Below are positions 1-64,000 of a DNA stretch of 64,000 nt, in pieces. How positions within the stretch are numbered: position 1 is the first letter of the stretch; every line of letters starts with the position of its first letter. The notes under the pieces were generated by a model that did not search any database, was not told where the DNA came from, and was given only the letters and a program-made list of their open reading frames with translations. Both the position numbers and the translations under genes were made by a program. Source of the stretch: Nanobdellota archaeon (GTDB lineage Archaea > Nanobdellota > Nanobdellia > UBA10117 > ARS21); NCBI GenBank assembly GCA_014240455.1, contig JAAZWY010000001.1:87924-151923 (forward strand). Direction: 5' to 3'.

Positions 1-1
1 T

Positions 2-880
2 AGCGATCACTTAGCTGTTGAATCAATCACCGTTGGTGAATACTGTGCAGGTGAAACTGCAGAAGTTAAAGTTAAGATTGCAAATATTGGAACAACACGA
101 ATGGATGATACTGACGATATTCAAGTTAGAATGACTGTTGGAAACTTCAATTTTGATGAAACAATTAAATGGACTGAAGATTTCAGATCTGGAGACTCAG
201 AATTATTTACATTTAATGTAGAAATTCCAGAAACAGCAACAGGTTCAAACCTTATGGATGTTTCTGTATTCCATGATCGAGATACAGATTCCGGAGACGA
301 TGGTTCAACTCTTTCAACAACTTATCAAGTTGCAACTGATAATTGTGCAGAAGTTGTAAGTTCTGATGCACAAGGAATAATTACTGGAACAGCTGTTGCT
401 GAAGGAACAGTTGGAAATCCAACTCGATATGATTTGACAATCTTGAACACTGGTTCAAGTTCGGCAACATATGACTTGGAAATTTCAGGAATTACTGGAT
501 GGGCAACATCACAAGTTGAACCAGCAAGCACAATTACTGTTGGAGCAGGTGAAACTGCAACTGTGTATGTTTACTTAACTCCAACTGAGGACGCAGCAGA
601 AAGCAACGCTGCGGTAATAACTTTGAAATCTGGAGAAACTATACTTCAAACAAAAACAGTAACAATGAATGTTGCTGGTTCTTCAATTTCAACATATACA
701 AATGCTTTACTCGGTTCAAGTTTCGCTGACTTTGGTACAAACCAACAAAATTTGATTACTTTGTTGTCTCTTGTAACAATCTTGTTTGTGACTGTAGGAA
801 CACTTTACACAGCAACACAACCAACAAGAACTTCAGCAAAAAATAAAAAGAAACGAGCAACAAAAAAGGAGCGTAAATAA
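2..880 (+). CDS. Secreted cell-surface protein, 5'-partial (reading frame open from window edge); CARDB-like repeats (NTGSSSATYDLEISGITGW...V.V.LTP), C-terminal TM helix plus basic tail KNKKKRATKKERK
   Basis: Frame is open from nt 2 upstream of the annotated Met; repeat motif shared with next two genes; hydrophobic C-terminal segment followed by Lys/Arg tail. Confidence 0.6.
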   Translation, partial: SDHLAVESITVGEYCAGETAEVKVKIANIGTTRMDDTDDIQVRMTVGNFNFDETIKWTEDFRSGDSELFTFNVEIPETATGSNLMDVSVFHDRDTDSGDDGSTLSTTYQVATDNCAEVVSSDAQGIITGTAVAEGTVGNPTRYDLTILNTGSSSATYDLEISGITGWATSQVEPASTITVGAGETATVYVYLTPTEDAAESNAAVITLKSGETILQTKTVTMNVAGSSISTYTNALLGSSFADFGTNQQNLITLLSLVTILFVTVGTLYTATQPTRTSAKNKKKRATKKERK

Positions 881-889
881 ACTCGCTCC
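868..889 (+). terminator. Hairpin ggagcg(n10)cgctcc overlapping the stop codon of the first surface-protein gene, followed by pyrimidine-rich tract
   Basis: Inverted repeat 868-873/884-889 seen directly; same hairpin-over-stop architecture recurs at end of second gene (2489-2510). Confidence 0.3.
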
Positions 890-901
890 CTCATACTCTC
901 A

Positions 902-917
902 CCTGAGGTACCTCAGG
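902..917. promoter_or_regulatory. Perfect 16-bp palindrome cctgaggtacctcagg immediately upstream of GGAGGTG Shine-Dalgarno-like motif and ATG of second surface-protein gene
   Basis: Self-complementary sequence read directly; position between two co-directional surface protein genes suggests operator or RNA hairpin. Confidence 0.35.
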
Positions 918-930
918 AGGTGGAAATACA

Positions 931-2502
931 ATGAATAAAATAACAAAAATTATGGCTAGTTTGCTTTTGGTAACATTGGCAGTACTAGTACCAGTAAGTG
1001 CAGCAACACCTGTATTAGAAATTAGTCACATTAATGCTAATACCGGAGATAGCGCAACAGCACGAATTGTGACTTCTGAATTGGTGATGACGCAAGGTGG
1101 AATTCTTAGCATTGATATTGATGTTATGAATACGCTTTCAACAGATTACACATTAGAAGTTATCGTAACTGGTGACGGAATTGACAACACAAAGACAGAA
1201 ACATTAGACATTCCAGCAAATCTAGGTTCTATTGCAGAAACTGTGACTGCTGAATTTGTTCTAGACAGTGTTCTGACAGAAGGACAACACACTACAAATG
1301 TACAATTAAATCTTAACGATATGACTCAAACACAAGACACAGGTTCATTATCAATGGATTTAACTGTTAACTCAGAAACTCCAGCAATTCATGAAGAAAA
1401 TTTGATTACAGCTGATTTGGATGAAACAACTTTGAATCCAGGTGACACTGTTGTAGTTGAAATTGATCTTGAAAATGGTGCAACTGATTATGACGAAGTA
1501 ACTGTTGAAGCTAAGATTTTAGATTCAAACGGTGAAAGAGTTGGAGACAAAGTTGAAGTAAACGTTGGTCACTTAGAAGCTGATTACGACGAAACTATGA
1601 CTGTGTCAATGGCACTTCCATCTGATATAGATACTGGCGCATATACAGTTCAAATTGTTGCAACTGGAGATGTTGAAAGTGGATCAGTTGTTTACACAGA
1701 TGCACAATTAGACACAGCAACATTGAATTTCGATGTTGAAAGACATGAACACAGTTTGACTATTGAATCTGTTCAACACAATTCAAATGCACAAGCAGGT
1801 GACACATACAGTGTTGCAGTTAGTGTTTTGAATAACGGAGAAAACTATGAAGAAAATGTTGTTATCACTGTCGCTATGGCAGGAGTAACTCAAACTTCAA
1901 CAACTTTCTCAGTTGACCAAGATGACGAAATTGTTCAATATTTCAACTTAGCTGTTCCAAGTGACGCACGAAGTTCAGAAGTATTAACTGTACTAGTAAA
2001 TGGAGAAGACTCTTCAGCAACATATTCAGCTGAAGTAAATGTTGGCGCAAGCACAACTGTAAGCTCTGCTGGATTATCAGCAACTGTTGACTCAGTTTCC
2101 AAGACTATTGGAGATGAAGGAACAGCATATATGATAACTCTAGTAAACAACGATGATTCTACAAGAACTGTCGCTGTTTCAGTAGGTGGAGTACAAGGTT
2201 GGGCAGATGCTACAATTACACCTGCAACTCTAACATTGGCTCCAGGGTCAAACGGAATTGCAAGCGTATACATTAACCCAGCATCAAGTGCTGAAGGAAC
2301 AAACGCTTTCACTGTTTATGTAAGTGAAGGAAATCAAGTGATTTCAAGCGTAGGTCTAACAGCAACAATTGATGATGCAATGAACACAATGTCAATGATC
2401 TTGGCAGGAATTGCATTGGTTATTGTATTTATGGCATACCAACAAAGAACAAGTCCAAAGAAAGGACGACGTTCTAAGAAATCTAAGCGAGTCTACTACT
2501 AA
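931..2502 (+). CDS. Secreted cell-surface protein with N-terminal signal peptide, CARDB-like repeats, C-terminal TM anchor and basic tail (KKGRRSKKSKR)
   Basis: Signal-peptide-like N-terminus MNKITKIMASLLLVTLAVLVPVSAATP; C-terminal hydrophobic helix MSMILAGIALVIVFMAY then basic tail. Confidence 0.65.
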   Translation: MNKITKIMASLLLVTLAVLVPVSAATPVLEISHINANTGDSATARIVTSELVMTQGGILSIDIDVMNTLSTDYTLEVIVTGDGIDNTKTETLDIPANLGSIAETVTAEFVLDSVLTEGQHTTNVQLNLNDMTQTQDTGSLSMDLTVNSETPAIHEENLITADLDETTLNPGDTVVVEIDLENGATDYDEVTVEAKILDSNGERVGDKVEVNVGHLEADYDETMTVSMALPSDIDTGAYTVQIVATGDVESGSVVYTDAQLDTATLNFDVERHEHSLTIESVQHNSNAQAGDTYSVAVSVLNNGENYEENVVITVAMAGVTQTSTTFSVDQDDEIVQYFNLAVPSDARSSEVLTVLVNGEDSSATYSAEVNVGASTTVSSAGLSATVDSVSKTIGDEGTAYMITLVNNDDSTRTVAVSVGGVQGWADATITPATLTLAPGSNGIASVYINPASSAEGTNAFTVYVSEGNQVISSVGLTATIDDAMNTMSMILAGIALVIVFMAYQQRTSPKKGRRSKKSKRVYY

Positions 2503-2535
2503 GTAGACTCCTTATTTTCTTTTCTTTTTTTTATA
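2489..2535 (+). terminator. Hairpin gagtctac(tactaa)gtagactc spanning the stop codon followed by T-rich tract (archaeal oligo-T terminator-like)
   Basis: Inverted repeat 2489-2496/2503-2510 and run cttattttcttttcttttttttat read directly. Confidence 0.4.
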
Positions 2536-2611
2536 GTTTATTAATCAGATAAATCTTTTTATATTCAGTTCTGACGGTACACCAAGGTAGAACTGCCTTA
2601 GGACTAATAAA

Positions 2612-5125
2612 ATGATGAAGAAACTTTTCATGACTTTGGCCATTCTTACGCTAGTTATGCAACCGGCCTTTGCTTTTACTCTTTCTTCAGCCGATCAGAG
2701 TATTTCAACATGTCCAAGTAATACTGGATTGTTTGTTGCTCAAGTTGGCAATTCTGGAAGTTCTACAGAGACTTACAGTTTAGGCGTGTCTGGAGCTGCT
2801 AGTGGTTGGGCAAGTGTTGCACCTGCCGGATTTGCTTTAGGACCAAGCCAGTCTCAAGATGTTTATGTTTATGTTACTCCTTCTTCAAATGCTCAAGCAG
2901 GTAATTATCCTTTAACTTTAACTGTTTCTTCTGGATCTTCAAGTCAAAATTTACTTTTTGATTATGAAGTTGAATCCTGTCATGATATTTCATTGACTGC
3001 TCAAGTCAATGAGCTATCGGTTTGCTCAGGAAATTCAGCAAGTTATACGTTAAATCTTAGAAACGAAGGTCAATGGGAAGACACATTTGATTTGGCAGTT
3101 TCTGGCGAAGCTGGACCTTGGTCAAGTTTGAGTAGAAATTCAGTTTCACTTGCACCTGGTGAGTCTGAACAAGTTAGTGTTTTAGTTACTCCTCCGCGAA
3201 ATAATGTTGGAGTTTATTCATTGGCAGTATCTGCTACTTCTCAAAGTGCAGGCGTTGTTGTTGCCCAATCTTTAACAATCACTTCAAGATCATGTTATGA
3301 TTTTGATATGGCTGCATCAGAAAATTATGTTTCATTTTGTGATAATTCTGAAGCAAAAGTACCGGTGACAATTACAAATTCAGGATCAGAAAATAATGTT
3401 TATAGTTTGGATTTAGACGGAACTGGTTGGTCAGTTCTTGATAGGGATTCAATTAGTGTTCCTGCCGGCGCGAGCAGCACATTCAATTTAATATTAACTC
3501 CAGGATTTGGAGATGTTGGAACAAGCGTTTTCAATATTGATGCCGAAGCTGCTACTGGAGATACATCTGATTCAGTAACAATTAATGCGAATGTTTTAAC
3601 CTGTAGAGATACAAGTTTGGATATTGAGAGCTCAAGTATTGAACTTTGCTCAGGAACAAGTGACACTGTTGATGTTATGCTGACGAATGCAGGACAGTTC
3701 CAAGAAAGCTACTCATTAACTGTCGATGGACCAAGTTGGGTTACATTAGATAGAAATTCAGTAATTCTTGCTTCAGGAGAATCATCATCAATGCAATTAT
3801 CTTTAACTCCACCTACAAACGTTGGATTGATTTATGAAGACGTCACAATTAATGCCAGATCTCAAAATGTTGGAAACACACAAGATTCTGATGCGATTAG
3901 AGTAAATGTTCCTGTTCGAGCAGCATGTTATAATGTTGATCTTACTGCAGAACACAAGTCAGTAACTGTTGCATATGGTGAGGGTGCATTAGTTCCTATT
4001 GTTGTTCGAAATACGGGTTCTCAAAGTAATATTTATGAATTTACAATTTCCGGAGACGGAGCTCAATTTGCACAAATTAATCCAGGCGCAATTGAAGTCG
4101 AAGGCAATACTGTTGAGGAAACTTATTTGTATATTTCAGTTCCACTTGATGCAGCAAAGAATTCTTACACTATTTCTGTAGCAGCTCAATCAGGAGACTT
4201 AAGAGATTCAACATCAGTCTTTTTAACAGTCTCAGATGAAGAACCTAAATTTGTTGGAACAATTCCAGGAAGCGATTCTGGATTACTTTCATCAGTATGG
4301 GGAGAGCTATCTGTTTTATATTCCGTTGCCTCTAATTTTGTTGTAAATTATTGGTTTGTATTTCCGGCACTATTAGCACTGTTGGTTGTGCTTTATGGAC
4401 TTGGAAGAGTTCGTGATTCTGAATCTTGGATGAAAGATTTGGAACTTCTTGAACAAGAGTTAGAGTTTTCTGAAAAGAAAGCAAAACCTAAACCTAAGAA
4501 GACACAACCATCATTGCTAAAACGATTCTCAGATTGGTTAATGGAAGAAGATGAAGTAAAAATAATAACTAAATCTAAACCACTGATTAAATCTGAAACT
4601 AAAGTTAAGAAAGAACCAGGAATATTCCAACGGTTTTCAGATTGGTTAATGGAAGAAGATACGCCAAAGGCTAAACCTAAACCTAAACCAAAGAAAGAAT
4701 CAGGAATGCTAAAACGAATCTCAGATTGGTTAATGGAAGATGATGAAGTTGTTCAAGTAACGCGTAAACCTGGAAAATCATTTTTTGAACAAGCTAAAGA
4801 ATTTCTTTTTGAAGAAGTCCCAGTTGCTGAAGAAAAAATAAAAGTTAAGGCTAAACCTAGAACAAAGAAAAAAGAAAAAGGAATTTGGCAAAAATTCATT
4901 GACTGGTTAGAAGAGGAAGATGAACCAAAAGTTAAGGTTAAACGCACAGTTAAGAAAGTAGCACCTAAGAAGACACAACCAGGGATCCTTCAACGATTTT
5001 CAGATTGGTTAATGGAAGAAGATGAACCAAAGGCTAAAGAAAAACCTAAACCTAAACCTAAACCAAAGAAAAAAGAAAAAGGAATTTGGCAAAAATTCAT
5101 TGATTGGTTAGAAGAGGAAGATTAA
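2612..5125 (+). CDS. Large type-I membrane surface protein: signal peptide, about 6 CARDB-like repeats (N.G...TYSL..G..W..L....L.PGES..V.V.VTPP), TM helix (FVFPALLALLVVLYGLG), then about 240-aa cytoplasmic tail with about seven (R/K)FSDWLMEED repeats separated by KPKPK linkers
   Basis: Repeats and TM read directly from translation; tail motif copies LLKRFSDWLMEEDE, IFQRFSDWLMEEDT, MLKRISDWLMEDDE, IWQKFIDWLEEEDE (x2), ILQRFSDWLMEEDE. Confidence 0.7.
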   Translation: MMKKLFMTLAILTLVMQPAFAFTLSSADQSISTCPSNTGLFVAQVGNSGSSTETYSLGVSGAASGWASVAPAGFALGPSQSQDVYVYVTPSSNAQAGNYPLTLTVSSGSSSQNLLFDYEVESCHDISLTAQVNELSVCSGNSASYTLNLRNEGQWEDTFDLAVSGEAGPWSSLSRNSVSLAPGESEQVSVLVTPPRNNVGVYSLAVSATSQSAGVVVAQSLTITSRSCYDFDMAASENYVSFCDNSEAKVPVTITNSGSENNVYSLDLDGTGWSVLDRDSISVPAGASSTFNLILTPGFGDVGTSVFNIDAEAATGDTSDSVTINANVLTCRDTSLDIESSSIELCSGTSDTVDVMLTNAGQFQESYSLTVDGPSWVTLDRNSVILASGESSSMQLSLTPPTNVGLIYEDVTINARSQNVGNTQDSDAIRVNVPVRAACYNVDLTAEHKSVTVAYGEGALVPIVVRNTGSQSNIYEFTISGDGAQFAQINPGAIEVEGNTVEETYLYISVPLDAAKNSYTISVAAQSGDLRDSTSVFLTVSDEEPKFVGTIPGSDSGLLSSVWGELSVLYSVASNFVVNYWFVFPALLALLVVLYGLGRVRDSESWMKDLELLEQELEFSEKKAKPKPKKTQPSLLKRFSDWLMEEDEVKIITKSKPLIKSETKVKKEPGIFQRFSDWLMEEDTPKAKPKPKPKKESGMLKRISDWLMEDDEVVQVTRKPGKSFFEQAKEFLFEEVPVAEEKIKVKAKPRTKKKEKGIWQKFIDWLEEEDEPKVKVKRTVKKVAPKKTQPGILQRFSDWLMEEDEPKAKEKPKPKPKPKKKEKGIWQKFIDWLEEED

Positions 5126-5856
5126 TGCCGTTCTTAGATGAGCAGTGGCCATTCAAATATAGTTTGTCACCTTGGTATATCAATAATGAAGATTTTGATG
5201 GAACGGATTTTGCTCCCTTGAATTTTAATTTAACTAAGGACGTTATGAATCAATTTGCGAAAGAAGCAAGAGATTTTCCTACCAAAGACGGAACTCCTTC
5301 TCGTGCAAGGCGGAACAAAGATGATCGGTTAATAATTCGCAGACCTTTTGATGGAATACTAAAGAGATTGAGAAAGATTAATGAAACCGAGTATATGATT
5401 TTAGGTTCCAGAATTATTGATAAAAACAGAATCGCTCCAGAAAAATCAATGAATCAGTTTAGATCTTTTGAATATGAATATGTTTTGAATTTAGATATAT
5501 GTTCAGATGCAAATTTCAATTCACTATTAGAATCACTTTCTTCGACGGAACCAAATCCTCAATTTTTGGAAGGAATCCTCCAGAAAAGAGATCGATTCAG
5601 TAAAGATTTCATTTCTGAAAGTGAAATTTCATTTGTTGATGTAACAAATAAGTATTGGAATTCATCAGATAATAAACATTCCTGGTTTGAAGTTTTTTAT
5701 ATGATTCCGAAAGCTTCTGAAAATAGAGATTTAGAGTTGAAAAGACTTCTCGAATCTAATTTTGATGGAGGCACTCATAAGCGTTATAGAAAATATCAAG
5801 AAGAACGTGCAATTCAAATGGTTGCAGAATGGGAAGCAGAACAATCTAGATCTTAA
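5125..5856 (+). CDS. Hypothetical cytoplasmic protein (243 aa from ATG overlapping upstream stop, TAATG); ORF-track start at 5104 would require TTG
   Basis: ATG at 5125 overlaps TAA of upstream gene, giving translational coupling; no recognisable family motif. Confidence 0.5.
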   Translation: MPFLDEQWPFKYSLSPWYINNEDFDGTDFAPLNFNLTKDVMNQFAKEARDFPTKDGTPSRARRNKDDRLIIRRPFDGILKRLRKINETEYMILGSRIIDKNRIAPEKSMNQFRSFEYEYVLNLDICSDANFNSLLESLSSTEPNPQFLEGILQKRDRFSKDFISESEISFVDVTNKYWNSSDNKHSWFEVFYMIPKASENRDLELKRLLESNFDGGTHKRYRKYQEERAIQMVAEWEAEQSRS

Positions 5857-6754
5857 TTTCCATGAAATCTTTTGCCATTGTCAATTTTCCTTTGAAAACT
5901 GATTTGGCTTCTTGTTGTAATTCTTTTGTTGAACGATATCTTTGTGAGAAGTGAGTTAGAACTAGATGTTTTACTTTTGCTTGCTTTCCAAGCCTTGCTG
6001 CTTCTTTAGTAGTCATGTGCCCACCTTTTTCTGCTGAACTCTTTACTTTATTTGAAAATGTTGCTTCACAAACAAATAAATCTGCATCCTTTGCGAGTTC
6101 AACAATTGGAGTGTAATAAGCAGTATCAATAGTTATTGCAAATTTCTTTCCATGTCGAGCGTAAGTTGCATCCTTTGCTTTGATTTTCTTACCTTCAATT
6201 ACAACATCTTTTCCTCGTTGTAATCGTTTTAGAGCTATATGTTGAGTAGGAATTCCTTTGGAATTTAGATAATTAGTATCAATTCTAAGTCGAGTTTTTT
6301 CTTCAAATGAATATCCAAAACACGGAATTGGATGCTTAAGTTTCAAAGCATTAATTTTATATTTATCAGTTTCACAAATTGTTTTGAGTTTTATATTTGA
6401 GAGTTCGTTGATTATTAATCTGTAGCTAAGTTTTTCATGTTCGTAAGCTTTCATAATTGCTGCGATTTTTTTACCAGTTCCTTTTGGTCCGTAAATTTCT
6501 AATGGAGTTTTTCGTTGGTTCATTGCCATACTCATTAGTAAACCCGGGAGTCCAAGAACGTGATCTCCGTGCCAGTGAGAAATGAAAATCTTTGTAATTT
6601 TTTGCGGATTTTCTCTCGCGATTCTAATTTGTCTTTGTGTTCCTTCTCCGCAATCAAATAAAAAAGACTCTCCCGAGTAGGTAAATAGACCTGCTGTCTG
6701 ATTTCTGTCTTTTGTTGGGAATGCAGAGGAGGTTCCCAAGATCTTTAGCTTCAT
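5846..6754 (-). CDS. rnz: Ribonuclease Z (tRNA 3' endonuclease, metallo-beta-lactamase fold)
   Basis: HWHGDH zinc motif, N-terminal GTSSAFPT...NQTAGLF...FLFDCGEGTQRQ typical of tRNase Z short form. Confidence 0.85.
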   Translation of the reverse strand: MKLKILGTSSAFPTKDRNQTAGLFTYSGESFLFDCGEGTQRQIRIARENPQKITKIFISHWHGDHVLGLPGLLMSMAMNQRKTPLEIYGPKGTGKKIAAIMKAYEHEKLSYRLIINELSNIKLKTICETDKYKINALKLKHPIPCFGYSFEEKTRLRIDTNYLNSKGIPTQHIALKRLQRGKDVVIEGKKIKAKDATYARHGKKFAITIDTAYYTPIVELAKDADLFVCEATFSNKVKSSAEKGGHMTTKEAARLGKQAKVKHLVLTHFSQRYRSTKELQQEAKSVFKGKLTMAKDFMEIKI

Positions 6755-6854
6755 GTTGATACATAATCCTTTTAATGTATAAAAGAATAACTTTTTTACA
6801 CGAAGACTCTAACTTCTCGAGCAACAGTTCAGAAGGGGTACTTCTTGAAAAACA

Positions 6855-7346
6855 ATGGAAAAAGGAACCCTAATTGGAAATAAGGTCGTGCTCAGCACGA
6901 GTTCTCTATTTGATCGTAGTGTTTTTGGTACTTTGAATAAGCAAGGCGGTATTGAATTAAGTTCTGAAGAAGCACTTTATCTTGTAGAGAAGAAAAAAAT
7001 TGATGTAGGTACTAGTTTTGATAATCTGCGTAGAAAATTTAATCGAAGCAATAAGAATTTTGAAGAAAGATATGCTGTTTTCAGAGATTTGAGAAATCGA
7101 GGCTATATTTTGAAGAGTGGTTTGAAATTTGGTTGTGATTTTAGAGTTTATGATAAAGGTTCAAGACCTGGAAAAACTCATGCTAAATGGCTAGTGTTTT
7201 CTACCAAAGAAAATGCTAAGTCTTCTTGGAAAGAAATGTCTGGAATGGCACGAGTTGCAAATTCTACTAAGAAAAATGTCTTGGTCGGAATTGTAGATTC
7301 AGAAAATGGAGTTAGCTATTTTGAAGTTTCTTGGAGACGACCATGA
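6855..7346 (+). CDS. endA: tRNA-splicing (intron) endonuclease EndA
   Basis: C-terminal catalytic motif GCDFRVYDKG...HAKWLV matches archaeal EndA family (F/Y-RVY..G....H..LV). Confidence 0.8.
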   Translation: MEKGTLIGNKVVLSTSSLFDRSVFGTLNKQGGIELSSEEALYLVEKKKIDVGTSFDNLRRKFNRSNKNFEERYAVFRDLRNRGYILKSGLKFGCDFRVYDKGSRPGKTHAKWLVFSTKENAKSSWKEMSGMARVANSTKKNVLVGIVDSENGVSYFEVSWRRP

Positions 7347-7549
7347 GTGTTTATATTGGATGGGTTTGTAGGAATTGCAAACGTGCAGTAGGTTCTGAAA
7401 GACGTTCAATTAGCGTTAAATCAAGACTCAAATGTAAAATTTGTGAGAAAACACAAGTTTATGATGAGAGTATCAAATCAGGACTCTCTGATAATCCTTT
7501 AGTTATTGTTAAGTGGGTTCAAGAGTGGAATTCCCGAAAACTACATTAA
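7343..7549 (+). CDS. Small zinc-ribbon protein (CRNC...CKIC)
   Basis: Two CxxC pairs; ATG at 7343 overlaps endA stop as ATGA (ORF-track start 7331 is TTG). Confidence 0.5.
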   Translation: MSVYIGWVCRNCKRAVGSERRSISVKSRLKCKICEKTQVYDESIKSGLSDNPLVIVKWVQEWNSRKLH

Positions 7550-7855
7550 TTTTTGTGCTTCTTTGACTAGTTTTTCAATTTGTTCTAGTTTGTGTCTTAG
7601 CTCTCTTTTCTTTCCGAAATTGAATAAATCTACAAGAATATCTTTGAATACTTTGCTGTCTTTTTCTTTACTTAATTCCTCATATTGTTCAGGATCATCT
7701 TGACGCATAAATTCTGCAGCAATTTTCTGAGCCACAACCATTTCATTATCAGTGAAATCTAAATCAGAGAATAGTTCTTCCATCGACTGTTCTTTTTTAG
7801 AAGTCTTTTTAGCCATATTTTGATTAGTTTCTTTGGTTTTTATTGATTTGTTCAA
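7541..7855 (-). CDS. Hypothetical charged/coiled-coil protein
   Basis: ORF only; highly charged, no family motif recognised. Confidence 0.4.
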   Translation of the reverse strand: MNKSIKTKETNQNMAKKTSKKEQSMEELFSDLDFTDNEMVVAQKIAAEFMRQDDPEQYEELSKEKDSKVFKDILVDLFNFGKKRELRHKLEQIEKLVKEAQKLM

Positions 7856-7859
7856 TAGA

Positions 7860-8453
7860 TTAAATACTGAGTCTTGATTGATTTCTCTTTAGCCAAGCCT
7901 TGTGTTTTTTGAATTCAGGGCATTTTTCTTGGACTAATCGCCAGAATTCCTTAGAATGATTCATCTCAATTCGGTGGCATAATTCATGTATTACTACATA
8001 TTCAATTACTTCTGTTGGAGCCATAGCAAGACGCCAGTTGAAATTAAGATTTCCTGCTGAAGAGCAAGAACCCCACCTAGTTTTTTGACCTTTTATGAAT
8101 ACTTTATTTATGCCGTATTCGTTGTTTTCGTTATGAATTTCAAGCAATCCTTCGATGATTCGTTTAGTTTCATTCCTATAGAACGATTCTAAATCATTAT
8201 TTTCAAAGAATTCTGGAGGTTTTAGTTCTCCGAGATGTAGACATCCGTCTTCATTCATAACTAACTCATATTTTCGCCACTGTTTGTTGATCCATGCAGT
8301 CTTTTTCAACACAAACTTATCAATTTCGGTAGTTGGAATGTGTTTTCCTGCGTTAATTCTTAGACCTTCTTCATTGACTCGTAAGGAGATTCGGTTAGAA
8401 CGGGCCCTTCTTTTTAGAACTGTCGGCATACTTAATTGGTCGAAAAATTCCAT
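7860..8453 (-). CDS. YgjP-like (DUF45/COG1451) zinc metallohydrolase
   Basis: C-terminal HELCHRIEMNHSKEFW motif and N-terminal RRARSNRISLRV pattern characteristic of DUF45. Confidence 0.75.
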   Translation of the reverse strand: MEFFDQLSMPTVLKRRARSNRISLRVNEEGLRINAGKHIPTTEIDKFVLKKTAWINKQWRKYELVMNEDGCLHLGELKPPEFFENNDLESFYRNETKRIIEGLLEIHNENNEYGINKVFIKGQKTRWGSCSSAGNLNFNWRLAMAPTEVIEYVVIHELCHRIEMNHSKEFWRLVQEKCPEFKKHKAWLKRNQSRLSI

Positions 8454-8454
8454 A

Positions 8455-8850
8455 TTAGAACGGTAAATATCCCTTAATTAGTGGCCAAATAAATGGGGAA
8501 GTGGCAACCAGAATACCAAGTATAATACTATGAATCCAAGTTTCGTGTGTTCCTGGACCTCGAGATTTGGCAAATACTGCTGATTTTGCATGAACTATTA
8601 CTGCAGTTACTAGTGCTAGAATGATTAGCACTGCGATTTGATTCTGAAAGAATGTTGGAAGGAATCCAGAGTCTGTTGCTAAATTTATGTTGAATGCTAC
8701 AAAGGATAATGCAATTAAATATCCAATTGCACCCAGTCCATGACTTATTGTTGATTTTGCATCACCAGATAAGTCTTTTATCATAAATGCTATATCTACA
8801 ATTCCAACTAGAACTCCCATCACAATTGGTGCAAGTATCTCTAGAGCCAT
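8455..8850 (-). CDS. Hypothetical integral membrane protein (about 4 TM)
   Basis: Hydrophobic segments throughout. Confidence 0.5.
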   Translation of the reverse strand: MALEILAPIVMGVLVGIVDIAFMIKDLSGDAKSTISHGLGAIGYLIALSFVAFNINLATDSGFLPTFFQNQIAVLIILALVTAVIVHAKSAVFAKSRGPGTHETWIHSIILGILVATSPFIWPLIKGYLPF

Positions 8851-8926
8851 ATAAGTTAATTCTCATAATTCTATTTAAGTATTTTGGAGAAGAAACGCTT
8901 TAATAGATTCTTGTTTACTAAGAATT

Positions 8927-10393
8927 ATGCCAAGAGACGTATCTTCTTTTGCCAAGAAGAATGGTTTCATATGGGGACCTGAACCCGAAATATACAACGG
9001 TTTAGCTGGTTTTTACACATATGGGCCAATGGGAAAAGCTCTTAAGACAAATGTCGAAGATTTACTTAGATCGATTTTTGATGCTCAAGAATTCTGGGAA
9101 GTTGAGACGCCAATAATTGCCCCATCTCAAGTTTGGAAAGCTTCAGGACATCTTGCAGGTTTTACTGATCCTTTAATTCGAGATGAGAAGAATAATATTT
9201 TCCGAGCCGATAAATTGATTGAAGAATATATGCTTGAGAACGGAATGAATCCTGACGAAGAAAATGTTGGTTCTTTGAATGCTGAAGCGCTTCTTAAATT
9301 GATTAAGAAATATGATATTAAATCTCCAAATGGTAAAGCACTGAAGATGAATATTGAGAATCATAATTTGATGATGAAGACAACTATCGGTACAGATATT
9401 GAAGCTTATTCTCGTCCTGAAACTGCTACAACAACTTACTTACCATTTAGAAATTATTTTGAGTATTTCAGGAAAAAAATGCCGATGAAAATTTATCAAG
9501 TTGGTAAATCTTTTCGTAATGAGATTTCTCCACGACAGAACGTTATTCGCGGTAGAGAGTTTACTCAATTTGAATCACAATTATTTTTATTTGAAAGTAT
9601 GAAACATGAGTTTGAAGATTTTGAAAAAGTTAAAGATGTTAAACTTCAGTTTTGGTCAAGTAAAGCTCAACTTGAAAAAAAAGGATGGGATGCTATTACT
9701 TTGCAGAGCGCTTTGAAGAAAAGTGTGATTAAAAATAAAGCATTTGCTTGGTCACTTTCATTGGCCCAAGAACTTGTTAATGGGTTAGGTCTTCCTGCTG
9801 ATCGAGTTCGTTATCGTCAACACCACGATGATGAGAAAGCATTCTACTCAAATGATACTTGGGATTTGGAATTCAAAACAGACAGTTTTGGTTGGATTGA
9901 AATTGCAGGAATCTCCGACAGAAATGATTACGATTTAATTCAACATTCTAAGGCTTCAGGACAAAAGTTGAAAGCAGATGGTGAAACTCCACATATCATT
10001 GAACTAGCATTTGGTTCAGATAGAATTGTTTATTCTTTGATTGATATATTCTTGGATGATGAGAAAGTTGGAAACGATACAAGAGTCATTTGGCGTATTC
10101 CTAAAGAATTAGCACCAGTCAGGTTTGCTGTATTTCCCTTGCAAAATAAAGATGGTTTGCCCGAGAAGGCGCGAGAAGTTTACGAAGAGCTTTCTAAGAA
10201 TTATCGATGTCTTCTTGATGTTAGCGGTTCAATTGGAAAAAGATATAGACGACAGGATGAAAGGGGAACACCACACTGCATAACAATTGATTATGATTCT
10301 CTTAAGGACGATACGGTAACTTTACGAGATAGAGATACTATGGAACAGAAAAGAATAAAAATTAATGATCTAAAGAAAGTAGATGTTAGTTAA
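8927..10393 (+). CDS. glyS: Glycine--tRNA ligase, archaeal/eukaryal alpha2 type
   Basis: N-terminus FAKKNGFIWGPEPEIYNGLAGFYTYGPMG and class II motifs; length about 490 aa. Confidence 0.85.
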   Translation: MPRDVSSFAKKNGFIWGPEPEIYNGLAGFYTYGPMGKALKTNVEDLLRSIFDAQEFWEVETPIIAPSQVWKASGHLAGFTDPLIRDEKNNIFRADKLIEEYMLENGMNPDEENVGSLNAEALLKLIKKYDIKSPNGKALKMNIENHNLMMKTTIGTDIEAYSRPETATTTYLPFRNYFEYFRKKMPMKIYQVGKSFRNEISPRQNVIRGREFTQFESQLFLFESMKHEFEDFEKVKDVKLQFWSSKAQLEKKGWDAITLQSALKKSVIKNKAFAWSLSLAQELVNGLGLPADRVRYRQHHDDEKAFYSNDTWDLEFKTDSFGWIEIAGISDRNDYDLIQHSKASGQKLKADGETPHIIELAFGSDRIVYSLIDIFLDDEKVGNDTRVIWRIPKELAPVRFAVFPLQNKDGLPEKAREVYEELSKNYRCLLDVSGSIGKRYRRQDERGTPHCITIDYDSLKDDTVTLRDRDTMEQKRIKINDLKKVDVS

Positions 10394-10522
10394 GATCTTT
10401 GGACTTGCAGATTTGTTGGCAGCCATGTTTTTGCTCATGGTTAGTTTTGATATGTTTATTGTTGATGCTATGGTGAAAACAATCATGCTTATACATCTGT
10501 ACAAAGGTTTGTTGAGTTTTTT

Positions 10523-11062
10523 TTAGATGTCGAAATTTACTGGTGATTCTTTTTTACTCTGATTCCTATTTTCATATAATGCCATTAAGTAAAATAAATC
10601 CGATAGACGATTTAGATACTTTATAATTATTGGATTTATTTCTTCTACTTCTGAAACTCGAACGATTTTTCTTTCAACATTTCTTGATTGAGTTCTTACG
10701 ATGTGGAGTAATGATGCAATTTCAGTTCCTCCAGGCAAAACGAAATTTGAAATATCAACTTTTGATTCATACTCCTCCACGTTTTTTTCAATTCGTTGAA
10801 GATGTCTTTCTTGTAATCGTTTTGTTTCTCGAGTATTCATTGGTGTTGCTAAATCTGAACCAATCACAAATAATTCATTTTGTATTATTTTTAATTCAGA
10901 TTCAAATTCTTCTGAGTAAGTCTTTGAAACAATTAAACCAATCTCAGAATTTAATTCATCAATATAGCCGACTGAATTTATTTTTCTTGAACCTTTTGAA
11001 ATTCTACTTCCATCAAATAAGGATGTTTCTCCTTTATCACCAGTCTTTGTAGAAATTGACAT
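10523..11062 (-). CDS. PduO-type ATP:cob(I)alamin adenosyltransferase
   Basis: TKTGDKGETSLFDGSRISK...SVGYIDELNSEIG matches MMAB/PduO N-terminal signature; ATG at 11062 chosen to avoid overlap with nrdJ. Confidence 0.8.
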   Translation of the reverse strand: MSISTKTGDKGETSLFDGSRISKGSRKINSVGYIDELNSEIGLIVSKTYSEEFESELKIIQNELFVIGSDLATPMNTRETKRLQERHLQRIEKNVEEYESKVDISNFVLPGGTEIASLLHIVRTQSRNVERKIVRVSEVEEINPIIIKYLNRLSDLFYLMALYENRNQSKKESPVNFDI

Positions 11063-11064
11063 TA

Positions 11065-14000
11065 TTAAGAACAGCCGCTTGTTGCACCACAAACATCACA
11101 CAACTCACATGAACCGTTTTGTCTCATCATCATTGCACCACACTCGCTACATTTATTTCCAGTGTAACCCATTGCCTTAATTGCATCTGAACCCTCTTCC
11201 GCATCTGCTTCAACTACTTTTTCTTTATTTGGAGTTAGTCGTGTTTGTACAATTCCTTGAATGTGTTGTCCACTTAGAACTTCTTCAATCTTTCTAAGAA
11301 TTGGATGATCTGACCATTCAGCAAAACATTCTTCAACTACGTCTTGAACAGGATATCCTCTTGCTAATGAGAAACTAATTGTTTTACTTACAAAGTCTAG
11401 CATTTCCTGATTGCTTGGGTTTGTTTTTGGCATCACGAGTCTCAATCCAACTAGTTGACCCTTTGGACTAACGTGTGAGTGAACGTATAAATCTTGAGGT
11501 CCAATTTTATGATTTGAAATTTGTTCAATATAATTTGTTACCTTTTCACCCTTTACTTGTTCTGTAACTGTTTCTTCTTTGAATATGTTTTCAAACTCTT
11601 TGTTGAATCCTTTTCCAGTTGATAGAGGTTGACTTAATTTACTTTCATTTCTGTAAAGTGCAACTGCTTTGATTGAATATTTCCAACTGTCGAAATATGC
11701 ATTTTTGATGTCTTCAATTGTTGCATCACTTGGCATGTTTATTGTTTTACTTATTGCTCCGGAAATGAAAGGTTGTGTTACGGACATCATCTTCAAGTGA
11801 GCGCTGTGCTTAATGAATCTCTTTCCTTTCTTTCCACATTTGTTTGCACAATCAAAAATAGAATAGTGTTCACCTTTCAAATGAGGTGCACCTTCAACAG
11901 TCATTGTTCCGCATAAGTATTCATCTGCTTCATCGACTTGCTCAGCTGAGAATCCAAGTTCGTTTAAAATATTTAAATTTGGATTGTTTAATTGCTCATC
12001 ACTAAGCCCAAGTACATTATTGCAGAAATCTTTTCCAAGAACGTGTTGATTGAACATAAAATTAATATCAAAAGCTCTTGAAGATTCATCTTCTAATTTG
12101 TTTAATTGTTCGTCAGTGAATCCTTTTTCTCTTAAAGTTTGATGATTGATATATGGAGCGTCTGCTAAAGTTCCGTGTCCGACACAATATTTTTCAATTG
12201 CTCTGACTTGGTCCTCAGAATAGTTTAATTTCTTTAAGGCAGATTTTAGAGAATTATTTACGATCTTGAAATATCCTCCTCCCGCAAGTTTCTTGAATTT
12301 TACAATTGAGAACTCTGGTTCGATTCCCGTTGTGTCACAATCCATTACTAATGCAATTGTTCCAGTTGGTGCGATTACAGTGACTTGTGCATTTCGGTAA
12401 CCGTTCTTTTGTCCAAGTTCTAATGCTTTATCCCAAGAATTTTGAGCTGCACTCAATAAATCCTTTGGACACAGTTCTTGATTAATTCCTGTTGGTAAGA
12501 TTGAAAGGTTTTCGTAAGATTCTGCCTTTGCGTCATAAGCAGCTCTTCTGTGATTTCGAATAACTCTCAGCATTGCATCTTTGTTCTTTTCGTATTCTGC
12601 GAAAGCTCCAAGATTTCCTGCAAGTTCTGCAGATGTTGAATATGATTCTCCACATAGAATTGAAGTTAATGCTCCGGCAATTGCTCGACCTTTGTCTGAA
12701 TCATAAGCAATTCCCATCTTCATTAGTAATGAACCAATATTTGCATATCCCAATCCTAACGTTCTATAATCAAAACTTTGTTTAGCAACAATCTTGCTTG
12801 GAAATTGAGCCATTAAAACTGAAATTTCTAGTGCTACTGTCCATAATCTTGTTGCGTGTTTGTATGCCTCAATATTGAAAGTTCCCGTTTCATCATCGTA
12901 GAATTTATCCAAATTAATACTTGCTAGATTACATGCAGTATCATCAATGAACATATATTCTGAACATGGATTACTTCCGTTTATTCTTCCACTGACTGGA
13001 CAAGTATGCCATTCATTTATTGTTGAGTCAAATTGTAATCCTGGATCTGCACTGACCCAAGCACTCATGGCAATATCATCCCACAATTTTTGTGCAGGAA
13101 CTTCCTTGTAGAGTTTTCCATCTGTTCGATTTTTTAATTGCCAGTTTGCATTATTTTGTAATGCTTCCATATAATCATTATTTACTCTGACACTATTGTT
13201 ACTGTTTTGTCCTGAGACTGTAATATATGCTTCACCTTCATAATGAGTATCAAATTCACTCATATCTAATTTTCCAACACCTTGTTTTGCTAATTCCAAA
13301 GCTCTTAGAATTAATTGAACTGGAACTTTTGCATTGTTGGCATTTCGAATTGCGTCTCTTAACTTTGTATTTTCTGTTAGATTTAATCCGTGTTTGTTTG
13401 CTGCTTTCAAAATATTATTTGTATGTTCTTTACACACAATGCTTCCTGCGACTAGGCTTGCAACCTTGTCTTCTTCTGAAGCTTTCCATTTAATGAATGA
13501 TTCAATTTCTGGATGATCAATATCCAAGATAACCATTTTTGCAGCTCTTCGAGTTGTTCCACCTGATTTAATTGAACCTGCTGAAGTGTCATTGATCTTC
13601 AAGAAAGACATTAGTCCAGATGAACTTCCTCCGCCTGAAAGAGTTTCACCTTTTCCTCGAATTGATGAGAAATTTGTTCCTACTCCAGAACCATATTTGA
13701 AAATTCTTGCTTCTCTTGTAACTAAATCAAAAATACCTCCTTCGTTTACCAGATCATCTCTAACTGATAAGATGAAACAGGCATGAGGTTGTGGTCTTGA
13801 ATATGCATCAGGAGATTGAGTCAATGTTCCTGTTTTCGGATCAATATAATAATGTCCTTGCGGGTTTCCAGTAATTCCGTATGCGTAATTTAATCCAGTG
13901 TTAAACCATTGTGGAGAATTTGGAGCGCCCATTTGATTTAATAAAATGAAAGCCATTTCTTCGTAGAATGCTTTTGAATCTTTACTTGAATTGAAATATC

Positions 14001-14325
14001 CGAATTTCGTTCCCCAATCTGTCCAGCACCCAACCATTCTGTGGACTACTTGTTTGATGCTACTTTCTGAACCAACTTCTGGAACTCCTGCCTTTCTGAA
14101 ATATTTCTGAGCAAGAATATCTGTTGCAATCTGAGACCATTGTTTTGGAACTTCAACATTTTTCATGTCAAAGACAACAGATCCATCTGGATTCCGAATT
14201 GTAGACGTTCGAAGATCATAAGCAAACATATCATAAACTGATGTTTCAGGTTTGGTAAAAACTCGATTAACGACTATTCCCTGAGTTGCGATTGTTGACT
14301 CTGCCGGTGGATTTTCATATTCCAT
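11065..14325 (-). CDS. nrdJ: Class II (adenosylcobalamin-dependent) ribonucleoside-triphosphate/diphosphate reductase NrdJ
   Basis: Catalytic-core motifs (SNPCSEY, GSGVGTNFS..R) and C-terminal Cys-rich zinc ribbon CSECGAMMMRQNGSCELCDVCG. Confidence 0.85.
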   Translation of the reverse strand: MEYENPPAESTIATQGIVVNRVFTKPETSVYDMFAYDLRTSTIRNPDGSVVFDMKNVEVPKQWSQIATDILAQKYFRKAGVPEVGSESSIKQVVHRMVGCWTDWGTKFGYFNSSKDSKAFYEEMAFILLNQMGAPNSPQWFNTGLNYAYGITGNPQGHYYIDPKTGTLTQSPDAYSRPQPHACFILSVRDDLVNEGGIFDLVTREARIFKYGSGVGTNFSSIRGKGETLSGGGSSSGLMSFLKINDTSAGSIKSGGTTRRAAKMVILDIDHPEIESFIKWKASEEDKVASLVAGSIVCKEHTNNILKAANKHGLNLTENTKLRDAIRNANNAKVPVQLILRALELAKQGVGKLDMSEFDTHYEGEAYITVSGQNSNNSVRVNNDYMEALQNNANWQLKNRTDGKLYKEVPAQKLWDDIAMSAWVSADPGLQFDSTINEWHTCPVSGRINGSNPCSEYMFIDDTACNLASINLDKFYDDETGTFNIEAYKHATRLWTVALEISVLMAQFPSKIVAKQSFDYRTLGLGYANIGSLLMKMGIAYDSDKGRAIAGALTSILCGESYSTSAELAGNLGAFAEYEKNKDAMLRVIRNHRRAAYDAKAESYENLSILPTGINQELCPKDLLSAAQNSWDKALELGQKNGYRNAQVTVIAPTGTIALVMDCDTTGIEPEFSIVKFKKLAGGGYFKIVNNSLKSALKKLNYSEDQVRAIEKYCVGHGTLADAPYINHQTLREKGFTDEQLNKLEDESSRAFDINFMFNQHVLGKDFCNNVLGLSDEQLNNPNLNILNELGFSAEQVDEADEYLCGTMTVEGAPHLKGEHYSIFDCANKCGKKGKRFIKHSAHLKMMSVTQPFISGAISKTINMPSDATIEDIKNAYFDSWKYSIKAVALYRNESKLSQPLSTGKGFNKEFENIFKEETVTEQVKGEKVTNYIEQISNHKIGPQDLYVHSHVSPKGQLVGLRLVMPKTNPSNQEMLDFVSKTISFSLARGYPVQDVVEECFAEWSDHPILRKIEEVLSGQHIQGIVQTRLTPNKEKVVEADAEEGSDAIKAMGYTGNKCSECGAMMMRQNGSCELCDVCGATSGCS

Positions 14326-14443
14326 TATAGTAATAGTTGGAGAGATATAACTGCTCCGAGGTAACTTTCAGAATGGATTTTCGTTTAAATTGGTTTATCT
14401 GTTTGAGCATCTATTTTTGTAATTACTTTATGTGAGTGGGAGA

Positions 14444-14719
14444 CTATCTTCTCTCAAAAGTCGTGAATTCTTCCTGCGGTTTCGTGTACTGAATCTGAAC
14501 GGTTTTCACACTTGCAAGCTTTGGACCTTGATTACACCAAAGTTCTAACTCCTTTATCCTTGGTTGAGTTCCTTGAGCAATAATTTTCACACTTCCATCA
14601 TCTTGATTTTGAACATATCCTTTTAATCCAAGTTCTAATGCAAATCTTTTTGTGTGAGCTCTATAGAAAACTCCCTGTACTTTTCCAGTTACTAAAATCT
14701 CAGCGAATAATTCTTCCAT
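14444..14719 (-). CDS. acyP: Acylphosphatase
   Basis: VQGVFYR...GYV.N..DGSV motif. Confidence 0.8.
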   Translation of the reverse strand: MEELFAEILVTGKVQGVFYRAHTKRFALELGLKGYVQNQDDGSVKIIAQGTQPRIKELELWCNQGPKLASVKTVQIQYTKPQEEFTTFERR

Positions 14720-15324
14720 TTCTTTTCGTTTCTGTTAATTAACATTCCTCCAATAATCAGTGCACTGAAGTACAGTGTTGGACTTCCGGCTAGTACCTTT
14801 GCTCCATCGAAGAATCCGAATGGGATCATGTTCAAGATTAATAACCATAAGTTGATACGTCTCGAAATTATGAAGGCATTGTTATGTTTTGGCCACCTTT
14901 TACTTAGAAGCGCCCAGTCTGATAGCCAGTATAATGCGAAATTTGCTGCAGGTCCAGCGAGTGCTAAGAAGGCAAATTGTTCAGGGAAAGTATGAGCTGC
15001 AGTGCTTGTAACGAACGCAGGAATGAAGAAAATTATTGGTGAACGGATGAATCTCAACATTATTCCAATCCCCAATCCCCAAACACTAATATGTAAAACT
15101 GAATCAAATCCAAAAAATAACCCTACTCCTTTGTGCGCAAGCTCGTGCAATATTACTGCTGGTGCCACAATCATTGCAGCATATTTTATATCGTCGAATG
15201 CAAGTGAAGGTCTCAAATAATCTAGAATATCTCTTGGTCTTTTTATGAATCCTGAAAAAATATATCCTAACGCAGCCGTCAGAATGGCCAAATCTATAAT
15301 TTCCTGAGCAGTTATTAGGACCAT
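14692..15324 (-). CDS. Membrane zinc metalloprotease, site-2-protease/M50-like (COG1994-type)
   Basis: HELAH in a TM helix plus downstream NMIPFGFFDG (LDG-like) motif. Confidence 0.55.
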   Translation of the reverse strand: MVLITAQEIIDLAILTAALGYIFSGFIKRPRDILDYLRPSLAFDDIKYAAMIVAPAVILHELAHKGVGLFFGFDSVLHISVWGLGIGIMLRFIRSPIIFFIPAFVTSTAAHTFPEQFAFLALAGPAANFALYWLSDWALLSKRWPKHNNAFIISRRINLWLLILNMIPFGFFDGAKVLAGSPTLYFSALIIGGMLINRNEKKWKNYSLRF

Positions 15325-15409
15325 GCTTTTCTATAGTCTGGATGTTTTTATAAGTTGTTTTAGTCCAGTCTTATCACAATCTTTATAAAAGCTGTTACAA
15401 AGTCAGAGT

Positions 15410-15931
15410 ATGGCAATGTATAAGTATCTACAAAAGCTTTGGAAAAGACCGAAAGAACATTTTGGTTCTGATGCATGGAAAGAATGGTTAGTTTACCTTC
15501 GTAGCAGACCAGCTTTTGAAAAGATTTCTAAACCAACTCGACTTGATAGAGCTCGAGCACTTGGGTACAAAGCTAAACAAGGAATTTTTGTTATACGAGC
15601 AAGTATGACTAAGGGAACAACTAGACGACCTCGATTCGCAGGTGGTCGAAGACCTAAACGATATTACCGAAGATACACTCCATCTCAAAGTAAGCAAGCA
15701 CTTTTAGAAAAAAGAGCTGCTCGAAAATATCCAAACGCAGAAGTTTTGAATTCTTACTGGGTTGGAGAAGATGGAAAGAGAGTCTGGTACGAAATAATTT
15801 TTGTTGATAGAGATCATCCAGTAATTCTTGCAGATAAGAAATTGAATTGGGTGAAGAGTTCAGCTAACCGATCAAGAGCATTCCGAGGATTAACTTCTGC
15901 TGGTAAAAAAGGTAGAGGATTAGTTCGGTAA
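15410..15931 (+). CDS. rpl15e: 50S ribosomal protein L15e
   Basis: MAMYKYLQKLWKRP...RPRFAGGRRPKRYY signature. Confidence 0.9.
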   Translation: MAMYKYLQKLWKRPKEHFGSDAWKEWLVYLRSRPAFEKISKPTRLDRARALGYKAKQGIFVIRASMTKGTTRRPRFAGGRRPKRYYRRYTPSQSKQALLEKRAARKYPNAEVLNSYWVGEDGKRVWYEIIFVDRDHPVILADKKLNWVKSSANRSRAFRGLTSAGKKGRGLVR

Positions 15932-15985
15932 ACTGTTTTCTTGAGACTATATTTTTTTATAACTACGTAACGCGATTTCTAATTA

Positions 15986-16747
15986 ATGGCGTTTTCAAAG
16001 CAACTTACTGCGGCCTTTGACAATGCTTTGCGACAAGATTATGCTTTTCTTTTTTTGGAAGTTAAAACTGGTGCGATTCGAGATTCAACTTTAATCAATA
16101 CTGTTGCTCGTGCTAATACTCTTGAAGATTATTTAACTTCTCGAGAATTGGGCGAACCAAAAATTTATAGTGGTGCAATTGGATTTGATAAAGGTCATTC
16201 TGTAGGTGATTTACATTTACCTGCGATTGATGAACTTGATTTGATTTATGGCTCCAATAAATTTGAAGCCTCACGTTTGGAGCGAATATTATTCAATATG
16301 AGAAAAGAGAAAAGACATTCTGAATTATTTTCAGTGTTGTCTCCCGAAGTTGTTGCACCAGTTAAACATCGTCCTTGGTATATTCGTAAATTGCGCGGAA
16401 AAGGTCAACGACGAACAAAGCTCAATGCTCCTTTGAATGAATCAACTCAAGGAATTATTCCAGAAGAGTATGTGGCTCAGATGTTGGGAGATTTAATTCC
16501 GACTGCTCAGATTTTTACTCGAGTTAATATTAACGGTAGTATTAATATTCCAAATACTTCAGGAAATCTTGAATATATGATTAATGAGGAAGAGAATGGT
16601 TCTCGAAATGAATTGGATGTAATTTTGATGGCTGAGAAAGAAAAAATTGATGATGCATTAGTTAAATTACATCAAGCACCCTATCGTTTAGTAGATTTGA
16701 AATACAAACTTCAACTTCAACGAAGATTGTGTGATGAACAATCTTAA
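15986..16747 (+). CDS. Hypothetical protein
   Basis: ORF in ribosomal/RNA-processing neighbourhood; no motif recognised. Confidence 0.4.
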   Translation: MAFSKQLTAAFDNALRQDYAFLFLEVKTGAIRDSTLINTVARANTLEDYLTSRELGEPKIYSGAIGFDKGHSVGDLHLPAIDELDLIYGSNKFEASRLERILFNMRKEKRHSELFSVLSPEVVAPVKHRPWYIRKLRGKGQRRTKLNAPLNESTQGIIPEEYVAQMLGDLIPTAQIFTRVNINGSINIPNTSGNLEYMINEEENGSRNELDVILMAEKEKIDDALVKLHQAPYRLVDLKYKLQLQRRLCDEQS

Positions 16748-16756
16748 AAATGTATT

Positions 16757-17116
16757 TTGTTAACTTATTTAATGAATAACTTACGTAAACTAATTCGTTA
16801 CACTTTAGTAGCATTTATAATGGTTTTTGCCATTAATTTATTTATGGTAGATAAAGTTGCAAGTAAAGGAGATACTGTTGCAGTTGATTATTGGTTGACT
16901 GTTGATGGAAAACAAATTGATACATCTGAAGGACGAGGAGTATTTGAATTTACTCTTTTTGCAGGACAAGTAATTCCAGGATTTGATAAAACAGTCGATG
17001 GAATGAAAGTTGGTGAGGAGAAGACTGTTTCTCTTTCAGGAAATGATGCTTACACAGCAGGACCTCTTGCTGGAAAAGTATTGAACTTTAAAGTAATTTT
17101 AAGAGAGATTAAGTAG
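16757..17116 (+). CDS. FKBP-type peptidyl-prolyl cis-trans isomerase with N-terminal TM anchor
   Basis: GDTVAVDYWLTVDGKQIDTS...FTLFAGQVIPGFDK.V.GMKVGE FKBP signature; hydrophobic N-terminus. Confidence 0.8.
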   Translation: MLTYLMNNLRKLIRYTLVAFIMVFAINLFMVDKVASKGDTVAVDYWLTVDGKQIDTSEGRGVFEFTLFAGQVIPGFDKTVDGMKVGEEKTVSLSGNDAYTAGPLAGKVLNFKVILREIK

Positions 17117-17146
17117 ATTTTTAATCTCTTATTTTTTATTTTTATT

Positions 17147-17782
17147 ATGCAAGACGTAGTTATGCTTCCGTCAAAACCTGAAAAATTTATCAGAGCAGCT
17201 CGAGAATTTGGTTATTCTGATTTGATATTTCTCTTTGAAGGAACGAGTGCCGAGTTTAATAGGTTAAAGAAACAGTTTGATGTAAATCTTGGATTATTAT
17301 TTTCTCCTAAAAATATGGATGATTTTCAGAAGTTGAAAAAGTATGACGGGCCGGTTTTAATAGTTGGTTCTGCAACTGATGAGAAATTATTACGACGAAT
17401 TTTGGAGAATAAAAAAATCCACGGTTTTACAAATGTTGAACATGAGCTTGGAAAAGATCATACTCATTATCGTAAATCAAACATGAATCAAGTTCTTGCA
17501 AAGATTGCTCATGATAAAAATAAGACTTACTATGTAAATTTTTCAAAAGTTTTGCATTCTAATAAACGTCCAAAGTTGATTGGACGAATGCTTCAGAATA
17601 TTAAATTCATGAACAAGTATCGAGTTAATATTTCAATAGGTTCTTTTGCTAAGGATGAAAAAGGTTTCAGATTGTATGATAATTTGGAAAGCTTTGCAAA
17701 AGTTTTGAAAGCTCGAAAGTTAAAGGCGATTGATGTGCCCGTAGTTTCGAACTTACCAAAAGGTGTTCGGATTATTGGTTAA
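17147..17782 (+). CDS. rnp3: RNase P protein component 3 (Rpp30 family)
   Basis: Region QVLAKIAHDKN...FSKVLHSNKRPKLIGRMLQNIKFMNKYRVNISIGSFA resembles archaeal Rpp30 (VLAK...L.SN...R..L....K...KY.V..S.SA). Confidence 0.6.
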   Translation: MQDVVMLPSKPEKFIRAAREFGYSDLIFLFEGTSAEFNRLKKQFDVNLGLLFSPKNMDDFQKLKKYDGPVLIVGSATDEKLLRRILENKKIHGFTNVEHELGKDHTHYRKSNMNQVLAKIAHDKNKTYYVNFSKVLHSNKRPKLIGRMLQNIKFMNKYRVNISIGSFAKDEKGFRLYDNLESFAKVLKARKLKAIDVPVVSNLPKGVRIIG

Positions 17783-19113
17783 AGCTCAACAACTGCGCCT
17801 TGTTTTGGTGCGATTGCATCAATTGACAATTGACTTTTTAATTCCATTGCGAATCTTTGACAGTGCGCTCCGTGAATGCACATAACTTTTTTTGGTCTTA
17901 AGTCTTTTACAAGTTGAAGAAGTTCATCTCGTCCTGCGTGAGAACTCAATTCAAAATTATACATTGGACATTTAACTTTTAAGTCAACGGCCTCAGTTAC
18001 GTATCTTCCAGTATCCAATAGATATCTTCCAGCAGTTCCTGGAATTTGATATCCTGCAGTAATCAATGCTGACTTTGGATCTGCGTAAACATATTTTATG
18101 TAATGTGCCACTGGACCTCCGTCCATTGAACCTCCAGTTGTAACAATTGCACACGGTTTCTTTGTAACTTGTTTTCGTTGTTCGTGAGATTTTACCAAAA
18201 TTGTTTTCTTCATTGCGTTTTTCAGTTGAACTGAATTTCTAATAAATTTAGGATTCTTTGCTGAAATTTCTGTTGCAGTTCTACCCATTCCATCTACATA
18301 GATTGGGAAATCTATTCCATATTTTTCAAGAATCATAATTAATTCTGGAGCTCTAATTGCGAAGCTAGGAATTAATGCAATTCCACCTTGCTTTACAGTT
18401 TCTTTTACTTTTTCTGCGAACGCTTTTTCAATTTTATTTCGCTTGTCCAAAGCTCTTGAACTGTAAGTTGTTTCCATAATTAACAAATCCAGATCTTTGA
18501 ATTTCTTATAATCTGCTCCATTAACTAATTGTGTTGGCTCAATTTTGAAATCGCTTGTGTAAAGAATTTTCTTTCCGGCCATTTCAATGAATGCCATTGC
18601 AGATCCAGGAATGTGTCCTGCATCGTGGAAAGTTATTTTTGCATCTCCGATTTTGAATGGCTTTTTGTAACCAATTGTTTTCCAATTATTAAGAACGCTT
18701 TTGATATCACTTTTTCCAAAATTTCTTGGCTTGTCTTTTAGTTTTCCAACTTTGACACTGTCGTATAAAACAAGTTCAGCCAAATCTTTGGTTGCTTGTG
18801 TTCCAAAAACTTTTAATTTCTTTTTTTGCGCATTCCAAAGTTCTGGAATGGAACCGCAGTGGTCTAAGTGACCGTGGCAAATTACCACAGCATCAACATC
18901 TTTTTCTGGAATTAGAGGACCAATTCCGTCTGAAACGTTGAATCCAAATTCCATTGTAAAACGATCTTTACCGTCGTCAAGAATTACTGCGTTATTTCCG
19001 ACTTCTCTGAAGCCACCATTACATTCAATTGTAATTTTTGATTTATTTTTAGGTGTGACCTTCTTAGCTCTTGCTAGAGAAGGTTTTCTAGTTATTTTTT
19101 TTTGTGTTTTCAT
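17779..19113 (-). CDS. Beta-CASP family ribonuclease (aCPSF2/RNase J-like; no KH domains)
   Basis: HGHLDHCG metallo-beta-lactamase motif, length 444 aa. Confidence 0.7.
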   Translation of the reverse strand: MKTQKKITRKPSLARAKKVTPKNKSKITIECNGGFREVGNNAVILDDGKDRFTMEFGFNVSDGIGPLIPEKDVDAVVICHGHLDHCGSIPELWNAQKKKLKVFGTQATKDLAELVLYDSVKVGKLKDKPRNFGKSDIKSVLNNWKTIGYKKPFKIGDAKITFHDAGHIPGSAMAFIEMAGKKILYTSDFKIEPTQLVNGADYKKFKDLDLLIMETTYSSRALDKRNKIEKAFAEKVKETVKQGGIALIPSFAIRAPELIMILEKYGIDFPIYVDGMGRTATEISAKNPKFIRNSVQLKNAMKKTILVKSHEQRKQVTKKPCAIVTTGGSMDGGPVAHYIKYVYADPKSALITAGYQIPGTAGRYLLDTGRYVTEAVDLKVKCPMYNFELSSHAGRDELLQLVKDLRPKKVMCIHGAHCQRFAMELKSQLSIDAIAPKQGAVVEL

Positions 19114-19156
19114 TTGTGTATTTGAACAAAATTCGCCTTGACGAATCCTGCTTTAA

Positions 19157-19498
19157 TTATGATATTTTTAGTTTTTGGCCGTTTTTAAGCCTATGTTTTT
19201 TGATGAAACCTTTAGAGGCTTCGATGACGTATTTTGACTTTTCTTTTGGAATTAATGCTGGATGAAATCGTGGTGCTGATTTAATCATATCAACAATTTT
19301 GTAATCTTTGTTTAACCAGATTATATCCAAATTTTGAAATACAAAAAATGTATGTAAGGTTGAAGACCAAACACTTTCTCTTAATGCTTCAAGAATATAT
19401 GCTTCATGTTTTAATTTACGTTTGAAAATTAAACCTAAAGAAAACTTGCCAAGGTATTTTCCATCGGCTAATTTTTTATTTCCTTTTTTGATTATCAT
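19157..19498 (-). CDS. DUF192 (COG1430) family protein
   Basis: Pattern FVFQNLDIIWLNKDYKIVD...PRFHPALIP...YVIEASKGFIKK...GQKL resembles DUF192. Confidence 0.5.
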   Translation of the reverse strand: MIIKKGNKKLADGKYLGKFSLGLIFKRKLKHEAYILEALRESVWSSTLHTFFVFQNLDIIWLNKDYKIVDMIKSAPRFHPALIPKEKSKYVIEASKGFIKKHRLKNGQKLKIS

Positions 19499-20079
19499 TC
19501 AATAAAATCTTCAAGCTCTAGCTTTACTTTTTGTCCTGTTGCTTTCAAATATTCGTTTGCTAAAGTCCAATAAACTAATCCTAGAGATTTTGCACCTTTG
19601 TTATTACAAACGATTGCCACATCAATATTTCTTAAAGTGTTATTTGAATCGCAAAGTGCTAATATTGGAATGTTAACTTTGTAAGCGTCCTTAACTGCGT
19701 TCTTGTCTCCTCTTGGATCTGCAACGAACATTAGTTTTGGTTCCATGAAAGTTTTCAGTTGAGAATTTGTAATAATTCCTGCTGGATATCTTCCAACGAA
19801 GAATTTTGCACCGATTGTTTTTGCAAATTTCTTTGCACCTTTCCAACCGTTTTCTCTTCGGCAAACAACCAGAATGTCTTCTGCCTTGTATTTTGCCAAG
19901 AAGTTTGCACCTGCTTTAAGTTTTTGATCAACTTTTTCAAGATCAAGAATAGCTACGCCGTTTTTAGGATTAACTTTGTGAATGTATTGTTGCATGAACT
20001 TTGTTTTGAATTTAGTACCGACTTGGATACCGGATTCAAGATAAGTTTCAACTGGAACTAATGTTTTTTCTTTTACCAT
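19495..20079 (-). CDS. rps2: 30S ribosomal protein S2 (uS2)
   Basis: LESGIQVGTK...VAILDLEKVDQKL..GANFL....ILVV..R..G......FAKTIGA.F.VGRY.AGIITN. Confidence 0.85.
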   Translation of the reverse strand: MVKEKTLVPVETYLESGIQVGTKFKTKFMQQYIHKVNPKNGVAILDLEKVDQKLKAGANFLAKYKAEDILVVCRRENGWKGAKKFAKTIGAKFFVGRYPAGIITNSQLKTFMEPKLMFVADPRGDKNAVKDAYKVNIPILALCDSNNTLRNIDVAIVCNNKGAKSLGLVYWTLANEYLKATGQKVKLELEDFIE

Positions 20080-20080
20080 T

Positions 20081-20272
20081 TTATTCTACCTTTACTGGGT
20101 TTGGACGATTTACAGAAATAGGAAGAACGCCTGCTTTGAATTCTTCTTTTGCAAGAATAACTGTGTTGTACGCGTCCTTTTCTCGTTTAATCAGTAAAGG
20201 TGCGCCCATTGATAGTTGCAATGCTCTTGCTCCAATTATTCTAGCGACTTCGAATTTCGTAAATTCTTTCAT
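20081..20272 (-). CDS. rpoK: DNA-directed RNA polymerase subunit K (Rpb6/omega homolog)
   Basis: TKFEVARIIGARALQLSMGAPLLI motif. Confidence 0.85.
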   Translation of the reverse strand: MKEFTKFEVARIIGARALQLSMGAPLLIKREKDAYNTVILAKEEFKAGVLPISVNRPNPVKVE

Positions 20273-20273
20273 T

Positions 20274-21056
20274 TTATACTTTCTTCAATAGCTTTCTTAA
20301 ATCTTTCCCTTTGGCAATGGCTGTGTCAACTGCTTCTAACAATTCGTCGTTAGTAAGAGGTTTTAGGCCTCCTTTTTGCATTGCACAGATGTTTCCGTTG
20401 TCAATGGTTCCGATATGAATTCTATCTTCCATTATTTTTTCTTCTCTTCGAGTTGGATCAACAATTAGTGAATCTCCAATCTTTGCGAAAGAAACCATCA
20501 TTGGTATGTTGTGTAATTTCAATCCTTTCTTTGTTCTTGTTTCGTGTAAAGGTTTGTTATTTTCATCAAGTTCTGGGAACTTTGCATCTTTCAATGCTAA
20601 ATATGCTGCAATAACTGCTGCGTCATATAAGTTTCCATCTGCGTTGATTGGATAAATATCAATACTACACATCCAAGCTGCTTCACCTTCAACTATACTT
20701 AAATCTTTGAAATCTAATGTTTTAGATTCTCGAATAGCTCGATCAACAACTCTTGAAATTTCAATAGCTGCTGGCTTTGGTGGGCCTGGTTCGTAATCCG
20801 GACTTGATAATGGATTTAAATCCATGCTAACCATGAACATTCCTTCATCAGGTGAGTCTGGATACGGAGTTCCTACGCTGAATTTTACTCCAGCAATAAC
20901 TTCTGTATTTCCAAATTTTACTCTTGCAGAACCATTTCCGTTGTCAATGATTCCAACTTCTGCTGAGAAATCTCGATAGTCATTTAGACCTCGTCCGTCT
21001 TCCCTCTTTCCGTTTGAAATTAATTCTTTTTGAAAGTCATAATTTATTAGTGTCAT
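20274..21056 (-). CDS. rrp42: Exosome complex component Rrp42 (RNase PH-like, inactive subunit)
   Basis: RNase PH domain pattern; position downstream of rrp41 in conserved order. Confidence 0.8.
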   Translation of the reverse strand: MTLINYDFQKELISNGKREDGRGLNDYRDFSAEVGIIDNGNGSARVKFGNTEVIAGVKFSVGTPYPDSPDEGMFMVSMDLNPLSSPDYEPGPPKPAAIEISRVVDRAIRESKTLDFKDLSIVEGEAAWMCSIDIYPINADGNLYDAAVIAAYLALKDAKFPELDENNKPLHETRTKKGLKLHNIPMMVSFAKIGDSLIVDPTRREEKIMEDRIHIGTIDNGNICAMQKGGLKPLTNDELLEAVDTAIAKGKDLRKLLKKV

Positions 21057-21790
21057 TTTATTTTTCCTCCTTCGAATGAAGCTTCTCCATTAATTAATGC
21101 CTTCTTTTGAAGATCATATAATACTGGCATTGCTTCGTTTACTAATTTCATGGATTCTGCAAATTCTTTCTTTGTCAGATCTCCATCCATTTGTATTAAA
21201 GTAATTCCCATAGATTTTGGCATTATTGCAACTGGCAAATCTGCCTCTCCGAAATTATCTTCTGGTTGGAATAAGTCAAGCATTACTGTTCCGTCAGCTT
21301 TTCCTGATGCTACTGAACAAACTAGGTCTCTCATTTCGATTCCTGCGTGTGCTAGTGCTGCTGAAGCTGCGTTAATAGCTGCTGTTCTTGTTCCTGCGTT
21401 AGCGTTTGTAATTTGAACAAAAATGTCAATTACAGTTGCTGGATATTTCTCAGTGTAAACTGCCGCTTCTAGAGCTGAAGACATAACCTTGGAAATTTCT
21501 TTACTTCTTCGGTTTGGTCCTGGTCTAATTCGATCAGTTGTTGAGAAAGGTAACATGTCGTACTTGACTCGGATTAATGCCTTGTCAGGTATCATCATGT
21601 GTCGTGGATGAACTTCTTTTGGTCCATACACTGCTGCGATCACTTTGGTTTTACCCATACTGAATTCTGCAGATCCTTCTGCTAATGGGACTACTCCCAC
21701 TTTCAATTTCATAGGTCTCATTTCGTTTGTCTTTCTTCCGTCCAAACGTTTACCTTTTACCATCATTGGTTCTGAACTTTTTCCTGCCAT
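21053..21790 (-). CDS. rrp41: Exosome complex exonuclease Rrp41 (RNase PH)
   Basis: GKRLDGRKTNEMRP...GSAEFSMGKTKVIAAVYGP RNase PH signature. Confidence 0.85.
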   Translation of the reverse strand: MAGKSSEPMMVKGKRLDGRKTNEMRPMKLKVGVVPLAEGSAEFSMGKTKVIAAVYGPKEVHPRHMMIPDKALIRVKYDMLPFSTTDRIRPGPNRRSKEISKVMSSALEAAVYTEKYPATVIDIFVQITNANAGTRTAAINAASAALAHAGIEMRDLVCSVASGKADGTVMLDLFQPEDNFGEADLPVAIMPKSMGITLIQMDGDLTKKEFAESMKLVNEAMPVLYDLQKKALINGEASFEGGKIK

Positions 21791-22473
21791 TATTTCTTTC
21801 CTCCTTTTAGCATCTTTTCTACTTTTTCTGTTAACCCTGATTCTTGTGCATCTTGGTCAATCATTTCGATTGCTTTCTGAACAAGTAGAACTTTATCTAA
21901 ATCTTCACCTTGAATCCAAACATAACCGTTTTGACCAACGACTACGTTACATCCAGATGCGTCTTTAATAGTTTTAATCATAGAACCTTGTCTTCCAATT
22001 ATTCTTGGAACATTTGAAGGATTTACTTCAATTATATTTCCAGTTCCTAATTTTCTGTGAGGTCTAGTCTTAGTTGAAAGTCTAATATACTTTCCAACGT
22101 CTGTAATTCCTGCGAAAATGTAATCTCCTTCCGTGAAATACTTTCTCATACTTCCTTGTTCAATGAACGAAGTACTTGCATCTCTTAATGGAAGATCTGC
22201 TTGATTTGGTTGCCCAATTTCAATTCGCCATCCGAATTTTGCTAATTCAGTCACTTGACCGATTACCATATCATTTCGTCTTGGAGAATATCCACCATTT
22301 AGTGGTTGAACTTTTACAACGTGTCCTTTGACACTGACTCTACCCATTACAGTTGCTGTAACGTCTTCGCCATCTCTTATTGCTTTTCCTGAAGGGATGT
22401 AACTCATACCCTCAGCAAGAACTTGACCGGGTACGACCAATTCCTTATCTTTAACATTTAATTTTTCTGTCAT
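21790..22473 (-). CDS. rrp4: Exosome complex RNA-binding subunit Rrp4 (S1 + KH domains)
   Basis: S1-like middle region and C-terminal KH motif IIGRQGSMIKTI...VVVGQNG. Confidence 0.8.
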   Translation of the reverse strand: MTEKLNVKDKELVVPGQVLAEGMSYIPSGKAIRDGEDVTATVMGRVSVKGHVVKVQPLNGGYSPRRNDMVIGQVTELAKFGWRIEIGQPNQADLPLRDASTSFIEQGSMRKYFTEGDYIFAGITDVGKYIRLSTKTRPHRKLGTGNIIEVNPSNVPRIIGRQGSMIKTIKDASGCNVVVGQNGYVWIQGEDLDKVLLVQKAIEMIDQDAQESGLTEKVEKMLKGGKK

Positions 22474-22490
22474 TTCTTAATTGAAACAGA

Positions 22491-23204
22491 TTATTGCTCT
22501 GTAATCTCTGCTTCTCCGTTTGTCACCTTGCTTATCAATGAGTATAGGTCGGCTTTTGCGCCTCCCACAACCTCTAACTCCACTACGACAGAGCCGTCGT
22601 TTAGCCACTCTTCTTTGAAATTTTTGAAGCGGCTTTTTAGTGAGCTGTAAGCGGAACCTGCGTATTGTGCAGGTATTGTGATTTTGATTCTTATCTTCTC
22701 AAAAGATAATGGTATGACCTTTCTTATTTCGTTTATAACCTTTTCTATCTGTGTTTCGAAATTTTGTTGGTAGTCAAGTGATACTTTAGCCTCGTCCATA
22801 GCGAGTTCTACTCTTGTTCTTGGATGAGGTGAACCCGTCTTAGGATCGACTGAATTTCTTTGAATATGCTCGATAATTTGATTTCTTCGCTCTTCTGCTA
22901 GACGTTTTCTTTGATCTGCAGTTAAGTGAAGTTCTCCTTCTTTGATTATTTTTGATACAGCTTCATCTTGGTTGTTTGTACCTAGCGTTTTAGCTACAGT
23001 CTCTTCTGAAGCCTTTAAACCCCGATTTGCGTCTTGAAAAACTGTTGTTGATTGTACGAATTCTGTAAGTTTTAGCTCTTTCCCTTGCCTAAATTCGAAT
23101 GCTTTGTCAACATCTGAGATAACTACTTCAAAATTTTCTCCGCCTTTCTTTAATCTAGCGAGTGTAAATGATACACGTTCCTTATCGTAGGTTCTTTGTT
23201 GCAT
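22491..23204 (-). CDS. sdo1: Ribosome maturation protein SBDS/SDO1 homolog
   Basis: N-terminal FYSH-like domain FEVVISDVDKAFEFRQGK; canonical position between psmA and rrp4. Confidence 0.8.
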   Translation of the reverse strand: MQQRTYDKERVSFTLARLKKGGENFEVVISDVDKAFEFRQGKELKLTEFVQSTTVFQDANRGLKASEETVAKTLGTNNQDEAVSKIIKEGELHLTADQRKRLAEERRNQIIEHIQRNSVDPKTGSPHPRTRVELAMDEAKVSLDYQQNFETQIEKVINEIRKVIPLSFEKIRIKITIPAQYAGSAYSSLKSRFKNFKEEWLNDGSVVVELEVVGGAKADLYSLISKVTNGEAEITEQ

Positions 23205-23206
23205 AA

Positions 23207-23899
23207 CTACTTCTTTGAAGACATGGTTTTTATGCCTTCCGAAGTGGTAACCATAAATTGTAACCTATTTTCTTGGAATTCTTTCCCCAGAACTTTCTTG
23301 AAGACGTTTTTTGCTAAATCTGCTCCTTCTGTGATGGAAAGGTTTGATTTCCATCCTTTTTCTAGAAGTTTGTTTGCTTCCATAGAATTTGAGCCGATAG
23401 CTTTTGCTTTGTATTGGAAGTAAATTCCTGCTGGTTCTGTCATATATAGTCGTGGACCGTCTTCTCCGACGTCTCCGACCAAGAATGATACTCCGAAAGG
23501 TCTGATGCCTCCGTATTGAGTGAAACTTTGACAAATGTCTGAGATGAATTTTACTAATGCTTCACCTGATAATTCTTCCCCATAACTCATTTTGTGTTCT
23601 TGTGCCTTTATTCTTGATTTCTTTAGTAGAACTCTTGCATCACCAATGTATCCTGCCGGGGTCGCGATGATGTTTTTGTTTACTTCTGAAACTTTTGATA
23701 ATGATTCTGGTACAATTAATGGATCGAATCGATGTGTGTCTGCTGCTAGGACTACTCCGTCCTTACATGTGATTCCCATTATTAATGAACCGCTGTCAAT
23801 TGCTTTCTTTGCGTATTCTACTTGTAAAATTCTTCCGTCTGGGCTGAAAACTGTAATAGCTCTATCGTAACCCATTGCTTGATTTGGTATAACTTGCAT
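23207..23899 (-). CDS. psmA: Proteasome subunit alpha
   Basis: GYDRAITVFSPDGRILQVEYA signature. Confidence 0.9.
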   Translation of the reverse strand: MQVIPNQAMGYDRAITVFSPDGRILQVEYAKKAIDSGSLIMGITCKDGVVLAADTHRFDPLIVPESLSKVSEVNKNIIATPAGYIGDARVLLKKSRIKAQEHKMSYGEELSGEALVKFISDICQSFTQYGGIRPFGVSFLVGDVGEDGPRLYMTEPAGIYFQYKAKAIGSNSMEANKLLEKGWKSNLSITEGADLAKNVFKKVLGKEFQENRLQFMVTTSEGIKTMSSKK

Positions 23900-24090
23900 A
23901 AGATTGAAATGGAGTGAATATTTTTAAAGGTTGTTGGTGGTTGCTACTTTCGAGATTTCTTTATAGCTTTTAATTGTTGCATAGTAATAGAATATTTCCA
24001 AAGTTTGTGTTTTGTATAGCCGATGAATTTCTTTATTGCGTTGTACATAGTTCTAAAAAGATCTTTTAGTTTAAAATAATTTGGTAAAAT

Positions 24091-24290
24091 GCGAGTCTGG
24101 TTGAATGCAAGCACTCAACCGTCTTCACGAGTGAACATCAACCGCAAGCGGCTTCAGTTCGGGTGAACCTTCCGAAGAAAGTTCGGGATGAACATCCTTT
24201 GGCCGAAGCCAAATTCAGTTCGGGTTGAATTGTCCGAAAACAATTCGGGTAGAAATTTTCAACCGCAAGCGGCTTCCAATTTCTATTCAC
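24091..24290. repeat. GC-rich block of tandem hairpin-forming repeats (3-4 units agttcggg-N-tgaa...ccgaa) bracketed by 18-nt direct repeat tcaaccgcaagcggcttc (24138-24155 and 24259-24276); candidate ncRNA or DNA-binding array
   Basis: Read directly from sequence; GC about 48 percent versus about 33 percent surroundings; additional hairpins ggttga(n10)tcaacc at 24099-24120 and ttcac-ga-gtgaa at 24124-24135. Confidence 0.5.
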
Positions 24291-24376
24291 CTCTAATAAT
24301 TTGAGTATATAAGCCTTTCGGTGGAGAAAAAATGACTAAAAAGTAGTTTTTTTAAGAGTTCTTAGTAATTCTATTT

Positions 24377-25789
24377 ATGAAGAAAGTATCTAAGTCCGAT
24401 TATGTGCAGAGTTTGAAATGTCTCAACTATGTGTGGCATAAATTCAACGATAAGGAAAAACTACCTTCTCTTGACAGAGTATTCATTGTCCAAAGAGGAG
24501 TTGAGTTTGGAGCGCTCGCTCAGAAATTATATTCTGATGGAATTTCAATTAAATTTAATTACAAACAAGCTTCCAAAGATACAAGTGAATCTTTAGATTT
24601 AGGAAAACCAATTTTTGAAGCAACATTTGAAACTGATAAACTATATTGCATGGTTGATATACTTGTTCCATCTGAAGGCGGCTGGGATATTGTTGAAGTT
24701 AAAAGCGGATCAAGTGTTAAGAAAGAACATTATGATGATGTGGCTTTTCAGAGGTATGTATTGGAAAAATCAGGGATTAAAGTAAATAAATGTTATTTGA
24801 TGCACGCAAATAAAAAATATATTCGAAAAGGAGATATTGATATTAAGAGCCTATTCATGAAGACCGATATTACTGAGAAAGTTGAAGAAGTTATAAACAC
24901 AGTTCCGGGAAATATTGAAAGACTTCTCTCTTATGTTTCAAAAGATATGCCAGACAACAAACATAAATTCTGTTCAAAACCAACGAAATGCGATTTGAGA
25001 CAAATCTGTTGGGATCATTTACCTGAACATAATATTTTAGAATTACACGGACTTTGGTTTAGTAAAGCAGAGCCTTTTATGGATGAAGGTAAATTATCTA
25101 TCCTGGATTTACCTGACACGTTTTTTGAGAAACATAAACATACTATTCAAAAAAATGCTATATCTTCGGGTGAACCTCAAATTGATCATAAAAAGATTAG
25201 AGAGTTTAAAGAAACGCTAACTTATCCACTTTCTCATTTTGATTTTGAAACTTTGGGAACGCCGATTCCTTTACACGACGGTTTGAATCCTTGGGGAAAA
25301 TTTGCATTCCAATACTCAATTCATGTTGATGATGGGAAGAAGATAAAACACTATGAGTTTTTAGCTTCAGATGATAAAGATCCTCAGGAGGCACTAGTTA
25401 AACAGTTAATTAAAGATATGCCTACGACTGGAAGTATTGTTACTTTCAATATGGGTTTTGAGAAAGGTATTCTTCGGGATCTTGGAAAGCGTTTTCCTGC
25501 TTATGCAGATAAGTTGAATGATATGATTAAACGAGTTGTTGATTTACAAACTGTGTTTAAGAAGTTTCATTACCATCATCCTGCTCAGAAAGGGAGTAAT
25601 TCTTTGAAAGATGTACTTCCTGTATTTTCTGATAAGAAACATAGTGAGTTAGAGATTCAAGATGGGACTGATGCTTTTACCGCTTTTTATGATAAATATT
25701 ATTTGGGTAAGGATGTTTCAAGAAAGGCTTTACTTGATTATTGTGCATTAGATACTCTTGCAATGGTTGAGATACTTGAAGGGATTTAG
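24377..25789 (+). CDS. Fusion nuclease: N-terminal Cas4/RecB-like PD-(D/E)XK domain (with Cys cluster) + C-terminal DnaQ-like DEDD 3'-5' exonuclease domain (DUF2779-like architecture)
   Basis: N-terminal Y..SL.C..Y.W, D...EVK and QRY motifs; Cys at C-x5-C-x8-C; C-terminal FDFET ... FNMGFE ... YCALD acidic exonuclease motifs. Confidence 0.6.
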   Translation: MKKVSKSDYVQSLKCLNYVWHKFNDKEKLPSLDRVFIVQRGVEFGALAQKLYSDGISIKFNYKQASKDTSESLDLGKPIFEATFETDKLYCMVDILVPSEGGWDIVEVKSGSSVKKEHYDDVAFQRYVLEKSGIKVNKCYLMHANKKYIRKGDIDIKSLFMKTDITEKVEEVINTVPGNIERLLSYVSKDMPDNKHKFCSKPTKCDLRQICWDHLPEHNILELHGLWFSKAEPFMDEGKLSILDLPDTFFEKHKHTIQKNAISSGEPQIDHKKIREFKETLTYPLSHFDFETLGTPIPLHDGLNPWGKFAFQYSIHVDDGKKIKHYEFLASDDKDPQEALVKQLIKDMPTTGSIVTFNMGFEKGILRDLGKRFPAYADKLNDMIKRVVDLQTVFKKFHYHHPAQKGSNSLKDVLPVFSDKKHSELEIQDGTDAFTAFYDKYYLGKDVSRKALLDYCALDTLAMVEILEGI

Positions 25790-25843
25790 TTAGTTCGTAA
25801 CAATTTTAAAGCCAAAAATTACTATCTTTTATGCATTGTGCAA

Positions 25844-26161
25844 TCACAACTTTCTCAAAATACCACTAACCTTCTCAGCAGAAACAGTAGCCTTCTTACC
25901 TTTAACATCCTTGATCAAAGCCAATGCTGCTTTTGTTTCATTTAACATTTTAGAATTTGTACGTAAAACTCCAGTCTGGATTTTAGTATCATACTTCATA
26001 AATTGTATTCCGGCTTTTGCTACACCTAGCTCACCCAGAAAACGTTTACATCCCGCGACTATTGCAATACCAGCGTCTTTTGAAGAGAGTGTTTGTTTTG
26101 AAGATATTTTAAATTGAACATATCTAGGATTTTCTTTCAAGACAGGTAAAATAGGTTTCAT
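25844..26161 (-). CDS. rnp2: RNase P protein component 2 (Pop5/Rpp14 family)
   Basis: LPVLKENPRYVQFKI ... FLGELGVAKAG ... KIQTGVLR ... GKKA ... VSGILRKL matches archaeal Pop5 pattern. Confidence 0.75.
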   Translation of the reverse strand: MKPILPVLKENPRYVQFKISSKQTLSSKDAGIAIVAGCKRFLGELGVAKAGIQFMKYDTKIQTGVLRTNSKMLNETKAALALIKDVKGKKATVSAEKVSGILRKL

Positions 26162-26191
26162 AATAATAAATATAGAAGCAGGTTAATAAAT

Positions 26192-26392
26192 CTACTTCTT
26201 AGAACCAACTCTTTGATCTTTAAGCTTTCTTGCAGTTTCAGTCCACTTAGTCTTTTGTGGTTTTCTACCAAGCTTCATAAAATTCTTCAAGTTTTTACTG
26301 TTCAAAAAGTAGTAAATTCTTCCACTATTTCGGACAACCATTCTTCCTGTTCCTTTTGGAATTTGTTCTCCTGAAAATGAGCATTTGGCCAT
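26192..26392 (-). CDS. rpl24e: 50S ribosomal protein L24e (zinc-finger cysteines mostly absent)
   Basis: MAKCSFSGEQI.KG.G...V...G...YF.NSKN...F..GR.P.K.KWT; conserved L7Ae-S28e-L24e order. Confidence 0.8.
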   Translation of the reverse strand: MAKCSFSGEQIPKGTGRMVVRNSGRIYYFLNSKNLKNFMKLGRKPQKTKWTETARKLKDQRVGSKK

Positions 26393-26664
26393 TATCTACG
26401 ACCTCCTCTACTTCCACCTGCTTCGATTTCAGTTTGAGTTAACATAATAATGTCACCAGGTCTAGTTGGACCATAAACTAATCTTCGCATAATTTTACCA
26501 GCATCTCTGCCGTCTAGAATTTTACATCGAACCATGTAAACAGCTTGTTTTCCAGATTGTCTTTCAAGACGTTCAATAACTTCAGCAGGATAAGCAGTTA
26601 ATAGTTTACTGTCTCCTTTTACTTTTTCTTTTGGTGCGTCTTTAACTTTCTGATTTTTTGCCAT
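26392..26664 (-). CDS. rps28e: 30S ribosomal protein S28e
   Basis: AEVIE...G..G.V..V.CKILDGRD.GKI..R.V.GP.R.GDIIML..TE.EA. Confidence 0.85.
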   Translation of the reverse strand: MAKNQKVKDAPKEKVKGDSKLLTAYPAEVIERLERQSGKQAVYMVRCKILDGRDAGKIMRRLVYGPTRPGDIIMLTQTEIEAGGSRGGRR

Positions 26665-27416
26665 TACTCAGTCTTTTCTTCTGAAGTTTCAGCTTCTTTC
26701 TTTTTAGGCTTTTCTTCAACAGGTGCTTCTACTTCCGCTTCTTCAGCTGGTTTTTCTTCAGTAGCTTCCTCTTCTGAAGTTTCAGCTTCTTCCTTTTTAT
26801 CTTCTTTGGATTCTGCTTCTTCTGTCTTTTCTTCAACAGGTGCTTCTACTTCTTCAGCCGGAGTTTCTTCAGCAGGTTCTTCTACAACTTCCTCAGTTTT
26901 TTCTTCTGATTCAGCCGGAGTTTCTTCAACAGCTTTTTCAACCTTTGCAGGTTTTTCAGCTGGTGCTTCTGTCTTTTCTTCAGCAGATTCTTCTACTTTT
27001 TCCTTTGGAGCTTTCTTTTCTGCTGGTTTTTCTTCAGCAGGTTTTTCAGCCTTTACAGGTTCAGCTTCTGCTTTCATTAAAATTTGAATATCTTCTAAAA
27101 GATTGTTTAGTTTCTTTTGAGCTTCACCAGGATTTGCAATTGCTACAGCAGCTGTTGCGACAGGTAATCCTGCAGCTGCGCCTAATTCTGCTTTAGAAGG
27201 CACTTCAACGTGCATAATTTCTTTATCCTTAGCTAAAAGAGCTAAATGTTGAATAATTTCGCCTGGAGATACGTCAGTAGCTACAATAGATAGCTTAGCT
27301 TCACCTCTTTCCAAGGACTTTGTTACTTCGTTTACACCTTTCCGGATTTTTCCGTCAGTACGAGAATCCTCAATAATTGAGTAGATTCTTTCAATAATAT
27401 CTTTTGTTAGTTCCAT
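26664..27416 (-). CDS. rpl7ae: 50S ribosomal protein L7Ae (K-turn binding) with unusual about 130-aa C-terminal Lys/Glu/Ala/Pro-rich low-complexity extension
   Basis: N-terminal 120 aa match L7Ae (GVNEVTK...AKL.I.A.DVSP.EII.HL..LA); tail EEKPAE/EETPAE repeats with DNA-level direct repeats. Confidence 0.8.
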   Translation of the reverse strand: MELTKDIIERIYSIIEDSRTDGKIRKGVNEVTKSLERGEAKLSIVATDVSPGEIIQHLALLAKDKEIMHVEVPSKAELGAAAGLPVATAAVAIANPGEAQKKLNNLLEDIQILMKAEAEPVKAEKPAEEKPAEKKAPKEKVEESAEEKTEAPAEKPAKVEKAVEETPAESEEKTEEVVEEPAEETPAEEVEAPVEEKTEEAESKEDKKEEAETSEEEATEEKPAEEAEVEAPVEEKPKKKEAETSEEKTE

Positions 27417-27480
27417 TTTAACCTCGTTAACCTCATTGGTTAATAGTTGGAGTTATTTGTTGTGTTTAAAAAGATTGTTA

Positions 27481-28677
27481 TTAGAGCTTGCGGTTTAGAG
27501 CATCTAGCGTCTTGTAAACTTCCTTCTTGTCTACTGTTTTATCTCGTTTGGTTGGACCCATTTCGTAGAAGAATTTCAACAGAGATTTTGCTTTAATTCC
27601 TCGTTTCCGTATTGATGCCAGAGTTTCTACTCTTTCATCATCATAACCGGTGTACTTTCCTTCCTCAACACCTTTTCTAACATCAGATGCAGAAATAATC
27701 ATATTCTTGAAATTGATTCTTCCCAAGTGGATGTACTCAGGATAAGTCCATCCTAAGAAGTCGTAAATCATTTTTTGCTTTTTAGTATTATCTTCATGAT
27801 CTTTTCCTCTAATTACATGAGTCATTTTTAGATCATAGTCATCGATTGCCACTGAGAAGTTCATAAGAGGCCATACTCTTACTTTATTTCCAACTTTTGG
27901 ATGTTTTCCTCCTGAAATTCTGAATGCTACCCACTCTTTTAGCGCAGGATTTTTACCCTTTAAATTTGTTTTAACTCTGACGACTGCTTCACCAGGATTA
28001 TATTTTCCAGTGAGCATTCTTTTCCACTTTCGCAATACTTCCTTAAGATCATCTCTTCGACCGAACGGTTGAATTCCCTTTTTCAATTTTGCTTTAACTT
28101 CTTCAGGAGTTTCTTCGCAGACGTATAAATGTCCCATTTTTATTAATTGTTCAGCGTATTTGTAGTAAGTTTTAATTCGAGCAGATTGAATGTAAGTCTC
28201 GCTAGGTTTTCCTGCCAACCAAGTGTAATCTTTTGGAATCATTTTGTAGAATTCTTTGAAGTTTGCGTCAGGATTTGTGTCTTCGATTCTTAGGATGTGT
28301 TTTCCTTTGTATTTGTCAGCGTAGATTTTATTAAGTGAGATAACCAAAGCGTGACCGATGTGTAAAGGTCCAGATGCAGAAGGAGCAAAACGTGCTCGGA
28401 AATTCTTGCCAACATTTGGAAGATCAATTAGTTCTTTTTTTACTTTGACCTTTTTATTGAAAAACGAGGGATTGATTTTTTTGAGTTGAGCTTTTTGCTT
28501 TGAAAGTGAGAGTTTGTTTACTTTTTTGATAGTATCCGAAACTTCTTTTCCAATTGCCCTTAGTTTTGATTTGTCTTTGACTGTAGGGATTATTTTATTC
28601 ATAACTGCTTTAGGATTAGCTTTGCCTTTGAAAGCTACTGCGTTTTCTAAAGTAAGTTGTAGAATCTTTTTCTTCAT
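27481..28677 (-). CDS. gltX: Glutamyl-tRNA synthetase, archaeal type, catalytic core only (398 aa; anticodon-binding domains absent)
   Basis: Archaeal-type N-terminal NAVAFKGKANPKAVM, HIGH motif (GPLHIGHA), RIEDTNP; ends at ...YKTLDALNRKL where homologs continue into C-terminal domains. Confidence 0.7.
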   Translation of the reverse strand: MKKKILQLTLENAVAFKGKANPKAVMNKIIPTVKDKSKLRAIGKEVSDTIKKVNKLSLSKQKAQLKKINPSFFNKKVKVKKELIDLPNVGKNFRARFAPSASGPLHIGHALVISLNKIYADKYKGKHILRIEDTNPDANFKEFYKMIPKDYTWLAGKPSETYIQSARIKTYYKYAEQLIKMGHLYVCEETPEEVKAKLKKGIQPFGRRDDLKEVLRKWKRMLTGKYNPGEAVVRVKTNLKGKNPALKEWVAFRISGGKHPKVGNKVRVWPLMNFSVAIDDYDLKMTHVIRGKDHEDNTKKQKMIYDFLGWTYPEYIHLGRINFKNMIISASDVRKGVEEGKYTGYDDERVETLASIRKRGIKAKSLLKFFYEMGPTKRDKTVDKKEVYKTLDALNRKL

Positions 28678-28706
28678 AGCTAGAATAGATTGCCGAAATT
28701 TAAAAG

Positions 28707-29099
28707 CTATGCGAATTTAATCCAAGCTAGAATTAGAAGCAGACTATTTACAAGATATATGCTTGTACAAACTAAACAGAAGTTTTTGAGTTTGAAATAT
28801 GAAATATATGCCAGATAAATTGTTGTAAGCATTCCGAATGCTGCTAAGTATAGAATCCAGGGTGCGTAAAAAGTTAAGTATAGAATAAATATTGTTGAGT
28901 AAAATCCAATTCCCAGAATTGAATTATTTATCCCTAACGTTCTCGAATATTTACTTTCAAATGCTGCTGAGCAAGAGATTTTTTTATTTATGTCACAAAC
29001 GGGAGAATAATCTTCTTGCGCCACTAATTTTCTTTCAACATACAAGGAGTAAACAGATAGAATTAATCCTAAAATTGCTAAGATTTGAATGTAAATCAT
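28707..29099 (-). CDS. Vitamin K epoxide reductase (VKOR) family membrane protein
   Basis: Loop cysteines C..... CSAAFESKYS and TM CxxC (CLVC); 4 TM. Confidence 0.65.
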   Translation of the reverse strand: MIYIQILAILGLILSVYSLYVERKLVAQEDYSPVCDINKKISCSAAFESKYSRTLGINNSILGIGFYSTIFILYLTFYAPWILYLAAFGMLTTIYLAYISYFKLKNFCLVCTSIYLVNSLLLILAWIKFA

Positions 29100-30106
29100 T
29101 TTGGATATGCTTTCTTGATTATAGATTGCTTGTTCTTGAAATGCTTTTGAACAACAGCGATGAATTTGATTAACTCATCAGATACTCCAGATTTTAAATC
29201 AGCTGGATGAATTTTCTTGGTCTTGAAATCCTTCTCCAGTTGTTCATATGAATTGTATTCAACAGTTCCACCATATTGATCTGGACGAACTATTTTGAAA
29301 GTTTCTCTGACTGGAAAGATTACGTATTTTGCCATTGCTAAAACTCCATTATCTTCAACAACGCCTTCAGGACAATAAGCTTTGTTCATTTTCTTTCTTA
29401 TTTGTTTTTCTGTGTCTTCAAAAGTTATTGCTGAACTTGTATCTGATGCAGACATTTTTTTACCTTTAAATAATCCCGGAATTATTGGAGTGAAAACACA
29501 GGTTGGTTTTTTGTGTCCTAGCTTTGGAACTTCTTCTCTAGCTAGCATGTAGATTTTTCTTTGATCTATTCCTGAGAAAGCAACATCTGCTCCAATATGA
29601 TGAACGTCAATTGCTTGCATTAAAGCATAGTTGAATGAACCTAAATCCGGATTGCTAACTTGTCTAACTACTTCAGAACTTGCTCTTTTTGCGCGAGTTA
29701 GATTAACCATTCCCATCATTTTGTATAAATCCATTACATATTCTTTTTTCATTTGAAAGTTTGAACCTAGAACGAATTTTACTTTTCGAGAATCTGCTCC
29801 GACTGACTTTAACATTGCAGTAATTACTTCTTTGTAATATGTTGATCTTGCAAGAGTCAACTCCCATGGAGATTTTCTATCATCTAAATAAGCATGAATG
29901 TTTGCCAGGAGAAATCTAACTTCAAATCCGGCATCTATGAAATCTTTTAGTTTACTTGCGAGAATTAAATAAGCGACATGTACTTTTCCTGTGGGAGCTG
30001 CGCCAATATACACTACTGGTTTTTTCTTAGAGCGTAATAGTTTTTCCAACTCATCTTGTTTAATTACTTCTTGAGTATTTCTCAGAATTAAGTCGAGCTT
30101 TTTCAT
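29096..30106 (-). CDS. tyrS: Tyrosine--tRNA ligase (archaeal type)
   Basis: Near-collinear with M. jannaschii TyrRS pattern: YIG.APTGK.H..Y......L.DAGF......A.IHAYL, GKKMSAS, AYCP.GVVE.N. Confidence 0.85.
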   Translation of the reverse strand: MKKLDLILRNTQEVIKQDELEKLLRSKKKPVVYIGAAPTGKVHVAYLILASKLKDFIDAGFEVRFLLANIHAYLDDRKSPWELTLARSTYYKEVITAMLKSVGADSRKVKFVLGSNFQMKKEYVMDLYKMMGMVNLTRAKRASSEVVRQVSNPDLGSFNYALMQAIDVHHIGADVAFSGIDQRKIYMLAREEVPKLGHKKPTCVFTPIIPGLFKGKKMSASDTSSAITFEDTEKQIRKKMNKAYCPEGVVEDNGVLAMAKYVIFPVRETFKIVRPDQYGGTVEYNSYEQLEKDFKTKKIHPADLKSGVSDELIKFIAVVQKHFKNKQSIIKKAYPK

Positions 30107-30201
30107 AGAAGTAAATAGTGACTCACTTTTAAAATGATTTTGGGTAACTTCCCAAAAGTCCTATTTTCTTTATAAACAGACATAATCTTTATATAGCTCT
30201 T

Positions 30202-30399
30202 ATGCCTTTTCACAGCATGGCAAAAGATAAGCTTAATTACTGGGCACAGGTTTTGCTGATTTTAGGTGGTTTAAACATTGGACTAGCTGAACTAGGTTGG
30301 GGATTCTTCGGATTCCTAGGCGGTTTGGAAATGGTCGTAAACTATCTTGTGGGACTATCCGCACTTTACCTTGGATATGGCCTATTAACAAGCAAGTAA
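30202..30399 (+). CDS. DUF378 (COG2155) small membrane protein
   Basis: ILGGLNIGLAELGWGFFGF...LVGLSALY matches DUF378 pattern. Confidence 0.65.
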   Translation: MPFHSMAKDKLNYWAQVLLILGGLNIGLAELGWGFFGFLGGLEMVVNYLVGLSALYLGYGLLTSK

Positions 30400-30484
30400 G
30401 TAACCTGTGTGGGGGGTTACGAAATGCCTAACTCCCCTTAATTTTCAGAGATATTTCTAATATAAATTAACAGTATTTGTAAAA

Positions 30485-31678
30485 TTATTCATGTCTTAAT
30501 GCATCTACGGGATTCATTTTAGAAGCGCTTCTTGCCGGAAGAATTCCAGAGATTATTCCTGCAACTGCTGAAAATAGCAATGCTCCACCAATTACTTTAG
30601 GATCTATTAAAATCAAGAAAGGTAATCCTGGTGAAAAGAACTCTATTGCAAGCTTTGCTCCAATGGCCATAATTATACCTACTATACAACCAATTATACC
30701 ACCTACAATTCCAAAGAATGCTGATTCTATTAGGAAGATGGTTAAAATTGCGCGGTTAGTTGCACCAATAGACTTCATGATACCAATTTCCTTAGTTCTT
30801 TCCATGACTGACATATACATTGTGTTTGCAATCCCTACTGCTCCGACAAGTAAGGCAATTGATGCAATCCCTACAATTACATATTGAATTATTCCAAGAA
30901 TATTATTTATTTGCTCTAGGATTGCAGTGGAAGTACTCATTATGAAATTTTTATCACCTCGATAATCTTCATATTCCTCTTCAAGTTCCTTTACAAATTC
31001 TTCAATATTTACTCCGTCTTTCACTATCATTTGAGCACCCGTAACTTTTCCTGGAGGTGCAAAGACCTTTCTTGCATCTTCAATAGCCATAGCAATTGAA
31101 GTATCATCAGCATCATTCCCCACACGCTCATATATTCCTACAACTTTGAAAGTCTTACCACTTACTTTAATTCTACTTTTAAGATCAACTTTCTTTTCAA
31201 AATAATCTTGATTTAATTTCCAACCTATAACTATAGCACCCGTTTCACCTTTTTGCAAATTCCGACCTTTCTCAACTTCGAAATTGGTACGTCCCAGGAA
31301 TTCACCCCAAAGTTCAGTGTCAATTGCATAAACAATTGGATATTTTTTCTCATCTTTATATTCAACTTCTTGTGTATCATATACATAAGGTATAACTATA
31401 TCCACCTCTCCGAAAGATTCAAAGAATCTTATATCTTTATTTTCCAAACCGTATTCTCCAGGAGTTGGTCTTGAGAAAGTTGCACCACCTTGAACCAGTA
31501 TTACGTCAGTTCCAAATTCTTCAAATGCGGCATTGACTGCGTTTTCTGTTCCTTGTGCAACAAGAGTAAGAGAAACAATTGCAGAAATTCCAATAATTAT
31601 CCCAATTACAGTAAGCCAGCTTCTAAGTTTTCGACGTCTTAAATTATTGAATGCAACTAGAAAATAATCACGCAACAT
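30485..31678 (-). CDS. ABC transporter permease, MacB/FtsX-like
   Basis: N-terminal TM, large periplasmic loop, C-terminal 3-TM FtsX-like region. Confidence 0.75.
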   Translation of the reverse strand: MLRDYFLVAFNNLRRRKLRSWLTVIGIIIGISAIVSLTLVAQGTENAVNAAFEEFGTDVILVQGGATFSRPTPGEYGLENKDIRFFESFGEVDIVIPYVYDTQEVEYKDEKKYPIVYAIDTELWGEFLGRTNFEVEKGRNLQKGETGAIVIGWKLNQDYFEKKVDLKSRIKVSGKTFKVVGIYERVGNDADDTSIAMAIEDARKVFAPPGKVTGAQMIVKDGVNIEEFVKELEEEYEDYRGDKNFIMSTSTAILEQINNILGIIQYVIVGIASIALLVGAVGIANTMYMSVMERTKEIGIMKSIGATNRAILTIFLIESAFFGIVGGIIGCIVGIIMAIGAKLAIEFFSPGLPFLILIDPKVIGGALLFSAVAGIISGILPARSASKMNPVDALRHE

Positions 31679-32588
31679 TTCTTCTTTTTCTTCTCCTCAG
31701 TTTTCTATAACCAAAGAAACTTAAGAGCAATAGTAGAAGAATATAGAAAGAAGATGAGCTCTTTTCCATTAGACCAATTCTTTTAGCATCGCTTTCCGTA
31801 AATACGTTGAAAGTTACTTCTTCAGCAGAATTGTAGTTTTTGTAGTTGCTATCTGAATACTCAATTTTTAATTTGATTGGGACTTCTTTGGAGTCACTTA
31901 TATCCGGGTTTATATAAATTTGATAAGTTTCTCTTTCGAAATCATCAGTTTCTAGTTCTCCTAAATATTTTCTTGGTACAGAAATGACATTATAATCTTC
32001 AGTATCAAGAACCTCAATGGTTAAGAATTGTATTCCAATCTTTCCTTTATTTACTGCAGTAATTATAAGTTTTCCAAGTGCACCAGGAGTAAATAGATCA
32101 TAATCATCAATCCCGATTTCAAGAATAGGTTTACCGCCCGTATTTACAGTTATTGAAGATTTAACTGTTTTAACACTATTTTCACAGAATTCATCTTGGC
32201 AGAATTTTAACTCTAACGGATAATCACTTCCCAGTGCTTGATCATCAACTAAAAGCCGGTATTCAAGAATCTTTAAACCACCAGGTTGTAAGGATTTTAT
32301 ATATTCAACACCAGTATCCTTTCCAGTCAAATAAAAAGGATATTCTGGATTAAGCTTCAGATATGCATTCTTAATTTCTGAATTACCATAATTCTGAACC
32401 GTAATCCAAATATCTACATATTTTCCCGGTTCGGCAGGAAGAGGGTCATAGTTTGAGCGTTCAATAGTAATATCTTTTCCATCAACCATTGGAATTGAAT
32501 AAGTTTTAGTTGTTTCTTCTATAACTTCAATTGCAGAAACTAAAGGAAGTAGTGTAATTATCAGTAAAATTGAAATAAACTTTCTCAT
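31668..32588 (-). CDS. Secreted protein with signal peptide, C-terminal TM and RRRKRRN tail; COG1361-like ABC-associated surface component
   Basis: Sits between ABC ATPase and permease genes; signal peptide MRKFISILLIITLLPLVSA. Confidence 0.5.
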   Translation of the reverse strand: MRKFISILLIITLLPLVSAIEVIEETTKTYSIPMVDGKDITIERSNYDPLPAEPGKYVDIWITVQNYGNSEIKNAYLKLNPEYPFYLTGKDTGVEYIKSLQPGGLKILEYRLLVDDQALGSDYPLELKFCQDEFCENSVKTVKSSITVNTGGKPILEIGIDDYDLFTPGALGKLIITAVNKGKIGIQFLTIEVLDTEDYNVISVPRKYLGELETDDFERETYQIYINPDISDSKEVPIKLKIEYSDSNYKNYNSAEEVTFNVFTESDAKRIGLMEKSSSSFYILLLLLLSFFGYRKLRRRKRRNVA

Positions 32589-33271
32589 TATACCAATTCT
32601 CCATCTACAATCTTATAAACTTTTTCACTTTTAGTGATATTAACTAAGTCTCGATCATGAGTTACAATAATCACTGTTTTTCCTTCTTTTTTGTAAATAT
32701 TTAACAACAGATCCATTATTTTTTTACCTGTGGATTGGTCCAGATTTCCCGTTGGTTCATCAGCAATAATTACTTCAGGATTATTTGCAAGTGCTCTGGC
32801 AATTGCAACTCGCTGGTTTTCGCCACCTGAAAGTTCGCCCGGAAGATGCGTCATTCTAGATTTTAATCCTACTTTTGTTAGAATATTTATTGCTCGTTTT
32901 TGTTTTTCCCCAGCAGACATGTTTTGAAAAGTGAGTGGAAGCATTACATTTTCCAATGCAGTCATTGATTGAATTAAATGAAATGATTGAAAAACAAATC
33001 CGATCTTCTGCCCGCGAATTTGAGCGAGTTCGCTTTCATCTAACTGAGCTATATTTTGCCCGTCGAGTTTTATTGTACCTTTACTGGGGTAATCCAAAGA
33101 ACCTATTAGATTCAGAAGTGTTGATTTTCCAGAACCGCTTGGTCCGATAATTACTACAAATTCATTTTTATTGATTGTTAGATTTATGTTTTTGTTTGCG
33201 TGAATTGCAGCTCTTCCTCTTCCGTAGATTTTAGAAACGTTTTCGAGTTGAATTACTGGTGTTTTTGTCAT
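32588..33271 (-). CDS. ABC transporter ATP-binding protein (MacB/LolD-like)
   Basis: Walker A GPSGSGKST, signature LSGGENQR, Walker B IIADEPTGNLD. Confidence 0.9.
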   Translation of the reverse strand: MTKTPVIQLENVSKIYGRGRAAIHANKNINLTINKNEFVVIIGPSGSGKSTLLNLIGSLDYPSKGTIKLDGQNIAQLDESELAQIRGQKIGFVFQSFHLIQSMTALENVMLPLTFQNMSAGEKQKRAINILTKVGLKSRMTHLPGELSGGENQRVAIARALANNPEVIIADEPTGNLDQSTGKKIMDLLLNIYKKEGKTVIIVTHDRDLVNITKSEKVYKIVDGELV

Positions 33272-33300
33272 ATTACTATTTGTTCTAAGAACTTAAAAAT

Positions 33301-33831
33301 TTATTTGAATTCTTTATCATACAATTTTATTGAATCATTAATTACTCTCTTTGCTAGTTTTGCGTTTCCCCATTTTCCTAGCTGAACTTCTCCCTTTCTC
33401 AAATCCTTGTATCTATCAAAGAAATGATAAATTTCATCTAAGAATGCTTTTGGTACGTCTTTTAGATCTTTAATTTGATCAAATCTAGGATCGTGTGCTG
33501 GAACTGCAAGGATTTTTTCATCAGATTCACCGCTGTCAACCATATCTAGAACTCCAACAGGTCTTGCCTTTACAAGAACTCCCGGATGGATTGGTGAGTG
33601 AGTTAAAATTATTACATCAAGCGGATCTTTGTCATCACAAAGAGTCATTGGAATAAATCCATAGTTTCCAGGATAAGCCATAGAAACTTCTAGAACTCTG
33701 TCAAGCATAATTAATCCTGTTTCTTTGTCAAGTTCGTATTTATCTCTGCTTCCGGCAGGAATTTCAACAATTACATTGATTTCATTAGGAGCATCCTTTC
33801 CATAACTGATATCGTGCCACATGTTAGTCAT
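33301..33831 (-). CDS. ppa: Inorganic pyrophosphatase
   Basis: IVEIPAGSRDKYELDKETG...DPLDV motif. Confidence 0.9.
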   Translation of the reverse strand: MTNMWHDISYGKDAPNEINVIVEIPAGSRDKYELDKETGLIMLDRVLEVSMAYPGNYGFIPMTLCDDKDPLDVIILTHSPIHPGVLVKARPVGVLDMVDSGESDEKILAVPAHDPRFDQIKDLKDVPKAFLDEIYHFFDRYKDLRKGEVQLGKWGNAKLAKRVINDSIKLYDKEFK

Positions 33832-33925
33832 GGTACTTAGATTATAATCAAAATTAAAAAGGTTGTGATGGAAATCGCAGATTCTTATTCAAAAGGCTTT
33901 TAAATCGAAATTTGAGAGAATTACT

Positions 33926-34714
33926 ATGAGAATAATCAATAATCCAGATAATAGCGATTATGAAGTACTAAATCGAATCCTTGTTCCAGTAGGGATCGCA
34001 TCAAAAGCTCAGGATTTTCTAAGTGAAACAACTGGAAATTATGGTTCTTGGAGATATGAGCAAATTCTTAAAGAACGTACACAAGATTTCAAGGCATTTA
34101 GAGTATATCCTTCAGATTCCTCACCTCAAGAGGGTGCATGGATGATTAAGATTCCACGAGACAATGATTTATGGAGAAGTACTTTAGACAGTAGAGTTAA
34201 AGCACAATACCTTGAATATGAAGAAGGACATTCAACTTCAGATTTTGATAATATATTAGATTATGTTAAGGTTGTTAATGAAAGAATTCCTGAAGAACCA
34301 ATGGTAGGAATTTCTAGAGTTGAACATATTGATGAAGATTTTCTTATTACAAAATATGCACCAGGAGAAGCATATGGTGATCTAAATAATGTGAGATTTG
34401 ATTCATTGAAACATTTAGCTTGGACGCTTGGAAGATTGAATGAATCAGGAATTTTTCTGGCAGATTTTCATAATGAAAATTTTGTAATCGATGCAAATAA
34501 AGCATATATTATTGATCAAGGTGCTTTAGCAGTTGTTGAAGGAATGAAATTAGAAGATCATGAAACAACCAATATGAGAGATTTATGGAAAGTAATTTCT
34601 AATTGTGACACTCATCTTAGCGAACAAGGAGTGGAACATACTATTTATGAAGTAGAACGATGTTTCAAAAATGGATTTAATGGTAAACCTTATTTGGAAG
34701 ATTTTGAACTTTAA
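33926..34714 (+). CDS. Atypical protein-kinase-like fold protein (RIO/Kdo-kinase-like catalytic loop)
   Basis: WMIKIP (beta3 Lys), ADFHNENFVID catalytic-loop-like, IIDQG in place of DFG. Confidence 0.4.
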   Translation: MRIINNPDNSDYEVLNRILVPVGIASKAQDFLSETTGNYGSWRYEQILKERTQDFKAFRVYPSDSSPQEGAWMIKIPRDNDLWRSTLDSRVKAQYLEYEEGHSTSDFDNILDYVKVVNERIPEEPMVGISRVEHIDEDFLITKYAPGEAYGDLNNVRFDSLKHLAWTLGRLNESGIFLADFHNENFVIDANKAYIIDQGALAVVEGMKLEDHETTNMRDLWKVISNCDTHLSEQGVEHTIYEVERCFKNGFNGKPYLEDFEL

Positions 34715-34965
34715 TCAATTCTAATTTTAGTCTTTTTGACTATAAATTGAGATTTTTTTAGACCTTCTTCTTCAATAACACTGTTTATTTCCTGCTGTAC
34801 GACTGGAAGTTCTGCTGCTGCTTGAATGCTGTCTTTACCTGCTTCATTTACTTGTCCAACATTTCGATTGGCTGCTAATTTTTCCATAAGAAGAGTCCTA
34901 ACTTCAGGTTGAATTTTTTTGCTGGCCTGGATTTTTATCTCGACGCCAGGTATATATTTTATCAT
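34711..34965 (-). CDS. Hypothetical protein
   Basis: ORF only. Confidence 0.35.
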   Translation of the reverse strand: MIKYIPGVEIKIQASKKIQPEVRTLLMEKLAANRNVGQVNEAGKDSIQAAAELPVVQQEINSVIEEEGLKKSQFIVKKTKIRID

Positions 34966-34999
34966 ATGTTTTAAAAAAATTGAGGATATATAATATTTT

Positions 35000-35425
35000 C
35001 TAATCTTTCAACGCATTGATATTCTCTGTACAGTATTTTGTTATTAAAGCTCTTTCAACATAAAACGCGGCTCGTTCAAGCTCGTTTTCGAAATCTAATC
35101 CGCCTAAGAACTCATTTTGATGTTTTTCAAATCCTGCCAAGAAATTGTCATAACTTTGTTCAGTTAGCAATTCTTCATCCTTTAGCTGATTTACTAATTC
35201 GTAGAACTTTTCAGTATCGTGATCCAATCTACAATTTGCAGAATATAAGAATCCAAAATTGAAATATATGTTATCTTTTTCTTTACTTTCAAAATGATTA
35301 TCAATTTCAGACAAATAAAGTTCTAGCTCTTTTTCTACAACTTCAAGTATTTTTCTGTCTTGTTCATATAGTTTCTCAAGATCATCTATGAGAAAGATGT
35401 CTCTAACTTCTTTTAAAGTTAACAT
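35000..35425 (-). CDS. Hypothetical acidic protein
   Basis: ORF only. Confidence 0.4.
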   Translation of the reverse strand: MLTLKEVRDIFLIDDLEKLYEQDRKILEVVEKELELYLSEIDNHFESKEKDNIYFNFGFLYSANCRLDHDTEKFYELVNQLKDEELLTEQSYDNFLAGFEKHQNEFLGGLDFENELERAAFYVERALITKYCTENINALKD

Positions 35426-35462
35426 AGTATTAAGATTTTGGTGGATTTAAAAGTCTAACGTT

Positions 35463-36014
35463 TTAACAAAAACTTTTACCGCAACCGCAAGACTCTTCTG
35501 AGTTTGGATTTGAAATTCTGAATCCACTTTCATTCAAAGTGTCCAAATAATCTATTTTTGCACCCTTTGCAAGTTTTTCAGATTCTTTATTCATTACGAA
35601 AATAATACCTTGTGATTCAATTCGAATGTCAGATTGCTTTTCTTCATCAAAATCTAAATCATATTTGAAACCTGCGCATCCACCAGCGACAACATTAATT
35701 CTCAGAACTGCCGGCTTGTTTTCTTTTTCAGCCATTTCTTTTAATTTTTCAGCAGCCATTGGAGTTGCGTAAAATTCTTTTCCCTCTGGAACTTCAGTAA
35801 TTGCTGCGTTAATATCTTTAACAAGATCATTTATTTTCTTTTCATCAAAACCGTGTCCAAGACATCCACCTTCCAGGGTTTCCCAGAATTGAACTTGACA
35901 TCCGACGCAATGAAGCCCATAAGATAGCATAATTTCTACGGCTTCTGGATGATTCTTAAGAATATCACCGATAGTCATATCTTTTGTTACTATTTGTTTT
36001 GTTTCGGTTTTCAT
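35463..36014 (-). CDS. Fe-S cluster insertion protein: N-terminal DUF1858-like redox domain (CVGC) fused to IscA/HesB domain
   Basis: C-terminal GGCAGFKYDLDF...IDYLD...GFRISNPN...CGCGKSF is IscA signature; start ATG at 36014 overlaps ferredoxin stop (ATGA). Confidence 0.7.
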   Translation of the reverse strand: MKTETKQIVTKDMTIGDILKNHPEAVEIMLSYGLHCVGCQVQFWETLEGGCLGHGFDEKKINDLVKDINAAITEVPEGKEFYATPMAAEKLKEMAEKENKPAVLRINVVAGGCAGFKYDLDFDEEKQSDIRIESQGIIFVMNKESEKLAKGAKIDYLDTLNESGFRISNPNSEESCGCGKSFC

Positions 36015-36256
36015 TTTAGTTTTGTTATTTTGATTGCTTGTACGGGACAAACATTTTGCGATTGAATTGCTGCTTCAACATCAATGAGTTTGTCATTGAG
36101 TTCCACATATTCTCTTCCGTCTTCTTTGACCACTCCTTCAGCAATTATGTGTGCTTTTCCATCTTTTCCCAGTTCCCAAAGTTCAGGATAAACATCGACG
36201 CAAGTAAATGCCCCAATGCAAGTTTCAAGATCGATTTCGATCCGGTAATTGGCCAT
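36011..36256 (-). CDS. Small [4Fe-4S] ferredoxin
   Basis: C.G..C......C...CP pattern, 81 aa. Confidence 0.6.
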   Translation of the reverse strand: MANYRIEIDLETCIGAFTCVDVYPELWELGKDGKAHIIAEGVVKEDGREYVELNDKLIDVEAAIQSQNVCPVQAIKITKLK

Positions 36257-36459
36257 GTATAAAAGTGTTTCAGAGTCTTTTAAGGTTTTTGAAAGGCAAA
36301 ACTATTCTTCATGTTCTGCTGTTTGATCAGGTGTGCCCTTTCTATATGACTTGAGAGTTTTGTTTATCTCCTCCATCAAATCTTTCTTTTTCTTTTTGGG
36401 ATCAGCCATATATTTGTCTATCTGAGAAGATATTAAAACATTGCGAGTTTACTTAGTTT

Positions 36460-36996
36460 ATGAAGAGAATTTCTTTGGCTGAATTGAAGAACTTGTCTGG
36501 AAAAATTTTCATATATCCTACTGACACTATTTATGGAATTGGTTGCGATGCTACAAACAGTAAACTTGTCCGAAAAATTCGTGAGCTGAAGAAGCGAGAG
36601 AACAAGCCCTTTTCAGTTATTGCACCATCTAAGAAATGGATTTATGATAACTGTGTTTTGACTGGCGAAGGTAGATCTTGGATGAAAAAATTACCAGGCC
36701 CTTATACTTTGGTTTTGAAGATGAAAAAGAAATGTGTTTCTGAAGAGGTTGCAAAAGAAAAAATTGGAGTCAGAATTCCTGCGAATGAATTCACAAAAAA
36801 AGTGAGATCTTTTGGAAAACCGTTCGTCACAACTTCAGTAAATATTTCTGGAGAACCTTCGCTGAAAAATCCTAACAAACTTAAGAATTCAATTTCCAAA
36901 GGAGTTGATTATTTAGTTGATGCAGGAACCATTCAGGGAAAACCGAGCATAGTTGTTGATTTGAGTTCTGGAAAAGCAATCATACTTAGGAAGTAG
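36460..36996 (+). CDS. tsaC: L-threonylcarbamoyladenylate synthase TsaC/YrdC (t6A biosynthesis)
   Basis: YPTDTIYGIGCDA...K.RE..KPFSVIAP signature. Confidence 0.8.
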   Translation: MKRISLAELKNLSGKIFIYPTDTIYGIGCDATNSKLVRKIRELKKRENKPFSVIAPSKKWIYDNCVLTGEGRSWMKKLPGPYTLVLKMKKKCVSEEVAKEKIGVRIPANEFTKKVRSFGKPFVTTSVNISGEPSLKNPNKLKNSISKGVDYLVDAGTIQGKPSIVVDLSSGKAIILRK

Positions 36997-37026
36997 ATTT
37001 ATATATTTGGAATTTGTTGAATTATT

Positions 37027-37395
37027 ATGGCGAAAAGTGAAAAGCAAAAGAAGAGAGATCAAGGAATATTTTTTGGTCTACTTGAAATTATTGATTTCAT
37101 GATGAATTTTTTGCCTGGAAAGGCTTTGACTGCTTTACTTATTGTGGGCGCAGTTGGTGGTACAGTTGGTTATGGAGCAGGATTTGATTCAGGAGTTAGT
37201 TCAGTAGATATTCCAGAATGCCCAAGTTGTCCTGAACCAATTCCCTGTCCTGAAGCTGAACCTTGTCCAGATTGTAAGGAACTTGATGAATATACTGATC
37301 AAGAATTGATTGATGCATTAAAGCCGCGTTGGAAATGTTATGAAGTTGATGAAGTGGAGTCTGATGATGCAACAGATGGCGGAAGCGGATATTAA
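37027..37395 (+). CDS. Membrane-anchored Cys/Pro-rich protein (ECPSCPEPIPCPEAEPCPDCKE)
   Basis: One TM then CP-rich acidic ectodomain. Confidence 0.45.
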   Translation: MAKSEKQKKRDQGIFFGLLEIIDFMMNFLPGKALTALLIVGAVGGTVGYGAGFDSGVSSVDIPECPSCPEPIPCPEAEPCPDCKELDEYTDQELIDALKPRWKCYEVDEVESDDATDGGSGY

Positions 37396-37426
37396 TCTCT
37401 AAGTCATTTAGTTTTGTTTTTAAAGT

Positions 37427-37711
37427 TTGGCCCTTATTCGCAATATGTTGTACAGAGTTAAGCACTCGAGTATGGAACCTCGACTTTACGCCGGAGATCT
37501 TATTTTTGTTTTAAATTTTTTCAAATTAAAGGAAGGTAAATTAGTTGTTGCTAAACATAAAGGTTCTTTCAAAATTAAACGTATTCACAAAATTAAAGGT
37601 GATAAAATTTTCTTAAAAGGTGATAATGAACACCCCGATAAGGATGTGTCCATTACCAAAACAGAAGTTGTCGGACGAGTTTTCACTCTACCGAAACTAT
37701 TCCGTTCATAA
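37427..37711 (+). CDS. Minimal S24/S26 (signal-peptidase/LexA-like) peptidase-fold protein lacking TM
   Basis: SMEP (Ser box), GD, K (KIKRIHKIKGD), KGDNEHPD box-D/E-like motifs in 94 aa. Confidence 0.45.
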   Translation: MALIRNMLYRVKHSSMEPRLYAGDLIFVLNFFKLKEGKLVVAKHKGSFKIKRIHKIKGDKIFLKGDNEHPDKDVSITKTEVVGRVFTLPKLFRS

Positions 37712-37904
37712 CCGCCTCGAGATATTTTACAGGTTTGATGTCAGTCATAGTTGTTCTATGAATTACCCATTTACCATCTTTACTCTTAGTAACTCGAGAT
37801 TCGATTATTGGCTGCCGAAGCAACTGTTCGATTTTCTTTTCACTAAGTTCCATATAGAAGTAAGGTAGAAATTCAATATAATTAGCAAGGGACAAATTTA
37901 CCAC
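37683..37904 (-). CDS. Hypothetical small protein
   Basis: ORF only; overlaps neighbours slightly. Confidence 0.25.
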   Translation of the reverse strand: MVNLSLANYIEFLPYFYMELSEKKIEQLLRQPIIESRVTKSKDGKWVIHRTTMTDIKPVKYLEAVMNGIVSVE

Positions 37905-38803
37905 TTATTGTTTTTGAGATAACTCCAAATTGTTTCGGCTGCAACTGAACCTTCCGCGGCACTAGTAATAAATTGTTTTAGTGTGTGCCGAGTTGTAATA
38001 TCGCCCGCTGCACAGAAACCTTTGATGTTGGTTTTCTGAGTATTGTCAACTGGAATAAATCCATGTGAGTTTATTTTTACTTTAACTCCTTTTGCTAAAT
38101 TGTTTAGCGGAATGTGACCGATTTCAATGAATGCTGCATCAACTTCAAGTTTTCTACCATTTTTTAATTTAATTCCTTGAAGAGTTTTTTCTCCGTAGAA
38201 TTCTATAGCTTCATTTTCAAACATGATTTTAATTTTCTTGTTAGCTTTCATTTGATCCTGCGTAATTGGCTCTGCTCGCATGAATGTTTTTCGAACTAAA
38301 GTGTAAACTTGTTTTCCATATTCTGAAAGGAATAAACTTCCAAGTCCGGCAGCATCTCCTCCACCAATAACTGCAATAGTCTTTTTTGCATAAATTGGAC
38401 CGTCGCAAGTGTAACAATAATGAACTCCTTTTCCTGCAAATTCTTTTTCACCTGGAATTCCAAGTTCTCTATGTTTCATTCCAAGTGCGTAAATAATTGT
38501 TTTTCCGTGATAAGTTTTGTCAGCCTTTACTGAGAAAGAACCATCTGACATTTTGGAAATCTTTGTAACTTCTTCTTCAATTTTTGGAACTTTATATTCA
38601 TCGAGATGTTTTATGAATTTGTTCATCAAATCCATTCCACTTATTCCGGGTTCTCCAATCCAATTGTCAACTTTGTGAGCAATATTTCCAGTTCCGCCAA
38701 ATTCTTTTGCTATGATTAGAGTCTTCAAATTATAACGTGCAGAATAAAGTGCAGCGCCGAGTCCTGCTGCACCGCCACCAATGATAATTACGTCATATTT
38801 CAT
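37898..38803 (-). CDS. trxB: Thioredoxin reductase
   Basis: FAD motif GGGAAG, redox CYTCDG, NADPH motif GGGDAA. Confidence 0.85.
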   Translation of the reverse strand: MKYDVIIIGGGAAGLGAALYSARYNLKTLIIAKEFGGTGNIAHKVDNWIGEPGISGMDLMNKFIKHLDEYKVPKIEEEVTKISKMSDGSFSVKADKTYHGKTIIYALGMKHRELGIPGEKEFAGKGVHYCYTCDGPIYAKKTIAVIGGGDAAGLGSLFLSEYGKQVYTLVRKTFMRAEPITQDQMKANKKIKIMFENEAIEFYGEKTLQGIKLKNGRKLEVDAAFIEIGHIPLNNLAKGVKVKINSHGFIPVDNTQKTNIKGFCAAGDITTRHTLKQFITSAAEGSVAAETIWSYLKNNKW

Positions 38804-38843
38804 TATGAGTTGTTGCGGTTTGAATTTATAATAGTTTCTTGAA

Positions 38844-40598
38844 TTATTTTGTCAGTTCTTTAAGTTCAGAAATTCGATCTCTAATTGTATCAAATCCACC
38901 TTGCCAGAAAGATTGTTTTGTAATATCTACTCCGATAGATTTCAATAGTTTAACTGAGTCTTGTGATCCTCCGGCTGCTAAAATCTTTTCAATCTTTGGT
39001 ATGAAAGACTTACCCTCTTTTTTGTATTTTGCATAAAGAGACATTGATAATAATTCTCCAAAGGCATAGGAGTAAGTGTAGAATGGTGATCTGAATAAAT
39101 GAGGAATATAGGCCCATTCATATTTGAATTCCTCAGAAATAGTTAATGAATTTCCAAACTGTTCTTTCAGTGTTTTGAAATAAATCTCTGAAACTTGTTC
39201 ATGAGTTAGACCATCTTTAACTTTACTGTATATTTCCTGTTCAAATTTAACAAAGAATATTTGTCTAATTATTGTAGCATAAGCTCCGCCGATTTTATCA
39301 GATAACATTGAAATTCTTTCAGACTTGTTTGCCGATTCCAGAAGTTTATCAAATAGAATATTTTCTCCTAACGTGGATGCAGTTTCGGCGAGTGTCAAAC
39401 CCGGATGAGCTACACTTGGATAATTACCTTTTGTGTATAGATCATGAATTCCGTGACCGAGTTCGTGAGCCATTGTTTCAACATCACGGTAAGTGTCATC
39501 ATGATTTAACATAATGTAAGGTGTTAGATTTGGAGATGCCAATAATGCGAAAGCGCCAGTTCGTTTGTTTTTTCTTGGATGTGAGTCAACATGTCCCATC
39601 TCAAAAATCTTATTTGCTTTTTCAAAGAAAGGAAGATGAAATTCTTTGTATGTATCTAAGACTAATTTTTTAGATTCATCAAATGAATATTTCTTGTTTA
39701 TCTTTTTTACAGGTGCATAAATATCATATCGTCTTAATTTTTTTAACCCAATAATTTTTGCTTTTAACTTAAAGTATTCATGAAAAATATTTGCGTTTTT
39801 TACTGAAGTGTCAATAACTGTTTGTACAACTTTATCAGGAACATCATTTGAAATATTTCTAACTTGTATCGGTGAGTCATATCTCCGAAGCTCAGCCATA
39901 TTTATCCAGTTTGTTGAGATTGCGGTGTAAATTGAATGAAGTTTCTCAATATTATTTTCATAAGGTTCAAAGAGTGATTTGTATGCCTTTTCTCTGTCAC
40001 TTGCACTTGCACTGTAAATATATTTTTTTAATAATTCCACACTATCAAAAGTTTTATTTCTAAACTTGAATTTGAAATCATTTGTGATTAGATCATATAA
40101 TTCTCCAACGATAGAAATTCCTGTTGAATCTTTTCTGATTGCTAATTTTTCCTCTTTTTCCGATAATGAATGTTTTGCAAGATCTCGGGATTTAGTAAAT
40201 GATACTTCCAGATTTGGAATTGTTTTGAAAAGTCTTTTTGCGTTTTTATCATCAAGTCGAGTTAGTCCGGGAACTTCGAGCCCGTCAAACCATCTTCCTA
40301 AAAATAGTAATTCATCAGTTGCCTTAATTCCAAGTTTATTCAATTTAGCTTCCCAAATTTTCAGATGTTTTTCTTTTGCGTTTTCTGATTGTTTCAAACT
40401 AAGAAAACTTCCAATGATGTCAGATTTTTCATCAAGATGTTCTGAAAGTTCAACAATTTCCTTAAAAGTTTTTTCAGACATTGAAGGTTTCAAATTTTTC
40501 TTATAAGACTTTAATTTAGAAATTTGTGATTCAAGATATTTTACTCCTTTATCAAAATCCTTTTCTTTAATTAGATGATCCAAATTCCATCGAAGCAT
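38844..40598 (-). CDS. pepF: Oligoendopeptidase F (M3B)
   Basis: HELGHGIH zinc motif, about 584 aa. Confidence 0.8.
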   Translation of the reverse strand: MLRWNLDHLIKEKDFDKGVKYLESQISKLKSYKKNLKPSMSEKTFKEIVELSEHLDEKSDIIGSFLSLKQSENAKEKHLKIWEAKLNKLGIKATDELLFLGRWFDGLEVPGLTRLDDKNAKRLFKTIPNLEVSFTKSRDLAKHSLSEKEEKLAIRKDSTGISIVGELYDLITNDFKFKFRNKTFDSVELLKKYIYSASASDREKAYKSLFEPYENNIEKLHSIYTAISTNWINMAELRRYDSPIQVRNISNDVPDKVVQTVIDTSVKNANIFHEYFKLKAKIIGLKKLRRYDIYAPVKKINKKYSFDESKKLVLDTYKEFHLPFFEKANKIFEMGHVDSHPRKNKRTGAFALLASPNLTPYIMLNHDDTYRDVETMAHELGHGIHDLYTKGNYPSVAHPGLTLAETASTLGENILFDKLLESANKSERISMLSDKIGGAYATIIRQIFFVKFEQEIYSKVKDGLTHEQVSEIYFKTLKEQFGNSLTISEEFKYEWAYIPHLFRSPFYTYSYAFGELLSMSLYAKYKKEGKSFIPKIEKILAAGGSQDSVKLLKSIGVDITKQSFWQGGFDTIRDRISELKELTK

Positions 40599-40621
40599 AC
40601 TCCTCCAGGTGAGTGAAAGTT

Positions 40622-41866
40622 TTAAACTCTTCCTCTAAGTTTCATTGCGTCTGCTACTTTTTTGACTGCAACCATGTATGCTGCTTGTCTCATATTTATT
40701 TTGTGTTCAGTTTCGAATGTGTCAAGAACAGTATGAAATGCGTTGGTTAGAACTTCGTCAAGTTGATCATTGTATTTTTTCAAAGTCCAATGCTCTCCGG
40801 AATTGTTTTGAGCCCATTCGAAATAGCTTCCAACAACTCCTCCAGCGTTACATAAGAAATCTGGAATTATGAATACACTATCTTTGTATAGAATATCGTC
40901 AGCTTGAACAGTGGTTGGACCGTTAGCGCCTTCAGCAATAATTTTTGCTTGAATGTTATGTGCGTTGGATTTTGTGATTACGTTTTCTAATGCTGCAGGA
41001 ACTAAGATGTCACATTTTTGTTCTAATAACTGATTATTAGTTAGTGCCTTTGCATTCGGGAAATCTTTGAGAGTTGTGTGTTCATTTTTGTATTTCAATG
41101 CGTCTTCGTATTTGATTCCACGAGAATTGAATATTGCCCCACTTGAGTCAGAGTATCCAATAATTTTTACGCCAAGTTTTTCAAAATGTTTTGCTGCATA
41201 TTTTCCAACGTTTCCAAAACCTTGAATTATTGCAGTTGCTTTTTTAGGATTAATTTTTAGATGTTTCATCGCTTCGCGAGTTGTAATTACCACTCCAAGT
41301 CCAGTTGCTTCAGTTCGACCTTCGTGTCCACCAAGTTCAACTGGTTTTCCAGTAAAAGCTCCAGGTGCAGATTGTTTTGTTTTTTTCTCGTAAGCTTCCA
41401 ACATCCATGCCATAGTTTGAGAATTAGTATAAACATCTGGTGCAGGAATATCTTTCCAAGGTCCAAGGTCTTTTGCTAATTTTTTGGCATAAGCCTGACT
41501 TATTTTTTTGAGTTCATTTTCAGAAAGTTCTTTTGGATTACAAATTACTCCGCCTTTCCCTCCGCCAAGAGGTAAACCAGTCAATGCACATTTCCAAGTC
41601 ATCCATGCGGAAAGAGCTCGAACTGTATCGGCAGTTTCATCTGGGTGAAATCTTATTCCACCTTTGTAAGGTCCTAGAGCATTATTGTATTGAGAACGGA
41701 AGGCAGGAAAACTTTTGATTCCTCCCTTGTCTCCACGGATTCGAATAGTAAATTGGATAAAATTCTGAGGATATCTTAGACTCTTTCTTAACTCTTTGTC
41801 TAGATTGAGCTGGTTCGCTACCCAATCGAACTGCTTTTGTGCTTGAATGAAAGGATTTACTGACAT
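40622..41866 (-). CDS. gdhA: Glutamate dehydrogenase
   Basis: GGGKGG, Lys-rich catalytic region, C-terminal NAD(P) domain GFGNVG. Confidence 0.9.
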   Translation of the reverse strand: MSVNPFIQAQKQFDWVANQLNLDKELRKSLRYPQNFIQFTIRIRGDKGGIKSFPAFRSQYNNALGPYKGGIRFHPDETADTVRALSAWMTWKCALTGLPLGGGKGGVICNPKELSENELKKISQAYAKKLAKDLGPWKDIPAPDVYTNSQTMAWMLEAYEKKTKQSAPGAFTGKPVELGGHEGRTEATGLGVVITTREAMKHLKINPKKATAIIQGFGNVGKYAAKHFEKLGVKIIGYSDSSGAIFNSRGIKYEDALKYKNEHTTLKDFPNAKALTNNQLLEQKCDILVPAALENVITKSNAHNIQAKIIAEGANGPTTVQADDILYKDSVFIIPDFLCNAGGVVGSYFEWAQNNSGEHWTLKKYNDQLDEVLTNAFHTVLDTFETEHKINMRQAAYMVAVKKVADAMKLRGRV

Positions 41867-41868
41867 GA

Positions 41869-42108
41869 TTATAATTTGAGTGCTTTCTTAATTCGCTCTT
41901 TATTGAAACCAATTATTACTGAGTCACCAACCACAATTACTGGAACGCCCATTTGACCTGATTTTTCTAATAACTCGTTTGCCAATTTTGGCTCCTCTTG
42001 AACATTTTTTTCTTTGTATGAAATTTTATTTTCTTTAAAGAATTCTTTAGCCTTTATACACCAAGGACATATATTGGTTGTGTAGATTGTAACTTTTTTG
42101 TCTGCCAT
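41869..42108 (-). CDS. Glutaredoxin-like protein
   Basis: CPWC active site, GVPVI motif. Confidence 0.75.
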   Translation of the reverse strand: MADKKVTIYTTNICPWCIKAKEFFKENKISYKEKNVQEEPKLANELLEKSGQMGVPVIVVGDSVIIGFNKERIKKALKL

Positions 42109-42138
42109 TATGATTGATGTAGAAGTTCATTAATAAAT

Positions 42139-43077
42139 TTATTGTCGCTTGAATTCATATTCCGGTGATTCTCTAATCAATTTTTCAGTGACTTGGAATA
42201 TTTTCTTGAAATAGGATTTTCTGAAGGTTGAAGTGTCTCGTAGATTTTTTATTGAGTAATTTATCACTGGTGCCATTTCTTTTGACAAATGTTTCATCTT
42301 TAGTTCATAGTTTGCAGAAATATAATTCAACATGGCTCTTGTTGCACGATTTTTATCTTTCAAATACCAGCGTTCGAAAGGTATGATCACTGGCATTAAA
42401 CCAAGAATATAATTTATTGAGGAATAAATATCTTTTCCAACTTTTCTACGAATTTTTTTGTGTCCACTTTTAACGTAATTTACGCTTGACAAGGTCTTTC
42501 CTTTTATGACGTAATAGTTTGAATAATCTGCTAGAATTCCATCACCCAAACCTAACTTAATTATTTCATCATTTGCGTATAGGTCTTTCAAAACAAAATT
42601 TGCTTGTCTACCGACCTCTGCGAAGATTTGATCAACATGTGTCTTATCCATATGCATATACAAATTTTTTACTTTTGGTACAAATTCTTTGTATGCACGA
42701 ATGGCATCTGCTCGAACCTTTCGGTCTAGTCCTCTTCGTCGTTGAACTACATGCATTAACTCATGAGACATAACGCCTTGTAATGCTTTGGAATTTGTTC
42801 TTAGATATTTTTCAGTTGTTGAACTTATACTTATGATTATTAAGTCAAATTTTCCTGCAGTTATAGACATTGAAGTTGGATCTTCAAAATAAGTTTCTCG
42901 AAACTCTTTTCTCAATTTTACAGGAATCCGTTTTTCGATTTCTCTGAAATATTTTGGATCGTCAATAACTAAGAGTTCTTCAATATTTCCAGGAATTCTC
43001 CATTTTAGATATATGTCAAACAGTGCTGCTTTTACGAACTCAGGCCGAATATTACCACGGATAGTTAAGTTGAGCAT
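42139..43077 (-). CDS. Putative zinc-dependent protease (HExxH, HELMHVVQ)
   Basis: Single HExxH motif; no further family resolution. Confidence 0.45.
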   Translation of the reverse strand: MLNLTIRGNIRPEFVKAALFDIYLKWRIPGNIEELLVIDDPKYFREIEKRIPVKLRKEFRETYFEDPTSMSITAGKFDLIIISISSTTEKYLRTNSKALQGVMSHELMHVVQRRRGLDRKVRADAIRAYKEFVPKVKNLYMHMDKTHVDQIFAEVGRQANFVLKDLYANDEIIKLGLGDGILADYSNYYVIKGKTLSSVNYVKSGHKKIRRKVGKDIYSSINYILGLMPVIIPFERWYLKDKNRATRAMLNYISANYELKMKHLSKEMAPVINYSIKNLRDTSTFRKSYFKKIFQVTEKLIRESPEYEFKRQ

Positions 43078-43161
43078 AGAGTTAATGTGTATGATTTAAT
43101 AAATAATTTTGTTCTCACTTAGCAATGGGAACTTATATATATTTTACTCCACACGCAATGT

Positions 43162-44352
43162 ATGTCTTTTCATGAAGCTCAGAATTATATTGCCGGAAAA
43201 CTTTCCAAGCAAAGTGGCGATTTTGCTCTAATTTCAGAGGCCGGAAAGGATGTTATCTTGAAATTTAAAGATACCAAAGTTACTTCAAGAAGAAGTTCTC
43301 GAGATTCTTTACGAGCAGTTTATAGTCGTGGAGCGAAAATTAAGATTTTAGATTTTAACCTCAAAGGTGACTTAGATGCTCAAATTAAAACGCTGACTAA
43401 GGGATTGAAAAAGGATCCAAACTTTAATGGCACTTTAGAATCTCCAAAATATCGAAAGGTTAGTAATCGTCATGATTCTAATTTGAATGATTTTGATGGA
43501 ACTATTATTTTGAATGATGCAATTGATTTGGCATTCCAGCGTGGTGCTGACAAGATTGATGGCACTTTTACTCATGGAGCCTCAAATATTAGACTTGTAA
43601 CCTCAGGAGGTGCAGACTTTGATTATGATACGTCAAAATTAAGTATGTCTATGCGTGCGTTTGTCAATGATGCTTCAGCCACTAAAGTGATCTCTTCATC
43701 GAATTTAGAAGATTTCAATTATAGGCATAAGATTGACGAGATATTGGATCTTGCTAAACAATCGGTTGGTCCTGAGAAATTTAAACCAGGTGAATATTCT
43801 TTAGTTCTTGATCCTCTTGCATTTTCTTATATTATTAATGAATTTGGTCATGCTCATAAATTCTTGAAACGACGCGTTGGTAAATCGGTTGGGAGCGAAG
43901 GTCTGACAATGTACGATGTCGGAAATCTACGTGGCGGAATGGGTTCTGCTCCGTTTGATGGTTATGGTCATCCAACTCGAGCCACTGAAATAATTTCTTC
44001 GGGAGTTTTGAAAAATGTAGTACATAATCCTTTGAATTTTGTTGTACCGATTGGAAAGCGTTCCCGAGCTAAAATTATTTCCGGAATTGATAAAGGTTTA
44101 TTGATTACTAATTTTAGGAATACAAAGCGAACTAAAGGTAAATTAGATTTAAAATCAAAAGATGCTGCATTTGTTATTGACAAAGGTCATGTGATTGGTT
44201 CAGTTAGACAAGTTAAGATTTCTGACGATATGCTGAAAATTTTGTCAGGATTTTCAGACAGCTCCAATACAAAAGAGCGAATACTTAATCCGGCAGTTCC
44301 AACTGCAGTTGAGCTTCCTACGGTCAGAATTGACGGTTTGAAAGTCGCATAA
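43162..44352 (+). CDS. TldD/PmbA family metalloprotease-like protein
   Basis: C-terminal GSAPFDGYGHPTRATEIISSGVL resembles TldD/PmbA conserved block. Confidence 0.55.
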   Translation: MSFHEAQNYIAGKLSKQSGDFALISEAGKDVILKFKDTKVTSRRSSRDSLRAVYSRGAKIKILDFNLKGDLDAQIKTLTKGLKKDPNFNGTLESPKYRKVSNRHDSNLNDFDGTIILNDAIDLAFQRGADKIDGTFTHGASNIRLVTSGGADFDYDTSKLSMSMRAFVNDASATKVISSSNLEDFNYRHKIDEILDLAKQSVGPEKFKPGEYSLVLDPLAFSYIINEFGHAHKFLKRRVGKSVGSEGLTMYDVGNLRGGMGSAPFDGYGHPTRATEIISSGVLKNVVHNPLNFVVPIGKRSRAKIISGIDKGLLITNFRNTKRTKGKLDLKSKDAAFVIDKGHVIGSVRQVKISDDMLKILSGFSDSSNTKERILNPAVPTAVELPTVRIDGLKVA

Positions 44353-44384
44353 AGATTTATATTCTCTCGAAGTGATGTTAATTT

Positions 44385-45656
44385 ATGTCAGCATTGAAAA
44401 GAGAACTTGGTTTATTTGAAACAACGCTGATGGGTGTTGGGATTATTCTCGGTGCTGGAATTTATGTTTTAATTGGTGCTGCTGCAGGTATTGCAGGAAA
44501 CTCAGTGTGGATGAGTTTCACCATTGCATCCATTGTTGCAATTTTTACTGGATTGAGTTATGCTGAATTCAGTTCTAGATTTTCTGATGACTCGGGAGAA
44601 TATGATTATGTCAAGAGAACGGTTTCAGAAAAATGGGGATTTATAGTCGGATGGATGATGGTCTTTACTTTGTTAATTTCTGCTGCTGCAGTGGCGTTAG
44701 GTTTTGCAGGATATTTTGCCAGATTATTTGCATCTTTAAATTTTGGAATTGTAGCAATTGCCGTAGCAACAATTATTCTTTTTTCATTCATTAGTTATTG
44801 GGGAATTAAGCAGGCAGCGTGGTTGAATATTTTGTTTACGTTCCTTGAGACCTTTGGACTATTATTCATAATTTATATTGGGCTTGGAAAAATTGGATCA
44901 GTAAATTATATGAGTATGCCTACTGGATTTGAAGGAGTTATTTCTGCAGCGGCCTTGGTATTTTTTGCATTTATTGGATTTGAAACAATTGTAAAGTTGG
45001 CGGAGGAAACAAGAAATCCAAAGAAAACTGTTCCTCGAGCAATACTACTTTCAATTTTAATATCTACAGTTATTTACATATTGGTTGCAATTTCTGCAGT
45101 TAGTATATTAAGCTGGGATAAACTTGCTGTTTCAACTGCACCGCTTGCTGATGTTGCCGCAGTTGCGTTGGGAGCTTATGCGTTCTTAGCTTTGTCAATT
45201 ATTGCATTATTTTCAACCGGAAATACTATCCTTATAATTTTGATTGGTGCGTCTCGACAAATATATGGAATCAGTAAGAACTACAAGAAATTAAACAAAC
45301 TATCTAAAGTTTCGACACGGAGAAAGACTCCCCATATTGCAGTAATATTTACTGCAGTAGTTGCGATTTGTTTTAGTTTGATTGGAAATATCGGAACGGT
45401 TGCGGAGATTACAAACTTTGCTGTTTTTGCAACATTTATTTTGATCAACGGAGCATTAATTTTTATGAGACTGAAAGAACGAAAACCCTACACTAAAGGT
45501 TTCAGAGTTCCATTATCAATTAGAAAAATTCCAGTTCCCGCAGTTTTAGGGTTGGTATCTTCACTGTTCTTACTTTTACAATTACCGATGTTTGTAATTT
45601 TGAGCGGTTTTGGATTGCTTGCAAGCGGTGCAGTTGTTCATAAAATAGTTTCTTAA
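44385..45656 (+). CDS. APC-family amino acid permease
   Basis: 12 TM, N-terminal GAGIYVL motif. Confidence 0.8.
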   Translation: MSALKRELGLFETTLMGVGIILGAGIYVLIGAAAGIAGNSVWMSFTIASIVAIFTGLSYAEFSSRFSDDSGEYDYVKRTVSEKWGFIVGWMMVFTLLISAAAVALGFAGYFARLFASLNFGIVAIAVATIILFSFISYWGIKQAAWLNILFTFLETFGLLFIIYIGLGKIGSVNYMSMPTGFEGVISAAALVFFAFIGFETIVKLAEETRNPKKTVPRAILLSILISTVIYILVAISAVSILSWDKLAVSTAPLADVAAVALGAYAFLALSIIALFSTGNTILIILIGASRQIYGISKNYKKLNKLSKVSTRRKTPHIAVIFTAVVAICFSLIGNIGTVAEITNFAVFATFILINGALIFMRLKERKPYTKGFRVPLSIRKIPVPAVLGLVSSLFLLLQLPMFVILSGFGLLASGAVVHKIVS

Positions 45657-46342
45657 AATCCACCCAACATGAAGATTAGAATTATGTACGAAATTGATCC
45701 AAATATGAAGAATAAAATATCTCCTTCCTTTTCCTTTGGAACAACATCAACCATTACATTGTAAAGCAATGCTCCAGCGATGAATGCTAACAATGAGTAG
45801 TGGAGTGTTTGTGGAATTAATAACATTGAAGCGATTATTACTCCAACTAATGTTGAACCCGATAATAACAATCTTAGAAATAATTTCTCTGTTACGTGAT
45901 TGTGTAGATTTGAAAGTGAGACTTGACTTACTAAAGTGTAGAACAAAATTGGGATGAAGAATAAGACTCCGCCAATACTGTTAGCTGCATTTATTGATAC
46001 AAGAGTGATACCAATAATTATGTGATACAATAGAAAGGATCCAGCATGTAAAACTCGGAGATCAAAAATTCTTTTGTCTCTACGATCATGTTGATAAATA
46101 TATTTTTCTATGATGTGAAATGCCATTGCACCAAGAAGAACAAACAGAAATAACGTTCTCTCAAATTCTTGAATTCCCCCATAAAGTTCTGGAAGAAGAT
46201 ATAACAGAAGATAAGCAATTGATAATCCTGCTGCAAATGAACGCAATTCTTTTTGATAGTTTCTATGTTCTGCAACTTTGTCACTAACGAAGTGAGCTAT
46301 ACCAATAATTACTGCATATACTAAATTTATTGGCGCTAACAT
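45653..46342 (-). CDS. Hypothetical integral membrane protein (His-rich loops; possible metal transporter)
   Basis: 6-7 TM, conserved His residues. Confidence 0.4.
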   Translation of the reverse strand: MLAPINLVYAVIIGIAHFVSDKVAEHRNYQKELRSFAAGLSIAYLLLYLLPELYGGIQEFERTLFLFVLLGAMAFHIIEKYIYQHDRRDKRIFDLRVLHAGSFLLYHIIIGITLVSINAANSIGGVLFFIPILFYTLVSQVSLSNLHNHVTEKLFLRLLLSGSTLVGVIIASMLLIPQTLHYSLLAFIAGALLYNVMVDVVPKEKEGDILFFIFGSISYIILIFMLGGF

Positions 46343-46378
46343 GTGAGAAAAGGGTTTTAGAACTATATAAATTTTGAG

Positions 46379-47710
46379 TTAAATCGTTCTTGCAAATTTT
46401 AGAATTTCTTTTTTGAGTATGTTTCCTTTTTCTTTGACTGAATATTCTGCTCTAACGCTCGGAATTTTTAGTTGTAAGAGTTTTGATAAATCAATTGGAG
46501 TTCCAATAATTGCAACATCTGCGCCAGAGTTTTCAATAGTTTTCTTTAAATCCATCAGTTGTTTTGGGAAATATCCCATTGCTGGAATAATTTCTTTTAC
46601 GTTTGGATATTTCTGAAGCGTTCTTTTGATTGAACCAATTGCATGAGGTCTTGGATCAATAATTCTCAGTTTTGCTTTTGTTGCAGCAAGATAACCTGCA
46701 CCGTAAGTCATTCCACCATGGGTTGTTGTTGGTCCATCTTCTACAATTATTGCCTTTGTTCGTGGTTTTATTTTCTGAGTTAATTTTACTAGAGAATCTG
46801 TATGCACAATTTTTGCTTTTGGATTCATTATCTTAATATTTTCAATTGCATTATCTATTTGTTTTTTTGTTGCAGTATTTTCTTTATTTATTACAACAAT
46901 ATCTGCAGTCATTAAATTTGTTAATCCAGGATAATAAAGAAGTTCGTGGTTTTCCCTCAAAGGATCAACAATTGTTATTTGTAAATCTGGTTTGAAAAAT
47001 GAGAAATCGTTGTTTCCTCCATCCCAGAGAATTATTTCTGAACGTGATTCTGCTTCTTTCAAGATCTCAGAATATTCAATTCCTGCTAAAACTGTTCGAC
47101 CCTTTATTAGGTGTTTTTCATATTCTTCCCGTTCTTCAATGGTGGTGTTGTATTTATCCAAGTCTTCAAGAGATTCAAAAATCTGAACTCTTTGCTTTTC
47201 TAAATCTCCATAAGGCATTGGGTGTCTGACAACTGTGTATTTTACACCAATTTTTGTTAAGAAGTCTGCAACATAATCAGTTATTTGTGATTTTCCTGAA
47301 CCCGTTCGAACAGCAGTTACTGAGATTACTGGTTTTCGTGATTTTATTTGCGTTGAGTTTGGGCCCAATAGCATGAAGTCAGTTCCAAGTGCTTGAACTC
47401 CCGCAGCAATTTCCATAACTTTCTGATTTGGTAAGTCGGAATAAGAAAGAGCACATAAATCAACTTTTAGAGATTTTACTAATTCTGGAAGAAGCGATTC
47501 AGAATAAATTGGAATTCCTTGTCCGTAATGTTCTCCAGTTAAAGAATTTGGATACCGCTTATTGTCAATGTTTGGAATTTGAGTTGCAGTAAATGCAACT
47601 ACTCGAAATTTATCATTATTTCTAAAGAAGGTGTTGAAGTTGTGAAAGTCTCGTCCAGCTGCACCGAGTATAATAGTGCGAATAGGTTTCATAATATAAC
47701 TATATTTCAA
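46379..47710 (-). CDS. COG2403-type P-loop protein (family annotated as cyclic 2,3-diphosphoglycerate synthetase-like)
   Basis: LGAAGRDFHNFN N-terminus, P-loop RTGSGKSQ, DGGNND. Confidence 0.5.
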   Translation of the reverse strand: MKYSYIMKPIRTIILGAAGRDFHNFNTFFRNNDKFRVVAFTATQIPNIDNKRYPNSLTGEHYGQGIPIYSESLLPELVKSLKVDLCALSYSDLPNQKVMEIAAGVQALGTDFMLLGPNSTQIKSRKPVISVTAVRTGSGKSQITDYVADFLTKIGVKYTVVRHPMPYGDLEKQRVQIFESLEDLDKYNTTIEEREEYEKHLIKGRTVLAGIEYSEILKEAESRSEIILWDGGNNDFSFFKPDLQITIVDPLRENHELLYYPGLTNLMTADIVVINKENTATKKQIDNAIENIKIMNPKAKIVHTDSLVKLTQKIKPRTKAIIVEDGPTTTHGGMTYGAGYLAATKAKLRIIDPRPHAIGSIKRTLQKYPNVKEIIPAMGYFPKQLMDLKKTIENSGADVAIIGTPIDLSKLLQLKIPSVRAEYSVKEKGNILKKEILKFARTI

Positions 47711-47721
47711 AAGTATAAAAA

Positions 47722-48435
47722 TTATTCTAAGAATTCTTTTATGATTTCTGCGGCGTTGTGAGTGGTGATTCCAGTGTAATCATTGTCAGGAACCACTTCA
47801 ACTAAGTCTGCACCGATAATATTTCCTTTTTTCAGATGTCGAATTGCTTTGATTAATTGATTCGGTTTCATACCTTTTGGGACTGGATGATCTACTCCGG
47901 GAGCATAAACTGGATCAAGAACATCAATATCAATTGTTACATAATATCTCTTAGATCTCATTTTTTTAATTTCACTCGGTTTGATTACATGTACTCTTTT
48001 AGAATTTTTCAAAAACTCTACTTCTTCTTTGATTTTCTTAAATCTATATCCAATTAAGTAAATATTTCTACAGTGATGTAGTTCCGAAACTCTTCTCAAA
48101 ACTGTTGCGTGACTAAGTGAGCCTTTGTAAACATCATATGCATCTGCATGTGCATCAAACCAAAAAACATCAAAAGGTTTTATGTTCCCTTGTAAAATTG
48201 GTAAAGTAATTGAGTGGTCCCCTCCAATAAAGAAAGGTTTTAATCCAGATTTCCAAATTGCTTTGGCTTTGTTTCGAATTTTATCGTTTGCTTGTTCCTG
48301 AGTAAAATTATTCAATCTTAATCCCGGAAATTTTAAACCCAACTCTTTTCTAAGTGCAGCGACAGCTTTGTCTGCTGCCCCTGTTTCAAATTCAGAATAT
48401 AATGCAATTGGTGCACCGATTAATTGGAAAGCCAT
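47722..48435 (-). CDS. speB: Agmatinase/arginase-family ureohydrolase
   Basis: GGDHSIT, DAHADAYD, IDIDVLDP Mn-binding motifs; start at second Met to avoid overlap. Confidence 0.8.
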   Translation of the reverse strand: MAFQLIGAPIALYSEFETGAADKAVAALRKELGLKFPGLRLNNFTQEQANDKIRNKAKAIWKSGLKPFFIGGDHSITLPILQGNIKPFDVFWFDAHADAYDVYKGSLSHATVLRRVSELHHCRNIYLIGYRFKKIKEEVEFLKNSKRVHVIKPSEIKKMRSKRYYVTIDIDVLDPVYAPGVDHPVPKGMKPNQLIKAIRHLKKGNIIGADLVEVVPDNDYTGITTHNAAEIIKEFLE

Positions 48436-48440
48436 AATTA

Positions 48441-48824
48441 TTAACCTTGATATTCGCAACCTGCTGAGGCTGCTAAACTTTCAAGAGGTTTAACTCCTGT
48501 TGATTTTTGTCCATTGATCTCCCAAGTTGGATATCCACTTATGCCTGCTACTTGGCAGACTTCAGGTTGAGCGTCTTGTCCTCGTTCGTCACATTCAACA
48601 TAATCTATTGCTTTGAATGCTGGACCAAATAACTCTTTCTGAGTTGTACAAGCTCCACACCAGAATGCTCCGTACATCTTTACGTTCTTTTCAGTTAGAC
48701 ATTGTGCAAGTTCTAATTTTGTAGGATCTGCTTTGAACATTATTGTATTCATTGCAAAACCAAGCGCTATAATTATTACTATCACGATTGCTGAAGATTT
48801 GATGGTTTTCTTTTTTAATTTCAT
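48441..48824 (-). CDS. Membrane-anchored extracytoplasmic thioredoxin-like protein (VKOR-partner-like)
   Basis: N-terminal TM, WCGAC active site, YPTW motif. Confidence 0.7.
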   Translation of the reverse strand: MKLKKKTIKSSAIVIVIIIALGFAMNTIMFKADPTKLELAQCLTEKNVKMYGAFWCGACTTQKELFGPAFKAIDYVECDERGQDAQPEVCQVAGISGYPTWEINGQKSTGVKPLESLAASAGCEYQG

Positions 48825-48925
48825 AAAATGTTAACTCCATGTATAATTATATCTGCGTAGATTGCAATCCCAACTGACGCTGCAATAAGTAACACCAATC
48901 TCATCAATCTTCCTTTGTTATTCAT
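48821..48925 (-). CDS. 34-aa single-TM peptide MNNKGRLMRLVLLIAASVGIAIYADIIIHGVNIL, ATGA-coupled at both ends (aIF2-gamma stop / Trx-like start)
   Basis: Hand-translated; start ATG overlaps eif2g TGA, stop TGA overlaps downstream ATG. Confidence 0.45.
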   Translation of the reverse strand: MNNKGRLMRLVLLIAASVGIAIYADIIIHGVNIL

Positions 48926-50133
48926 TTAACGTCTCCCCAACCAATTAAGTGCCATCGACTTCCAAACTTCCGACTGATAGCGACTTTAGCTCCCGGGTTT
49001 ACTGCTATTGCACGCTTTAGGTTTATTATAGTTGTGTTTCCAATTTGATTAACCATTCCCCAAGTTGTTGCAGTTCCAACATTTAGAACCAGCGGTTCAT
49101 GCATCTTAACGGGTTCAATTGGCAAATCTTCCTTTGCACCAAGAACTTTATCAAATAAGTGAGGTTCAATTTTTAGATTATTAATAATTTCAGGAGTCTT
49201 TCCTGGAGCGCCGATAATATTCCCAACAAGTGAGTCGGTTCTGGTTTGAGCAGGATCAAGTTCGGTTTCAATTGCTACAGAACCTCCCGGTCCTTTTTCA
49301 CTAATTGATTTGTTTCCAGCTACGATGTTTTTTATTTTTGTTTTTACTGGCGTCCAAGTTGATACACCTTTATTTTCAGTTTTGAATCCAGGAGAAATTT
49401 CAATCTCTTGTCCGACTTTAAATTTTCCGCCAGTTATTGTTCCGCCCAAAATTCCGCCAGTTAGTTTTTGAATTTTTGTTCCCGGTTTGTTAATATCAAA
49501 ACTTCGTGCGACAATGAATGAAGAATCAGCTTTTTCTTTTTCTTTTGGAGTTGGCATAAATTCTTCAATTGCTTCAATTAAAATATCAAGATTTGCTCCC
49601 TTTTGAGCAGACATTGGAATAATTGGAACTTCAAATCCAAGAGTGTCGGTTACAAATTTCTCAACTTGTTTGTAATGTTTCTTTGCATCAGCTTGTTTTA
49701 CTAAGTCAACTTTGTTTTGAACCACAATTATGTTTTTGATTCCAAGAATTTTTAGAACAGTTAAGTGTTCACGAGTTTGAGGTTGTGGACATTCTTCGTT
49801 TGCTGCAACCATTAAAATTGCACCATCCATAATTGCCGCTCCAGAAATCATTACAGCCATTAATGTTTCGTGACCTGGTGCATCAACAAGTGAAATTTTT
49901 CGAATAAGCTCAGTTTCTTTCCCATCAACTTTTGATTCATTTGTAAAATTACCTTTCTTGTCTTTTCTGATTTCAATATCAGCATAACCAAGTTTGATTG
50001 TAATTCCTCGCTTTAATTCCTCAGAGTGAGTGTCTGTCCACTTTCCAGATAGTGCTGAAGTAAGAGTGGTTTTACCATGATCTACATGACCAATTAAACC
50101 AATGTTCATGACTGGAAGTGCGTCGTTTTTCAT
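48922..50133 (-). CDS. eif2g: Translation initiation factor 2 subunit gamma
   Basis: GHVDHGKTTL G-domain, zinc-knuckle, about 400 aa. Confidence 0.9.
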   Translation of the reverse strand: MKNDALPVMNIGLIGHVDHGKTTLTSALSGKWTDTHSEELKRGITIKLGYADIEIRKDKKGNFTNESKVDGKETELIRKISLVDAPGHETLMAVMISGAAIMDGAILMVAANEECPQPQTREHLTVLKILGIKNIIVVQNKVDLVKQADAKKHYKQVEKFVTDTLGFEVPIIPMSAQKGANLDILIEAIEEFMPTPKEKEKADSSFIVARSFDINKPGTKIQKLTGGILGGTITGGKFKVGQEIEISPGFKTENKGVSTWTPVKTKIKNIVAGNKSISEKGPGGSVAIETELDPAQTRTDSLVGNIIGAPGKTPEIINNLKIEPHLFDKVLGAKEDLPIEPVKMHEPLVLNVGTATTWGMVNQIGNTTIINLKRAIAVNPGAKVAISRKFGSRWHLIGWGDVK

Positions 50134-50144
50134 AACTTAGCTTA

Positions 50145-50564
50145 TTGGTTGCGTTTAAAAGTTTTAAGATTGGAGATTATTGTATGATTGTTGAAGGAAA
50201 GCCGGAACTTGAAAAATTGCTAAAACAATATGATTCTGGAGAAAGAGAAATTTCAGCTAAAGATTATACTGGCTCTGAAGCAGAAGTTGGAATTTATTCT
50301 TATTTGAATTTGTTTACTGTTGCCTCAGATGGTGAAACTTATTTAGCAGCAAATACAAAACTGCAGAGAAATCTTTCTTTAGAGGTTTCATTAGGTAAAA
50401 GTTTGAATTTTACTTGGAGTCTTAAAAAAATACTAAACCTGACGGCGAATTATTCTAAGCGAGTTAGAGAACTTACTGAACTTGGAAGAGATTTGTTATT
50501 GACTTGGAGAAAACATAATAATTTAGATTTACAAAAAGGAACTAACTTAGAAGATATTAATTAA
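50145..50564 (+). CDS. Hypothetical protein
   Basis: ORF only. Confidence 0.4.
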   Translation: MVAFKSFKIGDYCMIVEGKPELEKLLKQYDSGEREISAKDYTGSEAEVGIYSYLNLFTVASDGETYLAANTKLQRNLSLEVSLGKSLNFTWSLKKILNLTANYSKRVRELTELGRDLLLTWRKHNNLDLQKGTNLEDIN

Positions 50565-50734
50565 GCTGCTACTCTCTTTTCCTTACTCTTTGGTCGGAAG
50601 TTTCTAGATTGACATTTTGGACAAACAATTGTTTTTGCTTTGATTCTCGAAGCAGATGCTCGAACTTTGTTCTTACACTTTCTACATACAAATCTTCTGT
50701 TGAATAATCTTACTGCTGCTTCCGGTATTTTCAT
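50561..50734 (-). CDS. rpl40e: 50S ribosomal protein L40e (57 aa; not in ORF track)
   Basis: Hand-translated MKIPEAAVRLFNRRFVCRKCKNKVRASASRIKAKTIVCPKCQSRNFRPKSKEKRVAA; L40e C4 zinc ribbon and RLFN motif. Confidence 0.8.
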   Translation of the reverse strand: MKIPEAAVRLFNRRFVCRKCKNKVRASASRIKAKTIVCPKCQSRNFRPKSKEKRVAA

Positions 50735-50735
50735 T

Positions 50736-51134
50736 TTATGTCTTTACTATTTCTTTCATGATTTTCTTTCCCATGATTTGCCAGTACAGAATAATTTTTC
50801 CTGCTTCGACTTGTGCTTGAAGTTCTTCTGGAATTTCAAGATCAAATGTTTCATAGCTTTCCATGTCCATGATTTGCGCTGAGGTTCCTGAAACTGAAAG
50901 AACATTTGCTTTTTGTTTTCTCAAGTTCGGAACTTCTATGTGAGCATGAGCAGTCATAACGATAACTGTTTTATTTCCAGTAAACATGTTTTTTGCTTCA
51001 ACCCGATATTTTGCGTGACCGTGCTTACCTGGTGCTGATTTTTGCATGTTTGAAATAATATGAGGTTCTCCATTAACAACAATGTAACGACCTTCTTTCA
51101 ATTTGCCGATTTCGGCCATAGTAACGTCTGACAT
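50736..51134 (-). CDS. eif5a: Translation initiation factor 5A (hypusine site GKHGHAK)
   Basis: SAPGKHGHAKYRVEAK and C-terminal OB domain. Confidence 0.9.
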   Translation of the reverse strand: MSDVTMAEIGKLKEGRYIVVNGEPHIISNMQKSAPGKHGHAKYRVEAKNMFTGNKTVIVMTAHAHIEVPNLRKQKANVLSVSGTSAQIMDMESYETFDLEIPEELQAQVEAGKIILYWQIMGKKIMKEIVKT

Positions 51135-51164
51135 AAAATTTGATAGATGGAGAGATTTAAAAAG

Positions 51165-51365
51165 TTATCTTAATGCTTTTTCAATATCTTCTGCCTGAAC
51201 CGTTGAACGTCCCTTATATTTTGCGAATTTTATTGCATCATTTGTAAGTTCAATAGCTTTGCTTTCTAAGATTTCGCGCAGCTTTTTCTTTGCCGAATCT
51301 GAAACTCTTTGAGCTCCTGATTCTTTCATCAACTTAGACATTGCGGCCAGAGATAATTTTGGCAT
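51165..51365 (-). CDS. Archaeal histone (HMf-like histone fold)
   Basis: GAQRVSDSA...L...LE.....L...A...A.YKGRSTVQAEDIE.A 66 aa. Confidence 0.8.
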   Translation of the reverse strand: MPKLSLAAMSKLMKESGAQRVSDSAKKKLREILESKAIELTNDAIKFAKYKGRSTVQAEDIEKALR

Positions 51366-51389
51366 AAAAAATCTACTCGTTCAAAGTTT

Positions 51390-52487
51390 TTATAGTTGTA
51401 GTTTGTATCGCAGAATTGCTCCAATTCCACCAAGACCGTCAAGAGTTTTACCATCTCGACCCTCTTTGTCAAGAATAATCCAATCTCCGCTTTGATTTTC
51501 AACTATCTTTGCAAGTTCTTCTATTTTATTTTCATCAATTGAACTTGTAACAAGCATTAAATCTACTGCTCCAGCATCTAAGGCCTTTCTAACTTTTTCT
51601 TCACCATATGTTGCCATGTCGCTAGTTTTTCCTAGAACTCTGAAGAATCTTTCTCCTGCTTTCTTTTCTTTTACGATTGCTTGATTTGCTAGAATGTCTT
51701 GAGATTTTTCAACTAGTTCGTGTAGCCCTTGATCACCAACATAACCAATATCTACAACAGAAATAACTTTGTCTTTTATATCCTGATTCAGAAAGTTTTC
51801 ATTATAGAATTCTTCTTTTGAAGGTCCTGGACCTCCAATTAAAATTCCTTTCAGAGGAGTAACTTGAGGATTAAATTCACTATTTACTGTGTCTGCAACT
51901 TTTTGGTAGAACGCTCTTGCTAGATTTTCTCTAACTCTTGCGAATCTTGCTGCAGATTGTCCACCTGCTTTATATTTTCCTGGAACTGCTGAAGAGAAAG
52001 TATGAATTGTGTTTATGCTTTTGCCTTTCAGAATTGCAACGTTTGCTTCTCTTCGGTCTAAAAGAACAATTCCATATGCTTCTTTATGTTTAAGCATATC
52101 TTCCAGAGGATCTAAATAGAATCCTTGTCCACATTTGTAAACTCGAACTGAAATATCATTATCTGGTTCAATTGACCAGAATTGAATGTCTTGAACTCCT
52201 TCTCTTGTTGAAACATTTCCTGAGAATGCAGCTAAACCATGAGGCGGAGTTTTCTTTAAATTCCTTAATTCTCGAGACATTTTTTCTAAAGCAGCAGTTA
52301 CGTTTTTTCTAGTTGCAGAAGATTTAATATTTCGTGCAGTCGATGCTTCAGAATCAATTTGATCAATAACTTTTTGGATGTTGAAACCTGCAGGTATGTA
52401 AACCGATACTAATTCTGTGTGTCTTGCTCGCTTTTCTGACAACTCTTTGAGTTGTTTTTGTAAAGCAAACCGTTTTTTGTCATCCAT
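51390..52487 (-). CDS. prf1: Peptide chain release factor aRF1
   Basis: NIKS motif (TARNIKSS) and GGQ motif (KAGGQSAARF). Confidence 0.9.
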   Translation of the reverse strand: MDDKKRFALQKQLKELSEKRARHTELVSVYIPAGFNIQKVIDQIDSEASTARNIKSSATRKNVTAALEKMSRELRNLKKTPPHGLAAFSGNVSTREGVQDIQFWSIEPDNDISVRVYKCGQGFYLDPLEDMLKHKEAYGIVLLDRREANVAILKGKSINTIHTFSSAVPGKYKAGGQSAARFARVRENLARAFYQKVADTVNSEFNPQVTPLKGILIGGPGPSKEEFYNENFLNQDIKDKVISVVDIGYVGDQGLHELVEKSQDILANQAIVKEKKAGERFFRVLGKTSDMATYGEEKVRKALDAGAVDLMLVTSSIDENKIEELAKIVENQSGDWIILDKEGRDGKTLDGLGGIGAILRYKLQL

Positions 52488-52551
52488 GATAAGACTTGGA
52501 GAGTACGAATAAAAGAGTTACTATTAAATAGAATCTCTGAGTTTTGAATTT

Positions 52552-53136
52552 ATGGCTGAACCGCATGCAAAGTTCGAAATTATAATCGATAAGCTGGTTC
52601 CTTATTCAATAGGATTTATTTTAGTTCATTTTATCGGAGCATTTCTGTTTCCAGACTTTTTTCATACTTATGAAGACATAGTTATATTTTTGGAAGTATT
52701 TTTGGTAACCTTTGTTTTGGGATTTGATGTTTGGTTTAAATATCGTAGAGCAAGAAACAAACAATATTTTCTTAGACATCACTGGTTAGATATAATTGCA
52801 GTATTTCCATTTATGATTTTATTTAGAATCTTTGAAGAAGCATATTTGATTACTCGATTGGCACCAGTAGAAATTGGAATTACAGATACTCAGAAAGTTT
52901 TACATGAAATTCGTGGAGCTGATGAAGCGGTGAGATTGGTTCGAGAGGCAGAAGTAGTTGGAAGAACTTCTAGAGTTGGAATGTTTGGAAAAATGTTTAG
53001 ACCTATTGCTCGAATTCCTAGAGTCTTGAAAGGTATGGCGTTCTTTGAGCATCCATTAACTCGGAAGAATAGAGGACATCATAGTATTCACTACACATTT
53101 TACAGTAAGCATGCTAGATCTGCTTTGAAAACTTAA
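52552..53136 (+). CDS. Hypothetical membrane protein (ion-channel-fragment-like HHWLDIIAVFPF)
   Basis: 3 TM N-terminal, soluble C-terminus. Confidence 0.4.
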   Translation: MAEPHAKFEIIIDKLVPYSIGFILVHFIGAFLFPDFFHTYEDIVIFLEVFLVTFVLGFDVWFKYRRARNKQYFLRHHWLDIIAVFPFMILFRIFEEAYLITRLAPVEIGITDTQKVLHEIRGADEAVRLVREAEVVGRTSRVGMFGKMFRPIARIPRVLKGMAFFEHPLTRKNRGHHSIHYTFYSKHARSALKT

Positions 53137-55505
53137 TTACTTATTTTTAGTTTTCCGCCACGTTTTAGAAGTATTTCATTTACTCGCGTTGTTCTGCAGA
53201 TGACATCCGAAGCCTGTTTTATTTTTAATGTTTGAGGATGTTCGATTTTAATTTGTTCCACAACGTCCCCAAGCCTGATTTTATTGGATTGTTTCCATTG
53301 TCTAATTTCTGAAATCATATTTTTTGCAAAGTCTCCAAGTGCTTCTGATTTTGCGTCTTTGATTCCGAGAGACTCATATTCAGTTAAGTGAATGCTATTT
53401 GTTTTCTTTTCTTTCTTGTAAAGATTTTGATAAAGCTCTTCAGTTAGATGTACAAAAATTGGTGCGAACATTTGAAGAATTCCATATAATGCTCTGTGTG
53501 TTGTCCATTGAGCAGCGTATTTTGTTTGTTTATCATCTCCATACATTCTACTTTTTATCATTTCCAAATAGAAATCACAGAAATCTCTTAGGAAGAAATC
53601 TTCAAGCTCTTGTCGTGCTTGTTTAATTTGATAGTTGTTGAAATATTCTAAATATTTTTCTTGAGTTCTTGCAAGTTTTGCTAAAATCCATTTGTCTTCA
53701 AGTTCAAGATTTTTTGGTTTTCTTGTTGGAGTTTTGTCAAAATTCATGAATGTAAATCTTGCAGTGTTCCAAAGTTTGTTCATTAGTTTTGTTCCGCGAA
53801 CTAATTCTTTTTCTTGATAAGGAGAATTTTCTCCATAGAGTGTTGTAGTAATGTAATATCTGAAAGCATCTGCGTTATATTTCTCAACTTGTGCTAACGG
53901 ATCAATTCCGTTTCCTTTTGATTTAGACATTTTTCTTCCATGTGGATCAAGAACCATACCGTTGATTACTATATCTTTCCACGGGACATTGTCGTGATGA
54001 GTCAAGGATTTCAATAAAGTGTAGAAGGTCCAAGTTCTGATAATGTCATAACCTTGTGGTCGCAAACTCATTGGTGTGTTTTTGTTGAAGGTTTTTTCAT
54101 TCTCTGCCCAACCCATAGTTATTTCAGGAGTTAGTGAAGAAGTCATCCACGTGTCAAAAACATCTTTTTCTCCGACTAATTTTTTACCTTTGTATTTTTT
54201 TGGTTTATCGCGAGTTGGATCTACTGGAAGTTCATTTTCTTCAGGTAGAATTATATTTCCTTGTTCATCATACCAAACCGGAATAGGAATTCCGATGTGT
54301 CTTTGTCTTGAAAGCACCCAATCCCATTGAAGATTTTCTGTCCAATTTCTTAGATTATTGTAGTAATGTTTTGGAGTCCAATTAACTTCTCTTGCTTTTT
54401 TCAGAAGTTTAGCTTTTAGATCTGTAACTTTGAATTGCCATTGTTCAAGGATTAAATATTCAGGTTTGTCACCATAGCGATCAGTAACTTGAACTGTTTG
54501 CTTTATTTTATCTCGCCGTTTTAGTAAACCAGATTTATCAAGTTGGCTTAGAATTGTATTTCGTGCCTCTGCAAGTGTTAGTCCTGCATATTTTCCTGCT
54601 TCTTCATTCAAACGTCCGTCTCTTCCGATGATAACTTTTAGTGGTAATTTGTATTTTTTCCACCATTCGACATCTGTTTTGTCTCCAAAAGTACAAACCA
54701 TTAATGCACCTGTTCCGAAATCAATTTTTACATCTTTGTCAGCCAGAATTGGAACTTGTTCTCCAGTTAATGGAACTGTTGCATGTTTTCCAACGAATTT
54801 TCCATATCGCGGATGTTTTGGATGAACAAAAACTGCAACACATGCTGGAATTAATTCTGGACGAGTTGTTGCGATCTGTAAGTTTGAATTCCCGACTTTA
54901 AAATTTATATAATTCAAGAAAGTTGTTTGTTCTTCCTCTTCTAAGTCTGCTTGGGAAATTCCAGTTCTTCCTGCAATTGAATACAATCCAGGTTCACTTG
55001 AACGGTAAACTCTTCCCTTTCTATGTAAATCTAAGAAAGATTTTTGCGCAACTCGTGCTGCCTTTGGTGAAATTGTTGAGTAGAATAAATCCCAATCGTA
55101 AGAGTGTCCAAATCTATCAAAAGTCTCTCTTGCAGATTTTTCAAGTTCTTTAGTTTCCTTTAATGCGATTTTTATGAATTTCTGCCGAGACATTTTTGTT
55201 GATTTTATTCCTAGTTTCTTTTCAACATATCTTTCAGTAGGTAGACCATTGTCATCAAAACCAATTGGAAAAAAAACATTATGTCCAGTCATTCTTTTGA
55301 AACGTGCAATTGTTTCAAACATTGTATAAGATGCTCCGTGTCCCATATGTAATCTTCCAGAAATGTAGGGTGGAGGAGTATCGATTGAGAAAACGGGTTT
55401 TCTAGAGTTTGGATTAAATTTGTAAATCTTTTTTGTTCTCCAAAACCGTTGCCATTTTGATTCAATTTTCTTATAATCTGGACGTTTGTCTAATGTTTTG
55501 GACAT
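53133..55505 (-). CDS. valS: Class I aminoacyl-tRNA synthetase, best match valine--tRNA ligase
   Basis: TPPPYISGRLHMGH (HIGH), IATTRPELIPACVAVFVHPKHPRYGKFVGK, FGTGALMV, KMSKSKGNGIDP, DKWILAKL...FCDFYLE; 790 aa. Confidence 0.7.
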   Translation of the reverse strand: MSKTLDKRPDYKKIESKWQRFWRTKKIYKFNPNSRKPVFSIDTPPPYISGRLHMGHGASYTMFETIARFKRMTGHNVFFPIGFDDNGLPTERYVEKKLGIKSTKMSRQKFIKIALKETKELEKSARETFDRFGHSYDWDLFYSTISPKAARVAQKSFLDLHRKGRVYRSSEPGLYSIAGRTGISQADLEEEEQTTFLNYINFKVGNSNLQIATTRPELIPACVAVFVHPKHPRYGKFVGKHATVPLTGEQVPILADKDVKIDFGTGALMVCTFGDKTDVEWWKKYKLPLKVIIGRDGRLNEEAGKYAGLTLAEARNTILSQLDKSGLLKRRDKIKQTVQVTDRYGDKPEYLILEQWQFKVTDLKAKLLKKAREVNWTPKHYYNNLRNWTENLQWDWVLSRQRHIGIPIPVWYDEQGNIILPEENELPVDPTRDKPKKYKGKKLVGEKDVFDTWMTSSLTPEITMGWAENEKTFNKNTPMSLRPQGYDIIRTWTFYTLLKSLTHHDNVPWKDIVINGMVLDPHGRKMSKSKGNGIDPLAQVEKYNADAFRYYITTTLYGENSPYQEKELVRGTKLMNKLWNTARFTFMNFDKTPTRKPKNLELEDKWILAKLARTQEKYLEYFNNYQIKQARQELEDFFLRDFCDFYLEMIKSRMYGDDKQTKYAAQWTTHRALYGILQMFAPIFVHLTEELYQNLYKKEKKTNSIHLTEYESLGIKDAKSEALGDFAKNMISEIRQWKQSNKIRLGDVVEQIKIEHPQTLKIKQASDVICRTTRVNEILLKRGGKLKISN

Positions 55506-55536
55506 GGTTTAACTTGTTAAGAGAGAATTATAAACC

Positions 55537-57444
55537 TTACTTATATTTCCAACCAGCAATGTGGATTGTATCCCATAGAATTCCTTTCGATCTCCAAACT
55601 TTTACTTTGAACCCTGCTTGTTCGAAAGTTTGACTTATTTTATCATCTTCACTCATCCATTCCGGAGCCCTGAATATTTTAAACACTCGATCATAATCTA
55701 TGAAATAAACTCTCCCTCGTTGTGCCATTCTCAGATTTAATGCATGAAGTACTTTTTCAGGTTCCGATAAATAACCAAGTAAACCTACTGAAGTTGCGCC
55801 ATGTAAAGTATGAACATTTTTGTGAAGTTCGTGTCTTGATCCAGAACTTTCAAGAATAAATTCAACATTTTGCAGTCCATGTTTCTGAGCAAGCTTTGTT
55901 GCATTGTGTAAATTGTTTGTTGAAACGTCAGTTGCAATAACTTGACCTTCTGCTCCAACTAGCTGAGCTAAATCTTTTGCTAGTTCTCCTGAACTGGCAC
56001 CCATGTTTAGGATTCTTCGTCGTTCAAATCCTTCAAAGTGTTTTAGAATATAGTTGTGAGTTTTTGGTTTTACAAATAATTTGTATGAAAACTTTTGTAA
56101 TGATGATGAAGTGTCCAATAATTTTTGAACGATTAATGGTTTACTTTCAACAGTACGCATTAAATAAAGAGGTACTCCGAGTGCTACAAACATTGCTCCA
56201 GTTGCAGTAGTAATCGGTTCGATTCCACCAAGTAAGAACATTAGAACTAACCCAAGCGTGACTGGCATAACTTTTCCAAATGGAACTTTGAAGGTTCTTT
56301 CAGTATCGGGTTGAGTAAATCTGAGTATAGTTACACTTACTACGACCATTGAGTACATGAAAATTGCGAGCGGTAGTACTAATTCCAATAGAAGTGCATA
56401 TGACCCAGAGATTATTATCAATCCTGATAGCACTGCCTGAACGAGGATTGCTATGTAAGGTGTTTGATATTTTGGGTGAATTTTTTGAAGTGCTTTTGGA
56501 AGAAGTCCATCTCTTGCTAAAGCGAAAATTAATCTTGGAGTTGTAATAATCCATGCTGCAGCCCCACCGAAGATATTTAGGAAGATTAGAAGAGTCATTA
56601 TTTTTCCTCCGGTTGTTCCCATGATTGCGTTTGCTACTTCAGTAAGCGGAGCGTTCGATCCTGCTAGAATTTCCCAGTTGACTGCACCTAACGAAATAGA
56701 TACAACTCCAATGGCCAATAGTGTTACGCATAAGGTTCCCCACATCATAACTTTCGGAATTACATTTTTTGCATCCTTTGTTTCTTCTGCAAGGTTTGCT
56801 ACAGTTTCCCATCCGAAGAAGGTTTCCAGAATATATACCATTGCGATTACTAGCGAAATTATTAATCCCTTTTCTCCAATGTGTGGCATCATATTTATGA
56901 TTTGAATATTTCCGAAGTCAAAATAATATACTCCCCAACTAATCAAAGTCCAAAGAGACAGGATGGTAACAATGGAAAAGATTAGCAGAACCTTTACAGA
57001 TAAATCTACTCCGCGGAATGAAACCACATTTATTAATGTTACAATTCCGAGAGCAACTACTATTTTGAAAAGTTGAGACATATCAAAGAAAATGGTTAGG
57101 TATTCTAAACAACCAATTGACAGCATTGCAATTGTTACGTTTGCAACCATCCATGAAGTCCAACCCACTAAGAATCCGCCAAATTCTCCAAAAGCTTGTT
57201 TAGTATATTCATATACTCCTCCGGATTTTGGGAACATTCCAACTAGTTCTGCGAAACATGCTGCTACAAGCATTGCAAGAATTGCTACTCCTACCCAAGC
57301 GATTAAGGATGCTGGACCGGCGATTGCTGCTGCGATTCCCGGAACGAAGAATATTCCTGTTCCAATAATTGCGTTTATTGCCAATAGAATCAATACGCTG
57401 AACGAAATGCTTTTCTTTAGCTCAGGAGTATTTGATTCTGCCAC
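55537..57444 (-). CDS. Fusion: APC-family amino acid permease (N-terminal about 440 aa) + class I SAM-dependent methyltransferase domain (C-terminal about 190 aa)
   Basis: 12 TM then ILNMGASSGELAKDL...VIATDVS...NVEFILESSG (motifs I/II/post-I) in cytoplasmic C-terminus. Confidence 0.65.
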   Translation of the reverse strand: MAESNTPELKKSISFSVLILLAINAIIGTGIFFVPGIAAAIAGPASLIAWVGVAILAMLVAACFAELVGMFPKSGGVYEYTKQAFGEFGGFLVGWTSWMVANVTIAMLSIGCLEYLTIFFDMSQLFKIVVALGIVTLINVVSFRGVDLSVKVLLIFSIVTILSLWTLISWGVYYFDFGNIQIINMMPHIGEKGLIISLVIAMVYILETFFGWETVANLAEETKDAKNVIPKVMMWGTLCVTLLAIGVVSISLGAVNWEILAGSNAPLTEVANAIMGTTGGKIMTLLIFLNIFGGAAAWIITTPRLIFALARDGLLPKALQKIHPKYQTPYIAILVQAVLSGLIIISGSYALLLELVLPLAIFMYSMVVVSVTILRFTQPDTERTFKVPFGKVMPVTLGLVLMFLLGGIEPITTATGAMFVALGVPLYLMRTVESKPLIVQKLLDTSSSLQKFSYKLFVKPKTHNYILKHFEGFERRRILNMGASSGELAKDLAQLVGAEGQVIATDVSTNNLHNATKLAQKHGLQNVEFILESSGSRHELHKNVHTLHGATSVGLLGYLSEPEKVLHALNLRMAQRGRVYFIDYDRVFKIFRAPEWMSEDDKISQTFEQAGFKVKVWRSKGILWDTIHIAGWKYK

Positions 57445-57524
57445 ATTAGTTTTATGTTATTATAGATTAAAATTGTTGGCTACTACTCTTCAGTGACTTG
57501 ACTCGGAACTATTAAAAATTTGTA

Positions 57525-57845
57525 GTGTCTGAAAACTTTATGGATGATCTTATTGCGCGCGGATCAAAACTTTATGATTCCGAAGAATTGGCTTTAGATC
57601 CAATAATTGGTACTGAAGATGATGAAGAAACTCCAGCAGGATTAACTTTTCCAAAAGATAAATTCCGAATGGATGGTGAAGGAAATGTAATAATTTTAGG
57701 GGATTTGTATAATACCTTTCTACAGGCAGCAAGTGGTGCTGAGATGCCGGTTCAGGTTGGACCCGAAACAGAGACAGAGATTGTTGAAGAATCGGTGTTT
57801 GATAAGATCCGAAACAATCTTAGGAAATTTAAGAAATTGGAATAA
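57525..57845 (+). CDS. Hypothetical acidic protein
   Basis: ORF only. Confidence 0.4.
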   Translation: MSENFMDDLIARGSKLYDSEELALDPIIGTEDDEETPAGLTFPKDKFRMDGEGNVIILGDLYNTFLQAASGAEMPVQVGPETETEIVEESVFDKIRNNLRKFKKLE

Positions 57846-57933
57846 AAACCCCCAATTTCACTGAAAAGTAGTGTCATTTCGAAGCCTTTTTAAGTATTTT
57901 ATACTAGATTTTTAAAAGAACAAAGAGCTCACA

Positions 57934-59499
57934 ATGGATACATATAATAAACACGAAGAGGCAATGTTGGCAGATATGCATGCGACATTCCCAGAATATC
58001 TTGAAAATTCTAATACTGAAATTACAAACGAAATTGAAACAGTACAATCAAATTCACGATTTGGAACTGTTGGAAAATACGTTTTAGGCGGACTATCATT
58101 ACTTGGTCTTGCTGTGGCAGGCGCTGCAAAAGATATGGCACCATCTTTAGATGATGCAATTGTATATCACACAGACCATGCAGATAATACTCAATTAGTT
58201 CCATACGCTGGAGTAACTCAAGAAGATCCAGTTACAGATGGACAAAACATTGTTTTGAATGAAAACGGTAGAATTGTTACTGTAGATACAGAAGATAATT
58301 CAATTACACGAAGTCAAAACGCAATCTCAGGACTAGATAATCTTCAAATTAATAACGGAACAATTTCTTTCCAAACAGCTGACAAGATTTTCGCATATGA
58401 TCGCGAAGGTTTCTTGAATATTGTTGAAGACGGATATGTAGGTTCTCATCACTCAGATGGTGAACACATTCTTAGAGAAGGAAGCAACGGAGGAGTTGTT
58501 AGAGAAGATATTTCCTCAGGCGCAGAACAAGTTCTTTATGAAAATGGTTCAGTTTCAAACCTTCGAGTAGATGGCAACTTAAACCTATTTTCAGTTAATG
58601 AAGTTGTTGATAATAACACTCTTGAAAGATTAATGCTTGTAGATTCAAACGACGCAGCTAATGCAACTGAACTCCACAATGGACCAGTTAAATTCGCAGA
58701 ACTGTCTGGAGACAAGATTTATGTTGGAATTGAAAATCCAAATGATAATGCAACCGTTAACATCTTTACGTATGATGTAAATGGAAATCTAGTGGGTTCA
58801 GTAATTAACAACGTTTCTCCAAACACATTTGACATTGACCAAGGAACAATGGTTGCTGTTGAAGGAAATCAAACTATTTATGCAACAAATATTGCAACTG
58901 GAGACACACAAGTTATTGCAGATTCAAATGCAACTAAAACTAATATTGATATTGAAGGAAACGTTGTTACTTGGGTAGAAAATGGAACTCAAGTTGCTTA
59001 TGTTACAATTCCAGAGGAAACAGTTGGAAATGAAACTAATGAAACAACTTTAGAAGATTTGATGGCTGAATTAAACGCAACTCGAGATCAATTGAGTTCA
59101 GTTAATGATCAATTAAACGCTTCTGAAGCTAATGATACAGCTTACCAAGCTGAAGTTAACCAACTAACTGGTGAAATTTCAGACTTGCAAACTGAAATCA
59201 ACGGATTAGACAGTAATGCTTCTGACTATCAAACTGAAATTAACCGATTAAACGGAGATATTTCAAACTTAACTGAAAATGTTTCAGACTATTCTGCTCA
59301 ACTAACTGCAGCACAGACTCAAAGAGATGAAAATGCTACACGTGTTGGCGAATTAGAAGAAGCTTTGGATTCTGCTGAAGGAACTAGTACAATGTCTGCT
59401 TTTGTTGGAATTGCACTTGGCGGAGCAGCTGGAGGAATGATCGGTACACGATTAGCTAGTAAACCTGAAGTTGATTACGGTTCTTCTGAAGAAGAGTAA
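57934..59499 (+). CDS. Bitopic surface protein: N-terminal cytoplasmic segment, TM, ectodomain dense in N-x-S/T sequons, coiled-coil heptads, C-terminal Gly-rich TM
   Basis: More than 15 NxT/NxS sequons (NATE, NDNATV, NNVS, GNQT, NATK, NGTQ, GNETNETT, NATR, NASE, NDT, NAS, NLTENVS, NATR); coiled-coil region 59050-59400. Confidence 0.55.
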   Translation: MDTYNKHEEAMLADMHATFPEYLENSNTEITNEIETVQSNSRFGTVGKYVLGGLSLLGLAVAGAAKDMAPSLDDAIVYHTDHADNTQLVPYAGVTQEDPVTDGQNIVLNENGRIVTVDTEDNSITRSQNAISGLDNLQINNGTISFQTADKIFAYDREGFLNIVEDGYVGSHHSDGEHILREGSNGGVVREDISSGAEQVLYENGSVSNLRVDGNLNLFSVNEVVDNNTLERLMLVDSNDAANATELHNGPVKFAELSGDKIYVGIENPNDNATVNIFTYDVNGNLVGSVINNVSPNTFDIDQGTMVAVEGNQTIYATNIATGDTQVIADSNATKTNIDIEGNVVTWVENGTQVAYVTIPEETVGNETNETTLEDLMAELNATRDQLSSVNDQLNASEANDTAYQAEVNQLTGEISDLQTEINGLDSNASDYQTEINRLNGDISNLTENVSDYSAQLTAAQTQRDENATRVGELEEALDSAEGTSTMSAFVGIALGGAAGGMIGTRLASKPEVDYGSSEEE

Positions 59500-59520
59500 T
59501 TAATTGGAGAAAACTAAAAA

Positions 59521-60510
59521 ATGAAATATACTCTACCTAATTTGATTAAAGTAATTGATTCAAAAAATCAAAACTGGACTGAGGAACGTATTTCATGGTT
59601 TATTGATTCAATTAAAGAAGACGGTACTAATTATAACGCATTAACTAGGGCTGATAGAAAAGTGATTTCAGGATTTTCAGATTCTAAATTAGAAGCATAT
59701 GTTGGTTCATTATTAGGAGAACCGATTTTGAATAATGCAAAGAGCTCTTCTGAACAAATTAGAGCTGAAGCTGAACGAACTAGAAGTGAAGCAGATAATT
59801 ATTTACTGGAAGTTACTCAAAACGCACAGACTTCTGCACAACAAATTAAAGTGAGTGCAGAGACGTCCATGGAACAACTATTGGACAATGCAAAGTCTGA
59901 AGCTGAACGAACTAGAAGTGAAGCAGATATTTATTCACAACAAATCCGAGATGATGCAAGTACTGAAAGTAAAGAATATTTAGCTAACTTGAAAGCTGCT
60001 GAAGTAGTTGAGTTGTATGAAGGAAATTTACCTGCTGAATCAACTCTAATGAGAATGCCAAAAAAGGTACTTTCAGATTATGCTCAGTTAATTAGATGCG
60101 ATATCAATAATGAAATGACTAAGCGAGAGATTGTAGATACAATTAGTAATAATTATGACGGTCTTGGAAAAACAGTAATCGTTGTTCCGGATAAATCAGG
60201 TCAACTTGAGCAAATTAATCAAGAAAAAATGTCACTTGAACTTCTTGAAAATGCTTCTGATTTAAGAATTAGCAAGCTAGATGATCGAGAAAGTGACTTG
60301 CAAGATTGGGAAAACCGAATCACAGATCGTGAGCAAAGTCTTGAAGCTACACTCAACGGCGAAGAATACAAAGAGAAACAAGCTAAACGTTTAAAATTAG
60401 CTCAAAAGATGAGTTATGTTATGGCAGGAGTGGCTCTTGCGGCAGGTGCAGTATATGGTGAATATACTGGAATAACTGATTTTGTTGATTTTACTAATTT
60501 ACGAGGATAA
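59521..60510 (+). CDS. Coiled-coil protein with internal SEAERTRSEAD repeat and C-terminal TM
   Basis: 32-nt exact DNA repeat tgaagctgaacgaactagaagtgaagcagata at about 59776 and about 59903; C-terminal hydrophobic MSYVMAGVALAAGAVYG. Confidence 0.5.
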   Translation: MKYTLPNLIKVIDSKNQNWTEERISWFIDSIKEDGTNYNALTRADRKVISGFSDSKLEAYVGSLLGEPILNNAKSSSEQIRAEAERTRSEADNYLLEVTQNAQTSAQQIKVSAETSMEQLLDNAKSEAERTRSEADIYSQQIRDDASTESKEYLANLKAAEVVELYEGNLPAESTLMRMPKKVLSDYAQLIRCDINNEMTKREIVDTISNNYDGLGKTVIVVPDKSGQLEQINQEKMSLELLENASDLRISKLDDRESDLQDWENRITDREQSLEATLNGEEYKEKQAKRLKLAQKMSYVMAGVALAAGAVYGEYTGITDFVDFTNLRG

Positions 60511-60612
60511 ATTCATATTCGAAATTGGGGCGCTTGCGTCCCTCTTTCTCCGATTTTTGAAAATTGATTGAGCATAAGACTTTTAAACTATGTTTAATCA
60601 GTTGGATTAACT

Positions 60613-60687
60613 GGTCCGGTAGCGTAGCCTGGTTAGCGCGCACGACTGATAATCGTGAGGTCGCAAGTTCAAATCTTGCCCGGACCA
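60613..60687 (+). tRNA. tRNA-Ile (anticodon GAU), no encoded CCA
   Basis: Hand-folded cloverleaf: acceptor GGTCCGG/CCGGACC, D-stem GCGT/GCGC, anticodon stem CACGA/TCGTG loop CTGATAA, T-arm GCAAG-TTCAAAT-CTTGC, discriminator A. Confidence 0.85.
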
Positions 60688-60737
60688 CTCACTTCTAAAA
60701 TGAAAGAACTCTTAAATTGGAATGCTTATGAACTAGT

Positions 60738-61790
60738 ATGATTGAATATTTGAGTCAGTTTGATCCAAGATCAGTTTCAATAGGTATAGTTATTTTTTCA
60801 ATTATTCTTGCGATTCTTATGCGAAGAGTTTTGAAAGTTGTTGGTAACTTTGCAGCAAATACCAAAACACAAGTTGATGAAATTATACTTGGAAATATTC
60901 GTGCACCAATTCAAGTTTTAATTGTTACTTTCGGTTTCTTTTTCGCAGTTAAATATTCTCAACCTGCGTTTACTGTTGGAACAATTACCGTTCTTCAGAT
61001 ATTTTCAATTCTATGGATTATTGCAATAACCTTTCTTGTTTCAAGAATTATTAAGTCACTTTTTGAAGTTTATACTTATGAACTCAAGTCCAAGTTACGT
61101 CGAAAAGTTGATGATACACTATTTAATTTTTCTCGGAAGTTGATCAATTTCTCAGTTTATATTATTGCTTTATCTATTATTTTGAAGCAATTTGGAATTG
61201 AAATTACGCCTTTGTTAGCAGGATTGGGAATTGCAGGAATTGCAGTTGCAATGGCTTTGAAAGATACTCTTTCAAATTTCTTATCTGCCATTTATATTAC
61301 TGCAGATAGACCGATGAAGCTTGGAGATTATGTTGAACTGGATGCTAACACTGCAGGATATGTTGTAGATATTGGGTGGCGTTCTACAAGATTGAGAACT
61401 TGGGATCACAATTATTTAATCTTACCAAATTCTAAGATTGCAGAATCTGTTTTTAGAAATTATAATGCACCTAAAACTGAAATGACTACTTTAGTTTCTT
61501 GTGGAGTTTCATATAATTCTGATTTGAAGAAGGTCGAGAGAGTTGCATTAGCGGTAGCAAAAAAGGTTCAAAAGTCAGTAGATGGAACTATTAAAGAATA
61601 CGAACCAAGTTTGAGATTTAGAGAATTTGGAGATAGTGCAATAACGTTTACTGTAAGTTTGAGAGTTAAAAACCGGGAAAGTCGTAGCAGAGTTGTACAT
61701 GAATTCATTAAGGCTTTGAAAGTAAGATTTGATAAAGAAAAGATTGAGATTCCATTTCCTCAAATGGATATTCATATGAAGAAGGGATAG
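60738..61790 (+). CDS. mscS: Small-conductance mechanosensitive channel (MscS family)
   Basis: TM3 motif GLGIAGIAVAMALKDTLSNF and beta-domain. Confidence 0.8.
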   Translation: MIEYLSQFDPRSVSIGIVIFSIILAILMRRVLKVVGNFAANTKTQVDEIILGNIRAPIQVLIVTFGFFFAVKYSQPAFTVGTITVLQIFSILWIIAITFLVSRIIKSLFEVYTYELKSKLRRKVDDTLFNFSRKLINFSVYIIALSIILKQFGIEITPLLAGLGIAGIAVAMALKDTLSNFLSAIYITADRPMKLGDYVELDANTAGYVVDIGWRSTRLRTWDHNYLILPNSKIAESVFRNYNAPKTEMTTLVSCGVSYNSDLKKVERVALAVAKKVQKSVDGTIKEYEPSLRFREFGDSAITFTVSLRVKNRESRSRVVHEFIKALKVRFDKEKIEIPFPQMDIHMKKG

Positions 61791-61902
61791 TTTTTTATTG
61801 ATTCAATAGTTACTAATTTTATGCGAAGTGGTTGTCTCTTCTTATTCTAAAGAACTTTTTTTCTAGACATAATTATTTAAATCTTAAGGCGGTCTTAGTC
61901 TT

Positions 61903-63402
61903 ATGACCAATTTGATTAAACTTGCTGAAATGCTACAGGATTCTGAAATTACTATTTTGAAGAGTTTGGCCAAGAGAGAATTAGTTGATGCTCATAAAGA
62001 TTTGACTAAATCAGAATTTTATCGTAGTGCAATGTATCTAGAGAATAAGAAATTAGTAGATATTATTAGAGCTGAAAAGCAAGTTGTAGTTATAGATCGA
62101 AATGGAAAGACTGCTTTAGAAGTTGGTTTACCTGAATTACGATTGCTTGAACTGCTTCGAAAAGAAAGTTTATCTTTGAGCGAGGCGGAAAAACGTCTAG
62201 GCTCTGATGAACTTAGATTTGCGATGGGTTACAGCCGAAAGGCAGGATGGGTCACTATCGATAATGGAGGATTAAAAATTACTGCAGAAGGTCGAAAAAT
62301 TAAAACTAGTGAAGAATCAAAATTATTGAAGAAAATTGGTAATGGTGAACTTGATTTAGATAAAATTGGAGAGTTACAACATGCTTACGTTGTTTTATCC
62401 AAGCGAAAGAAAATGATTTCTACAATTCCTCGAGTTAGCATTCATTTGAGAGGAAATGCTTTAGGTTCAGAAGTGCTTAAATTCTTGCCAAAAGGTAAGC
62501 GAATTGAGCGTTTAACTCCTGCTATGCTTAAATCCGGTACATGGAAGAACGCCACATTTAGACGATATGATGTTGAAGCTCCAGTTCCTACGGCAGATAT
62601 AGGCAAGAAGCAATTATATTTACAATTCCTTGATGATATTCGATTAAAGATGGTTGAATTAGGATTTGAAGAAATGGACGGGCCTCTTATTGAGACTCAG
62701 TTCTGGAATTTTGATGCACTTTATCAACCTCAGAATCATCCTGCTAGAACTTGGACTGATACTTATCATTTGAATAGCCCTAAATTTGGTAGACTTCCTG
62801 AAGGAAAGATTGTTGATGCAGTTAGAGCAGCGCATGAGAACGGTGGGAAAACTGGTTCTATTGGTTGGAAGTATTCTTGGAATCGAGATATTGCAAAGCA
62901 ACTAATGCCTCGAGCTCATACTACTTCAGTTTCTGCTAGAAAGATGGCTGGAGATTTCAAAGTCCCTGGAAAATATTTTACAATTGGTCGAGTTTTTAGA
63001 CCTGATGTTCTTGATGCAACTCACTTAATTGAATTTAATCAATTAGAATTTATGGTTGTTGACGAGAATTTGAATATAGGAAACTTGATGGGAGTTTTGA
63101 AGAAGTTTTCTGAAGAGTTTGCAGGAGCAACTAAAGTTAGATTCCTTCCTGATTATTATCCATTCACTGAACCTAGTGTTCAGATTGACGGTTATTCTCC
63201 CGAATTGAGAAAATGGGTTGAACTTGGTGGGGCTGGAATATTCAGACCTGAGATTACAGAGAGTTTAGGAATTAGTGCACCAGTTTTAGCTGGAGCATTT
63301 GGAATAGATCGATTATTCCAGAAGAAGATTGCAAGCAAAGATATTCGAGAATTATTTAGTGATGATTTATCTTGGTTGAAACGAAAGGAGGTAATTTTGT
63401 AA
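61903..63402 (+). CDS. pheS: Phenylalanine--tRNA ligase alpha subunit (archaeal)
   Basis: Class II motifs FNFDALYQPQNHPAR, RAHTTSVSAR, FRPDVLDATHL.EFNQLE, GAGIFRPE. Confidence 0.9.
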   Translation: MTNLIKLAEMLQDSEITILKSLAKRELVDAHKDLTKSEFYRSAMYLENKKLVDIIRAEKQVVVIDRNGKTALEVGLPELRLLELLRKESLSLSEAEKRLGSDELRFAMGYSRKAGWVTIDNGGLKITAEGRKIKTSEESKLLKKIGNGELDLDKIGELQHAYVVLSKRKKMISTIPRVSIHLRGNALGSEVLKFLPKGKRIERLTPAMLKSGTWKNATFRRYDVEAPVPTADIGKKQLYLQFLDDIRLKMVELGFEEMDGPLIETQFWNFDALYQPQNHPARTWTDTYHLNSPKFGRLPEGKIVDAVRAAHENGGKTGSIGWKYSWNRDIAKQLMPRAHTTSVSARKMAGDFKVPGKYFTIGRVFRPDVLDATHLIEFNQLEFMVVDENLNIGNLMGVLKKFSEEFAGATKVRFLPDYYPFTEPSVQIDGYSPELRKWVELGGAGIFRPEITESLGISAPVLAGAFGIDRLFQKKIASKDIRELFSDDLSWLKRKEVIL

Positions 63403-64000
63403 TGCCAACAATTGATGTACACAAACAAGATTTGGAAGAACTAGTAGGTAGAAAGTTTACTATTGAAGAACTTGAAGAATCTTTGAAGTTTGTCAAAGGT
63501 GAAATTGACGGAGTTAGTGGTCATGAGTTGAAGATTGAAATTAAGTCAACAGATCGACCAGATCTTTGGAATGTTGAAGGAATTGCTCGTGTGTTAAGGG
63601 CTCATTATTCCAAGAATCAAGGTATTCCGAAATATAATGTAATTAAACCAGAGTTGACTATTAATGTATCTGAGAAAGTTAAGAAAGTTAGACCATGTAT
63701 TGCTGCTGCGATTATTCGCGATATTAAAATTGATGATGATATTCTGAAACAATTAATTCAAGCTCAAGAAAAGATTGCTGGAACGTTCGGTAGGCGAAGA
63801 AGAGAAGTTGCAATTGGAATTTTTAACTTAGATAAAATTGTTCCTCCACTACTTTACACTGCAACAAAACCAGACGGTTTGAAATTTGAACCTCTAGATG
63901 GAGAACGGAAAATGACTCCTGCTGAAGTTCTTGAAATTCATCCTAAAGGAAAAGAGTTTGCACATTTAGTAAATAGTCATGATGTTTATCCGATTATTAT
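63402..64000 (+). CDS. pheT: Phenylalanine--tRNA ligase beta subunit, 3'-partial (runs off window)
   Basis: MPTIDVHKQDLEELVGRKFT...IKSTDRPDLWNVEGIARVLRA archaeal PheT N-terminus; ATG overlaps pheS stop (TAATG). Confidence 0.85.
   Translation, partial: MPTIDVHKQDLEELVGRKFTIEELEESLKFVKGEIDGVSGHELKIEIKSTDRPDLWNVEGIARVLRAHYSKNQGIPKYNVIKPELTINVSEKVKKVRPCIAAAIIRDIKIDDDILKQLIQAQEKIAGTFGRRRREVAIGIFNLDKIVPPLLYTATKPDGLKFEPLDGERKMTPAEVLEIHPKGKEFAHLVNSHDVYPII

What the first reader, a model, noticed from the sequence alone, without database searches (positions are those of the whole stretch)
2..5125. Triad of CARDB-repeat surface proteins; the largest has a cytoplasmic tail of about seven (R/K)FSDWLMEED repeats
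Three head-to-tail genes encode secreted proteins built from the same roughly 100-aa repeat (N.G...TY.L..SG..GW....P..I.L.PGES..V.V.VTP). Each ends in a TM helix plus a basic cytoplasmic tail. The third (837 aa) is unusual: after its TM helix it has an about 240-aa cytoplasmic tail. That tail has six or seven near-identical amphipathic/acidic motifs (LLKRFSDWLMEEDE, IFQRFSDWLMEEDT, MLKRISDWLMEDDE, IWQKFIDWLEEEDE x2, ILQRFSDWLMEEDE) separated by KPKPKPK linkers. A repeated short linear motif on the cytoplasmic side of a surface protein suggests a multivalent docking site for a cytoplasmic partner, such as a cytoskeletal or division protein or a signalling adaptor. I do not recognise this motif from a described family.
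Basis: seen in the sequence. Interest (0 to 1): 0.6.

Follow-up and report, generated by a model that had tools for sequence, protein, structure and literature searches.

The report
Surface protein with repeated cytoplasmic docking motif
A tiny uncultivated marine DPANN archaeon encodes three neighbouring cell-surface proteins. One of them has an unusually long tail inside the cell with six or seven copies of a conserved short peptide, most likely a multi-site landing pad for a still unknown internal partner.

Summary
Window 2..5125 holds three head-to-tail genes for secreted Ig-like-domain proteins. Each has a C-terminal membrane helix and a basic tail.

The third gene (2612..5125, 837 aa) has a signal peptide, five beta-sandwich domains and one TM helix. 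Its 239-aa K/P-rich tail carries six canonical copies and one degenerate copy of K-K-x-K-G-Φ-W-x-[KR]-F-x-[DN]-W-L-x-E-E-D.

The domains meet the Pfam cut-offs for FixG_C, NEW3 and HYDIN-type Ig, but not for CARDB.

The motif is not chance: 0 hits in 20,000 shuffles. It is kept in every orthologue found (Woesearchaeota/Pacearchaeota MAGs, ectodomains only 30-40% identical). Copy number varies from 1 to 8. The last copy sits at the exact C-terminus in 24 of 29 proteins. Linkers diverge freely.

A profile search of 1.84 billion proteins found only this family. Pfam, NCBIfam and PDB searches found no match to the tail.

AlphaFold predicts each motif as a short helix within disorder. A multivalent cytoplasmic docking array is the best reading, but it is untested. 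Binding of the helices to the membrane is the main rival.

The downstream 243-aa protein is absent from about half the lineages, so it cannot be the universal partner.

The parts
2..880 (+). P1: C-terminal 292 aa of the first surface protein, cut by the window edge. Contains beta-sandwich domains, a TM helix (about aa 249-271 of the fragment) and a short basic tail (AKNKKKRATKKERK).
   Evidence: (FixG_C 33.8 bits, NPCBM_assoc 29 bits, CARDB 15.2 bits below cut-off). Orthologues are 705-718 aa.
931..2502 (+). P2: second surface protein, 523 aa. Has a signal peptide, beta-sandwich domains, a TM helix (about aa 482-505) and a basic tail ending in a conserved ...K[RK]VYY-COOH.
   Evidence: The VYY C-terminus is conserved in 15 orthologous loci.
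2489..2510 (+). Terminator-like hairpin followed by a T-run, overlapping the P2 stop codon. P3-P4 may therefore be a separate transcription unit.
   Evidence: pattern match only.
2612..5125 (+). P3: 837-aa type-I membrane protein, the subject of the finding.
2612..2674 (+). P3 signal peptide (aa 1-21, MMKKLFMTLAILTLVMQPAFA|F).
   Evidence: Hydrophobic N-terminal segment. The Sec type and the AFA|F cleavage site are read from the sequence, not predicted by a tool. The position is conserved in orthologues.
2675..4234 (+). P3 ectodomain: five tandem Ig-like beta-sandwich domains (aa 22-541). Eight invariant Cys lie at domain borders. There are no N-x-S/T sequons.
   Evidence: Pfam FixG_C 73.2 bits, HYDIN-Ig 51.8, NPCBM_assoc 35.3. 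AF2 pLDDT is about 90. Foldseek matches HYDIN/CFAP Ig arrays. Cys conservation. Sequon depletion.
4337..4411 (+). P3 transmembrane helix (aa about 576-600).
   Evidence: Hydropathy. AF2 helix at 583-600.
4418..4468 (+). Conserved acidic juxtamembrane helix SESWMKDLELLEQELEF (aa 603-619).
   Evidence: Conserved in the marine clade. AF2 helix at 610-620.
4511..4552 (+). Motif copy 1, SLLKRFSDWLMEED (aa 634-647).
   Evidence: helix 636-643.
4619..4660 (+). Motif copy 2, GIFQRFSDWLMEED (aa 670-683).
   Evidence: helix 672-679.
4703..4744 (+). Motif copy 3, GMLKRISDWLMEDD (aa 698-711).
   Evidence: helix 701-707.
4772..4819 (+). Degenerate central copy, GKSFFEQAKEFLFEEV (aa 721-736). It has the same ...EFL.EE core as the single copy of distant homologues (KFNEFLEEE).
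4880..4921 (+). Motif copy 4, GIWQKFIDWLEEED (aa 757-770).
   Evidence: helix 758-767.
4982..5023 (+). Motif copy 5, GILQRFSDWLMEED (aa 791-804).
   Evidence: helix 794-799.
5081..5122 (+). Motif copy 6, GIWQKFIDWLEEED-COOH (aa 824-837), at the exact C-terminus.
   Evidence: helix 825-836. The last copy is C-terminal in 24 of 29 family members.
5125..5856 (+). P4: 243-aa soluble orphan protein. Its ATG overlaps the P3 stop codon (TAATG). It is restricted to the marine sub-clade. It is a candidate partner but not a universal one.

Best explanation
P1, P2 and P3 are the conserved cell-envelope proteins of a marine Woesearchaeota/Pacearchaeota-type DPANN archaeon. They may be S-layer-like.

P3 is a type-I membrane protein. 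It has five Ig-like domains outside the cell, one TM helix, and an intrinsically disordered, lysine/proline-rich tail inside.

The tail displays 1-8 copies (6+1 here) of a roughly 18-residue module. Each module is a basic run, then Gly, then a 2.5-turn amphipathic helix (Φ-W-x-K/R-F-x-D/N-W-L), then an acidic cap (E-E-E/D). Copies are spaced about 28-39 residues apart, and one copy almost always forms the free C-terminus.

I infer that each module is a short linear motif that folds into a helix when it binds a hydrophobic, basic groove of a cytoplasmic protein. The tail would then work as a multivalent, high-avidity platform that couples the external envelope protein to something inside the cell. 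Copy number would tune the avidity.

Shown: gene structure, topology logic, motif conservation and specificity, helix-in-disorder prediction, restriction to one protein family.

Inferred: that the ligand is a protein, what that protein is, and that the triad is the main envelope layer.
For: - Topology: signal peptide plus a single TM; R/K after the TM; tail pI 9.38 against ectodomain pI 4.05. Invariant Cys residues and strong N-x-S/T depletion occur only in the Ig part.
- Motif reality: 6 observed against 0 in 20,000 shuffles.
- Conservation: 116 unique motif instances from 29 proteins. Positions not constrained by the search pattern are still conserved: Gly at -2 in 62%, K/R at +2 in 95%, D/N at +5 in 73%. 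Positions that the pattern allowed to vary are nearly fixed: F at +3 in 87%, W at +6 in 96%, L at +7 in 95%. This residue-specific conservation persists where ectodomains are only 30-40% identical and the linkers cannot be aligned.
- Selection: synonymous changes occur within motif codons, and motif amino-acid identity is at least that of the linkers.
- Structure: AF2 gives a short helix at each motif and pLDDT below 50 in between.
- C-terminal placement: the last copy ends the protein in 24 of 29 members.
- Charge: the acidic cap leaves the helix region net negative, which is unfavourable for binding to an anionic membrane (sequence; for the helical wheel).
- Exclusivity: only 11 hits among 1.84 billion representatives, all orthologues or fragments. 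No Pfam, NCBIfam or PDB match.
- Context: the synteny LeuRS | three surface genes | RNase Z | EndA is conserved across the clade.
Against: - No partner has been identified. The adjacent P4 is missing in about half of the lineages and has no recognisable fold.
- No cytoskeletal or division gene lies in the 64-kb window.
- The helix is strongly amphipathic (muH 0.64, against 0.78 for the E. coli FtsA membrane-targeting helix). It is Trp/Phe-rich, preceded by lysines and already held at the membrane. It could therefore simply lie in the membrane interface.
- The blocky +/- charge pattern could instead drive tail-tail association.
- No topology predictor could be run.
- S-layer status is unproven. 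The absence of sequons is atypical for archaeal S-layer glycoproteins.
Confidence: 0.45

Rival explanations
1. The motifs are in-plane membrane-binding amphipathic helices, like the FtsA or MinD membrane-targeting sequences but in tandem. The tail would lie flat on the inner leaflet. It would stiffen, curve or laterally organise the membrane under the envelope protein, with no protein partner.
For: - High hydrophobic moment (0.64) with one contiguous 160-degree hydrophobic face made of I, W, F, I, W and L.
- Trp and Phe are typical residues of the membrane interface. Lysine runs precede each helix.
- The tail is tethered to the membrane by the TM helix.
- The tail is net positive, from +10 to +43 in orthologues.
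- By eye it resembles the E. coli FtsA C-terminal helix GSWIKRLNSWLRKEF (own knowledge; muH computed).
Against: - Each helix is immediately followed by a conserved E-E-E/D cap (E 88% and E/D 99% at +9 and +10). This makes the helix region net negative, which is unusual for helices that bind anionic membranes.
- F, W and L are nearly invariant rather than interchangeable hydrophobic residues.
- The protein ends exactly after the acidic cap in 24 of 29 members. This is hard to explain by membrane partitioning.
- A protein that already has a TM helix does not need a targeting helix.
Confidence: 0.25
2. The tail acts as a tail-to-tail zipper. Acidic-aromatic motifs of P3 pair with basic segments, either P3's own K/P linkers in neighbouring molecules or the short basic cytoplasmic tails of the co-encoded P1 and P2 (for example the conserved ...KSKRVYY-COOH of P2). 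This would cluster the three envelope proteins and fix their stoichiometry from the inside.
For: - Each unit has a blocky polyampholyte pattern: a block of about +6 followed by a block of about -4.
- P1 and P2 always accompany P3 and carry short, highly basic tails.
- The P2 C-terminus ...K[RK]VYY is conserved in 15 loci, including distant ones with a single P3 motif (L021, L023).
- The three-gene synteny is conserved.
Against: - VYY is absent from the P2-like genes of L009, L011, L019, L020, L022 and L031, which still have 4-6 P3 motifs.
- Pure electrostatics would not require invariant F..WL residues.
- No co-variation could be measured.
- This is entirely an inference.
Confidence: 0.15
3. 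The lysine/proline-rich tail is mainly a nucleic-acid tether, histone-H1-like, that holds the nucleoid or RNA at the membrane of a very small cell. The motifs would play a secondary role.
For: K/P-rich linkers (KPKPKPKKK) make up most of the tail. Net charge reaches +43 in L003. In composition they resemble H1-type tails (own knowledge).
Against: The linkers are the least conserved part of the tail, while the conserved element is acidic and aromatic. No DNA-binding family was detected.
Confidence: 0.05
4. The tail is a functionally neutral, recently expanded low-complexity repeat with no specific role.
For: Repeat units are 63-89% identical at the DNA level, and copy number differs between relatives. 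Short fragments carrying 2 copies exist (P0040).
Against: The motif is retained from single-copy distant homologues up to 8-copy forms, across lineages with 30% ectodomain identity. It keeps residue-specific conservation, shows synonymous change, and keeps a fixed C-terminal position.
Confidence: 0.03

Closest known systems
Archaeal Ig-rich, C-terminally TM-anchored surface-layer proteins (e.g. Pyrobaculum PySLP, Sulfolobus SlaB)
   Same: N-terminal signal peptide, a string of Ig-like beta-sandwich domains, one C-terminal TM helix and a basic cytoplasmic end. The PySLP preprint describes a short, highly basic, conserved tail (bioRxiv 10.64898/2026.08.21.746120, read). P1 and P2 fit this template.
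   Different: P3 has a 239-aa tail with a repeated conserved motif instead of a few basic residues. There are no N-glycosylation sequons at all. No sequence or fold match to a solved S-layer protein ranked high. Lattice formation and abundance are unknown.
FixG_C / NPCBM-associated NEW3 / HYDIN-ASH type Ig domains (Pfam PF11614, PF10633, PF22544); CARDB (PF07705) as a relative
   Same: The ectodomain repeats score above the Pfam cut-offs for these three families. They fold as beta-sandwiches that superpose on HYDIN/CFAP Ig arrays.
   Different: CARDB itself is below its cut-off. These families describe only the extracellular fold and say nothing about the tail.
Eukaryotic type-I adhesion or cargo receptors with linear motifs in the cytoplasmic tail, e.g. 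calsyntenin/alcadein with two Trp-acidic motifs that bind the kinesin light-chain TPR domain (own knowledge, not tested here)
   Same: Beta-sandwich repeats outside, a single TM helix, and a disordered tail with repeated Trp-plus-acidic short motifs. This is an analogy for how the tail may work (multivalent docking).
   Different: No homology. The motif here is a longer amphipathic helix (W..F..WL) preceded by a basic run. No TPR or other partner has been identified. The organism is a prokaryote.
C-terminal membrane-targeting amphipathic helices of FtsA and MinD
   Same: A short, Trp-containing, strongly amphipathic helix at the extreme C-terminus, with basic residues nearby.
   Different: The helices here are followed by an acidic cap, occur in tandem (1-8 copies), sit on a protein that already spans the membrane, and have nearly invariant hydrophobic residues.

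Membership tests
CARDB (Pfam PF07705) | Score at or above the Pfam gathering cut-off (22.7 bits) | tested here: not met
   P1 scores 15.2 bits and P3 11.2 bits. P2 is not listed.
FixG_C / NPCBM_assoc (NEW3) / HYDIN-type Ig (E-set-like beta-sandwich domains) | Score above the Pfam cut-off | tested here: met
   P3: FixG_C 73.2 bits (cut-off 25.6), HYDIN_VesB_CFA65-like_Ig 51.8 (25.5), NPCBM_assoc 35.3 (24.4). P1: FixG_C 33.8, NPCBM_assoc 29. P2 is only sub-threshold (22.7 against 25.6).
FixG_C / NPCBM_assoc (NEW3) / HYDIN-type Ig (E-set-like beta-sandwich domains) | Beta-sandwich fold | tested here: met
   The AF2 model has five all-beta domains with pLDDT about 90. Foldseek E-values of 1e-29 to 1e-17 to HYDIN/CFAP Ig arrays.
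Archaeal S-layer protein (functional class) | Signal peptide, Ig-like domains, C-terminal TM anchor with a short basic tail | tested here: met
   Met for P1 and P2. P3 has the same plan but a long tail.
Archaeal S-layer protein (functional class) | N-glycosylation sites (usual in archaeal S-layer glycoproteins) | tested here: not met
   0 N-x-S/T sequons against 17.6 expected in the three ectodomains.
Archaeal S-layer protein (functional class) | Forms a 2-D lattice and is among the most abundant proteins | not testable with these tools
   Needs cryo-ET or proteomics on an uncultivated organism.
Archaeosortase/exosortase C-terminal sorting signals (PGF-CTERM and relatives); choice-of-anchor T | NCBIfam model hit above cut-off | tested here: not met
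   No sorting-signal model was hit. choice_anch_T scored 56.5 bits, below its cut-off of 70. Only P3 was scanned against NCBIfam.
Short linear motif (SLiM) array in a disordered tail | Short conserved islands within predicted disorder, conserved across orthologues while the flanks diverge | tested here: met
Short linear motif (SLiM) array in a disordered tail | A defined binding partner | not testable with these tools
   No complex prediction tool was available. P4 is excluded as a universal partner by its distribution.
Membrane-targeting amphipathic helix (FtsA/MinD type) | High hydrophobic moment with a contiguous hydrophobic face | tested here: met
   muH 0.64-0.66 for the motif windows, against 0.78 for the FtsA helix.
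Membrane-targeting amphipathic helix (FtsA/MinD type) | Net positive or neutral helix, without an adjacent acidic cluster | tested here: not met
   A conserved E-E-E/D cap follows each helix. KKEKGIWQKFIDWLEEED has net charge -2.
Any described family for the tail (Pfam, NCBIfam, PDB sequences) | Significant profile or sequence match | tested here: not met
   The literature string search also returned nothing.

The most novel reading that the evidence does not exclude
The W..F..WL-EEE array is a prokaryotic counterpart of eukaryotic receptor tails. It would be a lineage-wide, copy-number-tunable multivalent docking platform through which the outer envelope lattice of these DPANN cells is mechanically or spatially coupled to a so far unknown cytoplasmic scaffold, such as a cytoskeletal, division or host-contact apparatus. 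The conserved C-terminal peptides of the sister proteins (P2 ...KVYY-COOH; ...EEEL-COOH in other clades) would belong to the same inside-the-cell recognition code.
Probability: 0.25. Interest if true: 0.75.

Novelty: new variant of a known kind. Interest (0 to 1): 0.5.

Why it matters
Long cytoplasmic tails carrying arrays of linear motifs are common on eukaryotic adhesion receptors. To my knowledge (not searched systematically here) they have rarely been described on prokaryotic envelope proteins.

Almost nothing is known about how the envelope of DPANN archaea is organised or how it connects to the cell interior. These are tiny, mostly symbiotic cells.

The conserved 18-residue peptide gives a concrete bait for pull-downs, structure-prediction screens and localisation probes. 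It could be used to find the internal partner in organisms that cannot yet be cultured.

The sequon-free ectodomains with conserved Cys residues, and the conserved C-terminal peptides of the sister proteins, add testable features of the same envelope system.

Tried and rejected
1. CARDB membership: below the Pfam cut-off.
2. P4 as the obligatory partner:
   - A P4 profile search of all loci found it only in the marine sub-clade.
   - The downstream genes in L001 and L009 are unrelated to P4.
3. Known family for the tail: Pfam, NCBIfam, PDB sequence search with a single unit and with the tail profile, and a literature string search all returned nothing.
4. The motif on other protein architectures or in viruses:
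   - HMMER scan of 1.84 billion representatives.
   - Viral contig scan.
   - Metagenome scan.
   - All returned only P3 orthologues or fragments. The one exception is a possibly stand-alone 193-aa protein (P0003, L001).
5. By-eye fits to PIP-box, MIM, LIR and p53-TAD-like patterns: the spacing does not match and the Gln is not conserved. Rejected as memberships (reasoning only).
6. Solved S-layer relatives: a profile search against PDB sequences gave nothing. Foldseek returned generic Ig arrays.
8. The afdb50 fold library was unavailable.
9. The sigma-70 promoter scan is uninformative for an archaeon.
10. No cytoskeleton or division genes were found in the rest of the window.

Full report
**What is in the sequence**

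Window 1..5900 carries four same-strand genes:
- P1, 2..880. It is cut by the window edge and 292 aa are visible.
- P2, 931..2502, 523 aa.
- P3, 2612..5125, 837 aa.
- P4, 5125..5856, 243 aa. Its ATG overlaps the P3 stop codon (TAATG).

A convergent RNase Z gene (5846..6754) and a tRNA-splicing endonuclease gene follow.

P2 and P3 start with signal-peptide-like hydrophobic segments. P1, P2 and P3 each have one C-terminal hydrophobic helix followed by basic residues.

In P3 the helix at aa about 576-600 is followed by 239 residues. These are 22% Lys, 15% Glu and 8% Pro, with a net charge of about +11.

The tail holds six exact copies of [FI]xDWLxE[ED]D, with the F/I at aa 639, 675, 703, 762, 796 and 829. 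There is also one degenerate copy, GKSFFEQAKEFLFEEV. The last copy ends the protein.

At the DNA level the units are 63-89% identical direct repeats. No shuffle of the tail out of 20,000 produced even one strict match.

**What the extracellular parts are**

Pfam places the repeats in FixG_C, NPCBM_assoc (NEW3) and HYDIN-type Ig. P3 scores 73.2, 35.3 and 51.8 bits, all above the cut-offs. CARDB scores 15.2 bits (P1) and 11.2 bits (P3), below its cut-off of 22.7.

The AlphaFold model of P3, built on seven orthologues, has five beta-sandwich domains (aa 22-541) at pLDDT about 90. Foldseek aligns them with HYDIN/CFAP Ig arrays and macroglobulin MG domains. No solved S-layer protein ranks high, and a profile search of PDB sequences is empty.

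P1 and P2 share only their membrane-proximal domain clearly with the P3 repeats (BLAST 1e-9 to 1e-5).

Eight Cys residues at the domain borders of P3 are invariant across orthologues. A VKOR gene lies in the window.

**Topology**

I could not run a topology predictor. The following evidence all places the Ig part outside and the tail inside:
- A cleavable-looking signal peptide plus a single TM helix.
- R/K residues immediately after the TM helix.
- A tail pI of 9.38 against an ectodomain pI of 4.05.
- Conserved Cys residues only in the ectodomain.
- A striking absence of N-x-S/T sequons from the ectodomains: 0 observed against 17.6 expected. Eight cytoplasmic proteins of the window show no depletion (27 observed, about 27 expected).

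**Organism and distribution**

The P4 homologues include one protein named from an 'uncultured DHVE6 group euryarchaeote'.

A scan of one genome per species (185,579 species) found 13 loci. All are MAGs labelled Candidatus Woesearchaeota, Pacearchaeota, Nanoarchaeota or Nanobdellati.

The order LeuRS | three surface genes | (P4) | RNase Z | EndA is conserved. The rest of the window is archaeal housekeeping.

**The tail family**

- A word-indexed search of 5.8 billion proteins with the tail found 3 relatives.
- An exhaustive HMMER profile search of 1.84 billion representatives found 11. All were 770-875-aa orthologues of P3 or fragments of them.
- Viral contigs gave nothing.
- Metagenome contigs gave six more members of the same family.
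- A unit-profile search added nothing new.

Across 29 non-identical family members there are 116 unique motif instances. The consensus is K-K-x-K-G-Φ-W-x-[KR]-F-x-[DN]-W-L-x-E-E-D.

Positions that my search pattern did not constrain are still conserved: Gly at -2 in 62%, K/R at +2 in 95%, D/N at +5 in 73%. Positions where the pattern allowed alternatives are nearly fixed: F in 87%, W in 96%, L in 95%.

Copy number ranges from 1 (L021, L023, L024) to 8 (L015, L027-L029). Spacing between copies is mostly 28-39 residues. In 24 of 29 proteins the last copy ends the protein, with at most one residue after the E-E-E/D.

Linkers are K/P-rich but cannot be aligned between distant members. Between closer relatives the motif codons show synonymous changes, and motif amino-acid identity is at least that of the linkers.

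A loose motif pattern run over all six frames of the window and of all fetched loci hit only this gene family, plus one spurious hit in a non-coding frame.

**Structure of the tail**

AlphaFold predicts a helix at each motif: 636-643, 672-679, 701-707, 758-767, 794-799 and 825-836. It also predicts a juxtamembrane helix at 610-620. Everything between has pLDDT below 50.

On a helical wheel, I, W, F, I, W and L occupy one 160-degree face. The hydrophobic moment is 0.64-0.66, compared with 0.78 for the E. coli FtsA membrane-targeting helix.

**Interpretation**

These properties are those of a short linear motif array:
- Conserved, residue-specific islands within disorder.
- Variable copy number.
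- A fixed C-terminal copy.
- Restriction to one protein family.

I therefore favour multivalent docking of a cytoplasmic protein, at confidence 0.45.

The main rival (0.25) is that the helices lie in the membrane interface. Amphipathicity, Trp/Phe content, the preceding lysines and the tethering to the membrane speak for it. Against it are the conserved acidic cap (the unit has net charge -2), the near-invariance of F..WL, and the exact C-terminal ending.

A third reading (0.15) is a charge-block zipper, either between P3 tails or between the P3 motifs and the short basic tails of P1 and P2.

In support of some cytoplasmic recognition of these tails, P2 orthologues in 15 loci end in a conserved ...K[RK]VYY-COOH. 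This includes distant loci with a single P3 motif. P1-like proteins of another clade end in ...EEEL-COOH. However, VYY is absent in several lineages that keep 4-6 motifs, so it is not an obligatory partner.

**The downstream protein P4**

P4 is tightly coupled to P3, with a stop/start overlap here and in L002-L008 and L013-L018. A P4 profile finds it only in that marine sub-clade.

In L012 the RNase Z gene follows P3 directly. L009 and L011 have unrelated downstream genes.

It may be a lineage-specific accessory or partner, but it cannot explain a motif that is older than it.

**Comparison with known systems**

P1 and P2 match the common plan of archaeal TM-anchored Ig-rich surface proteins with a short basic tail. 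That plan is described for Pyrobaculum PySLP (bioRxiv 10.64898/2026.08.21.746120).

P3 departs from this plan through its long motif-bearing tail. All three proteins depart from typical S-layer glycoproteins through the complete lack of sequons. Whether they form the S-layer cannot be tested here.

Functionally, the closest analogies are eukaryotic type-I receptors whose disordered tails carry repeated Trp-acidic or similar motifs. This rests on my own knowledge and was not tested.

I rate the finding a new variant of a known kind: a known type of surface protein carrying a previously undescribed cytoplasmic motif array. The mechanism is plausible but unproven.

Noticed in passing
window 2..4234 (ectodomains of P1, P2, P3); orthologues P0034-P0042: There are no N-x-S/T glycosylation sequons at all: 0 observed against 17.6 expected from shuffles. 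Six P3 orthologues have 0-1 against 5-10 expected. Eight cytoplasmic proteins of the window show no depletion. This suggests selection against N-glycosylation of the folded Ig domains.
   Followed up: partly
L021 about 7300-7700 and L024 about 7800-8200 (stalk before the TM helix of distant P3 homologues): These distant homologues carry a long Asn-Glu-Thr-rich stalk (NETAETNETVEANETTNETNETGFNETV...) and a single juxtamembrane KFNEFLEEE motif. Here the sequons are concentrated in a linker, the opposite of the sequon-free Ig domains.
   Followed up: no
window 2612..4234 (P3 aa 34, 123, 138, 228, 243, 331, 346, 439) and window 28707..29099: Eight invariant Cys residues lie at the Ig-domain borders of P3. 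A VKOR (disulfide-forming) gene is in the same window, and one lies near the locus in L012. This suggests disulfide-stapled domains.
   Followed up: partly
window 2440..2502 (P2 C-terminus) and P2 orthologues in 15 loci: The P2 cytoplasmic tail ends in a conserved basic run plus VYY-COOH (IYY in L021). This holds from close relatives out to L012, L021 and L023. It is a second conserved cytoplasmic C-terminal peptide in the triad.
   Followed up: partly
L009 2256, L019 3631, L020 2891 (ends of the upstream surface-protein genes): In another clade the upstream TM-anchored surface protein ends in ...W(N/S)K..EEEL-COOH. This is an acidic C-terminal peptide rather than a basic one.
   Followed up: no
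L001 210..791 (P0003): A 193-aa protein with four motif copies (GxWxRFxDWLxEE) but no signal peptide, Ig domains or TM helix. An in-frame stop and an unrelated 49-aa ORF lie upstream. It is either a stand-alone soluble version of the tail or an assembly artefact on a 1.4-kb contig.
   Followed up: partly
[not shown]
   Followed up: yes
P0040 (67 aa) and P0036 (63 aa), metagenome fragments: Short predicted proteins join the juxtamembrane helix directly to one or two motif copies. This indicates either strain-level copy-number variation by recombination between repeats, or assembly collapse of the repeats.
   Followed up: no
window 2489..2510: A 9-bp-stem hairpin followed by a T-rich run sits exactly at the P2 stop codon. 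It may separate P1-P2 from a P3-P4 transcription unit.
   Followed up: no
window 55537..57444 (- strand): A 634-aa ORF fuses an amino-acid permease (aa 13-404) to a C-terminal SAM-methyltransferase domain (aa about 470-585). This appears to be an uncommon domain combination.
   Followed up: no
window 57934..59499: A 521-aa protein with only coiled-coil-type sub-threshold matches. Long coiled-coil-like proteins also lie downstream of the P3 orthologues in L019 and L020.
   Followed up: no
window 24377..25789: A 470-aa protein with Cas4-like nuclease, DUF2779 and RNase_H-like domains. No CRISPR array or other cas genes were noticed nearby.
   Followed up: no

Follow-up and report, generated by a model that had tools for sequence, protein, structure and literature searches.

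Between the psmA gene and a nuclease gene of the window (the whole 64-kb stretch of DNA analysed), a block at positions 24091–24290 raises the question of what it is: a small structured RNA gene, a protein-binding array or an insertion element, the three options offered by the original prediction. The block has a GC content of 48% vs 35% for the whole window, and its 150-nt peak of 50% is the top value across the 64 kb, confirming the claim of a GC-rich block in an AT-rich context. Its 100-nt value (0.54) is the highest among intergenic gaps, that of the tRNA gap being the next quoted (0.52), and the most GC-rich intergenic stretch of the 64 kb was located at 24086–24285. The block contains a single ORF, a minus-strand GTG frame of 50 aa; since this frame is disrupted in relatives by indels of 25, 6 and 2 nt, the block is non-coding, as had been claimed. 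No strand had been given; the informative one is the minus strand, which has the sense of psmA.

The minus strand folds with –66.8 kcal/mol (z = –3.84, with 1 of 200 shuffled sequences equally good), a stability beyond that of shuffles, compared to –58.3 kcal/mol (z = –1.75) for the plus strand. All six hairpin loops on the minus strand are UUCG or CUUG, while a plus-strand reading would give CGAA or CAAG, and the G·U pairs and G·U/G-C/A-U exchanges are compatible with the minus strand only. The difference in z, the occurrence of the tetraloops on one strand and the G·U pairs thus argue for an RNA and for its minus-strand origin. A plus-strand RNA was rejected because of its z value, the lack of special loops and the C·A mismatches that it would have where the minus strand forms G·U pairs. 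Six UUCG/CUUG-capped hairpins are contained in these 200 nt, compared to 18 in the remaining ~128 kb (both strands counted), and in the 214 kb comprising the window and the related loci, clusters of such hairpins are confined to the copies of the RNA and always have this sense. The four agttcggg-N-tgaa units predicted earlier are present, appearing on the minus strand as four occurrences of CCCGAAY (chance expectation of paired occurrences, 0.00). The predicted 18-nt direct repeat is exact at 24138–24155 and 24259–24276, and two matches were obtained in none of 100 shuffles; it does not bound the block, however, but corresponds to two identical hairpin tops inside the RNA. The best internal repeat of the block has 72% identity over 32 nt.

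A non-coding RNA of about 200 nt (24086–24285, minus strand) is predicted from the fold energy, the MFEs of the variants and CM matches, which are confined to the minus strand (213–277 bits). Its 5' end would lie at about 24285–24283 and its 3' end within the U-run at 24089–24086. The predicted fold shows six local, very stable hairpins capped by UUCG or CUUG and arranged like beads on a string, without conserved long-range helices. Two conserved features are repeated along it: i) single-stranded (A/U)CCC linkers followed by GAAC, and ii) in each of the hairpins M1, M2 and M3, a 3x3 internal loop with sheared G·A pairs in tandem (UGA/GAU or GGA/GAA). Alternative pairings of ttcgg with ccgaa, central to the original prediction, play no such part, as the conserved fold uses UUCG as tetraloops. 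A long-range pairing of the two 18-nt repeats, which the centroid and the MFE of a longer piece both contain, was rejected, one of the two copies being an unrelated hairpin in the related contigs L003 and L024.

Hairpin M1 (24250–24285; UAGAAAUU-GGA-AGCCG-CUUG-CGGUU-GAA-AAUUUCUA) has a lower stem of 8 bp that leads through a 3x3 purine loop (G·A, G·A, A·G) to a top of 5 bp with a CUUG tetraloop; it holds copy 2 of the direct repeat (24259–24276), is unchanged in 9 of 9 copies and is present in every MFE structure. Behind a CCC linker (24247–24249) lies S1 (24227–24246; GAAUUGUU-UUCG-GACAAUUC), with an 8-bp stem and a UUCG loop, which is taken out together with its linker residues by a 25-nt deletion in L014, L020 and L022. 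M2 (24190–24221; GAAC-UGAA-UUUGGC-UUCG-GCCAAA-GGAU-GUUC) is preceded by the linker AACCC (24222–24226) and has an internal loop of U·U, G·A and A·G; the A·G next to the loop is A-U in L001, and in L002 the whole top is exchanged for GCCG-CUUG-CGGC with the hairpin retained. S2 (24165–24184; GAACUUUC-UUCG-GAAGGUUC), following the linker AUCCC (24185–24189), has a stem of 8 bp closed by a C(UUCG)G loop, and one U·G pair of it is U-A in L001. M3 (24133–24160; GAAC-UGA-AGCCG-CUUG-CGGUU-GAU-GUUC), with the linker ACCC ahead of it (24161–24164), holds copy 1 of the direct repeat (24138–24155); a G·U pair is G-C in most relatives, and in L003/L024 the G·A loop is gone, the element having become the hairpin GAG-C-CGUC-UUCG-GACG-A-CUC.

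The 3' terminal hairpin (24091–24128; GUGA-AGAC-GGUUGAGUG-CUUG-CAUUCAACC-AGAC-UCGC) is followed by AUUUU (24090–24086). The inverted repeat ggttga...tcaacc had rightly been noted at 24099–24120. In L002 and L003 the terminal loop is changed from CUUG to UUCG together with a 2-nt insertion, and several G·U/G-C/A-U exchanges leave the pairs of this hairpin intact. The second small hairpin noted earlier, ttcacgagtgaa at 24124–24135, is also present; as UUCA-CUCG-UGAA it is an alternative that competes with the base of the terminal hairpin and the lower stem of M3, and it shows a U-A to C-G covariation in L003 and a UUCG loop in L020 and L022.

Upstream of the RNA, on the minus strand, a putative archaeal promoter (24305–24321) was identified, consisting of a BRE-like element, CCGAAAGG (24321–24314), and a TATA box, CTTATATAC (24313–24305), and kept in all copies, with the version TCGAAAGGCTTTTAAAC in L003/L024. 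The first base of M1 lies 20 nt from the end of the TATA box, the same spacing as that from TATA to ATG in psmA, the 34-aa ORF (see below) and the nuclease gene; an A/T run at –38 to –18 is found in 41 of the 61 gene starts of the window. The TATATA at 24305–24313 had been assigned to the nuclease gene, but it fits the RNA's own promoter better, and the nuclease gene probably has a T-rich TATA of its own at about 24346–24355. Sequences of the relatives are variable just upstream of 24285 and invariant from 24285 onward, and the RNA terminates in a run of U4 to U6 in all copies (UUUU in the window). Judging from these signals, the block appears to carry what is generally expected of an archaeal sRNA gene, namely its own BRE/TATA at about –27 and an oligo-U stop. 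Three observations were listed in support of gene-like boundaries: the BRE/TATA spacing shared with the neighbouring leaderless genes, the change from variable to invariant sequence at the start and the U4–U6 end.

Nine copies of the RNA are known, in the window and eight related contigs, which are 85–99% identical and fall into five sequence types. Separate MFE runs on all five types gave the same architecture, and standard pairs were found in 98.3% of pair cells as opposed to 24–53% for slid controls. Variation among the copies consists of the exchange of whole hairpin tops, switches between CUUG and UUCG loops, or the loss of exactly one 25-nt hairpin. The covariation proposed as a check is thin: there are four double-sided compensatory changes, all arising from the one replacement event in the M2 top of L002 and counted in an alignment fitted to the structure, whereas a plain MAFFT alignment gave none. 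Conservation of the intergenic DNA on the flanks (87–99%) is similar to that of the RNA, so conservation by itself does not prove selection on the RNA. In the close relative L023, whose nuclease is 86% identical, the site does not contain the RNA, which is therefore dispensable or relocated.

Searches of 27 sources with blastn, nhmmer and the CM gave the same nine copies only and no more distant homologs. By nhmmer and the CM, the window has a single copy, as has each related locus with the RNA, and the rest of the 214 kb has none; the multi-copy occurrence proposed as a check was not seen within these loci. A pattern scan of metagenomes detected three contigs, all with the same locus, and two scans of viral contigs gave chance pattern matches only. 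The distribution is most likely limited to a narrow group of marine Woesearchaeota (DPANN).

With moderate confidence, we regard the block as a stand-alone gene for a previously undescribed ncRNA of about 200 nt, encoded on the minus strand in a narrow clade of marine Woesearchaeota and possibly serving as a multivalent protein platform. Among the options offered originally, that of a small structured RNA gene appears, on sequence and predicted fold, to account for the strand-specific tetraloops, the G·U pairs, the BRE/TATA with U-tract and the hairpin-preserving replacements. Transcription would start from the BRE/TATA of the RNA and stop at the U-tract after the terminal hairpin. The product may bind, scaffold or titrate several copies of one protein, in which case the rigid tetraloop hairpins would space out the binding sites formed by the G·A loops and C-rich linkers. 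A multivalent protein-binding scaffold or decoy is our best guess at the function, by analogy with the logic of CsrB/RsmZ-type decoy RNAs. These bacterial protein-sequestering sRNAs present GGA motifs in loops and bind CsrA/RsmE. The likeness would be in the way of working only and lies in the many local hairpins, the repeated short motif, the variable number of modules and the lack of a global tertiary fold; in contrast, the block presents CCC linkers and G·A internal loops as its motifs and is not homologous to those sRNAs. We know of no CsrA-like partner in archaea.

The modules are alike within one molecule (M2 and M3 are the same in L002, as are the M1 and M3 tops in the window) and their number differs among strains; this homogenisation and variability were listed as support for a multivalent logic. 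DPANN archaea are uncultivated and have reduced genomes, and to our knowledge almost no regulatory RNAs have been described in them. If the reading as a stand-alone RNA gene is correct, the block would represent a promoter-equipped structured RNA family without a counterpart in Rfam. Its build is unusually clean and modular, G·A loops and CCC linkers being presented repeatedly between spacers with tetraloop caps, and it should be easy to examine by metatranscriptome mapping and by binding assays in vitro, for example with L7Ae-family proteins, KH proteins or the neighbouring nuclease. The very narrow distribution and the presence or absence among close strains limit its significance.

Of the other explanations, it is unlikely that the block is a cis-acting 5' leader or regulator of the 34-aa ORF and the psmA-SBDS-Rrp4-Rrp41 operon, with mutually exclusive 3' helices working as a terminator/antiterminator-type switch. 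The helices concerned are the M3 lower stem, the UUCA/UGAA hairpin and the base of the terminal stem. A leader would agree with the position of the RNA, which in the six copies with a downstream flank (window, L001, L003/L024, L014, L020, L022) immediately precedes the 34-aa ORF and psmA in the same orientation, with the U4 tract as a weak stop and with the substitutions in L003, which are compatible with both competing helices. However, in L002 a convergent aldo/keto reductase gene comes after the RNA, which lies 2.7 kb from psmA and is thus independent of it. Furthermore, the 34-aa ORF and psmA have their own TATA each, about 20 nt ahead of the ATG, both are present without the RNA in L023, and psmA runs directly behind Pop5 in more distant relatives. 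The original statement that the block is not an obvious UTR is upheld, and a psmA 5' UTR was rejected, by the L002 arrangement and the separate promoters. The distance of ~120 nt to the psmA promoter, also noted then, is not an empty spacer, as a conserved basic 34-aa ORF (23944–24048, minus strand), a gene of 34 residues according to the gene calls of L014 and L024, sits there between the RNA and psmA. The intergenic block holding this ORF is 90–97% identical in relatives, and the homolog in L023 is the one mentioned above.

The claim that the Pop5-psmA linkage is interrupted at the block is supported by nine more distant relatives which still have Pop5 upstream of psmA, mostly within ~20–140 nt. 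No Pop5 match was found in the locus of L002 or L003, and in L014 two extra genes lie between the nuclease gene and Pop5. It seems that a strain-variable island broke an ancient linkage in one lineage. Searches of Pfam and PHROGs with the small ORFs of the island were uninformative apart from the aldo/keto reductase, and a mobile or viral island was set aside on this result.

Rather improbable is a trans-acting base-pairing sRNA whose repeated (A/U)CCCGAA linkers would be seeds for G-rich targets, comparable to the UCCC motifs of the bacterial RsaE/RoxS-type sRNAs. Four conserved single-stranded C-rich motifs between stable hairpins are consistent with such a role, but the complements GGGT, CGGG and TCGG are missing at –18 to –3 in 61 of 61 gene starts, where the SD-like word is GGAG, and a seed of anti-SD type was rejected for this absence. 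Outside the block the window has no GTTCGGG, its remaining sequence showed no significant complementarity to the RNA, and first genes mostly look leaderless.

A similarly low probability is given to a DNA array of four palindromic operators (GTTC-N4/5-GAAC) for a dimeric regulator, placed between the divergent promoters of the nuclease and psmA sides. The DNA of the linkers (GTTCGGGTGAAC, GTTCGGGATGAAC, GTTCGGGTTGAAT and ATTCGGGTAGAAA) does form four similar inverted repeats, and the block is located between divergent promoters, so that the original option of a protein-binding array stands as to the palindromes; it leaves the strand-specific RNA signals unexplained, namely the UUCG/CUUG-capped hairpins on one strand between all palindromes and the exchange of tops with pairing kept and G·U tolerated. 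The spacings of 24, 37 and 25 bp show no helical phasing, and a dedicated BRE/TATA is directed into the block.

It is also very doubtful, slightly more so than the preceding two, that the RNA is the partner of the neighbouring nuclease, as a type III antitoxin-like inhibitor, regulator, guide or substrate mimic. The nuclease gene (24377–25789, plus strand), divergent from the RNA, encodes a DUF2779/Cas4-like/RNase-H-like protein of 470 aa (Pfam PF11074, PF01930 and PF13482). It adjoins the RNA in 8 of 8 copies with a visible flank (window, L002, L003, L014, L020, L021, L022 and L024, the upstream flank of L001 ending at the contig end and being left out of this count), including L002 where the other side is all changed, and the build from repeat units is reminiscent of ToxI-type antitoxins. 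Nevertheless, nuclease homologs of 49–86% identity occur in L015–L019, L023, L025 and L026 without the RNA upstream or anywhere in the locus, and PADLOC gave generic Cas4 matches only. The sole complementarity to the nuclease mRNA, 13 nt in the coding sequence (25165–25177), is not conserved at synonymous sites and was rejected as an antisense target. Antitoxins of type III TA systems (ToxI, CptI) are near-identical repeats located upstream of and on the same strand as the toxin gene and are cut by the endoRNase toxin. The block resembles them as a repeat-built small RNA encoded beside a nuclease gene; however, its RNA is divergent rather than upstream and co-directional, its units (20–38 nt) are heterogeneous rather than near-identical, the neighbour is PD-(D/E)XK/RNase-H-like, and the linkage breaks in close relatives. 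Neither co-oriented near-identical repeats nor obligate co-occurrence of RNA and toxin was found for the block. A functional pair, in which the RNA would regulate, inhibit or target the nuclease, is considered just as doubtful; if real, it would be a new accessory or defence-like DPANN module in the strain-variable island that split the ancient Pop5-psmA linkage.

The least probable explanation, with next to no credence, is a MITE/REP-like element, small, mobile and non-autonomous, with the 18-nt direct repeat at its bounds. Like REP/BIME and MITE elements the block is intergenic, with clustered GC-rich palindromes; it lies in a strain-variable island that interrupts Pop5-psmA, and it is present or absent among close relatives. 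However, it was found once in the 64 kb and once per locus in the 214 kb of related DNA, keeps the same nuclease neighbour wherever the flank is visible, has a dedicated promoter and strand-specific RNA features, has its 18-nt repeat internal and in 1 to 3 copies by strain (one in L003/L024, three in L002), and shows neither terminal inverted repeats nor target-site repeats. The single copy, the constant nuclease neighbour, the absence of the RNA in L023 and the L002 copy away from psmA thus, taken together, speak against a psmA leader and a MITE.

Concerning known RNA families, a gathering-threshold scan of the whole window with Rfam 15 detected only tRNA-Ile (60613–60687), and a permissive scan of 23850–24450 (E up to 10) gave seven matches (E = 1.4–8.9) of 10.6–19.5 bits, vs gathering thresholds of 39–86, to unrelated families; the Rfam check proposed for the block therefore gave no assignment. 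In the literature on DUF2779 and on DPANN/Woesearchaeota ncRNAs, no relevant description was found. RNase P RNA, considered for the proximity of Pop5, is characterized by the P4 pseudoknot formed from CR-I and CR-V and by long-range P1/P2 closing helices. It was rejected as the block has no conserved long-range helix and no model match at E up to 10, and CR-I/CR-V are absent, judged by eye against a consensus from general knowledge; adjacency to Pop5 is itself not conserved (L002, L003, L014). Archaeal SRP RNA is about 300 nt, with GNAR tetraloops in helices 6 and 8 and SRP54-binding loops in helix 8; it was rejected since all loops of the block are UUCG/CUUG, the RNA is only ~200 nt and no model matched. 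H/ACA sRNAs have hairpins with a large pseudouridylation pocket and a k-turn or k-loop above it in the stem, which an ACA box follows on the 3' side; the internal loops of the block are just 3x3 or 4x4 and its hairpins are followed by CCC, not ANA, and this family was also rejected.

The Hgc RNAs of AT-rich archaea are reportedly orphan ncRNA genes that were recognized by their GC-rich composition (Klein, Misulovin and Eddy, in 2002). The block resembles them in being a GC-rich intergenic island of an AT-rich archaeal genome with a putative promoter of its own and a stable predicted fold, detected by base composition, but it has no sequence or structure match to HgcC, E, F or G and is a linear array of tetraloop hairpins in one Woesearchaeota sub-clade.

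Box C/D sRNAs carry terminal C (RUGAUGA) and D (CUGA) boxes, with guides of ~12 nt between C and D' and between C' and D. In the loops of M2 and M3, CUGA opposite (U/G)GAUG forms the series G·A, A·G, U·U and G-C, which is precisely what the non-canonical stem of a C/D k-turn, a motif bound by L7Ae, consists of. In a k-turn or k-loop, however, the tandem sheared G·A pairs adjoin a 3-nt bulge or a loop, whereas here the loop is a symmetric 3x3, and no register with the apical stem intact gives a bulge. Unlike C/D sRNAs, the block has no terminal C/D pair, no 12-nt guide spacing and no Rfam C/D match; no RUGAUGA was found 12 nt upstream of either CUGA, the spacers being at least 38 nt and containing hairpins. 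Readings of CUGA...GAUG as a true k-turn, C/D, H/ACA or hammerhead-like motif were rejected for wrong motif geometry. The gene for L7Ae spans 26664–27416, at a distance of 2.4 kb from the block.

The GC-rich block at 24091–24290 is a real feature: its GC content is 48% against 35% for the window, its 150-nt peak of 50% is the highest value in the 64 kb, and it comes first when intergenic gaps are ranked by 100-nt GC (0.54; the only tRNA gene, 0.52). The elements listed in the original prediction were all confirmed, namely both 'leading' hairpins, four agttcggg-N-tgaa units and an exact 18-nt direct repeat (24138–24155 and 24259–24276); the repeat and motif array exceed shuffled expectation. 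A minus-strand GTG frame of 50 aa is the only ORF in the block, and is broken in relatives by 25-, 6- and 2-nt indels.

Among the readings first offered for this block, that of a small structured RNA gene gained ground, and we consider its presence on the minus strand quite probable; the case for it rests on tetraloops specific to this strand, replacements that keep the hairpins, modular indels and a putative promoter. Folding favours the minus strand (-66.8 kcal/mol, z = -3.84, vs -58.3 kcal/mol, z = -1.75, for the plus strand). A conserved element, CCGAAAGG-CTTATATAC (24321–24305, minus sense), ends 20 nt ahead of the first base of hairpin M1. TATA-to-ATG spacing is equal for psmA, a 34-aa ORF and the divergent nuclease gene. 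The TATA box ends about 20 nt before the ATG in the four genes around the block, and an A/T run lies at -38 to -18 from the ATG at 41 of the 61 gene starts (long ORFs in the window), which suggests that genes here mostly give leaderless transcripts; GGAG is the sole SD-like word enriched upstream of these starts (10/61). Among the copies compared, the sequence varies just upstream of 24285 and does not vary from that position on, and on this basis we infer both ends of the predicted RNA, about 24285 to 24086. The TATATA was previously given to the nuclease gene, which probably has a separate T-rich box, about 20 nt ahead of the ATG.

Read in the sense of psmA, the sequence consists of six consecutive hairpins, each locally closed. 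In this minus sense, M1, UAGAAAUU-GGA-AGCCG-CUUG-CGGUU-GAA-AAUUUCUA, is joined by CCC to S1, GAAUUGUU-UUCG-GACAAUUC, and by AACCC to M2, GAAC-UGAA-UUUGGC-UUCG-GCCAAA-GGAU-GUUC; AUCCC leads to S2, GAACUUUC-UUCG-GAAGGUUC, ACCC to M3, GAAC-UGA-AGCCG-CUUG-CGGUU-GAU-GUUC, and ACUC to the terminal hairpin, GUGA-AGAC-GGUUGAGUG-CUUG-CAUUCAACC-AGAC-UCGC, which is followed by the 3' tail AUUUU. The 18-nt repeat, originally seen as bracketing the block, instead corresponds to the tops of M1 and M3, which are identical; it has 1–3 copies depending on the strain. UUCG and CUUG are two classic extra-stable RNA tetraloop families, and all six loops belong to them (the plus strand would read CGAA/CAAG). Such hairpins with at least 4 bp number six in the 200 nt of the block vs 18 in the other ~128 kb (both strands), and clusters of at least three occur nowhere else in 214 kb (window and related loci), always in the RNA sense. 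At the 3' end, the M3 lower stem, a UUCA/UGAA hairpin and the base of the terminal stem are mutually exclusive helices and could form a switch.

Eight further copies were found in related contigs, giving nine with the window and five sequence types, each of which folds separately into the same string of beads. The copies in L001 and L021 share the window's type (98–99% identity). In L002 (87% identity) the M3 top, GCCG-CUUG-CGGC, is copied in place of the M2 top UUUGGC-UUCG-GCCAAA, so that M2 and M3 are identical within this copy. In L003 and L024, identical to each other (about 90%), M3 has become another hairpin, capped by UUCG and lacking the G·A loop. L014, L020 and L022 (about 85% each) lack one hairpin unit, S1, through a 25-nt deletion, and in the last two the small alternative hairpin also has a UUCG loop. 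In the terminal hairpin, UUCG takes the place of CUUG, accompanied by a 2-nt insertion; single-base changes within stems exchange G·U, G-C and A-U pairs. Standard pairs fill 98.3% of pair cells in a structure-aware alignment vs 24–53% in slid controls. The same alignment contains four double-sided pair changes, a number reached by 0 of 500 shuffles, but formal covariation is thin, since the L002 replacement alone accounts for all four, the alignment had been fitted to the model, and a plain MAFFT alignment has no double-sided changes. Conservation is about equal in the RNA and in the intergenic DNA flanking it, and is therefore no evidence by itself.

For the specific mechanism we make only a tentative proposal, that the RNA may serve as a multivalent protein-binding scaffold or decoy. 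Its features are most likely closer to this than to a ribozyme, riboswitch or single-seed antisense RNA, because the tetraloop-capped hairpins appear rigid and independent, with no conserved tertiary junction, because (A/U)CCC-GAAC linkers and tandem-G·A internal loops are repeated and conserved outside the loops, and because modules are homogenised within the molecule and vary in number by strain. CsrB/RsmZ are alike in logic, without homology. Speculative partners would be an L7Ae-family protein (the L7Ae gene lies at a distance of 2.4 kb), a KH or poly(C)-type protein that binds the CCC linkers, or one of the two adjacent gene products, the nuclease and the 34-aa basic peptide. That the C-rich linkers instead base-pair with targets is less likely, since no complement of theirs occurs at any of the 61 gene starts or in the rest of the window.

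Wherever the flank of an RNA copy is visible (eight copies), the nuclease gene lies beside it in divergent orientation, but an obligate partnership was rejected, the RNA being absent at the fetched nuclease homologs of 49–86% identity (L015–L019, L023, L025 and L026). The 3' arm of S2, the ACCC linker and the start of M3 are perfectly complementary over 13 nt to the nuclease SSGEP codons (25165–25177, plus strand); synonymous positions differ in RNA-bearing relatives, and the match was therefore judged to be due to chance and an antisense regulator of the nuclease rejected. A psmA leader does not fit L002, where 2.7 kb separate the RNA from psmA and the gene that comes after the RNA is a convergent one for an aldo/keto reductase. 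The footprint of a small insertion element (MITE), another initial suggestion, is considered unlikely: the RNA is single-copy at every locus, the 18-nt repeat is internal to M1 and M3, nhmmer and a covariance model found no further copies in 214 kb, a metagenome scan gave only three contigs, all of the same locus, and viral scans gave only chance matches.

Rfam 15 had no match to the block at gathering or permissive thresholds, and RNase P RNA (long-range helices), SRP RNA (GNAR loops), H/ACA RNA (pocket and ACA box) and C/D RNA (terminal boxes and guide spacing) were rejected for absence of the features in brackets. The M2 and M3 loops resemble a C/D k-turn in that CUGA opposite (U/G)GAUG gives a G·A, A·G, U·U, G-C non-canonical stem, but they are not k-turns because the 3-nt bulge is missing. 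Lineage-specific small RNAs visible as GC islands in AT-rich genomes are known from archaea, and the putative RNA represents a new orphan family of this general kind. Its distribution is apparently narrow, and close strains seem able to do without it.

Relatives of psmA place the source among uncultivated marine Woesearchaeota/Nanoarchaeota (DPANN). The genes for L7Ae, S28e, L24e and Pop5 (minus strand) are followed by the DUF2779/Cas4-like/RNase-H-like nuclease gene (24377–25789, plus strand) and, beyond it, by the block, the 34-aa ORF, psmA, SBDS, Rrp4 and Rrp41. Since psmA is preceded by Pop5 in nine remoter relatives (L005–L013; gap mostly ~20–140 nt), the nuclease gene, block and small ORF form an insertion island, and the predicted break of the Pop5-psmA linkage is borne out. 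This segment varies by strain (24377–26161 in the window; loci L002, L014 and L023) and elsewhere holds strain-specific unannotatable ORFs of 98–179 aa and the aldo/keto reductase gene. Horizontal acquisition of the nuclease gene is hinted at by the closest named relatives of its product outside the immediate clade (~40% identity), most of which are from bacteria (Chloroflexota, Actinomycetota, Dehalogenimonas); the literature searched describes no function for DUF2779.

The lysine-rich, conserved 34-aa ORF (23944–24048, minus strand; MYNAIKKFIGYTKHKLWKYSITMQQLKAIKKSRK), which separates psmA from the RNA, likely encodes a genuine small protein. It has its own TATA ~20 nt ahead of the ATG and no match in Pfam or PHROG. 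Gene calls include it in L014 and L024; L023, where the RNA is absent, has a homolog that differs in amino acids, and the ORF is displaced by 1.4 kb in L002. The L7Ae homolog (26664–27416, minus strand; 250 aa) has its Pfam domain only at residues 10–101, the remainder being a long acidic Glu/Lys/Pro/Ala-rich tail, unusual among archaeal L7Ae. Compared with 23207–25789 of the window, L021 is a mosaic in which the RNA and RNA-nuclease spacer are 99% identical and the nuclease gene only 78% (nt); for L022 the values are 96.8% in the RNA-psmA spacer and only 80% in psmA. These mosaics suggest recombination breakpoints at gene borders.

What the first reader, a model, noticed from the sequence alone, without database searches (positions are those of the whole stretch)
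24377..25789. PD-(D/E)XK(Cas4-like)+DEDD exonuclease fusion gene inserted into the exosome/proteasome superoperon
In archaea psmA is normally contiguous with the RNase P subunit genes (Pop5/Rpp30). Here a 470-aa + strand gene sits between psmA (23207-23899, -) and Pop5 (25844-26161, -), pointing against both. The protein combines a RecB/Cas4-like nuclease N-terminus (D...EVK, QRY, Cys cluster consistent with an Fe-S site) with a DnaQ-like DEDD exonuclease C-terminus (FDFET / FNMGFE / YCALD). This is the DUF2779-type architecture, mostly known from bacteria. Together with the adjacent repeat block it looks like an acquired single-gene island, possibly for defence or DNA repair.
Basis: partly seen in the sequence, partly recalled or inferred. 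Interest (0 to 1): 0.55.

Follow-up and report, generated by a model that had tools for sequence, protein, structure and literature searches.

The report
Relocated DUF2779 double-nuclease gene
A marine DPANN archaeon carries an intact gene for a widespread but never-tested enzyme with two DNA-cutting domains (DUF2779 family) that has moved into a normally unbroken housekeeping gene cluster; it is an ordinary member of its family, though the family keeps turning up beside anti-virus defence genes.

Summary
Window 24377-25789 (+) is an intact 470-aa ORF between psmA and Pop5, which are both on the minus strand. It matches Pfam DUF2779, Cas_Cas4 and RNase_H_2. A confident AlphaFold model matches Cas4 in its N-terminal half and DEDD proofreading exonucleases in its C-terminal half. 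All catalytic residues and four cysteines are invariant across 38 homologues.

Pop5 and psmA are contiguous in eight of nine more distant relatives, so the placement is derived. However, the gene has native composition, is under purifying selection, and has no mobile-element hallmarks. In sister lineages the orthologue lies about 7 kb away, after FKBP-p87-p33, a site that is empty in this window. This is a relocation of a long-resident gene, not a recent acquisition.

The "repeat block" is a separate, conserved array of UUCG/CUUG-capped hairpins on the minus strand, probably a new small RNA. A conserved 34-aa ORF lies beside it.

The architecture is already published, and the family has about 7,000 50%-identity clusters. 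One added observation: DUF2779 genes sit beside restriction-modification, GmrSD, Gabija-like, Qat, Pbe and WYL genes in most contexts examined. The likeliest role is a helicase-independent nuclease acting on DNA ends, in defence or repair. Verdict: a new member of a known kind, of modest interest.

The parts
24377..25789 (+). DUF2779-family gene, 470 aa plus stop. It encodes a Cas4-like nuclease fused to a DEDDy exonuclease.
   Evidence: The ORF is and the Pfam matches. The AlphaFold model has pLDDT 93.4 and pTM 0.88. dN/dS against orthologues is 0.10-0.27.
24575..25012 (+). N-terminal Cas4-like PD-(D/E)XK domain (Pfam stretch, residues 67-212). The domain also uses C15 near the N terminus. 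Key residues are E81, D94, E107, K109, Q125, C199, C205 and C211.
25235..25780 (+). C-terminal DEDDy 3'-5' exonuclease domain of the RNase H fold (residues 287-468). Motifs: Exo I D289/E291, Exo II N358-x2-F-E362, Exo III Y455-x3-D459. D389 is also invariant.
24338..24376 (+). The gene's own promoter-like stretch. A TATA-like TTTTTTTAAG at 24347-24356 is centred about 25 nt before the ATG, which suggests a leaderless mRNA.
   Evidence: This was read from the sequence. The same roughly 40 nt stays with the gene in L001, L005 and L021, although the upstream neighbour in L021 is different. It is an inference by eye, not a tool prediction.
24075..24290 (-). It is six consecutive hairpins capped by UUCG or CUUG tetraloops and separated by (A/U)ACCC linkers. 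Three hairpins carry tandem G.A internal loops. A TATA-like element, TTATATA on the minus strand, lies just upstream at 24306-24312.
   Evidence: The minus-strand fold has a z-score of -4.1, against -2.2 for the plus strand. It is conserved in 8 related loci, with whole hairpin modules gained, lost or swapped. 98.7% of cells pair, and most changes are GC<->GU, which keep pairing only on the minus strand. There is no Rfam match.
23944..24048 (-). Conserved 34-aa ORF, here called p34: MYNAIKKFIGYTKHKLWKYSITMQQLKAIKKSRK.
   Evidence: Substitutions fall every third base. Eight differences from L003 are all synonymous. dN/dS is 0-0.16. The ORF is present in L001, L003, L004, L005, L019-L021, L023 and L026.
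23900..23943 (-). The psmA promoter-proximal stretch, which stays attached to psmA when other genes are inserted upstream.
   Evidence: The same sequence abuts psmA in L004, L006 and L021, although different genes lie beyond it.
23207..23899 (-). psmA, the proteasome alpha subunit and left flank of the insertion.
   Evidence: Pfam Proteasome scores 2.1e-45.
25844..26161 (-). Pop5/Rpp14 RNase P subunit, the right flank. It is convergent with the DUF2779 gene, with a 54-nt gap.
   Evidence: Pfam RNase_P_Rpp14 scores 2e-12.
17114..17146 (.). Empty site between FKBP and p192. Sister lineages carry p87-p33-DUF2779-p111 at this position.
   Evidence: FKBP maps to 16784-17113 and p192 to 17216-17776 by tblastn. 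L022 and L007 show the filled arrangement.

Best explanation
The gene is a functional, solo member of the DUF2779 (PF11074) family. One polypeptide joins a Cas4-like PD-(D/E)XK nuclease with four conserved cysteines to a DEDDy 3'-5' exonuclease. This much is shown.

The gene has long been resident in this marine Woesearchaeota clade. In the window's subclade it moved about 7 kb, from the end of an FKBP-p87-p33 operon to the Pop5|psmA junction. There it has its own promoter-like sequence. Its 3' flank is a landing site for variable genes, mostly restriction and defence genes, in related genomes. This part is inferred from synteny.

The inferred mechanism is as follows. With no helicase partner, the enzyme acts on DNA ends. 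The Cas4-like domain cuts or degrades 5'-ended single strands. The DEDDy domain trims 3' ends. Together they degrade or resect both strands of broken linear DNA. The most likely biological role is as an accessory to restriction-type defence, clearing foreign DNA once it has been cut, much as RecBCD does in E. coli. A role in host double-strand-break processing is also possible.
For: Identity and architecture:
- Pfam matches above the gathering cut-offs.
- AlphaFold model with pLDDT 93.4.
- Catalytic residues and four cysteines are invariant.
- Most of the 150 best of 7,153 family representatives align over the whole length.

Functional gene: dN/dS is 0.10-0.27.

Relocation:
- Pop5 and psmA are contiguous in L007-L010, L012-L015 and L018.
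- The orthologue follows FKBP-p87-p33 in L016, L017, L002, L022 and L007.
- That site is empty in the window.
- L008 lacks exactly this one gene.
- Codon usage is native.

Defence context inside the clade: L005 has PbeA, PbeC and a C5 methyltransferase. L024 has a type IIG R-M enzyme. L019 has a C5 methyltransferase fragment. L016 has PADLOC candidate PDC-S14.

Defence context outside the clade:
- hsdMSR-DUF2779-Mrr-SNF2.
- CARF and GmrSD.
- HicAB.
- Plasmids with PD-(D/E)XK, WYL, DEAD, PLD, AAA, NERD, Qat and dGTPase genes.
- Viral-collection contigs with an OLD-like ATPase plus UvrD helicase (Gabija-like), GmrSD, and ResIII/RE plus PIF1.

DNA as substrate: the best C-terminal domain matches are DNA polymerase proofreading domains.
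Against: - No activity has been measured for any DUF2779 protein in the literature searched.
- The window copy has no defence neighbour; a 54-nt gap separates it from Pop5.
- PADLOC recognises only the Cas4 domain, not a defence system.
- The defence association was counted by hand in about 25 contexts with no background control. Many of those contexts are plasmids or provirus-like contigs, which are rich in defence genes anyway.
- In Mollicutes a distant DUF2779 relative is quasi-essential or needed for growth in cell culture. That points to housekeeping DNA metabolism.
- The cysteine spacing, C-x5-C-x5-C, differs from the C-x2-C-x5-C recalled for classical Cas4. The four cysteines could not be checked for clustering in the model.
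Confidence: 0.55

Rival explanations
1. The protein is a housekeeping nuclease for DNA repair, recombination or nucleotide recycling. In a small genome that may lack RecBCD/AddAB-type enzymes, it resects breaks or recycles DNA. Its position beside variable genes would then be incidental.
For: The gene is conserved under purifying selection across a clade whose core proteins differ by about 30%. The Mycoplasma homologue MMSYN1_0389 is quasi-essential in JCVI-syn3.0. A transposon mutant in M. bovis Mbov_0804 grows poorly in cell culture, as do replication, repair and nanoRNase mutants. Dna2 and MGME1 are among the structural matches. In sister lineages the gene is in an operon with FKBP-type housekeeping genes.
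Against: L008 has lost exactly this gene while keeping both neighbours. It is absent near the superoperon in more distant relatives. Synonymous divergence is 2-4 times that of the adjacent core genes in close relatives. Neighbours are repeatedly defence genes. The Mollicutes proteins belong to a distant, longer subfamily: UU173_fam scores 43 bits against a cut-off of 225.
Confidence: 0.3
2. The protein is an RNA-processing factor tied to the exosome and RNase P superoperon. It would be an Rrp6/RNase D-like DEDDy ribonuclease, with a PD-(D/E)XK RNase domain, working with the neighbouring RNA machinery.
Confidence: 0.07
3. The gene is a recently acquired foreign single-gene island, for example from bacteria.
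For: It interrupts conserved synteny and points against both neighbours. Most named homologues are bacterial. Outside the clade, identity drops sharply to about 41%.
Against: GC, GC3 and codon usage are native. Orthologues occur throughout the clade with divergence similar to core genes. The clade forms its own deep branch with no bacterial sister. There are no integrase, tRNA or target-site-duplication hallmarks. An empty ancestral site lies 7 kb away.
Confidence: 0.05

Closest known systems
DUF2779 / PF11074 family (for example Mycoplasma mycoides MMSYN1_0389; family F.17 of Majorek et al. 2014)
   Same: It has the same collinear two-domain architecture, the same D...E-x-K and DEDDy residues, and a Pfam score far above the cut-off.
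   Different: The window protein keeps all four cysteines, whereas MMSYN1_0389 keeps only two. It belongs to a separate, deep, Woesearchaeota-specific subfamily with at most about 42% identity to everything else. No family member has been characterised.
CRISPR-associated Cas4 (PF01930; SSO0001 4ic1, Pcal_0546 4r5q, Cas4-Cas1 7mi4)
   Different: No cas1, cas2 or CRISPR array is nearby. It fails the TIGR00372 cas4 equivalog (12 bits against 65). It is fused to a second nuclease.
DEDDy proofreading-type 3'-5' exonucleases (family-B DNA polymerase exonuclease domains, RNase D, WRN exonuclease), and DEDDh relatives such as DnaQ, TREX, MrfB and Cas2-DEDDh
   Same: It shares the RNase H-like fold and the Exo I, II and III motifs, with Tyr as the fifth residue.
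   Different: Exo II carries Glu (E362) where Asp is usual. The domain is not attached to a polymerase, helicase or Cas2.
TM0106 / COG2251 RecB-like nucleases (TIGR03491) and giant-virus 'YprB RNase H-like' proteins
   Same: They follow the same design, a Cas4-like domain followed by a PF13482 RNase H-like domain. Giant-virus proteins match the whole model, with TM about 0.6-0.66.
   Different: The score is well below the TIGR03491 cut-off (23 bits against 97). These are a sister family, not the same one.
RecBCD, AddAB and AdnAB end-processing machines (functional analogy only)
   Same: They contain a RecB-family nuclease with an Fe-S cluster that acts at DNA ends. They degrade restricted foreign DNA and resect breaks (established knowledge). 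AdnA and AddA appear among the fold matches.
   Different: The window protein has no helicase motor, and its second nuclease is a DEDD exonuclease rather than a second RecB domain.

Membership tests
DUF2779 (PF11074) | Match to the Pfam model above the gathering score | tested here: met
   132.3 bits against a cut-off of 23.3, covering profile positions 2-126 of 126.
DUF2779 (PF11074) | Full-length collinear architecture: Cas4-like N-terminal domain plus RNase H-like C-terminal domain, about 470-500 aa | tested here: met
   The top 120 homologues cover 92-100% of the query, apart from one fragment. Most of the 150 best representatives align over about residues 1-470.
DUF2779 (PF11074) | Conserved D/E-x-K and DEDD(y) residues | tested here: met
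   D94, E107, K109, D289, E291, E362, Y455 and D459 are invariant in 38 sequences. The same positions are described for MMSYN1_0389.
Cas4 proper (CRISPR adaptation nuclease) | PD-(D/E)XK core plus four-cysteine Fe-S module | tested here: met
Cas4 proper (CRISPR adaptation nuclease) | Equivalog-level sequence match (TIGR00372) | tested here: not met
   12.2 bits against a cut-off of 65.
Cas4 proper (CRISPR adaptation nuclease) | Encoded next to cas1/cas2 or a CRISPR array | tested here: not met
   The neighbours are psmA, p34, Pop5 and ribosomal genes. There is no CRISPR-like array in the 64 kb window.
DEDD 3'-5' exonuclease superfamily | Exo I (DxE), Exo II (Nx2-3[F/Y]D) and Exo III ([Y/H]x3D) motifs on an RNase H-like fold | tested here: met
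DEDD 3'-5' exonuclease superfamily | Metal-dependent 3'-5' exonuclease activity | not testable with these tools
   This needs biochemistry.
TM0106 family (TIGR03491) and UU173 family (NF045869) | Score above the curated cut-off | tested here: not met
   TIGR03491 scores 23 bits against 97.45. UU173_fam scores 43.3 bits against 225.
Horizontally acquired genomic island or mobile element | Atypical composition, an integrase or transposase, a tRNA or att target, flanking direct repeats | tested here: not met
   GC3 z = 0.34 and codon fit z = -0.16. The only tRNA gene is at 60613. The only flanking repeats are short, chance-level ones. No recombinase ORF is nearby.
Known anti-phage defence system (PADLOC-DB v2) | Match to a system-specific model, with partner genes present | tested here: not met
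   Only generic Cas4 models match. The window copy has no partner genes. Relatives sit beside defence genes, but this is association only.

The most novel reading that the evidence does not exclude
DUF2779 proteins would be an unrecognised immune nuclease shared by bacteria, DPANN archaea and, as a sister architecture, giant viruses. They would work alone or as a common accessory that destroys DNA nicked or cut by restriction-type sensors. In this Woesearchaeota subclade the gene would anchor a defence-gene landing site inside the exosome superoperon, beside a new hairpin-array small RNA and a 34-aa protein that may belong to the same module.
Probability: 0.15. Interest if true: 0.6.

Novelty: new member of a known kind. 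Interest (0 to 1): 0.35.

Why it matters
The gene itself adds one more member to a large family whose Cas4-plus-DEDD architecture is already in print. Two results have some value.

First, the family's recurrent position beside restriction, GmrSD, Gabija-like, Qat, Pbe and WYL genes makes it a reasonable candidate for experimental defence screens. That holds across bacteria and DPANN archaea.

Second, the locus shows that even the strongly conserved archaeal exosome, proteasome and RNase P superoperon can be broken and used as an insertion site for variable genes in reduced DPANN genomes.

The hairpin-array RNA and the 34-aa ORF found beside the gene have no match in Rfam or Pfam. They may be the more original items here.

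Tried and rejected
- Rfam, at gathering and at E<=10 thresholds, gave nothing credible for the hairpin block.
- I considered box C/D sRNA, K-turn and H/ACA readings of the hairpins and rejected them by eye. The CUGA...UGAUG internal loops are symmetric with no 3-nt bulge. The spacing to the next CUGA is about 34 nt rather than about 12. The linkers are ACCC, not ANA.
- A CRISPR reading was rejected because the window has no array.
- An exact-motif scan of viral contigs gave 5 hits with no related context, probably chance.
- tblastn of the protein against 50,697 deposited phage genomes found nothing.
- A PDB sequence search found no relative, so fold searches were needed.
- The search for island hallmarks (flanking direct or inverted repeats, tRNA, recombinase) was negative.
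- The 101-aa eight-cysteine protein Zn101 follows the gene in L001 and L016. It was tested as a possible universal partner, but it is confined to this clade (3 clusters) and is absent from the window.
- The rise in L001-L016 identity along the gene could mean recombination, but it is equally explained by a better-conserved C-terminal domain. I left it open.
- The afdb50 fold library was unavailable.
- The 34-aa query was too short for the homology search. The 56-aa extended ORF found only clade members.
- The sigma-70 promoter scanner was not used because the organism is an archaeon. Promoter statements are by eye.
Full report
**1. The observation**

The window holds an ATG-to-stop ORF at 24377-25789 on the + strand, encoding 470 aa. 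On the minus strand, the left neighbour at 23207-23899 is a proteasome alpha subunit. The right neighbour at 25844-26161 is an Rpp14/Pop5 RNase P subunit. Around them lie SBDS, Rrp4, Rrp41, Rrp42, Rpb6 and S2 on one side and L24e, S28e and L7Ae on the other. Together these form the archaeal exosome, proteasome and RNase P superoperon. All flank genes except Rpb6 and S2 were confirmed by Pfam on the window itself; those two rest on the Pfam annotation of their L001 orthologues.

**2. What the protein is**

- Pfam gives DUF2779 (1.5e-38, 132 bits against 23.3), Cas_Cas4 (35.4 bits against 22.7, residues 67-212) and RNase_H_2 (residues 300-468).
- NCBIfam gives only sub-threshold matches to UU173_fam, TM0106 and cas4.
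- PADLOC recognises only generic Cas4 models.
- No solved structure is detectable by sequence.
- An AlphaFold2 model built on 38 homologues is confident, with pLDDT 93.4 and pTM 0.88.
- In the alignment the following are invariant: C15, C199, C205, C211; E81, D94, E107, K109, Q125; D289, E291, E362, D389, Y455, D459.

The exonuclease is of the DEDDy type, with Glu in Exo II.

**3. How common and how known**

An exhaustive HMMER scan finds 7,153 50%-identity cluster representatives at E<=1e-3 and 2,159 at E<=1e-30. Most of the 150 best matches align over the full length. The window's own clade collapses to one representative, and the next hit is 41% identical.

The architecture is already in the literature. 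Majorek et al. 2014 list DUF2779 (family F.17) as a predicted 3'-5' exonuclease that co-occurs with the PD-(D/E)XK-like domain DUF83. A 2026 mSphere paper describes the quasi-essential Mycoplasma homologue MMSYN1_0389 as a Cas4-like plus DEDD(y) fusion. An M. bovis transposon mutant in a DUF2779 gene grows poorly in cell culture. I found no biochemical characterisation in the library searched.

**4. Organism and synteny**

psmA-based loci from GTDB species genomes identify the source as a marine Woesearchaeota (DPANN) lineage. L003 is nearly identical to the window.

- Pop5 abuts psmA in eight of the nine more distant relatives, with gaps of about 20-240 nt. L011 carries an independent insertion of five small ORFs at that junction.
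- The pair is also contiguous in the metagenomic contig L018.
- In the window's subclade (psmA at 80% identity or more) the junction is broken. DUF2779 lies next to psmA in the window, L001, L005, L019, L021, L023 and L026, and further genes are inserted in L004, L006 and L021.
- In the sister lineages the orthologue is about 70% identical, and psmA is also about 69% identical. There it lies at the end of an FKBP-p87-p33 operon. In L007 and L022 that operon abuts the other end of the same superoperon. In L007 the orthologue overlaps p33.
- In the window that position is empty. FKBP ends at 17116 and p192 starts at 17147.
- L008 keeps p33 and p111 but lacks exactly the DUF2779 gene.

The placement is therefore derived, but the gene is an old resident that moved locally.

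**5. No sign of recent foreign origin**

- GC is 0.333 against a window mean of 0.350. GC3 has z = +0.34 and synonymous-codon fit has z = -0.16, relative to 61 window ORFs.
- There is no integrase, no tRNA target and no flanking duplication.
- dN/dS is 0.10-0.27.
- A neighbour-joining tree puts the clade on its own deep branch. Other Woesearchaeota DUF2779 proteins (P0038, P0110) fall elsewhere, and no bacterial sister appears.
- One oddity remains. In close relatives the gene's synonymous divergence (0.68-1.0) is 2-4 times that of adjacent core genes. L005 has a 95%-identical psmA but only a 73%-identical DUF2779. This suggests allele exchange or long-lived alleles, as seen in flexible-genome genes. 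Weaker codon constraint is an alternative explanation.

**6. The 'repeat block' and the spacer**

The 477-nt spacer is about 90% identical between the window, L001 and L005. That is higher than the DNA identity of the DUF2779 coding sequence in those pairs. It contains three units.

- *psmA promoter region.* It stays with psmA whatever lies upstream.
- *A 34-aa ORF on the minus strand at 23944-24048.* Its substitutions fall every third base, and its eight differences from L003 are all synonymous. It is restricted to this clade.
- *The hairpin block at about 24075-24290.* On the minus strand it folds into six consecutive hairpins capped by UUCG or CUUG tetraloops, with a z-score of -4.1 against -2.2 for the plus strand. 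The hairpins are joined by ACCC-type linkers, and three carry tandem G.A internal loops.

Related loci keep the hairpin design while losing, adding or swapping whole hairpin modules. 98.7% of cells pair. Most changes are GC<->GU, which keep pairing only on that strand. Only two pairs show changes on both sides, so covariation support is modest.

The block has its own TATA-like element, identified by eye. It is single-copy in the window and in each related locus examined and has no Rfam match. In L021 it lies on the other side of the DUF2779 gene, behind a membrane-protein gene. It is therefore an independent unit and not an island boundary.

**7. What the neighbours of DUF2779 genes say**

Within the clade, the gene's 3' flank carries different content in different genomes:

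| Locus | Content of the 3' flank |
|---|---|
| Window | Nothing (54 nt to Pop5) |
| L001 | Two clade-specific ORFs, Zn101 and p179 |
| L005 | An unannotated 225-aa ORF, a C5 methyltransferase, PbeC and PbeA |
| L024 | A type IIG restriction-modification enzyme |
| L019 | An unannotated 309-aa ORF next to a C5 methyltransferase fragment |
| L016 | Zn101, then PADLOC candidate PDC-S14 |

Outside the clade the contexts were:

- hsdM-hsdS-hsdR-DUF2779-Mrr-SNF2 in another Woesearchaeota.
- A CARF protein and GmrSD, then DUF2779 and Bro-N.
- HicAB.
- Smr and an ADP-ribosylglycohydrolase in Dehalogenimonas, which is not obviously defence.
- Bacterial plasmids with PD-(D/E)XK and WYL; DEAD, an ATPase and PLD; QatABCD-like genes (qatC and TatD annotated)-DUF2779-AAA-dGTPase; ATPase-DUF2779-WYL-PLD-DEAD; NERD, AAA and WYL.
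- IMG/VR contigs with an OLD-like ATPase plus UvrD helicase (Gabija-like), GmrSD, ResIII/RE plus PIF1, and SNF2.

No deposited phage genome encodes the protein. Giant-virus proteins share the whole two-domain fold. The association with defence genes is striking, but it was counted by hand without a background control.

**8. Most likely mechanism**

Shown: two intact nuclease active sites of known polarity classes in one helicase-less protein, under purifying selection, with its own promoter-like sequence.

Inferred: the enzyme works at DNA ends. The Cas4-like domain attacks 5'-ended single strands. The DEDDy domain trims 3' ends. Broken linear DNA would thus be degraded or resected from both strands.

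I judge the biological role most probably to be an accessory to restriction-type defence, with or without a share in break repair (0.55). A purely housekeeping role in repair or recycling is the main rival (0.3) and is supported by the Mollicutes data. An RNA role tied to the superoperon is unlikely (0.07). Recent foreign acquisition is largely refuted (0.05).

**9. Verdict**

The gene is a new member, in a distinct archaeal subfamily, of a known but uncharacterised kind. Its position is a lineage-specific rearrangement of a conserved superoperon. Interest is modest at 0.35. It is raised slightly by the family's defence-island habit and by the unannotated hairpin RNA and micro-ORF next door.

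Noticed in passing
window 24075-24290 (-); also L001 5719-5934, L003 58-296, L004 238-475, L005 7593-7827, L019 1407-1621, L021 7829-8098, L023 2743-2957: Candidate new structured small RNA of about 210 nt. It is six tandem hairpins capped by UUCG or CUUG tetraloops and joined by ACCC-type linkers, and three carry tandem G.A internal loops. Whole hairpin modules are gained, lost or swapped between relatives. It has its own TATA-like element (by eye), no Rfam match, and one copy in the window and in each related locus examined.
   Followed up: partly
window 23944-24048 (-): Conserved 34-aa basic micro-ORF, MYNAIKKFIGYTKHKLWKYSITMQQLKAIKKSRK. It differs from close relatives only by synonymous changes (dN/dS 0-0.16). 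It has no Pfam match and is found only in this clade.
   Followed up: partly
L001 7456-7761; L016 9463-9774; L002 and L017 likewise: A clade-specific 101-103-aa protein with eight cysteines (three CxxC motifs) directly follows the DUF2779 gene in two different genomic contexts, at 88% identity. It is absent from the window. It may be an occasional partner gene.
   Followed up: partly
L005 69-6072: In a close relative (psmA 95% identical) the 3' flank of the DUF2779 gene holds a defence island: PbeA, PbeC, a 160-aa ORF, a C5 DNA methyltransferase and a 225-aa ORF. Pop5 is not within 8 kb.
   Followed up: yes
L008 7950-8050 compared with L007 14970-16480: A clean presence/absence difference of only the DUF2779 gene between two related genomes. 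In L008 the p111 stop and the p33 stop are about 10 nt apart.
   Followed up: yes
window 24377-25789 compared with its flanks, in L001, L004, L005 and L023: Synonymous divergence of the DUF2779 gene (0.68-1.0) is 2-4 times that of adjacent superoperon genes (0.08-0.5). The L005 allele is far more diverged (73% aa) than its psmA (95%). This hints at allele exchange or old alleles.
   Followed up: partly
L011 6091-7996: An independent insertion of five small co-directional ORFs at the same Pop5|psmA junction in a distant Nanoarchaeota MAG. The junction may be breakage-prone more widely.
   Followed up: no
BFVD hits to the model of window 24377-25789: Giant-virus proteins match the whole two-domain model, with TM about 0.6-0.66. 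They include Cafeteria roenbergensis virus E3T4R0 'YprB RNase H-like' and proteins from Faunusvirus, Yasminevirus, Sylvanvirus and a Megaviridae sample. The same fusion design therefore exists in Nucleocytoviricota.
   Followed up: no
window 26664-27416 (-): The L7Ae gene carries a C-terminal extension of about 150 aa that is extremely acidic and repetitive (E/K/P/A-rich). It shows up as tandem repeats at 26816-26906.
   Followed up: no
window 27481-28677 (-): A 398-aa protein matches only the catalytic domain of class I Glu/Gln-tRNA synthetases and has no anticodon-binding domain match. It is conserved next to L7Ae in relatives.
   Followed up: no
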